Position numbers and translations under genes: made by a program | DNA from: Chloroflexota bacterium | GTDB taxonomy: Bacteria > Nitrospirota > Thermodesulfovibrionia > Thermodesulfovibrionales > Dissulfurispiraceae | Assembly: GCA_050257935.1 (NCBI GenBank) | Contig: JBLMXV010000198.1 | Span: forward strand, 1 to 15,107 | Length of the DNA stretch: 15,107 bases | Direction of reading: 5' to 3' | In this document: positions 1 through 15,107 of the stretch, piece by piece | Layout: every line of letters begins with the position of its first letter | How positions within the stretch are numbered: position 1 is the first letter of the stretch | Notes under the pieces: generated by a model | What the model was told of the DNA's origin: nothing | What the model saw: only the letters and a program-made list of their open reading frames with translations | Database searches by the model: none

Positions 1-348
1 GACAGTGGGGTCGAGGTCTCGGGGAAATTCATGTACGACTTCAACACCGAGAACAACGACACGGACTACCAGTCCGGGCAGGAATTCCACTTCGACTACA
101 CCGTCGGGTATCACATAAAGAACTGGAGCCTCGGCGTCGGCGGCTATTACTACAAGCAGACCACAAACGACGAGCTCAATGACGAAAAGTTCCTGGACGG
201 CTTCAAGGGCCAGGTCTTTGCCATAGGGCCAGAGGTGAAATACGACTACAAGAATATGAGTTTCACGCTTAAGTACCAAAAGGAGATGGCTGTTGAGAAC
301 AAGCCGGAAGGCGACAAGTTCTGGTTCAAGTTCATGTATGTCTTCTGA
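1..348 (+). CDS. Outer-membrane beta-barrel protein, C-terminal fragment; the 5' end lies outside the window
   Basis: The frame is open from base 1 with no stop (DSGVEVSGKF...). Alternating aromatic/hydrophobic residues and abundant Tyr/Gly give a beta-strand pattern, and the C-terminus ends ...KFWFKFMYVF with a terminal Phe, the classic OMP beta-barrel signature. Stop at 346-348. Confidence 0.5.
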   Translation, partial: DSGVEVSGKFMYDFNTENNDTDYQSGQEFHFDYTVGYHIKNWSLGVGGYYYKQTTNDELNDEKFLDGFKGQVFAIGPEVKYDYKNMSFTLKYQKEMAVENKPEGDKFWFKFMYVF

Positions 349-359
349 GAAGGGCATCT

Positions 360-644
360 GTGGATGAGGTGCGGGAATTAATCAGGCGTTACGGTCTTGA
401 GGAGAACGCTGAGCATGTGATCGTTCCCTTCAGAGACAGGGACGGTCAACTGAAACGGTGTTATCTGTTGAAAAGGAGGTACATGCGGCTCATGTATCCC
501 GAGGGCCATTTCGTGGACTACCCGCTCGCCCAAGTTATAGAAGCGACGGTGAGGTACCCTGACCTGCTGCTGAGCGAGGCACTCTACCTCCTCGAAAAGG
601 AAAGGAATGCCGGCAAAGCCCACGACGGTCAGGAAACGATGTGA
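360..644 (+). CDS. Small hypothetical protein, 94 aa, GTG start
   Basis: ORF lying between the OMP gene and rng. GC content at third codon positions fits the surrounding genes, and a purine-rich stretch (gagaaggg) sits about 8 nt upstream of the GTG. No recognisable family. An ATG at 483 is an alternative start. Confidence 0.35.
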   Translation: MDEVRELIRRYGLEENAEHVIVPFRDRDGQLKRCYLLKRRYMRLMYPEGHFVDYPLAQVIEATVRYPDLLLSEALYLLEKERNAGKAHDGQETM

Positions 645-660
645 GCGCGCGGTGTGATGA

Positions 661-2139
661 ATGAGCAAGAAGATACTGATAAACGCGATACACGCTGAGG
701 AGAGGCGTGTAGCCATTGTCGAAGGCGACAAGTTGGTCGACTTTTATGTCGAAGTCGCCGGGAAGGAACATCTCAAGGGGAACATTTACAAGGGAACTGT
801 TGCAAGGGTTGAGCCGAGCATTCAGGCGGTCTTTGTCGATTTCGGACCGAAGAAGCACGGGTTCCTGCAGATGCGGGAGATCATGCCCGAGTTCTTTGCG
901 AAGAAGCAGGAAGGCAAGCGCCCCCGGGTTCAGGACGTGATGGTTAAGGGACACGAGATCATCGTCCAGGTGGAGAAAGACGAGAGGGACTCGAAGGGGG
1001 CGACCCTCACCTCCTATCTGTCTCTGCCGGGCAGGTACATAGTGATGATGCCGGGCCAGAAACGGGTGGGCATTTCGAGAAAGATCGAGGCGAGGGAGGA
1101 CCGCGACCGTCTGAAGGAACTCTTCGGCGCGCTGAAGCTTCCCAAGGATACGGGCTTCATTCTGAGGACAGCGGCCGGCGACATCAGCGGGGAAGAACTC
1201 TCATACGACCTCAAGTATCTCACAAAACTCTGGAACAGGATCAAGACCGAATCGAAGAAGGCCGCCTCGCCTGCTCTCATCTACAAGGAACAGGACCTTG
1301 CGGTCAGGACCGTCAGAGATTACCTCACCTCTGATGTGAGCGAGGTTCTCGTAGATGATGAGAACGCATTCAAGAAGTTGAAGGACTTCCTCAAGAGAAC
1401 TCTCCCGTGGCTGAAGATCAACGTCTCGTTTTACCGTGACAAGAAGCCCATCTTTTCGTTGTACAACATCGAACAGCAGATCGCGAAGATCCACGAACGG
1501 TACGTCTATCTTCCGTCGAAAGGCCACATCGTGTTTGATCGCGGCGAAGCTCTGACCGCCATAGATGTAAATTCGGGGAGGAGCAGGAAGGAAGAAAATG
1601 TCGAATCGACTGCGCTCAAGACGAATCTTGAGGCAGCTGAGGAAGTTGCAAGGCAACTCAGGCTCAGGGACATAGGCGGTCTGATCGTTGTGGATTTTAT
1701 CGATATGGTCTTGCCGAAGCACAGGAGGGATGTGGAGAATGCCCTGCGGAAGGCACTGAGTGCAGACAAGGCACATGCAGAGATCACCCCCATATCGAAG
1801 TTCGGCATCGTGGAGATGACGCGCGAGCGGATGCGTCCCGCCTATTTCGAGTCTGTGCATATGAGGTGCCCTGCGTGCGACGGGCTGGGAGTGGTGAAGA
1901 GTGACGAGATCCTGGCGGTCACGGCACTCAGGGAGGTTCATGGAAAGGTGGCATCGGGGCGCATCAGGAGGGTCGAGGTGCGCCTGCCCGTAGCAAGCGC
2001 TAATGTTCTCGTGAATACGAAGCGCGAGGAGATCATGACCCTCGAGCGCGCTTTTGACGTGAAGATCACGGTGACTGCAGACACCTCGCTTAAGCCGGGG
2101 CAGTATACGACCGATATAGAGAATCACGAGAAACGGTAG
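661..2139 (+). CDS. rng: Ribonuclease G (RNase E/G family, catalytic domain only)
   Basis: 492 aa, similar to E. coli RNase G (489 aa). N-terminal S1 domain (KGNIYKGTVARVEPSIQAVFVDFG), the conserved DVNSG motif (AIDVNSGRS), a DNase-I-like region and a CPAC Zn-link-like motif. No long C-terminal scaffold, so RNase G rather than RNase E. Confidence 0.9.
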   Translation: MSKKILINAIHAEERRVAIVEGDKLVDFYVEVAGKEHLKGNIYKGTVARVEPSIQAVFVDFGPKKHGFLQMREIMPEFFAKKQEGKRPRVQDVMVKGHEIIVQVEKDERDSKGATLTSYLSLPGRYIVMMPGQKRVGISRKIEAREDRDRLKELFGALKLPKDTGFILRTAAGDISGEELSYDLKYLTKLWNRIKTESKKAASPALIYKEQDLAVRTVRDYLTSDVSEVLVDDENAFKKLKDFLKRTLPWLKINVSFYRDKKPIFSLYNIEQQIAKIHERYVYLPSKGHIVFDRGEALTAIDVNSGRSRKEENVESTALKTNLEAAEEVARQLRLRDIGGLIVVDFIDMVLPKHRRDVENALRKALSADKAHAEITPISKFGIVEMTRERMRPAYFESVHMRCPACDGLGVVKSDEILAVTALREVHGKVASGRIRRVEVRLPVASANVLVNTKREEIMTLERAFDVKITVTADTSLKPGQYTTDIENHEKR

Positions 2140-2194
2140 CGGGAGCAAAGGATCGGGGGGGCCGGATACCCCACGGCATGGTGGAGGTAGCACG

Positions 2195-2680
2195 ATGACC
2201 TTAGCGGAGAAGATAGAGAGGCTTGTACGCCACCTGCCGGGGGTAGCGGGCTACCAGGACAGGGAGACGTCGAGGAGCACTGACAAGGTTGTTCGTCAGC
2301 GTCTTTCTGCAGAGCTCGATGAAATGGTCCGGGAGATCGAAAGGGTCAAGGCGAAGTGCGTGGATGATAAGGATCTCTCGTCCCTCGCTCTCCTGGACAG
2401 GCTTTCTACAAAGCTCGATAGGCTCTCTCAAACGGTGATGTATGCCAGTTACGGGTACGGGGGTCTTTTCGACGTCAGCAAGTTCGGCAGCGATGGGCTT
2501 GCACAGCTGTATGCCTTTGACCTCGGCCTTCTCGATGAGTTGGAAGCTGTCAGGGTGAAGGCCGGGGAACTCCGTCAGGGCGGCGAGGTGCTTAGGGAGG
2601 CCGCGGTGGAATCCGAACGGTTGCTCGATGTCTTTGAAAAGACATTCATGTCACGTCAGACGATTATCGAGGGTGGTTAG
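2195..2680 (+). CDS. Hypothetical coiled-coil protein, 161 aa, first gene of the SPFH/zinc-ribbon cassette
   Basis: Strong Shine-Dalgarno (ggaggt) 6-7 nt upstream of the ATG. Charged, heptad-like sequence (ELDEMVREIERVKAK...). Stop lies 10 nt before the next gene, whose SD (ggaggg) overlaps the stop region. No recognised family; it does not align to the PspA N-terminus. Confidence 0.7.
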   Translation: MTLAEKIERLVRHLPGVAGYQDRETSRSTDKVVRQRLSAELDEMVREIERVKAKCVDDKDLSSLALLDRLSTKLDRLSQTVMYASYGYGGLFDVSKFGSDGLAQLYAFDLGLLDELEAVRVKAGELRQGGEVLREAAVESERLLDVFEKTFMSRQTIIEGG

Positions 2681-2689
2681 GGAGGGACC

Positions 2690-3856
2690 ATGTCCGAGTT
2701 CGTGGAGATTATCGAGTGGTTCGATGAGACCGGCGACGAAATCGTTCACCGCTACCCTCAGGAAGGGTCGGCGGAAATCAAGTTCGGTGCTCAGCTTGTC
2801 GTGCGGGAGAATCAGGCCGCCGTGTTTTTCAGGGATGGCAGGGGACTCGACGTTTTCGGCCCGGGACGCCATACTCTCACCACGCAGAACCTGCCGATAC
2901 TGACGAAGCTGCTCTCCCTGCCGTGGGGATTCAAGAGTCCGTTCAGGGTCGAGGTGTGCTTCATCAATCTGAAGGTGTTCACGAACCTGCGGTGGGGAAC
3001 GAAGGAGCCGGTGGCATTCAAAGACTCGGAACTCGGGCTGATCAGGCTCAGGGCTTTCGGTGTCTTTACGATGCAGGTCACACAGCCGCTTCTGTTTCTC
3101 AATACCATCGTGGGCACGCGGGGCAGGCTTGACACCGGGTCGGTGGAGGATTACCTGAGGGAGGTGGTGGTGTCGAGGCTGACCGATTTTCTCGGAGATA
3201 CTGTCGACACCCTTGTCGAACTGCCGAAGTTCTATGACGAGATGGCCGTTGCTGTGAAGACCCGCCTGGCCGAGGATTTCCGCAAGTACGGGATGGAGTT
3301 GAGAGACTTTTACATCAGCCGCATCACGCCACCCGAGGACGTGCAGAGGATGATCGACGAGAGGTCGGGCATGGCAGCCGTGGGAAATATCGACGAGTTC
3401 TTCAAGTTCAAGGCCGCAAAAGCGATGGGTGACATGGCATCAGGACGGGGAGACACCACAGGAGGCGGGGCTGCTCAAGGGATGGGCCTCGGCCTCGGTG
3501 CAGGATTGGGCATGATGGTTCCGGGCATGCTGTACCGGGTACTCGGGGGACCTGTCACAGGTCCCGAGGTTGCAGGAAGAATGGCGACGGTCAACTGCCC
3601 CGACTGTCATGGCGAGGTGAGCCTGGACAGTCGTTTCTGTCCCCATTGCGGCAATCAGATGGTCGTGATCCGCAAGTGTCCTCGATGCAGCAAGAACGTG
3701 ACAGCCACTGCGAGGTTCTGCCCGTCCTGCGGCTTGGACCTGGCTTCTGAATTCCGCTGCCCCCATTGCCAGACGAAGCTGTTGCCAGGGGCGAGATTCT
3801 GCGTGAACTGTGGCGAGAAGATTCCCGAAACAGTGGAAGGGCGCGGAACCGCGTAG
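2690..3856 (+). CDS. SPFH/band-7 (stomatin-prohibitin) family protein of the COG4260/YdjI type with three tandem C-terminal zinc ribbons
   Basis: The N-terminus (FVEIIEWFDETGDEIVHRYPQEG...IKFGAQLVVRENQAAVFFRDG) matches the characteristic COG4260 opening (xxIEWxD...VWRFP). A Gly-rich low-complexity linker follows (GGGAAQGMGLGLGAGLGMM), then three repeats of CPxC-x(10-13)-FCxxCG (CPDC..FCPHCG, CPRC..FCPSCG, CPHC..FCVNCG). Confidence 0.85.
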   Translation: MSEFVEIIEWFDETGDEIVHRYPQEGSAEIKFGAQLVVRENQAAVFFRDGRGLDVFGPGRHTLTTQNLPILTKLLSLPWGFKSPFRVEVCFINLKVFTNLRWGTKEPVAFKDSELGLIRLRAFGVFTMQVTQPLLFLNTIVGTRGRLDTGSVEDYLREVVVSRLTDFLGDTVDTLVELPKFYDEMAVAVKTRLAEDFRKYGMELRDFYISRITPPEDVQRMIDERSGMAAVGNIDEFFKFKAAKAMGDMASGRGDTTGGGAAQGMGLGLGAGLGMMVPGMLYRVLGGPVTGPEVAGRMATVNCPDCHGEVSLDSRFCPHCGNQMVVIRKCPRCSKNVTATARFCPSCGLDLASEFRCPHCQTKLLPGARFCVNCGEKIPETVEGRGTA

Positions 3857-3970
3857 CTCACGACATAGGTACCGTCGAAGTGAAATACCCGTCTTCCATT
3901 AGTGCACGGGTGGGCTCACTCCCGTCGGCACAGGTTCGTGCCGTCCTGCGGACCCGCCCTTGAACCCCGG

Positions 3971-5494
3971 ATGCTGAAGCGCTTCTCGGTCTCTGCCGAG
4001 TGTCCCTCCTGCGGGGCTCCCCTCGACTTCAGCGTAGGTTCCAATGCGGTCAGCTGCAGCCATTGCCGCTCCAATCTTCTCATCACAGGGCGGGGCAAGG
4101 TCCTCAGCTACTGCGTGCAACCGCAACTCGACGTGCACCGTGCAGTGGCCAGGGTCATGGTGGCGCCGGTGCGCAGCGGCGTTCGTGTAATAAAACCCCG
4201 ACTCTATTTCATACCCTACCACAATTTCACGGGCTATGAGCTTCGGTGGGAGAGGATAAAGGAGACTCCTGCGGAGTCCATGCTCCACGGTGAAGGCGGT
4301 TCGTGGATGAGTTTGGACCCTGAGGAGTATACAGTGAGGCAGGTGCCGGTTGCGATCGGTGAGATAGTGGAGGCTGCGGGAGAGTTTTTCCGTGCTGTCT
4401 TCAGCAAGGGAAAGAAGGGTGTGCCTGCCGAAGATCCTCCCTGTCCTGCATCCGGGATGCAGACGGCCGCTGAATCCAAGCCTTTCCGTGGCGCGCATGC
4501 CGCAGCAAGTCCCGCTCTGTGCAGGGGTCTGCAACTTCGTGACCGCTATGTGACGAGGAGTTCCCTTGCACTCGACATGGACGGCACGGGCATGTATTCC
4601 CTCGGCGTGAGACCGGGAGTGGTGCGTCTCGAGCTCTTCAGGCGTGACAAGGTTGAGGCGCTCGGGCGTGTCGTGAGGCCCCGCGTATCCGCCGAAACTC
4701 TGATGTCACAGGTCACAGGCATGGAGACAGAACCGGAGTGCCTCTATCGCACGGTCCTTGCAAAGACGCTGTCCCTCATCTATTTTCCGTACTGGGTGGT
4801 GGAATGTGAGTGGAGGCGGGAAAGGTCCCTCACGATCGTCGATGCCGTGTCGGGATCGGTGGTGAGGCGCGACGCGTCCATCACCCTGTTGGAGATCCTC
4901 GACGAGACCGAACAGAGCGCCCCGGCAGTGGTGGGCTTCAGACAATTGATATGCCCGAATTGCGGATGGGATCTCCCCGTGAGGCCTGACGACGTGATCT
5001 TCTTCTGCTCATCGTGCAGGAAGGCGTGGCAGATACGGCAGGAAAACCTGAACGAGACGGCGTACCGCGTGGCGGACGGAGGTGACAGCGATACGAAAAA
5101 GCAGTTCCGCTATCTGCCCCTATGGGAAGTTCCATCCGTTTCAGGGGAAGATTCAGCGGAGACGCTTCCGGTTCCTGCCTGGAGATACCGCCGGCTCAAG
5201 ACACTGGTTGAGCTCGCCGTCAGGCTGTCGGGCCGGCCAATGAGCAACGCCCTGCCGGATACTCTGGTGGGCGATTTCGTAGGGTGCTACTACGACGAAG
5301 ACGATGCCCTTCTCATCGCCCGATTCGTGCGGGCAGCCCACATGGCGAAGACCGCCGAAGACCTTCTGAAAGTTTCCGAAGGCTCCGTGCAGACGGGGCC
5401 GGCATCTCTGACCTGGATCCCCTTAGAGGTGAGAGGAGTCAACCTGATCGAGCCTGTAACAGGGACGAGTCTCTACCGCGACCTCATCTGGTGA
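3971..5494 (+). CDS. Large double zinc-ribbon protein (YdjG-like), ~508 aa from the ATG at 3971
   Basis: N-terminal zinc ribbon (CPSCGAPLDFSVGSNAVSCSHCRSNL) directly after MLKRFSV, and a second one mid-protein (CPNCGWDLPVRPDDVIFFCSSCRKAW). Same strand, 114-nt gap after the SPFH gene. Start is ambiguous: ATG at 3971 has no SD, and a GTG at 3902 is possible. Architecture parallels B. subtilis YdjG. Confidence 0.7.
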   Translation: MLKRFSVSAECPSCGAPLDFSVGSNAVSCSHCRSNLLITGRGKVLSYCVQPQLDVHRAVARVMVAPVRSGVRVIKPRLYFIPYHNFTGYELRWERIKETPAESMLHGEGGSWMSLDPEEYTVRQVPVAIGEIVEAAGEFFRAVFSKGKKGVPAEDPPCPASGMQTAAESKPFRGAHAAASPALCRGLQLRDRYVTRSSLALDMDGTGMYSLGVRPGVVRLELFRRDKVEALGRVVRPRVSAETLMSQVTGMETEPECLYRTVLAKTLSLIYFPYWVVECEWRRERSLTIVDAVSGSVVRRDASITLLEILDETEQSAPAVVGFRQLICPNCGWDLPVRPDDVIFFCSSCRKAWQIRQENLNETAYRVADGGDSDTKKQFRYLPLWEVPSVSGEDSAETLPVPAWRYRRLKTLVELAVRLSGRPMSNALPDTLVGDFVGCYYDEDDALLIARFVRAAHMAKTAEDLLKVSEGSVQTGPASLTWIPLEVRGVNLIEPVTGTSLYRDLIW

Positions 5495-5499
5495 AACGA

Positions 5500-5919
5500 A
5501 TGGGAACGTATCCGGTGAGCCCGGCCAAGGAAAACCTGCTTTCAGAGCGCATGGCTGCGCTCGGAGTCCGCGAGGAAGACATTGAAGAGAGCTTCGTGAG
5601 GTCCGGCGGTAGGGGAGGGCAGAATGTCAACAAGACGTCAACCTGCGTGCAGCTCAAACACATCCCGACCGGACTCGAAGTGAAGTGCCAGAAGGAGCGA
5701 TCTCAGGCGCTCAACAGGTATCACGCACGGGTGCTCCTTCTCAGGAAGCTCGAACATCTCATCAAGGGCAGGGAGAGTGAAGAGGCAGCGCGTATAGAGA
5801 AGCTCCGCCGCCAGAAGAGAAAACGATCGAGAAGGGCACGGGAAAAAATACGGGAAGAGAAAGAGCGTGTATCGGAGAAGAAGGCTTCCCGCGCCTTTCG
5901 GACAGATCTCGACGATTAG
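5500..5919 (+). CDS. arfB: Alternative ribosome-rescue factor ArfB (YaeJ-like peptidyl-tRNA hydrolase with a GGQ motif)
   Basis: About 139 aa with the GGQ motif in SGGRGGQNVNKTST, as in class-I release-factor domains, and a strongly basic C-terminal tail (RRQKRKRSRRAREKIREEKE) typical of ArfB/ICT1. ATG at 5500 lies 5 nt after the upstream stop. An alternative ATG at 5551 (MAALGV...) aligns better with the E. coli ArfB N-terminus. Confidence 0.85.
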   Translation: MGTYPVSPAKENLLSERMAALGVREEDIEESFVRSGGRGGQNVNKTSTCVQLKHIPTGLEVKCQKERSQALNRYHARVLLLRKLEHLIKGRESEEAARIEKLRRQKRKRSRRAREKIREEKERVSEKKASRAFRTDLDD

Positions 5920-7412
5920 GGCTTGAGCCCCTTTTCCTCCAGTTTCGCCTTGAGCAGCTCGCCGAAGCTGCCGATGCCGTTTGTCACCTTTGTTTCCTGC
6001 CTCTGCGACTCCCTGAATCGGTCGTATTCTTCGTGCTCCGTCTTCTCAACAGCAGCCTTCCTGCTCAGGGTGACTTTTCCCCGCTCTTCATCCACGTCGA
6101 GGACGACTGCCTGCAGGGGAGCACCGACGGCAAAAGCGCGGCTGAGGTCTGATCCACGAGGCGTGCCGGATTCGGATTGAGGTATCAGCCCTGTAAAGCC
6201 GTCCGTTCCCTTCAAGAAGACCCCGAAGGGCATCACTTTCTCAACTATGCCGTGCACGGTCTCGCCGACAGCGGGAAGCTTCACCTTCTCTCGCTCCCTC
6301 TTCTGTTCCATCGAGAGGGAGATCCTCCTCTTGGATGGATCGACGGCGAGGATGTAGCATTCCACCTTCTGGCCCACTTCGATGACCTCACGGGGATTAT
6401 TGATCCTGCGGCCGGCGCCCAGGTTTGAGATGTGAACAAGTCCGTCGACGCCAGGTTCGAGGCTTACAAAGGCTCCGAAGGGAGCGAGCCTGGCCACCGT
6501 CCCTTCCACCTGTGCACCCACCTTGTAGCGCTCTCCGGTGCTTTCCCATGGATCCGGCTGCAGTGCTTTCAGGCTCAACGTCACGCGGTTGTTCTCCCAG
6601 TCCAGGGAGATGATCTTCGCCGTGATTTCCTGCCCGAGGCTGAGCACGTCCTGCGGTCGGTCAGTCTTGCTCCACGAAAACTCACTGAGGGGGATGAGGC
6701 CGTCGACGCCGCCCATGTCCACGAACGCACCGAAATTCTGTATCGAACTCACCTGCCCGGTAATATCAATGCCGACGGAAAGACGATGCTTGAGTTCTTC
6801 AATACGGACTTGCTTCTGCTCGTCCAGCAGGACCCTGCGGGAAAGAATGACGTTGCGCCCTTCTTCCTTGAACTCGAGGATTTTGAACGAGAAGGTCTGA
6901 CCGAGGTAGATGCCGCCTTCGCGGCCCCCCTTCAGGTCGATCTGGGAGAAGGGACAGAAGCATCTCACTCCGCCTACGGAAACTTCGAAACCACCCTTTA
7001 CTTCCCGTTTTACCTCTCCGGTCACGGGCTGGCCGTCTTCGTAGGCGGTGCGCAGCACGCCGAGCTGGACCGTCGAGTAGCCGTGGACGAGGGTCGTAAG
7101 CTTCCTCACGCCATCACGGACCGAAACGAAGAACGCATCGATATCGTCACCTTCGGACACCCTCCGCTCTCCGTTTCCATCAACGAATTCAGTGATGTCC
7201 ACAACCGCCTCGGTTTTCCCGCCGAGGTCGACGTACACGAGGTCCTCGGAGATGCTTACGACCTTTCCCCGCACCTTTGCTCCCGGCACAAGGCGGGTCG
7301 GCACAAAATCGTCTTTCTTCATCAGCTCGGCAAAGCTTTCACTTTGGCGGGCTTCCTCGTCTGAAACGTAAGACGAGGTGTTTTCGCTTCTGTCGAAATC
7401 ACCTGTACTCAT
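5916..7412 (-). CDS. rpsA: 30S ribosomal protein S1 (multiple S1 RNA-binding domains)
   Basis: ESFAELMKKD...VRGKVVSISEDLVYVDLGGKTEAVVDITEF matches the RpsA N-terminal pattern (SFAELFEESL...VRGVVV..VD.G.KSE). Repeated S1-domain units run through 498 aa. agaggt SD sits 6 nt upstream of the ATG at 7412; the ORF-track start at 7442 is probably too long. Confidence 0.85.
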   Translation of the reverse strand: MSTGDFDRSENTSSYVSDEEARQSESFAELMKKDDFVPTRLVPGAKVRGKVVSISEDLVYVDLGGKTEAVVDITEFVDGNGERRVSEGDDIDAFFVSVRDGVRKLTTLVHGYSTVQLGVLRTAYEDGQPVTGEVKREVKGGFEVSVGGVRCFCPFSQIDLKGGREGGIYLGQTFSFKILEFKEEGRNVILSRRVLLDEQKQVRIEELKHRLSVGIDITGQVSSIQNFGAFVDMGGVDGLIPLSEFSWSKTDRPQDVLSLGQEITAKIISLDWENNRVTLSLKALQPDPWESTGERYKVGAQVEGTVARLAPFGAFVSLEPGVDGLVHISNLGAGRRINNPREVIEVGQKVECYILAVDPSKRRISLSMEQKREREKVKLPAVGETVHGIVEKVMPFGVFLKGTDGFTGLIPQSESGTPRGSDLSRAFAVGAPLQAVVLDVDEERGKVTLSRKAAVEKTEHEEYDRFRESQRQETKVTNGIGSFGELLKAKLEEKGLKP

Positions 7413-7434
7413 GTATACCTCTAAAATGACCTTG

Positions 7435-7468
7435 GGTAACACGCGAAAAAGTTTCGGTGTGCGTTACC
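7435..7468 (-). promoter_or_regulatory. Imperfect hairpin in the rpsA 5' leader (GGTAACGCACAC...GCGTGTTACC)
   Basis: An 8-9 bp stem with a 12-nt loop, between the predicted promoter and the rpsA SD. S1 mRNAs are commonly autoregulated through leader structure. Confidence 0.25.
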
Positions 7469-7500
7469 ATAAAGGGGATGTACAACATTATGGAATATTA

Positions 7501-7530
7501 AGTATAGAGTAATTGGCAGGCCTCGGTCAA
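7501..7530 (-). promoter_or_regulatory. Candidate sigma70 promoter for rpsA (-35 TTGACC, 18-nt spacer, -10 TATACT)
   Basis: On the minus strand, TTGACC (plus coordinates 7525-7530) and TATACT (7501-7506) are separated by 18 nt, within the only AT-rich stretch near here. They sit about 90 nt upstream of the rpsA ATG. Confidence 0.3.
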
Positions 7531-7532
7531 CT

Positions 7533-8066
7533 TCATTCGTTCCTGACCACTCTGACGCCGAGCACGTGCCTCATGATCCTGATGGCTGCTTCATGGTCCT
7601 CCCTGGCGAGTCCGGCTACGCCGTTTTCGATAACGGTGACAGAGTAGTCGCGCAGGACCGCGTCTGACGCGGTGAACAGGATGCAGATGTGGGTCACGCA
7701 GCCTGTGAGCCTAAGGCAGTGCATCCCGAGGCTCCTGAGGGTATCGTGCAACGTGGTCCCAAAGAAGCTCGAATACGTGGTCTTGTGGATGACCATATCA
7801 CCGGCCAGGGGCCTCAGGTCGTCCACGATCTGCGCCCCCACCGTGCCCTCCACGGCATGGGGTGGCCAGCCGAACTTTGAGAACTCGGGGTCGTCTGCTG
7901 TATGCGCATCGCAGATGTACAAGACTGGCTTTCCCTCTCTTCTCGCTGCCTCAATCTCCTTCCGTATGACGGGCAGTACGATACGTGTGTCCGGTACTTC
8001 CAAAGGTGCGCCTTCGAGCACAAAATCGTTGAGCATGTCTATGACCAGTAATGCTTCTGTTCCCAC
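7533..8066 (-). CDS. Isochorismatase-family cysteine hydrolase (nicotinamidase-like)
   Basis: ALLVIDMLNDF start, the DAH...DPEF motif, catalytic Cys context (LTGCVTHICI) and a 177-aa length are all typical of the isochorismatase/PncA superfamily. Confidence 0.85.
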   Translation of the reverse strand: MGTEALLVIDMLNDFVLEGAPLEVPDTRIVLPVIRKEIEAARREGKPVLYICDAHTADDPEFSKFGWPPHAVEGTVGAQIVDDLRPLAGDMVIHKTTYSSFFGTTLHDTLRSLGMHCLRLTGCVTHICILFTASDAVLRDYSVTVIENGVAGLAREDHEAAIRIMRHVLGVRVVRNE

Positions 8067-8073
8067 TGCCGTT

Positions 8074-8571
8074 CTATTTGATGAGATCCTCGGTTCCCCT
8101 GAAAGCTTCGGACAGGGCGAGTTCGACCGAGTCGGGGACGAGCCCTTTCACCGATCCGCCGAACGACACGACTTCCTTCACAATAGTGGAGGAGAGAAAG
8201 GAGTATCTCAGCGATGGCATCATGAAGACGGTAACGATGTTGTTGTCGAGCTTTCTGTTCATGAGGGTCATCTGCAGTTCATATTCGTAGTCCGACACGG
8301 CACGGAGGCCCCTGATGATTGCGATGCCGCCCCTGCTTTTCGCGTACTCCACAAGGAGGCTGTCGAAAGCTTCGACCTTTACATGCGTGAACTGTTTCAC
8401 GGACTCCTTTATGAGATACAGGCGGTGATCGAGGCTGAAGAGGGGTTGTTTCTTTGGGCTTGGCGCGACGGCTACGATGATCTCATCAAAGATCATGAGG
8501 CCTCGTTCGATGAGGTCGAGATGGCCGTTAGTGATTGGGTCGAAGGTTCCCGGGTAGATCGCTGTTCTCAT
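8074..8571 (-). CDS. coaD: Phosphopantetheine adenylyltransferase
   Basis: MRTAIYPGTFDPITNGHLDLIERG (T/HxGH nucleotidyltransferase motif) and RGLRAVSDYEYELQMTLMNRKL (CoaD signature); 165 aa. The ATG at 8571 overlaps the rsmD stop (ATGA). The ORF-track N-terminal extension is not used. Confidence 0.9.
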   Translation of the reverse strand: MRTAIYPGTFDPITNGHLDLIERGLMIFDEIIVAVAPSPKKQPLFSLDHRLYLIKESVKQFTHVKVEAFDSLLVEYAKSRGGIAIIRGLRAVSDYEYELQMTLMNRKLDNNIVTVFMMPSLRYSFLSSTIVKEVVSFGGSVKGLVPDSVELALSEAFRGTEDLIK

Positions 8572-9215
8572 AGGCGCACACTCTTTTCCCCGCGTCCAGG
8601 GATCATTGACGGATTGTCGGGCATCTTCTCGAGGACGAAGAGCGTGAGGGCGGTGTCCCCGTACTGGTAGCGTTTGACCGGCCTCAGGCCTCCTGCATCG
8701 ACGGGAAGCATAATCTTTGACGAATGCTCTGCGAGGAGAAGGCCCCCTGATCTCAGGACGCAACCCGTGCCGAACAGCGGCAGGATCGTCTCGATCTCAC
8801 CGGAGGCGTAGGGTGGGTCGACAAAGGCGATGTCGAACTGAAATCCCTCCGCGACGGCGGCGAGTGAGGCTCTGCCTGCCGTGACGAAACGAGCCGCCCT
8901 GTCCCTTACCACGCGTGCCTTCCCCGTGAAACCGTATCTGTTGATCAGGTCTGCGATGAAACGGGTCAGGGCAGGGCTCTCGTCGACGAACACCACGAGC
9001 CCCGCCCCCCTGCTGAGTGCCTCGATGCCGACCGCGCCTGTTCCAGCATAGAGATCGAGAAATCTGCAGTCGACGATGCGGTCCCCGAGGATGTCGAAGA
9101 CGGCCTCTCGCACTTTTGCAGAAGTCGGGCGCAGCTTGTCCTCATCGAATCTCTTCGAGAACGATTTCCGATCGATGACCAGTCTGCCCTTGGCAATACC
9201 GCCCGAGATTCTCAT
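8568..9215 (-). CDS. rsmD: 16S rRNA (guanine966-N2)-methyltransferase RsmD
   Basis: MRISGGIAKGRLV...RPTSAKVREAVFDIL...DLYAGTGAVGIEALSRGA...FVDPPY, with a class-I SAM methyltransferase fold and the DPPY motif. Start overlaps the purN stop (ATGA at 9212-9215). Confidence 0.85.
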   Translation of the reverse strand: MRISGGIAKGRLVIDRKSFSKRFDEDKLRPTSAKVREAVFDILGDRIVDCRFLDLYAGTGAVGIEALSRGAGLVVFVDESPALTRFIADLINRYGFTGKARVVRDRAARFVTAGRASLAAVAEGFQFDIAFVDPPYASGEIETILPLFGTGCVLRSGGLLLAEHSSKIMLPVDAGGLRPVKRYQYGDTALTLFVLEKMPDNPSMIPGRGEKSVRL

Positions 9216-9868
9216 GGTTCTCCGCGCAAAGGCGGGCTGGCGATGGCACTGTTCTGCAGTTCATACCCCGAGATCTTGACGGTGCGGCCTTCCATGCGGA
9301 GCCTCCCCTCCGCGTAAAGCCTGATCGCCTCGGGGTAGATCCTGTGTTCCATCCTCAGAATCCGTTCGGAGAGGCTCTCTTCCGTGTCATCAGGTGATAC
9401 GGGAACCGCGGCCTGGATGATGACCGGCCCGGTATCCATGCCATCATCGACAAAGTGCACCGTGCAGCCGCTTATCCTGGCGCCGTAGTCGACTGCCTGC
9501 TTCTGGCCGTGGAGGCCGGGGAACGCAGGAAGAAGTGCCGGGTGTATGTTCATGATCCGGTTCGGAAAGGCGTCGATGAGGGGTTTCCTCACGATTCGCA
9601 TGAAGCCTGCGAGAATGACGAGTTCCACTGATCTCCGCTGCAATTCAGCGGCGATGGCCTCGAAGAAGGCATCTTTTCCGGCGAAGTCTTTAGGGTTCAT
9701 GAAGAGGTGTTCAATCCGATGTTTCTTTGCACGGTCTATAGCGTATGCCTTCTGATTGTCGACGACGAGAAGCGACACAGCGGCTTTCAGATTCCCTGTC
9801 TCTATTTCGTCGATGATGGATTGAAAATTCGAGCCGCGGCCTGAAGCGAGGACTCCGAGTTTCAGCAT
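9212..9868 (-). CDS. purN: Phosphoribosylglycinamide formyltransferase
   Basis: LGVLASGRGSNFQSII...NIHPALLPAFPGLHGQKQA...DTGPVI are canonical PurN/formyltransferase motifs. ggaggtg SD 6 nt upstream. Confidence 0.9.
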   Translation of the reverse strand: MLKLGVLASGRGSNFQSIIDEIETGNLKAAVSLLVVDNQKAYAIDRAKKHRIEHLFMNPKDFAGKDAFFEAIAAELQRRSVELVILAGFMRIVRKPLIDAFPNRIMNIHPALLPAFPGLHGQKQAVDYGARISGCTVHFVDDGMDTGPVIIQAAVPVSPDDTEESLSERILRMEHRIYPEAIRLYAEGRLRMEGRTVKISGYELQNSAIASPPLRGEP

Positions 9869-9927
9869 GGTTCACCTCCAGGAAGAGCTGAGAATGACCG
9901 TGTTCGGCCCGGGGAGGAAACGTCTGT

Positions 9928-10953
9928 TCATCGACGCCGTTGGCTCAGCTCGTGCACGCAGTCCACGAGGGACATTGCGTTGTCGGGCGGCGTCTCCGGG
10001 AGTATGCCGTGGCCGAGATTGAAGATGTGCCCTTTTGCTTCCCCGGCGCCTGAAAGGATCTGTGAAGCCCTCTCCCTGATGAGGTCCCTTGTGCCGAAGA
10101 GGAGGCACGGATCCATATTGCCCTGGACCGCGACATCCTTGCCGAGAGCCTGTACCGCGTCTGCCATGTCGATGCGCCAGTCAAGGCCGAAGACATCAGC
10201 ACCGGCGGTCCTCACCTGTTTCAGCATCGCGCTTCCGTTGAACGCAAAGTATATCACCGGGAGTTTTCCTTTGAATGCAGTGATGATTTTCCGGACCCAC
10301 GGCAAGGCAAGTGTCGTGAAGTCAGCTGGTGAGAGGGCACCAGCCCAGGAGTCGAAGACCTGGATCGCCTGTGCGCCAGCATCCACCTGGGCCTGCAGGT
10401 ACCGTATGACGGTCTCGGTGATCTTGTCCATAAGTTGCGAGAAGAGGGCGGGTCTCCGGTACATCATGCCCTTGGTGTGGATAAAATTCCTCGAGCTGCC
10501 CCCTTCTATCATGTACGTGGCAAGGGTGAAAGGGGCTCCGGAAAAGCCGATCAGCGGCACGGAGAGCCTCTTCACGAGAAGTTTCACTGCCTCGATGACG
10601 AAGGGGACATCCTCCTCGGGGACGATGGACCGCAGGCGGGCCACCGCCGAATCGGTGCGCAACGGGTCATGGAGCACGGGCCCTTTCGATTCCGAGAACT
10701 CTAGTTTCATCCCCATCGGTTCAAGAGGGATGAGGATGTCGGAGAAGAGGATCGCTGCGTCCACTTTAAGGATCTCGACAGGCTGGAGGGTCACCTCAGC
10801 AGCGAGTTCAGGGGTTTTACACAGGGTGAGGAAATCCACCTTCGCCCTCACTTTCTGGTATTCCGGCAGATAGCGTCCCGCCTGTCTCATGATCCAGACG
10901 GGGGTATACGGCGTCTCCTCCCCCCTGCACGCCTTGAGAAAGGTGTCGTTCAT
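9928..10953 (-). CDS. hemE: Uroporphyrinogen decarboxylase
   Basis: From [33 protein letters not shown] the sequence matches the HemE N-terminal signature ([14 protein letters not shown]); 341 aa. The ATG at 10953 overlaps the upstream radical-SAM stop (ATGA). The ORF-track 524-aa version includes a spurious upstream in-frame extension. Confidence 0.9.
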
Positions 10954-12029
10954 TTCGCCGCCGCCTCCTTCCTCTTCAGCCTCGCAGGCTTGTAGGTGCA
11001 GAAGGGCTCCTCTTCGAGGTAGTCGCCATGGACCGAGTAAGCCCGCGCTCTGCAGCCTCCGCAGACATTCACGAATTCGCAGGAACCGCACCTCCCCTTG
11101 TATTTGGAGAAGTCCCTCAGTTCCTTGAAGAGATCGGAGTGTTCCCATATGTCTTTGAATGACCGTTCCCGGACGTTCCCTGCGGAACGGGGGAAATAGC
11201 TGCAGGGCAGGACGTTGCCGTCCACGTCGATGAGGCATATCACCTGTCCGGCGATACATCCCTTTGAACCGCCCGTGGAGAACTTCAGGGTGCGCCTCTT
11301 GAACATACTGCCCTCTTCCTTTGCCTTCTGGAGGACTATGCGGTAGTAATGAGGCGCGCAGGTGGGCCTCACGAGCAGGTCGTCTTCCCCCTTCTCCATC
11401 TGGTAATGCCAGTCCAATATGTCTTCGTAATCCTCCTTCGAAATGAGCTCGCTCATGATCTCTTCCCCTCTGCCGGTGGGCACGATCATGAACATGTACC
11501 ACGCCGTGGCGCCGATTTCTTTCGCGAGCCTGTAAACCTTCTGGATCTCTTCCTGGTTCCTCTTGGTGAATGACGAGTTGATGATGAACTCGATGCCATG
11601 GTCTCTGAAGAGCCGGGCGGCCCGCAGGGTGCCCTCGAAGGCGCCTTTCTGGTTCCTGAAATTGTCATGCACCTCGGCGGTCGAACCGTCGAGGCTGAGA
11701 GAGACGATCCTGATGCCTGACTCGCGTATCTTCGCGCATGTGTCCTCCGTCACGAGGGTCCCGTTCGTGGCGAGGCACATGCGAAGGCCTTTTTCCGTGC
11801 CGTAGCGGGCTATGTCGAACACGTCCGCCCTCAGGAGGGGCTCACCGCCGCTGAGGACGATCACCGGAGTCGCATAGCTCGCAATGTCGTCGAGGATGCG
11901 GAACGCCTCATCAATGCTCAAGTCGGGGTGCTCGCTCACCACCATCTCGGATGAAGAGCGGCAGTGCACGCACTTGAGGTTACATCGTCTCGTGATCTCC
12001 CATGCGATCCATCGTGGTATACATTCCAT
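10950..12029 (-). CDS. Radical SAM / SPASM-domain enzyme of the AhbC/AhbD/NirJ family (candidate anaerobic heme synthase)
   Basis: N-terminal [14 protein letters not shown] (CxxxCxxC radical-SAM cluster motif in the NirJ/Ahb-type WxLTxxCNLxCxHC context) and a C-terminal Cys-rich SPASM region ([18 protein letters not shown]); 359 aa. Translationally coupled to hemE. Confidence 0.85.
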
Positions 12030-12144
12030 TGTGTTCGACCTTCACGTATTTATTTGTTCCCAAGATCCAGTGGTACGCGTGCGGTAAGGAGACGCCGTCT
12101 CGCGCTCCGGCAGCACTCTGCCGCCGTTCTACGGCTCACTTCGC

Positions 12145-12188
12145 TGCAGCCGCTGAACTCACCCTTCGGGTTCAGACACCAGCGGCTG
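12145..12188. repeat. 44-nt nested GC-rich palindrome (GCAGCCGCTG-N24-CAGCGGCTGC, with inner CTGAAC...GTTCAG and a cUUCGg-like apex)
   Basis: Read directly from the sequence: perfect 10-bp outer arms, a 6-bp inner pair and a UUCG-type loop. It lies in the 366-nt non-coding gap between hflX and the radical-SAM gene. A further hairpin, CGGCAG-cact-CTGCCG, lies at 12108-12123. Confidence 0.5.
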
Positions 12189-12204
12189 CGGCCGCTCCGT
12201 TTCG

Positions 12205-12252
12205 CCAAGAACGATAACGGGGACTACCGAAGTCGCTCGATCCGGCATCCCC
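12205..12252 (-). terminator. Candidate intrinsic terminator downstream of hflX (GGGGAUGCCG...CGGUAGUCCCC stem followed by GUUAUCGUUCUU)
   Basis: On the minus strand, an imperfect ~10-bp GC-rich stem with a 13-nt loop is followed by a moderately U-rich tract, ~145 nt past the hflX stop. The U-run is interrupted, so this is weak. Confidence 0.3.
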
Positions 12253-12395
12253 TTACGGCTGGATTCGGGTTGTATTAAGTGTACCACAGAGCCGCTGCTG
12301 AGTGGAAAGGGCATAGCTGGGATTATTCAGGTAGTTGCGGCAGCATCAGAGCAGAGGGTTCGAGAGCGAGAGTGCCGGTGTCAGCGACAGACGAC

Positions 12396-14144
12396 TCAGT
12401 CGCCGCTTGCTGCCAATTCGGGGGTCTGGTGGTTCCTGGAGTCCCAGAGGTGATGTTCGATCGCCCCGAGAAGAGCACTGAAGGTGCGCGGGTCCATGGC
12501 CGACACTGCAACTGCCTCGTGCCTTGCAGTGAGATAGGATGCCTCTTGGGGCGTGACCAGGTCAGCCTTGTTGAATACGAGTATTCTCGGTGTTCCGAGG
12601 AGGTTCAGGTCGTTAAGTATGGTCTCCACCGAGGCGATGTGCTGCTCGAAGCGGGGGTTCGCGATGTCGATGATGTGGAGCAGCAGATCGGCGTCCTCCA
12701 GTTCCTCGAGTGTTGCCTTGAACGCGGCAATAAGGTCACGGGGGAGGTCCCTGATGAACCCGACGGTGTCGGTGACGATCACCTCGCGTTCCTTGGGAAA
12801 ACGCAGTCTCCTGCTTGCAGTGTCAAGGGTCGCGAACATCTTGTCCTCTACGAAGGTGGTGCTCTTGGTGAGAGCATTCAGGAGGGTCGACTTGCCGGCG
12901 TTTGTGTAGCCGATGATCGACACGATCGGTATCCCTGTGGAGACACGCCTGTGCTTCCTCTGCCTCCTCGCCTCGCTCAAGACCTGCAGTTCGCGCTCGA
13001 GGTGCGCTATCCTGTCGCGGATGCGGCGGCGGTCGATCTCGAGCTTCATCTCGCCTGGTCCCCTTCCGCCGATTCCTCCCATAAGCCGCGACATCGCGGT
13101 CCCTTTGCCCGTGAGCCTGGGCAGCGTATATTTGAGCTGCGCGAGCTCCACCTGGACTTTGCCGTCACGGCTGTGAGCTCTCCTCGCGAAAATGTCGAGT
13201 ATGAGCTGGGACCGGTCTATTACCTTCAGTTCCGTCGATTCTGCGATGGCCCGCATCTGTGAAGGGGTGAGGTCCTGGTCGAAGATGAGGAGAGTCGCAC
13301 CTTTATCGAAGGCGTCGATCACAAGCTCCTTGAGTTTGCCCTCTCCCAGGAGGTGCGTGGGGTTCACCTCTTTGAGTCGCTGAATGACGGTGCCCAGCAC
13401 GGTGACATCACTGGACATCGCGAGCTCTTTCAGTTCCTCCATTGAATCCTCAAGGAATGGCTTCGGCTTGGTCGATGCGCTCACAAGGAGCGCCCTTTCC
13501 CTCCCGTCGTTGCGATCGAAAACCCTGTGCCTGTCCATCTCCTCTTCCAGGGATTCGATGAATTGCCGAAAATTGAAGTCTAGCTGGTAGAAGTCTGAGG
13601 AGATGAGATCGTACCTTCTTTGGGAACCGTATGGCATCAGATGTGCAAGGTGAATTGTGTGGGGGAGGCCGTCGCGGATTGTGATCGCGGCGATGAGATC
13701 GAACCTGAGGAGCGAGAGATCCGTGATGTCTTCATCATTCAGCGGTTCACTGCGAAGGTGAGTGTGGACGAATCTGAGGCCGCGCAGAGGCTTACGTCCG
13801 AGTGGATAGTCATCCAGAGCGGGAATGAGAAGGCCTTTCGCATCGCCGAGGATCACATGGGTGATGACACCTTCGCGCGAGATGAGTACACCTAACTGCT
13901 TTCCGGTCTGTGAGGACAGTTCGGTCAGATAGCGAGCGAGATCATGGGATATCACCCTGTCCGTGGGAGTGCGTCTCCGGTAGATACGCTCCAACGCTTG
14001 GACAGCAGTCTTCTTCAGCCCCGCTATGTGTCCGTGGACAGTCTTTATCGAACTCTCCTTACACGATATTCTAGCAGAAGGAAAATTATCTTGACAATCA
14101 ACGATGATCTGAAATTTAATAGCCTGACGGCCGACGCGGCGCAA
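12396..14144 (-). CDS. hflX: GTPase HflX carrying an N-terminal extension of unresolved length (~140-215 aa); start codon uncertain
   Basis: The canonical HflX core begins at ...RERALLVSAS and includes LILDIFARRA, KVQVELAQLKYTLPRL, GGIGGRGPGEMKLE, the G1 motif GYTNAGKSTLLNAL and DTVGF. The ORF-track start is a TTG at 14144, but a promoter-like AT-rich region and an AAGGAGAG SD (14054-14061) lie inside that 5' end, so the real start is probably further downstream. Confidence 0.8.
   Translation of the reverse strand: MRRVGRQAIKFQIIVDCQDNFPSARISCKESSIKTVHGHIAGLKKTAVQALERIYRRRTPTDRVISHDLARYLTELSSQTGKQLGVLISREGVITHVILGDAKGLLIPALDDYPLGRKPLRGLRFVHTHLRSEPLNDEDITDLSLLRFDLIAAITIRDGLPHTIHLAHLMPYGSQRRYDLISSDFYQLDFNFRQFIESLEEEMDRHRVFDRNDGRERALLVSASTKPKPFLEDSMEELKELAMSSDVTVLGTVIQRLKEVNPTHLLGEGKLKELVIDAFDKGATLLIFDQDLTPSQMRAIAESTELKVIDRSQLILDIFARRAHSRDGKVQVELAQLKYTLPRLTGKGTAMSRLMGGIGGRGPGEMKLEIDRRRIRDRIAHLERELQVLSEARRQRKHRRVSTGIPIVSIIGYTNAGKSTLLNALTKSTTFVEDKMFATLDTASRRLRFPKEREVIVTDTVGFIRDLPRDLIAAFKATLEELEDADLLLHIIDIANPRFEQHIASVETILNDLNLLGTPRILVFNKADLVTPQEASYLTARHEAVAVSAMDPRTFSALLGAIEHHLWDSRNHQTPELAASGD
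14068..14097 (-). promoter_or_regulatory. Candidate sigma70 promoter for hflX (-35 TTGTCA, 18-nt spacer, -10 TAGAAT)
   Basis: On the minus strand, TTGTCA (plus coordinates 14092-14097) and TAGAAT (14068-14073) lie in the AT-rich divergent region, followed by an AAGGAGAG SD. Confidence 0.3.
14091..14120 (+). promoter_or_regulatory. Candidate sigma70 promoter for the small gene at 14225 (-35 TTGACA, 18-nt spacer, -10 TTTAAT)
   Basis: Perfect TTGACA at 14091-14096 and TTTAAT at 14115-14120, in the AT-rich divergent intergenic region ~100 nt upstream of the ATG. Confidence 0.35.
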
Positions 14145-14224
14145 GCCGGTGCATCATCAACGTATGACAGGTTGAGCAGGCAACGGCGCAGAGACGTCCG
14201 GGCAACGGGCAAAAGGAGGCATAT

Positions 14225-14479
14225 ATGGGCTACACGCAGGTGGCACTGGAAGACAAGATCCTCGAGATGTATCCGGACATCAGGAAGCACGGGATCTCTA
14301 TTGGACTGAGGTTCGACGAGGGAAAGAACGCTTGGGTTGTCATTCTCAAGAAGGATACGCACGAACTCACCACCTATCTCGACAAGAAGGATGCCGATGA
14401 CTGCATGAACAACGTGAAATGTGTCTACCTCGGCTTGCATATCGCTGAGTTCGTAAAGAATTTTGAACAGAGGAAATAG
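14225..14479 (+). CDS. Small conserved hypothetical protein, 84 aa
   Basis: Strong SD (aaggagg) 7 nt upstream of the ATG, with its own promoter-like elements. Noticeably lower GC than its neighbours. Non-repetitive, globular-looking sequence (LEDKILEMYPDIRKHGI...YLDKKDADDCMNNVKCVYLGLHIAEFV). Family not identified. Confidence 0.7.
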   Translation: MGYTQVALEDKILEMYPDIRKHGISIGLRFDEGKNAWVVILKKDTHELTTYLDKKDADDCMNNVKCVYLGLHIAEFVKNFEQRK

Positions 14480-14544
14480 ACGAGACGGGGTAAGGGGCGG
14501 AGGCGGTTTGAAGCCAGATCGCTTTGATCTGTGAAATGTGTGCG

Positions 14545-15107
14545 CTAGTCCTGGTGAGTGCTGAAGATCTCGCCGAAGATCGGAGCAAGGTCCTTGAAGG
14601 CGGCGAGGACGGCAGGATCGAAGTGTCCAGGCATGGTTCTGCCGTCCCCTACAGTGAGGATTCTGCGTACCTCTTCGTGCGAGAAAGGCGCTTTGTATGG
14701 CCGCTTGCTGCGAAGGGCATCGTACTGATCGCAGATGATGAGTATGCGCCCCTCTAGCGGGATTTCGTCGCCTTTCAGGCCATTCGGATATCCTGAACCG
14801 TCCCACCTCTCATGGTGATTGAGCGCAATCGAGGCGGCCATCTGTATCGTGGGATGAAGTGAGCCCCCGAGCATTTTCTCGCCTATCAGCGTGTGTCCTT
14901 TCATGATCTCGAACTCATCGTAGGTGAGCGGCCCCGCCTTGAGAAGGATGTTGTCAGGGATGCCGATCTTTCCTATGTCGTGTAGCGGACTGGCGGAGCG
15001 GATCATTTCGACGTAGTGCTGCGGCATGCCGAGAGCCTCGGCGATCTTCCCGGCAAAGAGCGAGATCCTCGATATGTGTTCTCCCGTATCGGTGTCCCTG
15101 AACTCGG
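14545..15107 (-). CDS. HD-GYP domain protein (putative c-di-GMP phosphodiesterase), 3' portion; the 5' end is beyond the window
   Basis: HHERWDGSGYP (the HD-GYP signature) and HDIGKIGIP. A hand translation of 15028-15107 continues the frame (...TGEHISRISLFAGKIAEALG), matching the HD-domain DxxTGxHxxRV region, so the gene extends past the window edge. Confidence 0.85.
   Translation of the reverse strand, partial: EFRDTDTGEHISRISLFAGKIAEALGMPQHYVEMIRSASPLHDIGKIGIPDNILLKAGPLTYDEFEIMKGHTLIGEKMLGGSLHPTIQMAASIALNHHERWDGSGYPNGLKGDEIPLEGRILIICDQYDALRSKRPYKAPFSHEEVRRILTVGDGRTMPGHFDPAVLAAFKDLAPIFGEIFSTHQD

Follow-up and report, generated by a model that had tools for sequence, protein, structure and literature searches.

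A conserved SPFH and zinc-ribbon gene pair, distantly related to Bacillus SamI/SamG, in a cassette that lacks PspA, YdjH and a transmembrane anchor

The window (the whole 15,107-nucleotide stretch of DNA analyzed here) contains a cassette of three ORFs, g1, g2 and g3, all on the + strand between positions 2195 and 5494. Only g2 and g3 make up the conserved unit; this pair is inherited together in uncultured bacteria of several phyla, and the cassette encodes neither PspA nor YdjH nor any transmembrane anchor. Sequence comparisons identify g2 as a YdjI/SamI-type Band_7_1 SPFH protein, and g3 as a predicted soluble protein composed of zinc-ribbon and alpha/beta units that share homology with the cytoplasmic region of YdjG. 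The g1 product, a helical bundle, is a facultative partner present in about half of the related loci. The three genes and their predicted parts are as follows.

2195..2680, + strand: g1, ORF of 161 aa
2690..3856, + strand: g2, ORF of 388 aa
2744..3376, + strand: predicted SPFH (Band_7_1) domain of g2, residues 19-229, covering Pfam profile positions 1-210 of 211
3452..3544, + strand: Gly/Met-rich hydrophobic linker of g2, approximately residues 255-285, GGGAAQGMGLGLGAGLGMMVPGMLYRVLGG
3590..3817, + strand: three tandem predicted C4 zinc ribbons of g2, residues ~301-322, 328-349 and 355-376
3971..5494, + strand: g3, 507 aa, with an ATG start at 3971
3995..4261, + strand: N-terminal unit of g3, ribbon 1 (residues 9-34) and a predicted helix/long beta-hairpin module (40-97)
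4277..4516, + strand: predicted disordered linker of g3, residues 103-182, variable in length
4352-4405, + strand: predicted amphipathic helix within the g3 linker, residues 128-145, AIGEIVEAAGEFFRAVFS, conserved
4529..4900, + strand: predicted central alpha/beta module of g3, residues 187-310, with motifs YSLGVRP and LSxIYFPFWVVE..DAVS
4946..5491, + strand: zinc ribbon 2 (residues 326-351) and predicted C-terminal alpha/beta module (352-507) of g3

The earlier note on this DNA had described three same-strand ORFs, and all three are found where it placed them. The gap between g1 and g2 is 9 nt rather than 10 nt, and that between g2 and g3 is 114 nt, as had been reported, when g3 is started at the ATG at 3971. 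The mechanical g3 ORF begins at a GTG at 3902 (530 aa); the ATG start is backed by alignment to 66 homologues and by the NCBI call. A GGAGG lies 8 nt 5' of the g1 ATG, and the GGGAGG preceding g2 adjoins the g1 stop codon, so that of the Shine-Dalgarno motifs said to abut the upstream stops that of g2 is present, but no such motif is seen before g3. No sigma-70-like promoter was found by a consensus scan, and a promoter and terminator scan gave nothing usable. The flanks within the window encode RNase G, an RF-1-domain protein (ArfB) and an S1 protein, with the g3 stop adjoining the RF-1-domain gene.

The g2 gene lies directly upstream of g3 in approximately 62 of the 66 informative loci (those with room for g2 beside g3), an adjacency far beyond chance. 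Of the three-gene unit originally proposed, the g2-g3 pair stands, but g1 is directly upstream of g2 in approximately 38 loci, about half. The g2-g3 loci are distributed among Nitrospirota, Methylomirabilota, Binatia, Acidobacteriota and related lineages, and their flanks differ, such that the cassette is always in unrelated surroundings; clustering of neighboring ORFs revealed no further conserved partner. A few loci (L051, L072, L073 and L074) have g3 without g2. Mantel correlations are significant (g2-g3, r 0.68; g1-g2, r 0.85), but as these are expected for any co-inherited genes we give them little weight.

The assignment of g2 as a COG4260-type SPFH protein, proposed previously, is well supported, with a match to PF13421 (Band_7_1) of 218.6 bits (E 1e-64; Pfam cut-off 24) and an end-to-end BLASTP alignment with B. 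subtilis YdjI, including the ribbon (26% identity, E 3e-33); YdjI matches the same Pfam family, and g2 contains the motif IEW..VHRYP..VFFRDG. No transmembrane helix is predicted in g2, and its maximum KD19 hydropathy, 1.34, is that of the Gly/Met linker. The linker motif G[MV]G[LV]G[VI]GAG[LM]GMM[IM]PGML is kept in essentially all intact orthologues and is a candidate membrane-dipping or oligomerization segment. The ribbons have the pattern CPxC...FCxxCG (Cys 303/306/317/320, 330/333/344/347 and 357/360/371/374), and Pfam recognizes three stretches each of DZR, Zn_Ribbon_1 and Zn_ribbon_3. There are three ribbons in 41 g2 orthologues and two in 21; the SPFH proteins of Methylomirabilota have two and YdjI has one, consistent with the earlier view that the ribbon count is expanded in g2. 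Mean identity across phyla is 70% for g2 versus 41% for g3, and the g2 value is consistent with tight packing in an oligomer. Searching PDB sequences with g2, and with profiles of g1 and g3, found nothing beyond the ribbons.

The g3 protein has one N-terminal ribbon (Cys 11/14/29/32) and one internal ribbon (Cys 328/331/346/349), as had been noted, and a length of 507 aa; a Pfam search finds no family in it apart from these two ribbons. It belongs to a family with 1323 representatives at E<=1e-3, and was modeled by AF2 with a pLDDT of 75 and pTM of 0.73. In the model, which provides the secondary structure, the N-terminal beta-hairpin module carries the motif LYFIPYxxxTG. Unlike YdjG, g3 has two or three copies of the alpha/beta module. 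Ribbon 2 (CPNCGWD...C..C..W) and the C-terminal module (motifs YLPFW and PAFRYRRLK) resemble the N-terminal unit (internal repeat, 74% probability); the ribbons lie apart and each heads its own module, indicating an internal duplication. The source annotations of g3 homologues as 'RPC12/RpoP' or 'L37AE' reflect generic ribbon matches only.

The relationship of g3 to YdjG is detectable only with profiles. Using a 211-sequence profile, which the module match required, hhalign aligns g3 with the post-ribbon domain of YdjG (93% probability, E 3.5e-7), and g3 residues 1-100 with YdjG 52-147, comprising ribbon 2 and the following domain, over 84 co-linear columns (95.7%, E 1e-8); for reversed and unrelated controls the probability is <=1.1%. 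Ribbon 2 of g3 also matches ribbon 1 of YdjG (E 6.5e-9 to 1.8e-6). Single-sequence and narrow-profile comparisons of the two proteins find only the zinc ribbon, and segment-wise hhalign with a 67-sequence profile reaches only 63% probability. The best structural neighbors of the g3 model are the PepSY-like domains of YpmB and YpeB, and a Foldseek search of the PDB gave nothing significant.

There is no predicted transmembrane helix in g3, with no segment having KD19 >=1.6 (maximum 1.12). In the wider family, most peaks of KD19 >=1.6 sit on the IYFPFW beta-strand motif, with a few in the linker helix or elsewhere. The linker is modeled by AF2 with pLDDT <50 at residues 103-131 and 146-182, and a helix at 128-145 that has a median hydrophobic moment of 0.42 across 67 homologues and in some of them (e.g. 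P0014, KD19 2.11) is hydrophobic enough for a membrane segment. This helix may bind the membrane, although model confidence in the region is low.

The first gene, g1, was described earlier as coding for a coiled-coil protein, but the prediction is instead of a compact five-helix bundle (AF2 pLDDT 88, pTM 0.83), with conserved motifs ERLVRxxPGVAGYQDRExxRxTDK at the N-terminus and YAFDLxL. It has no predicted transmembrane helix and no Pfam family, and its fold search returned only generic helical bundles. All 21 of the g1 homologues match NCBIfam NF047596 (LIMLP_15305_fam) over nearly the whole model, g1 itself with 46.5 bits (E 3.6e-12) and the best with E 2e-15, but all fall below the equivalog cut-off of 210 bits, indicating a related family rather than membership; the literature on LIMLP_15305 is uninformative, and the family has no known function. 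The lack of alignment of g1 to PspA noted previously is confirmed by Pfam and the fold search, and g1 was rejected as an ESCRT-III/PspA analogue, having neither a PF04012 match nor a long alpha1-alpha2 hairpin fold.

In Bacillus, the pspA-ydjGHI operon is induced by envelope stress (sigma-W), and YdjH, a TPM-domain partner, is the main membrane anchor and signaling component. Neither PspA nor YdjH is evident here: within 6-10 kb, neither the window nor any of seven Pfam-annotated loci (L001-L003, L078-L081) has a PF04012 (PspA_IM30) gene, and a tblastn search of 75 loci with B. subtilis PspA gives no match; similarly, there is no PF04536 (TPM, YdjH) gene in the window or the same seven loci, and tblastn with YdjH across the loci is empty. 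KD19 hydropathy identifies no transmembrane helix in any of g1, g2 and g3. The earlier proposal that the PspA-like partner is replaced or absent agrees with these searches; its comparison with Bacillus had left out YdjH, which is absent here, as is the YdjG transmembrane segment from g3. In B. subtilis, YdjG and YdjH recruit cytosolic YdjI, which in turn recruits PspA (PMC8581546), and with PspA and YdjH missing this mechanism cannot simply be transferred.

It is possible, if unlikely, that g2 and g3 still recruit to damaged membrane a PspA/Vipp1 (ESCRT-III) protein encoded elsewhere, given that g2 and YdjI are homologues, as are g3 and YdjG, that YdjI is required for PspA foci in Bacillus (PMC8581546), and that SPFH and ESCRT-III genes are repeatedly linked in both bacteria and archaea (PMC11237479, PMC10936438). 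The empty PF04012 and tblastn searches of the gene neighborhoods argue against this, as does a Bacillus preprint in which the SamI phenotype is PspA-independent, with SamI restraining SamGH signaling without it (bioRxiv 10.64898/2026.02.06.704340).

We lean towards a reading in which the cassette encodes an SPFH scaffold with its adaptor, a peripheral module that is self-contained and related to SamI/SamG. By analogy with other SPFH proteins, g2 would assemble into a higher-order oligomer under the cytoplasmic membrane, and g3 would fill the adaptor role of YdjG, docking g2 via ribbon or beta-module contacts and attaching peripherally through the amphipathic helix of its linker, in place of the YdjG tail anchor; further contact with the membrane may come from the Gly/Met segment of g2. 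As a guess, g1 might modulate or cap this assembly or be a client of it. The likely output would be a membrane patch that is organized or stabilized; alternatively, the module would regulate a membrane-associated partner whose gene lies elsewhere, perhaps a PspA/Vipp1 homologue working in trans. Rather doubtful is a reading in which g2 and a soluble, duplicated YdjG-like g3 would constitute an autonomous machine for membrane maintenance with no need of ESCRT-III/PspA, g1 (LIMLP_15305-like) being a new effector or cap in the operon position of PspA, or in which g2 would form a free cytoplasmic SPFH cage.

It is improbable that g2 forms a soluble, vault-like closed cage or nanocompartment off the membrane, for which g3 and g1 would provide the cargo, plug or assembly factors. 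To our knowledge, all characterized SPFH cages sit on membranes, the g2 Gly/Met segment and the g3 amphipathic/hydrophobic linker helix point to membrane contact, and the cassette has no linked enzyme that resembles a cargo. In its favor are the lack of transmembrane helices in the three proteins, the unusual conservation of g2 across phyla, and the closed 24-mer cages of SPFH proteins as cited in PMC10936438.

It is very unlikely that the cassette is an anti-phage or abortive-infection system whose SPFH scaffold and ribbon protein serve as sensors of infection, and the membrane-stress or phage-response role proposed earlier was overstated. In favor of such a system, the cassette shifts from one set of flanks to another and from phylum to phylum, and some loci have transposases, an integrase, ParE or a methyltransferase-HNH gene nearby, but the flanks are mostly housekeeping genes, no defense-island context was seen around the cassette, and it has no effector domain (nuclease, protease or pore-forming membrane protein). 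Searches of PADLOC-DB v2 were empty with g1 and g2 and returned with g3 nothing better than ribbon-level noise (E 3.5e-4 or weaker), PHROGs gave no meaningful match, g3 is absent from a plasmid collection, and g2 has only two weak matches in a phage collection. Least probable of all is a nucleic-acid- or ribosome-associated complex with ribbons binding RNA or DNA, as could be read from the five C4 ribbons across g2 and g3, the names given to g3 homologues and the RNase G, RF-1-domain and S1 flanks with the g3 stop adjoining the RF-1-domain gene, since these flanks are conserved in no other locus, the names are generic ribbon matches, and the SPFH partner and YdjG relationship favor a membrane-scaffold role.

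SPFH proteins are universal membrane organizers, but we know of no studies of the YdjI/SamI branch outside of Bacillus, where its role is entangled with PspA and two integral membrane partners. The loci described here indicate that the SamI-SamG pair is a portable conserved core that persists without PspA, YdjH or a transmembrane anchor, and they define two protein families for which Pfam has no model, namely the whole of g1 and g3 outside its ribbons. As a putative peripheral scaffold and adaptor, the cassette offers a simpler, all-soluble system of two to three proteins for probing how YdjI-type SPFH proteins dock, and lets ESCRT-III-independent action of such a scaffold be asked about.

Compared with known systems, g2 is most like B. 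subtilis SamI/YdjI, with an SPFH domain, a low-complexity Gly/Met linker, a C-terminal C4 ribbon region and no transmembrane anchor, but the two are only 26% identical, g2 has three ribbons instead of one, and in place of the Met/Asn/Gln-rich stretch of SamI/YdjI its linker has a hydrophobic Gly-zipper-like motif that is conserved. The gene order also differs, g2 preceding the YdjG-like gene whereas the SamI/YdjI gene ends the pspA-ydjGHI (pspA-samGHI) operon. SamG/YdjG has two Zn ribbons, a YpeB-related domain (PMC11237479), with which the YpmB/YpeB structural neighbors of g3 agree, and a C-terminal transmembrane segment. It shares with g3 the succession of C4 ribbons and alpha/beta module, a ..IPF..S...A.. 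helix, a YxPFW hairpin, and a position beside a YdjI-type SPFH gene. However, g3 is longer (507 aa versus 341 aa) and without the transmembrane segment, its ribbons are N-terminal and internal rather than tandem, and it has an 80-residue predicted disordered linker with an amphipathic helix. The Leptospira LIMLP_15305 family (NF047596) matches g1 over near full length, with scores of ~46 bits against the 210 cut-off. Tight linkage of an SPFH gene to a dedicated partner is also seen in the HflK/C-FtsH, QmcA-YbbJ/NfeD, FloT-YuaF and YqiK-YqiJ operons, but there both the SPFH protein and its partner are integral to the membrane, whereas the cassette proteins have no transmembrane helix and the partners of g2 are not NfeD or protease homologues. 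The cassette is not a new kind of system: it is related, at a distance and in pared-down form, to the membrane-stress scaffold SamI/SamG (YdjI/YdjG) of Bacillus.

The three cassette genes lie on the same strand, and the features that an earlier note had described (the N-terminus, linker and three ribbons of the SPFH protein, and the two ribbons of its neighbor) are all present:

g1, 2195-2680, + strand: ORF of 161 aa, helical bundle
g2, 2690-3856, + strand: ORF of 388 aa, YdjI-type SPFH protein
g3, 3971-5494, + strand: zinc-ribbon YdjG relative, 507 aa from ATG 3971 (the mechanical ORF from GTG 3902 has 530 aa)

The g3 start at ATG 3971 is favored by 66 homologues and by the NCBI annotation. 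The 114 nt gap between g2 and g3 stands, and the g1-g2 gap is 9 nt rather than 10 nt. GGAGG-type ribosome-binding sites precede g1 and g2, but the claim that such sites abut the upstream stops applies to g2 only, with none seen upstream of g3. The locus is present as an exact copy in a Logan assembly, and the remainder of the window codes for housekeeping functions (RNase G, an ArfB-like gene, S1, coaD, rsmD, purN, hemE, and hflX). The RF-1-domain (ArfB-like) gene at 5491-5919 has a GTG start at 5491 that overlaps the g3 stop codon (5492-5494), with an alternative start at ATG 5500; because the packing is so tight, co-transcription with g3 in the source genome is suggested, and this gene was not found as a g3 neighbor in other loci. 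Flanked by RNase G and a MetA-pathway outer-membrane protein fragment, a 94-aa ORF (360-644) has no Pfam match; it is also called in the Logan copy. The contig, from a metagenome-assembled genome (MAG; locus tags ACM3ON_14025 and ACM3ON_14035), is labeled 'Chloroflexota bacterium' at NCBI, whereas relatives of g1, g2, and g3 alike come overwhelmingly from Nitrospirota, Methylomirabilota, and Binatia, a mismatch that mis-binning or horizontal transfer could explain.

For comparison, the B. subtilis pspA-ydjGHI locus was obtained by searching metagenome contigs with a ydjG primer (PMC8581546), and encodes PspA (PF04012), YdjG (TFIIB-type ribbon), YdjH (TPM domain), and YdjI (PF13421 plus one ribbon). 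The g2 protein has all of the tested features of the Band_7_1/YdjI family, with a Pfam Band_7_1 (PF13421) bit score of 218.6 where the cut-off is 24, in agreement with its earlier assignment as a COG4260-type SPFH protein. It has the IEW/VHRYP/VFFRDG N-terminus, a glycine-rich linker, and three CPxC...FCxxCG ribbons, with three stretches each matching Pfam DZR, Zn_Ribbon_1, and Zn_ribbon_3, and it aligns over its full length with B. subtilis YdjI (26% identity, E 3e-33), including the low-complexity linker and first ribbon. The ribbon number is expanded, as had been proposed, with three in 41 loci and two in 21 loci (Methylomirabilota), relative to one in YdjI.

The relationship of g3 to YdjG is more remote. 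No Pfam or NCBIfam family is matched other than generic ribbons, and scanning each of the 67 aligned members changed nothing. The AF2 model (pLDDT 75, pTM 0.73) places an N-terminal ribbon ahead of a helix and long beta-hairpin, then 80 disordered linker residues with a single helix (128-145), a central alpha/beta module, a second ribbon (residues 328-349), and a C-terminal alpha/beta module. This layout matters because Ravi et al. assign to YdjG a pair of zinc ribbons, then a YpeB-related domain, and finally a transmembrane segment (PMC11237479). A narrow g3 profile matched nothing in YdjG except the ribbon, but with a 211-sequence family profile g3 1-100 matches YdjG 52-147 (ribbon 2 and the next domain; 95.7% probability, E 1e-8), and g3 225-300 matches YdjG 90-159 with no ribbon involved (93% probability, E 3.5e-7); controls for the non-ribbon module (reversed YdjG, PspA, YdjH, YdjI, g1, and g2) all gave 1.1% or less. 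Both proteins have a '..VIPF.IS..EA...' helix that leads into a 'YxPFW' hairpin, a unit that occurs more than once in g3 (internal-repeat probability 74–81%). We conclude that g3 is remotely related to the cytoplasmic part of YdjG, in a duplicated form. Three of four YdjG features are found in g3, the exception being the transmembrane anchor, and it is a YdjG relative rather than a strict family member. The core idea of the earlier note, a divergent version of the YdjG/YdjI module, was largely right. Of 1.8 billion cluster representatives, 1323 match the g3 family at E<=1e-3 and 164 still do so at E<=1e-30, and five distant members of 560–618 aa (P0255, P0267, P0275, P0281, and P0287) have an N-terminal GYF_2-like 'WFAYINRKLHGPYT' domain and an additional zinc ribbon, and thus constitute a second architecture.

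The g1 protein has no Pfam family. It is not PspA, as previously noted, with a profile comparison giving only 0.2% probability, and its confidently predicted fold (pLDDT 88) is a compact five-helix bundle, not the PspA-like helical hairpin that had been raised for it. All 21 g1 homologues examined match the Leptospira-specific NCBIfam model LIMLP_15305_fam (NF047596; best E 2e-15), but g1 and its homologues score far under the cut-off and g1 is not a bona fide equivalog; the sole paper naming LIMLP_15305 is uninformative. In Binatia- and delta-type loci an extra ORF of 272–290 aa lies just upstream of g1 (L003 5093-5911, L078 7208-8080); it has no Pfam match and may be a lineage-specific fourth gene.

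The cassette is real and conserved. Scanning genomes with the g3 alignment yielded 72 loci, all from MAGs, in Nitrospirota (Thermodesulfovibrionales, Nitrospiria, Manganitrophaceae, and Dissulfurispiraceae), Methylomirabilota/Rokubacteria, Binatia, 'Deltaproteobacteria', Thermoanaerobaculia, and others. Complete genomes, for example Ca. Manganitrophus CP114561.1 and OY970371.1, are among the carriers. By tblastn, about 62 of the 66 loci with room for it have a g2 orthologue (61–75% identity) directly upstream of g3, and in about 38 loci g1 in turn immediately precedes g2; in loci that lack g1, its place is taken by an unrelated gene (trpC/arsC, a GGDEF response regulator, or hscA). The flanks differ wholly across the seven Pfam-annotated neighborhoods. 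The three-gene module proposed earlier is a g2-g3 core with an optional g1. Mean identity is 70% for g2 and 41% for g3, g2 being far better conserved. In four loci g3 has no g2 within 6 kb. A high-GC clade of 'delta proteobacterium' loci (L051, L072, L073) instead has g3 downstream of dapA, dapB, and a luciferase-like gene, and the coupling is therefore not absolute. Frameshifts interrupt g2 or g3 in L008, L065, L073, and L075, reflecting either pseudogenes or assembly errors. All-against-all clustering of neighboring ORFs revealed no additional recurrent partner. The PspA-like partner is absent from the neighborhoods searched, as the earlier note allowed: no PspA_IM30 or TPM gene is present in the seven annotated ones, and Bacillus PspA and YdjH gave no tblastn match in any of 75 loci or in the window itself.

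No transmembrane helix is predicted in g1, g2, or g3. Essentially all intact orthologues of g2 keep the motif G[MV]GLGVGAGMGMMIPGML in the linker. The g3 linker helix has an amphipathic character throughout the family (median hydrophobic moment 0.42), and some Nitrospira homologues have a version hydrophobic enough to form a membrane segment (KD19 hydropathy up to 2.11). Both features could be peripheral membrane attachments.

In Bacillus, soluble YdjI is brought to the membrane by YdjG and YdjH, and PspA foci need YdjI (PMC8581546); YdjI (SamI) also curbs SamGH signaling independently of PspA and is probably a higher-order oligomer (2026 preprint, 10.64898/2026.02.06.704340). The function of the cassette we can only infer, and in the best-supported reading, which we modestly favor, the cassette would be a SamI-SamG (YdjI-YdjG) core that works autonomously. 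Here g2 would oligomerize beneath the membrane, g3 would dock g2 there peripherally with its own amphipathic helix standing in for the tail anchor, and g1 would serve as an optional modulator or client. It is rather unlikely that a PspA/Vipp1 protein instead acts in trans with g2 and g3. Three further explanations are less likely than either of these: a free cytoplasmic SPFH cage is improbable; an anti-phage system is more doubtful still, as the PADLOC defense models give no hit and the cassette does not occur on plasmids and hardly at all in phages; least credible is a nucleic-acid-binding ribbon complex, as the flanks are not conserved.

PspA and YdjH, which help to define the pspA-ydjGHI operon, are both missing, and the cassette should not be classed as a Psp operon. 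In contrast to YdjG and YdjH, none of the cassette proteins has a predicted transmembrane helix, and the main departure of the cassette from Bacillus is that it lacks YdjH and any membrane anchor.

Follow-up and report, generated by a model that had tools for sequence, protein, structure and literature searches.

Gene organization around hemE

The stretch of DNA analysed, 15,107 nt of contig JBLMXV010000198.1 (hereafter the window), carries on its minus strand a radical SAM/SPASM gene (10950..12029) directly followed by hemE (9928..10953). The radical SAM gene has an ATG start, encodes 359 aa and was assigned as an AhbD-like member of a hemE-linked clade by ORF translation, NCBIfam and Pfam searches and a neighbor-joining (NJ) tree. 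The downstream gene encodes a 341-aa uroporphyrinogen III decarboxylase, whose start was placed by the conserved N-terminus MNDTFL common to homologues. It scored 440 bits against TIGR01464 (cutoff 303) and 454 bits against the Pfam URO-D model, and on these scores is a true uroporphyrinogen decarboxylase. The hemE frame stays open upstream across the radical SAM gene, giving a 524-aa ORF (9928..11502) that was rejected as a real gene, being a mere upstream extension of the hemE frame.

As claimed in the original prediction, the stop codon of the radical SAM gene and the start codon of hemE share four bases, ATGA at 10950..10953 on the minus strand (hemE ATG at 10953-10951, radical SAM TGA at 10952-10950). 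A Shine-Dalgarno-like GGAGG (10964..10968, minus strand), located within the 3′ end of the radical SAM gene and separated from the hemE ATG by a 10-nt spacer, may serve hemE translation. Overlaps of this ATGA type occur commonly along the gene string, where two others link genes with no functional relation (purN/rsmD, 9212-9215; rsmD/coaD, 8568-8571), and the overlap with hemE alone therefore proves nothing. The same junction overlaps in 16 of 65 related loci, nine times by 4 nt.

The same-strand genes downstream of hemE, identified by Pfam as purN (9212-9868), rsmD (8568-9215), coaD (8074-8571) and an isochorismatase-family gene (7533-8066), all on the minus strand, are probably co-transcribed (7533..9868). 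The genes that follow hemE here, purN, rsmD and coaD, are non-heme genes; neither hemH nor hemY was found in the window, nor was either located in the window's sublineage. This gene order is repeated in Dissulfurispira thermophila and in a 98% relative, and a search with a Nitrospirota HemH query returned no D. thermophila sequence among the best 120 matches listed. On the other side, a 366-nt spacer (12030..12395, minus strand) separates hflX from the radical SAM gene and is the presumed promoter site. It contains a 13-nt inverted repeat (12143-12155/12180-12192) and no sigma-70-like site, and no Rfam family was detected in the window.

Assignment of the radical SAM protein to the AhbD family

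The N-terminus of the radical SAM protein reads W10-x-x-T13-x-x-C16-N-L-x-C20-x-H-C23, the NirJ/AhbD-type WxxTxxCNLxCxHC start recognized in the original prediction. The codons of its cluster motif C16-X3-C20-X2-C23 lie at 11961..11984 on the minus strand, as computed from the cysteine positions, and the three cysteines are invariant in both alignments (A1 and A2). This CX3CX2C motif and a PF04055 score of 96 bits (cutoff 29.5) place the protein in the radical SAM superfamily. The C-terminal SPASM cysteine cluster that had been noticed earlier was also recovered, as a Pfam SPASM domain (PF13186, 44.8 bits, cutoff 21.5) and eight cysteines in the C-terminal half, which together place it in the SPASM subfamily. 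These cysteines, C224 to C344 (10998..11360, minus strand), are predicted to bind a pair of auxiliary [4Fe-4S] clusters; their spacing is C224 X33 C258 X17 C276 X37 C314 X2 C317 X5 C323 X2 C326 X17 C344. The full AhbD SPASM motif, CX20-33CX17CX36-37CX2CX5CX2CX17-35C, was derived from AhbD sequences of archaea, methanogens among them, and of sulfate reducers, with a test on the M. barkeri enzyme, which has been characterised (PMC10452713); as a regular expression it matched residues 224-344 of our protein. An AlphaFold2 model built with 37 close homologues reached a mean pLDDT of only 68.6, with every cluster-binding segment below 50, and was set aside as a basis for pocket analysis for its low pLDDT.

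The top NCBIfam model was TIGR04545, heme b synthase, at 448 bits, matching over the full length (residues 8-348 against model positions 2-339). It was followed by TIGR04053 (326 bits), NirJ2 (312), NirJ (218), NirJ1 (218) and AhbC (214), and at greater distance by the maturase models for mycofactocin (175), PqqE (135) and anSME (75, cutoff 349); no HemN-family model appeared among the best 25 matches. The protein fell under every curated NCBIfam cutoff. The TIGR04545 equivalog cutoff of 500 bits was missed by all three clade members scored (432-448 bits), which counts against the AhbD reading, whereas the two canonical AhbDs scored reached 632 and 570 bits. PDB matches to PqqE and anSME gave 56-72 bits only. 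In pairwise comparison, AhbD homologues from Desulfobacterales and from archaea of the Methanosarcina family, whose genes adjoin ahbC, hemB or ahbA/B, showed approximately 49-51% identity to the protein (approximately 49-50% for the archaeal ones in siroheme-type clusters), and AhbC sequences only approximately 30-32%. By scores and identities alike it is nearer to AhbD than to any other family.

An identity as anSME or peptide maturase was rejected on 448 bits for AhbD versus 75 for anSME and at most 175 for peptide or cofactor maturases, and a NirJ role on the lower NirJ scores and the lack of any nir genes noticed in the neighbourhoods. These comparisons support membership of the AhbD family rather than of the anaerobic sulfatase or peptide maturases, and they narrow the AhbD/NirJ-family placement of the original prediction to AhbD, whose model is best by far and whose cysteine pattern is complete. 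With the AhbDs of Methanosarcina barkeri and Desulfovibrio vulgaris (EC 1.3.98.6; TIGR04545) the protein shares the fold class of radical SAM plus SPASM domain, the CX3CX2C motif and the spacing of the eight cysteines, and it was placed as sister to the canonical AhbD group in 44/60 bootstraps; it differs from canonical AhbDs in its lower score, its separate clade and the absence of their short insertion before the second SPASM cysteine. NirJ and AhbC, which act on didecarboxysiroheme, share its subfamily and architecture and are tetrapyrrole enzymes as well, but are far weaker matches. In the databases, clade proteins are named only 'radical SAM protein' by NCBI and heme b synthase by JGI.

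The hemE-linked clade and its loci

In an NJ tree with AhbC as outgroup, the hemE-linked proteins formed a monophyletic clade (60/60 bootstraps) whose sister was the group of canonical AhbDs and AhbD-AhbA/B fusions in only 44/60. By this NJ method the protein stands in a clade of its own and is not nested within the canonical AhbDs. Nitrospirota and Desulfobulbales carry the clade, as do several further groups with an anaerobe label, with approximately 80% identity over many Nitrospirota and 60-75% in Desulfobulbales and the other groups. Its members share the invariant residues W7, R157, Y178 and H208, and carry fixed substitutions relative to canonical AhbD, e.g. F to I264, F to L266 and G to S277, which count against a coproheme decarboxylase. 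Many of the nearest relatives outside the clade have approximately 700 aa, the combined size of the radical SAM protein and HemE. By Pfam, nine of ten were AhbD fused to siroheme decarboxylase (AhbA/B) domains and the tenth carried an N-terminal domain that Pfam left unassigned; none was fused to HemE, and a radical SAM-HemE fusion was accordingly discarded as a link to HemE. One cultured carrier of the clade gene with a complete genome is D. thermophila (AP022873.1). The papers found report no assay for any enzyme of the clade, and none of them connects AhbD with Thermodesulfovibrio or Desulfobulbaceae.

Of the 66 species-level clade loci with 1.2 kb or more of flank, 57 have hemE immediately downstream and in the same orientation, in groups labelled as several phyla. 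The adjacency of the two genes is beyond chance; the single ATGA overlap is not. Of the 62 loci with 3.5 kb or more of flank, 20 continue with hemH and 16 with hemY, and full hflX-ahbD-hemE-hemH-hemY clusters are present in Nitrospirota contigs. HemH look-ups led repeatedly into ahbD clusters and once, in another genome, to a split hemH-hemY-ilvD arrangement. Within 10 kb, neither ahbA/B nor ahbC was found in any of 73 clade loci, and no ChdC homologue was detected in them even at E ≤ 0.01; canonical AhbD loci had AhbC, AhbA/B or HemB close by in 7/7. The clade therefore differs from canonical AhbD also in its neighbours, hemE, hemH and hemY as against ahbA/B, ahbC and hemB. A HemN-like gene directly upstream in three clade loci, possessing CxxxCxxCDF without the fourth cysteine of the true HemN motif CxxxCxxCxC and scoring 294 bits against TIGR00539, is by motif and model the heme chaperone gene hemW and not a true hemN, and no true HemN was found in the 73 loci with their 10-kb flanks. 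No precursor-peptide gene was noticed in the neighbourhoods.

The HemY and HemH proteins encoded beside the clade gene in relatives were compared with both known types. R95, F329 and L332, reported to be strictly conserved in PgoX, are present in 20/20 linked HemY sequences, which have L in place of F227, reported to be conserved in CgoX. The sequences nevertheless keep CgoX-typical basic residues at the K71 site (18/20) and the R364 site (17/20), and these signatures derive from 74 mostly uncharacterised sequences. Linked HemY fell outside the CgoX clade (94/100 support, Nitrospira among its members) in 100/100 bootstraps and grouped with it in 0/100; the closest solved structure is M. xanthus PgoX (319 bits versus 234 for B. 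subtilis CgoX). HemY type is, however, a weak guide, since in vitro the HemY-type enzymes of three species (B. subtilis, P. acnes and M. tuberculosis) can oxidise either substrate (PMC5095920). Linked HemH scored 209 bits against human protoporphyrin ferrochelatase and 97-105 bits against Bacillus and Listeria CpfC, in a reference set containing no diderm CpfC. Against the references compared, linked HemY and HemH appear to stand apart from the CgoX and CpfC groups known from the coproporphyrin route, with HemY mixing residues of both oxidase types.

A proposed HemE-dependent route to heme b and its alternatives

Starting from the family placement, the cysteine motifs and the conserved linkage to hemE, extended to hemH and hemY in relatives, we lean toward the reading that the radical SAM gene encodes an oxygen-independent AhbD-family decarboxylase recruited to the HemE-dependent branch of heme synthesis, where it would convert coproheme to heme b. 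HemE would first convert uroporphyrinogen III to coproporphyrinogen III, a HemY-type flavoprotein would oxidise the ring, and a HemH-type ferrochelatase would insert iron to give coproheme. The AhbD-like enzyme, with S-adenosylmethionine and three iron-sulfur clusters, would then turn the ring A and B propionates into vinyls, yielding heme b and standing in for the peroxide-dependent ChdC/HemQ, an enzyme of unrelated fold with the same proposed substrate and product. For the genome at hand this reading presumes that hemH and hemY lie elsewhere. Such a HemE route ending in an AhbD-type decarboxylase predicts clusters like those of close relatives, in which ahbD, hemE, hemH and hemY stand together and ahbA/B, ahbC and chdC are absent nearby. 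Because the linked HemY and HemH stand outside the CgoX and CpfC groups, the order in which the decarboxylase comes last and acts on coproheme is one that we infer. The hybrid route of the original prediction is supported in part, by the AhbD family of the protein, the true HemE and the clusters of relatives.

In 2015 Dailey et al. reportedly proposed that the coproporphyrin-dependent pathway may end in an anaerobic, AhbD-like step. Reviews already give AhbD this role in coproporphyrin-route organisms, a 2022 review stating that an AhbD-like enzyme 'might be responsible' for this step, and also report ahbD colocalised with hemY and hemH. The earlier statement that AhbD-like enzymes have been proposed as ChdC/HemQ substitutes is thus in agreement with the literature, and the hybrid-route idea, being already published, is not new. 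The loci described here resemble that proposal in joining HemE, HemY and HemH, which would lead to coproheme, with an AhbD-type enzyme in place of ChdC/HemQ. They differ from it in their hosts, labelled as diderm (Nitrospirota, Desulfobulbales) whereas the reviews treat mainly Gram-positive bacteria, in partner HemY and HemH outside the CgoX/CpfC clades, and in clusters without hemQ. Coproheme is the conservative choice of substrate, since AhbC, AhbD and NirJ have all been described in reviews as acting on iron-containing tetrapyrroles, either didecarboxysiroheme or Fe-coproporphyrin.

The type of the linked partners would also suit an enzyme acting directly after HemE on a metal-free substrate, converting coproporphyrinogen III to protoporphyrinogen IX, the job of HemN/CgdH, with protoporphyrin-type HemY and HemH finishing heme. 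Consistent with this are the three PgoX residues and the L at the F227 site in linked HemY, its proximity to the M. xanthus PgoX structure outside the CgoX clade, the similarity of linked HemH to the human ferrochelatase, and the clade-specific substitutions that set the enzyme apart from canonical AhbD. The absence of a true HemN from the 73 loci, in which the HemN-like neighbour is HemW, points the same way, as does the ahbD-hemE pair, which is conserved more than any other part of the cluster, as consecutive steps would predict. The hemE-linked clade would then represent a new AhbD-derived coproporphyrinogen III dehydrogenase replacing HemN, forming a clustered protoporphyrin route with a PgoX-like HemY and a PpfC-like HemH. 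HemN/CgdH would be its functional analogue, likewise turning the propionates of rings A and B into vinyls by an oxidative decarboxylation that needs no oxygen, on a metal-free porphyrinogen, although the homology is confined to the radical SAM core and the clade protein has a SPASM domain where HemN has its own C-terminal domain. We consider this unlikely. The reviews describe no enzyme of the AhbC/AhbD/NirJ family acting on a metal-free porphyrinogen; the protein keeps every AhbD cysteine and approximately 50% identity to AhbDs of siroheme-type clusters; and the HemY evidence is tempered by the retained basic residues at the K71 and R364 sites, by the activity of HemY-type enzymes on both substrates in vitro, and by the mostly uncharacterised sequences behind the PgoX/CgoX signatures.

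Membership of the AhbD family with the full cysteine set could also be expected of an enzyme that simply completes the siroheme-dependent (Ahb) pathway, with ahbA/B and ahbC elsewhere and the adjacency to hemE devoid of pathway meaning. The names given to members of the host lineage mark them as respirers of sulfur compounds, which make siroheme, and this was counted in its favour, together with the ATGA overlaps joining unrelated genes and the run of purN, rsmD and coaD after hemE in the window. Such an enzyme is nonetheless improbable here, given a clade that is separated from the AhbDs of ahb clusters in every bootstrap and scores under the AhbD cutoff, and flanks lacking ahbA/B and ahbC in all 73 loci, when all seven canonical loci have ahbC, ahbA/B or hemB. 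The hemE adjacency moreover recurs in groups labelled as several phyla, and a full Ahb route would make the hemH and hemY found in approximately one third of the loci superfluous. More improbable still is an enzyme with no heme b step that modifies another substrate, e.g. a further tetrapyrrole in a NirJ-like reaction or a peptide. Radical SAM enzymes with a SPASM domain have diverse functions, the protein scores below every curated cutoff, and the NCBI name is noncommittal; against this, the models it matches best all describe tetrapyrrole enzymes, AhbD leading by a wide margin, its conserved partners are hemE, hemH, hemY and hemW, neither precursor-peptide nor nir genes were noticed nearby, and heme b synthase is the name that JGI gives to clade members.

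So far there is no more than a proposal for how strict anaerobes with HemE form the vinyl groups of heme without oxygen or peroxide. A decarboxylase acting last on coproheme would supply that step, and the compact ahbD-hemE-hemH-hemY cluster makes this clade, large, highly conserved and left unnamed by NCBI's curated model, a clean test case. Should the enzyme instead act on coproporphyrinogen III, it would be the first of the AhbC/AhbD/NirJ family known to use a metal-free porphyrinogen. The linked HemY, bearing residues of both oxidase types, may in turn be informative about the evolution of the coproporphyrin and protoporphyrin routes from one another.

The radical SAM-hemE gene pair and its operon

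The radical SAM (rSAM) ORF (10950-12029, minus strand, 359 aa, ATG start) lies directly before hemE (9928-10953, minus strand, 341 aa), and the stop codon of the former and the start codon of the latter share the four bases ATGA at 10950-10953 of the minus strand, with a GGAGG 10 nt upstream of the hemE start. The rSAM protein carries Radical_SAM and SPASM domains (Pfam), the N-terminal motif W10xxT13xxC16NLxC20xHC23 and eight more cysteines between residues 224 and 344. The hemE product scored 440 bits on TIGR01464 (NCBIfam, cutoff 303) and is, by sequence, a true uroporphyrinogen decarboxylase. Re-reading of ORFs and domains thus bore out the original prediction in its description of the ATGA, the cysteine motif, the SPASM cysteines and hemE. 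A 524-aa ORF that begins with GTG (9928-11502, minus strand) was rejected as a gene; it is the hemE frame, which owing to the high GC content meets no stop codon in the upstream 3′ half of the rSAM gene.

The minus-strand genes are ordered HD-GYP-type gene, hflX, rSAM, hemE, purN, rsmD, coaD, isochorismatase-family gene and rpsA, and no further heme gene was found in the 15-kb window. Two other ATGA stop/start overlaps in this minus-strand string, purN/rsmD (9212-9215) and rsmD/coaD (8568-8571), join functionally unrelated genes, indicating that the rSAM/hemE overlap reflects a compact operon rather than a functional link. The hflX-rSAM spacer (12030-12395) is unusually long at 366 nt, compared with only 10 nt in some relatives, and contains a 13-nt inverted repeat (12143-12155/12180-12192); a search of this spacer for Rfam families and for promoter-like and terminator-like sites found none. 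On the plus strand, three genes adjoin RNase E/G (2195-5494), encoding a 161-aa protein (within 2195-5494), a Band_7/SPFH protein with several zinc-ribbon motifs (2690-3856) and a protein of about 510-530 aa without a Pfam match (3902-5494); a 98% relative carries the same three.

The source record carries the label Chloroflexota bacterium, but its closest proteins are from Nitrospirota/Thermodesulfovibrionia. From hflX to the isochorismatase-family gene, the gene order is that of Dissulfurispira thermophila except for an extra DUF2301 gene in the latter, and the Chloroflexota label probably stems from an error in binning or labelling. The window has a GC content of 57%; the sampled loci of related Thermodesulfovibrionia have 37-49%.

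An AhbD-like clade separate from canonical AhbD

The best NCBIfam model for the rSAM protein was AhbD, heme b synthase (TIGR04545), with a full-length match of 448 bits, followed by TIGR04053 (326 bits), NirJ2 (312 bits), NirJ and NirJ1 (218 bits) and AhbC (214 bits). The assignment to the AhbD/NirJ family was therefore correct, and the alternative of a sulfatase- or peptide-maturating enzyme was rejected on the lower scores of the mycofactocin maturase (175 bits) and anaerobic sulfatase maturase (75 bits) models. The spacing of the eight cysteines (C224 X33 C258 X17 C276 X37 C314 X2 C317 X5 C323 X2 C326 X17 C344) matches the full SPASM motif of AhbDs from methanogens and sulfate reducers, which binds two auxiliary [4Fe-4S] clusters (PMC10452713). 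Since the score falls below the curated TIGR04545 cutoff of 500 bits, NCBI gives the protein no AhbD name; two other members of its clade (described below) scored 432-434 bits, and AhbD homologues of Methanosarcina and a Desulfobacterales genome, used as controls, 632 and 570 bits. No solved structure closer than PqqE or anSME (56-72 bits) was found for the rSAM protein, and its structure model was too poor for use (mean pLDDT 68.6, cluster regions below 50).

The best 120 database matches are 78-100% identical to the rSAM protein and are annotated as heme b synthase by JGI and as radical SAM protein by NCBI; those named are Nitrospirota, Thermodesulfovibrionales, Dissulfurispiraceae or Candidatus Sulfobium. 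When one genome per species was scanned, 73 loci showed 60-82% identity; their hosts, named by MAG record titles that may be wrong, are Nitrospirota, Desulfobulbales families, SEEP-SRB2, Rokubacteria, Acidobacteriota, Aminicenantes, Deferribacterales and Myxococcales. Three labels are at odds with the clade (Methanobacteriota archaeon, L049; Enterobacteriaceae, L064; Nitrospira japonica, L011), and these contigs may be mis-binned. After a gap, identity drops to 49-51% in seven loci, which belong to Methanosarcina-family archaea and Desulfobacterales. The phylogeny (neighbour-joining on p-distance-derived distances, rooted with AhbC) recovered the 60-82% group as a clade of its own on a long stem (60/60 bootstraps), and its placement as sister to canonical AhbDs plus AhbD-AhbA/B fusions of about 700 aa reached only 44/60. 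This clade is a new member group, unnamed by NCBI, of a known kind of enzyme. Many of the nearest relatives outside it are fusions of 660-1000 aa that combine an AhbD-like radical SAM part with two siroheme decarboxylase (NirDL/AhbA-B) domains (P0124, P0131, P0134, P0135, P0138, P0149, P0155, P0157 and P0165); P0141 differs from these in having an unassigned N-terminal domain of about 340 aa in place of the decarboxylase domains.

Gene neighbourhoods and the linked HemY and HemH

The split in sequence between the clade and canonical AhbD coincides with a split in gene context. The seven canonical loci have ahbC, hemB and ahbA/B as neighbours and hemE in none, whereas 57 of the 66 clade loci with flanks of at least 1.2 kb have hemE as the next gene downstream in the same orientation. 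The two genes overlap in 16 of 65 loci and are at most 30 nt apart in 19 more. Among the 62 loci with flanks of at least 3.5 kb, a ferrochelatase gene (TIGR00109, 300 bits) comes after hemE in 20 and a HemY-type oxidase gene (TIGR00562, 350 bits) follows in 16. ChdC, AhbA/B and AhbC gave zero matches in the 10-kb flanks of the 73 loci, even at E ≤ 0.01. In Nitrospirota contigs the typical order is hflX-ahbD-hemE-hemH-hemY-(76-77 aa ORF)-ilvD, and here too ahbD and hemE meet in an ATGA; Desulfobulbales loci read ahbD-hemE-HD domain gene, in some followed by hemH.

Other genes accompany some of these clusters. In three Thermodesulfovibrionia loci a HemW heme-chaperone gene (TIGR00539, 294 bits) directly upstream of ahbD-hemE holds the position of hflX elsewhere (L016, 841-2031; L017, 8748-9890; L026, upstream of ahbD). 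The 76-77 aa ORF between hemY and ilvD in Nitrospirota (L084, 10654-10887; L087, 10426-10659; L090, 2897-3127) is conserved and highly charged, its copies being 76-95% identical, and had no NCBIfam match. The Desulfobulbales HD-domain protein of about 198 aa, encoded between hemE and hemH or directly after hemE (L031, L033, L036-L042, L046-L047, L050-L052, L054, L059 and L070), best matches the C-terminal part of the DVU_1551-family NTP transferase.

Judged from their sequences, the linked HemY and HemH do not look like known coproporphyrin-type enzymes. HemH scored 209 bits against human protoporphyrin ferrochelatase but only 97-105 bits against the coproporphyrin ferrochelatases of Bacillus and Listeria, and the closest structure to HemY was Myxococcus xanthus protoporphyrinogen oxidase (319 bits, versus 234 for B. 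subtilis CgoX). Using the residue signatures of Zamocky et al. (PMC10740692), in which R95, F329 and L332 are reported as strictly conserved in protoporphyrinogen oxidases and F227 as typical of coproporphyrinogen oxidases, we found R95, F329 and L332 in 20/20 linked HemYs and Leu at the F227 site in 20/20; a basic residue at the K71 site, kept in 18/20, and R364, kept in 17/20, are both coproporphyrinogen-oxidase features. In a HemY neighbour-joining tree, with references read from the PDF text of that paper's supplement and hence containing some errors, the linked HemYs formed their own group (67/100), which joined the diderm CgoX reference group including Nitrospira in 0/100 and the Myxococcales oxidases in 13/100; the CgoX supergroup, including Nitrospira defluvii and Acidobacteria, had 94/100 support. 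The mixed residues and tree position point to an intermediate type.

Proposed place of the clade in heme synthesis

If the radical SAM enzyme performs the propionate-to-vinyl step, the ahbD-hemE-hemH-hemY cluster encodes every enzyme required to convert uroporphyrinogen III into heme b. In the published reading, HemE, HemY and HemH would lead to coproheme, which the AhbD-type enzyme would finish without oxygen, replacing ChdC/HemQ. An AhbD-type finish of the coproporphyrin route is given outright or as likely in reviews (PMC13564367, PMC12670364, PMC10114771, PMC10548856, PMC7242693), one of which describes colocalisation of ahbD with hemY/hemH/hemQ or with ahbA/B/C, and a 2022 review among them states that the enzyme 'might be responsible', so the hybrid route of the original prediction (HemE, then an AhbD-like anaerobic decarboxylase) is not new to the literature. 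The idea matches this established but still hypothetical model and is well supported by the comparative context. For this genome it is a prediction; hemH and hemY of the window's sublineage were not found in 10-kb flanks or among the best 120 matches, and purN, not hemH, follows hemE in the window, its 98% relative and D. thermophila. A Nitrospirota contig from another genome (L090, 1-7331) carries a response-regulator gene fragment and then hemH-hemY-76 aa ORF-ilvD-ilvB without ahbD-hemE in front, demonstrating that a split arrangement exists in some genomes.

The published HemE/HemY/HemH-then-AhbD route is the reading with the best support, with a tentative order of steps. We lean somewhat towards the cluster being an early coproporphyrin route, with a HemY and a HemH that still look like the forms from which the protoporphyrin enzymes arose. 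This reading fits both the retained basic residues of the linked HemY and the description of AhbC, AhbD and NirJ as all acting on iron tetrapyrroles. It is clearly less probable that the radical SAM enzyme has shifted to coproporphyrinogen III and replaces HemN in a protoporphyrin route, a reading consistent with the HemY cavity residues and with a HemH that resembles protoporphyrin ferrochelatases, as well as with how very tightly ahbD and hemE are paired and with the substitutions specific to the clade in the AhbD-like protein. A plain siroheme-pathway role with hemE adjacent by chance is unlikely because ahb neighbours occur in 0/73 loci and the hemH-hemY linkage recurs, and an unrelated function is less likely still. 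The clade offers a clean experimental test case for the proposed HemE-dependent, AhbD-type heme route.

Follow-up and report, generated by a model that had tools for sequence, protein, structure and literature searches.

What occupies the 366 nucleotides between the genes for the GTPase HflX and an AhbD-like radical-SAM protein, at the head of a stretch of heme-synthesis genes? In the window (the whole 15,107-nt stretch of DNA analysed here) hflX (12396..14144, minus strand) has its stop codon at 12396 and the ahbD-like gene (10950..12029, minus strand) has its ATG at 12029, which leaves the gap (12395-12030) exactly as it had been delimited in the preliminary description. HflX, which carries an N-terminal extension, was assigned by Pfam and by NCBIfam TIGR03156 (442.6 bits, cutoff 216.75). 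It clears its NCBIfam equivalog cutoff, as does hemE (approximately 9928-10953, minus strand; TIGR01464). The radical-SAM/SPASM protein (Pfam) is closest to AhbD and thus heme b synthase-like (TIGR04545), but its 448 bits lie under the cutoff of 500. All genes surrounding the gap are on the minus strand, in the order HD-domain gene, hflX, gap, radical-SAM/SPASM gene, hemE, purN, rsmD, coaD, isochorismatase-family gene and rpsA. A Shine-Dalgarno-like GAAGG, read from the sequence, is found 9 nt 5' of the ahbD-like ATG (12039..12043, minus strand). The nearest genomes are Nitrospirota/Thermodesulfovibrionia MAGs, with AhbD identities of up to 82%. The hflX-ahbD-hemE synteny is widespread among these MAGs, which suggests that the Chloroflexota label of the NCBI MAG contig, the whole of which is the window, is a binning error.

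The gap had been described as GC-rich and non-coding, with nested palindromes that might form a riboswitch-like or attenuator leader. It is indeed non-coding: two short minus-strand ORFs have no Pfam match, and by eye reading frames of any kind are broken by indels across the family described below. A tRNA/tmRNA scan gave nothing, and no terminator-like or promoter-like site was found in the gap. The GC content of the gap (58.7%) barely differs from that of the window (57.2%), and only the element within it is richer (63.8%). Every inverted repeat that had been listed was recovered. The outer palindrome arms (12143-12155 and 12180-12192) are 13 nt long with one mismatch around a perfect 10-bp core (12146-12155 and 12180-12189), and an inverted repeat of this kind, 10 bp and perfect, arose in one of 500 dinucleotide shuffles of the gap. 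The inner arms CTGAAC/GTTCAG (12153-12158 and 12170-12175) overlap the outer arm by 3 nt. The inverted-repeat search also returned CGGCAG/CTGCCG (12108-12113 and 12118-12123) and AGCGGC/GCCGCT (12181-12186 and 12191-12196).

The gap as a whole folds without unusual stability (z -1.2 and -1.0). The fold signal is confined to 12056-12272, whose minus strand has as its minimum free energy structure a single continuous rod of -109.8 kcal/mol (z -5.46; 0 of 200 shuffles as stable). The remainder of the gap from the hflX stop to the element (12271..12395, minus strand) is unstructured (z +0.64 for 12271-12398) and corresponds to the ancestral intergenic spacer.

Relatives of the rod were collected by scanning metagenome contigs with one conserved exact 18-mer. 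At least 120 stretches matched, and approximately 95 true homologues are present among the matches listed. The elements are approximately 185-215 nt long. A covariance model (R1) was built from 20 metagenome copies with the window excluded from the seed. It nevertheless matches the window over its full length (model positions 1-183) at 12080..12260 on the minus strand, with 122.8 bits (E 2e-27), and a broader model (R2) gives 147 bits. Covariation analysis, which had been proposed as a check, confirms the fold. On 66 copies 92.6% of the pair cells are paired, compared with 70.7% for shuffled partners and approximately 40% for slid ones, and 48 of the 55 pairs show double changes (789 cells), a level reached by none of 500 shuffles. 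The alignment used was fitted to the model; an independent MAFFT alignment with RNAalifold gave the same helices. The suggestion of a structured RNA was therefore sound to the extent that a conserved structured element is real and lies on the strand of the flanking genes.

It had matched no known RNA family by eye, and none of those in Rfam 15 accounts for it. The Rfam 15 scan returned no match at the gathering threshold for the window and 20 homologue loci, and the E-value mode on the window and homologue loci returned only spurious miRNA and snoRNA fragments; together the runs took in the window and 25 homologue loci. The family is uncatalogued, being absent from Rfam 15. No family members were found in plasmid, phage and IMG/VR collections. 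A literature search on 6S RNA in the clade of the window and on the conserved 16-mers found nothing relevant.

The distribution of conserved residues in the family is unusual. They sit in the internal 'loops' and at the apex, while the sequence of the stems changes freely, with compensation across the pairs. Within one strand, both arms of each internal loop have a purine motif in common (GAGCGA or GCGAAAUGAGC): the outer loop has the consensus UGAGCGA opposite GAGCGAA, and the inner loop has GCGAAAUG(G)AGC on both arms. The apex has UGA and GAG flanking ACCC-GAA-GGGU. Read antiparallel, the loops may be tandem G.A/A.G steps set between short Watson-Crick steps (helices 7-9) that covary. Of 79 copies, 78 fold more stably in the window-minus orientation (mean difference 12.4 kcal/mol), and G.U (228 cells) outnumbers A.C (77 cells). 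Because of this excess, and because the same motif stands on both arms of one strand, the constraint acts on one single strand, RNA or ssDNA.

The motifs are all present in the window copy (minus strand throughout). Outside the core an outer helix pairs 12269-12259 (CCCGAAUCCAG) with 12070-12059 (CUGGAUCUUGGG), as read from the sequence. The helix therefore extends the element to approximately 12270-12058, and the minimum free energy structure, this helix and the covariance model together define one long imperfect hairpin of approximately 213 nt (12058..12270). The Shine-Dalgarno-like motif lies outside it. The outer purine loop has UCGAGCGACUU on its 5' arm (12230..12240; family consensus uugAGcGanuu) and GGAGCGCGAG on its 3' arm (12099..12108; consensus gAgCGaaag), both located by the covariance-model alignment. 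The same alignment places the 5' arm of the inner purine loop, GGCGAAACGGAGCGG, at 12192..12206 (family consensus GCGAAAUGGAGCG). Its 3' arm, CAGCGAAGUGAGCC (12133..12146; family consensus AGCGAAAUGAGC), has the same motif on the same strand. The short helices 7-9 within this loop covary, and the window has a compensatory change there from AU/AU to AC/GU. The perfect 10-bp palindrome noted before is the apical stem, helix 10, in which GCAGCCGCUG (12180..12189) pairs with 12146-12155; double changes occur at 9 of 9 pairs, and the paired fraction of cells is 97.3%. It carries the most conserved block of the family, the apical hairpin GUGUCUGAACCCGAAGGGUGAGUUC (12155..12178; ACCC-GAA-GGGU with its UGA/GAG flanks). 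The hairpin is invariant in alignments A2 and A6, partly because it was used as a search pattern, and a paralogue (L130_b) has a compensatory GGCC/GGCC version of its stem.

Two earlier observations look different in this light. The 'UUCG' apex exists, but on the plus strand, which is antisense to the conserved strand. Mutually exclusive hairpins can be drawn in the window, but AGCGGC/GCCGCT, CGGCAG/CTGCCG and GGGGA/UCCCC are impossible in the family consensus and are peculiar to this GC-rich copy. The window copy is GC-ameliorated, with 64% GC against 38-56% in the other copies, and has kept all motifs and the fold. Diverged paralogues on one contig both keep the fold as well. Together with the retention seen in the window copy, this suggests that individual copies are under purifying selection and that the single-stranded form has a function.

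The genomic contexts of the copies show no allegiance to any gene. Among approximately 80 copies in the matches listed there is no recurring neighbour gene family, the largest cluster comprising 6 of approximately 300 flanking ORFs. The orientation of the element is random relative to its neighbours: for the copies among the matches listed, the upstream neighbour is on the same strand in 33 and on the opposite strand in 36, the downstream neighbour in 25 and 41, and between co-directional genes the element is sense in 14 and antisense in 20. Median distances to the neighbours are 19-68 nt, and many copies inside operons have only 10-25 nt between them and the gene on either side. One is located between the genes for an ABC ATPase and its membrane partner (L106, Pfam), and another between a binding-protein-like gene and an ABC permease. 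Heme genes are near few copies: hemE at L133, hemA and hemC on either side at L164 and L184, and a further case at L168. This amounts to approximately 4 of 90 loci, which is near the chance expectation. At L164 the element lies antisense between the genes for glutamyl-tRNA reductase and porphobilinogen deaminase (Pfam). The flanking ORFs of approximately 80 loci include no transposase, RAYT-like gene or other partner.

Sites with and without the element indicate how it came to be at the window locus. A check had been proposed for homologous sequence ahead of ahbD-like or hemE genes in other genomes. A blastn search of the gap against 80 related ahbD loci matched L064 alone. The L064 copy lies at the end of its contig, separated from ahbD by 2.5 kb, and points the opposite way; it has the conserved blocks, and its 10-bp stem differs by compensatory changes. 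In a close relative (L205, AhbD 98% identical) the site and orientation of the element agree with those in the window (133.8 bits). Five fully syntenic loci, L206-208 (86% AhbD identity) and L209-210 (84%), have no element and hflX-ahbD gaps of 113 and 52 nt, and most of approximately 45 further relatives have gaps under 100 nt. By eye, the 3' end of the spacer remainder (CTCTGTGGTACACTTAA, approximately 12290-12275) is shared with the 113-nt gap of L206, the two having CTCTGTG-TACACTTAA in common, and the insertion is therefore placed approximately 35 nt upstream of the ahbD ATG.

Elsewhere in the family, flanks are unrelated even between copies that are 90-96% identical. Such copies also come from within single samples, on contigs of matching composition: L151, L157 and L158 (GC 45.9-46.9%, tetranucleotide r 0.81-0.87), and likewise L118/L142/L148 (r 0.89-0.97) and L087/L097. 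In L151, L161, L175 and L167 two left flanks and two right flanks occur in every one of their four pairings, as is expected when the repeat occurs at least two times in a genome. At one ABC ATPase/permease junction, both flanks are common to L106 and L190, but the element is inverted between the two. Conserved inverted repeats form the outermost ends in many subfamilies (TTATCCYAAA... and ...TTTRGGATAA); in the window they read ACCCGAAUCCAG and CUGGAUCUUGGG. AT-rich direct repeats of at least 5 nt flank the element at fixed offsets in 15 of 63 copies, compared with a control mean of 4.7; none of 1000 permutations reached 15, the offsets having been chosen post hoc. The repeats vary from 5 to 8 nt (ATAAT, ATCATAC, ATAAAC and TATAATTT are examples). 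At the window a candidate target-site duplication read from the sequence, AATAC, occurs at 12272..12276 and 12046..12050 (both minus strand), at asymmetric distances from the rod.

The copy number per genome appears to be low. Three extra copies (L201, L130, L140) were found in approximately 0.5 Mb of loci and one match in 0.62 Mb of related genomes, and the broader model R2, applied to 1.1 Mb of loci, found no diverged copies beyond the three extra ones.

We consider it probable, with appreciable doubt, that 12270 to 12058 of the window represents a palindromic insertion element, non-autonomous, dispersed and low in copy number, that resembles MITEs and ERIC sequences. Because the repeat is scattered in either orientation through the genomes of uncultured anaerobes, it is best read as an inserted element of the mobile type, with a fold conserved unusually well, and as no riboswitch for the ahbD/hemE operon. 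The copy belongs to a large family with a covarying rod and strand polarity, whose members occupy unrelated intergenic sites in either orientation; nearly identical copies differ in context, the sites in syntenic relatives are empty, and direct repeats flank a quarter of the copies. Against this classification stand the lack of a transposase partner beside approximately 80 loci, the apparently low copy number, the direct repeats being limited to approximately one quarter of the copies, the signs of purifying selection on single copies, and a conservation pattern unlike that of a textbook MITE, the stems varying while the purine loops and apical hairpin are conserved.

The regulatory leader originally envisaged, a riboswitch or transcription attenuator controlling the ahbD/hemE operon, is now scarcely credible. 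The element does lie upstream of ahbD on the coding strand, it has strong and partly overlapping helices, and a few other copies are near heme genes (L133, L164/L184 and L168). However, all related ahbD loci (the 80 together with L205-L210) have the same leader without the element except the 98% identical L205, and the family has no gene association and no preferred orientation, being antisense to both hemA and hemC at L164. There is no terminator or U-tract, and the Shine-Dalgarno motif is clear of the rod. The alternative helices are specific to the window. An open ligand pocket is also lacking, since the 'loops' are paired or purine-mismatched along a continuous rod, and proximity to heme genes is at chance level. 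The preliminary description had itself set against the leader the possibility of a REP-type repeat at many other genomic sites, and a repeat dispersed in this way is what was found. A divergent 6S-type RNA that binds RNA polymerase as an open-promoter mimic is also very improbable. It would account for the similar size (approximately 185-215 nt), the rod shape and the occasional paralogues, but no RF00013 match was obtained at E<=10 (651 nt) or E<=5 (homologues), pairing extends through the region corresponding to the central bubble, where short helices covary and the G.A mismatches are symmetric, and there are several copies per genome inside operons in both orientations.

Two other explanations assign a function to the RNA. 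The elements could be a multi-copy family of genes for a trans-acting structured RNA, the RNA being the product that binds or sequesters a dimeric protein or scaffolds an RNP, with copies spread through duplication or by hitch-hiking on a mobile element. Covarying stems with conserved loops and apex are the classic signature of a functional RNA, and purine motifs of the same strand on both arms matter only in a single strand. Diverged paralogues of one contig keep the fold, with compensation in the apical stem of L130_b, and the GC-ameliorated window copy retains all motifs. A T-run directly follows the closing stem in 23 of 74 copies, but it mirrors an A-run at the opposite end and is therefore part of the terminal inverted repeat. 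Sigma70-like promoters upstream of the copies are in no excess over the control. Copies 10-25 nt from both neighbours in operons have no room for a dedicated promoter, and they are antisense as often as sense; the flanking direct repeats and empty sites indicate insertion events. We regard this explanation as unlikely. Stand-alone sRNA genes, suggested by apparent -10 boxes and the T-runs, were dropped from consideration because the promoter score equals that of the control, and 'TATAAT-like' boxes were rejected as sRNA promoters since they are found on both sides as direct or terminal repeats. Less likely again is a cis element co-opted by the host to set the ratio of hflX to ahbD/hemE expression, through mRNA 3'-end protection, processing or translational uncoupling. 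Copies of REP/BIME and ERIC act in this way inside enterobacterial operons. The sense placement between two co-directional genes whose counterparts in relatives touch or almost touch, the retention at the same site in L205, and the copies between binding-protein-like and ABC permease genes or ABC ATPase and permease genes, a classic setting for differential expression in an operon, all suit such a role. Across the family, however, antisense placements in the surrounding operon are as frequent as sense ones although the motifs of the sense strand persist, so that a role in host mRNA leaves the conserved features unexplained. In L205 the apical hairpin is disrupted (GAAUUGG). This damage suggests that constraint at the window site is relaxed or weak.

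If the window copy is an inserted palindromic element, as we favour, it would have entered an ancestral hflX-ahbD spacer of approximately 110-130 nt at the point given above, in the common ancestor of the window genome and its 98% identical relative. Mobilisation was presumably in trans, by an enzyme that recognises the rod and its symmetric tandem G.A loops in single-stranded form, whether ssDNA or RNA. Such recognition would explain why the fold is conserved and not the sequence of the stems. At the window locus the element probably lies sense inside an hflX-ahbD-hemE transcription unit. From this position it would be transcribed as a hairpin of approximately -110 kcal/mol without a U-tract, ending 29 nt before the ATG and leaving the Shine-Dalgarno motif (12043-12039) free. 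Its effect on the operon would be generic and ligand-independent, as for any large intercistronic hairpin: it may form a barrier to 3' exonucleases that protects the 3' end of the upstream mRNA, provide a processing site for RNase III/E, or uncouple hflX from the heme genes.

A function for the sense RNA itself we hold to be a minority possibility; it is given this much weight because there is no transposase partner, the apparent copy number is low, and the fold and motifs are kept. In its boldest form, to which we give about the same limited credence, the element would be a mobile gene whose product is a structured RNA of a new class, a rod of approximately 200 nt whose sense strand is functional. 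The two-fold symmetric tandem-G.A loops (GAGCGA on GAGCGA, and GCGAAAUGAGC on itself) and the invariant triloop hairpin flanked by UGA and GAG could then allow the RNA to engage a dimeric RNA-binding protein multivalently, as decoy or scaffold. Alternatively, it could be the recognised intermediate of an undescribed mobility mechanism guided by RNA or ssDNA. If the element were such a gene, its spread through Nitrospirota-type and other anaerobes would reflect selection on the RNA.

The inserted-element classification can be compared with several known systems. ERIC sequences (IRUs) are imperfect palindromes of 100-200 nt that are found in short intergenic regions within transcription units, in either orientation. 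They have low to moderate copy numbers, show insertion polymorphism between relatives, and are conserved in a way that suggests constraint on a folded single strand. The window family resembles them and the related YPAL in palindromic structure, intergenic setting, orientation and polymorphism, the comparison being one of described features and not of sequence. The window element is longer than ERIC and its hosts are uncultured Nitrospirota-type anaerobes rather than enterobacteria or Vibrio. The family is also strongly polar, with identical purine motifs on both arms and freely compensating stems.

With MITEs such as the Correia elements (CREE) of Neisseria the family shares conserved terminal inverted repeats at the extreme ends and the non-autonomous character. 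Both also insert between genes of operons, and in both the element as a whole would form a hairpin on transcription. CREE-type MITEs have short AT-rich flanking direct repeats. Same-sample contigs and empty syntenic sites place the window family at multiple unrelated sites per genome with presence/absence polymorphism, which is again typical of MITEs. In contrast, no parent IS or autonomous relative with a transposase sharing these ends was found among the flanking ORFs of approximately 80 loci, direct repeats of 5-8 nt accompany only approximately 25% of copies, the interior and not the ends alone is most conserved, and the copy number appears low.

REPs and REPINs, mobilised in trans by the HUH protein RAYT, are likewise strand-specific intergenic hairpins in which the single-stranded fold is decisive. 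REPs are 20-40 nt long and REPINs approximately 70-110 nt, with Watson-Crick symmetric doublets, a GTAG signature and no target duplication, whereas the unit in the window is a single rod of approximately 200 nt with GAGCGA in the same strand on both arms and no RAYT-like neighbour. 6S RNA and Ms1 are alike in length, in the extended helix with internal loops and in helix covariation, but the window family is multi-copy and has no open central bubble, Rfam match, fixed context or promoter. The likeness to riboswitch and attenuator leaders exists at the window locus only, where the element is upstream of a biosynthetic operon on the coding strand; the family has no gene association or expression platform, and its distribution is independent of orientation. 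The element is best classed as a palindromic repeat of a new MITE/ERIC-like kind, whose rod is polar, rich in G.A and under unusual constraint.

With over 100 diverged copies, compensatory pairing that is nearly perfect, a clear strand polarity and symmetric tandem-G.A loops, the family shows a combination unusual for a MITE. It offers a tractable case in which to separate selection for mobility, for an RNA product and for operon tuning in palindromic intergenic repeats, and its covariance model is ready for scans of complete genomes. For annotation, it would be wrong to record the 366-nt 'leader' as an RNA that regulates anaerobic heme synthesis, and the same caution applies to many similar gaps in Nitrospirota-type MAGs. 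Other palindromic insertions are also contained in such gaps.

The hflX-ahbD intergenic site is an insertion hotspot for palindromes. Two related ahbD loci share a rod-like palindrome of approximately 170 nt in this gap (L003:2941-3348; L015:3690-4001; GGCAGAYATGCTRAAAAAYCCC ... CACATCTGCC). It is distinct from the window element and is matched by neither of the covariance models of the element family (R1 and R2). In two other loci the same gap is occupied by small REP/MITE-like palindromes (L010:1848-2035; L029:1844-2045; e.g. CTGTCATTCCAGCTTGTCTGGAATC...). The L003 palindrome itself encloses one more palindrome nested within it.

The ahbD-hemE junction is also interrupted in many relatives, where insertions of 300-550 nt separate the two genes (L003, L005, L015, L019, L034, L038, L043, L045, L053 and L056). 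In the window lineage ahbD and hemE overlap by 4 nt.

Some copies of the element family carry an additional small GC-rich hairpin inside or beside the apical stem, the top helix of the rod (L093, L105, L109/L172, L179, L183, L193 and L196), and each of these extra hairpins resembles a short palindromic repeat that was inserted secondarily. Other copies are short 'core-only' variants that lack the outer helices, and their match to the model is confined to positions ~28-161 or ~51-134 (L121/L145; L140:1325-1455; L101:1569-1652; L084:4115-4190). Two contigs each hold a pair of diverged paralogues. Those of L201 (5961-6139 and 7535-7719) lie on the same strand with a spacing of 1.4 kb, and those of L130 (1298-1486 and 1589-1772) are divergent, arranged back to back and spaced by 106 nt.

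Several copies are found near heme genes. The element lies antisense between hemA and hemC in two related contigs (L164:5537-5720 and L184), adjoins hemE in a third (L133:10302-10431) and, in L168, is separated from hemA by 2.3 kb. Counting the window, about four of the roughly 90 loci among the matches listed are independent neighbourhoods of heme genes, a frequency near chance or at most only slightly above it. At one ABC ATPase/permease junction the element sits in opposite orientations in two contigs (L106:1469-1650 versus L190:2658-2841). In L190 the hexamer ATGGGA is present on either side of the element, and the ATPase stop codon sits between an ATGGGA repeat and the rod.

The window corresponds to an entire NCBI MAG contig of 15,107 nt, and its AhbD is labelled 'Chloroflexota bacterium'. 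The contig is probably mis-binned, because its gene order and sequence identities agree with Nitrospirota/Thermodesulfovibrionia. The window HflX (12396-14144, minus strand; 582 aa) matches TIGR03156 over residues 217-565, and this region is preceded by an N-terminal extension of approximately 215 aa that is kept in relatives. Two plus-strand ORFs of 161 aa (2195-2680) and 530 aa (3902-5494) have no significant Pfam family, the latter giving only weak zinc-ribbon hits. Both adjoin an SPFH/zinc-ribbon protein, an arrangement that is kept in L205, the relative with 98% AhbD identity.
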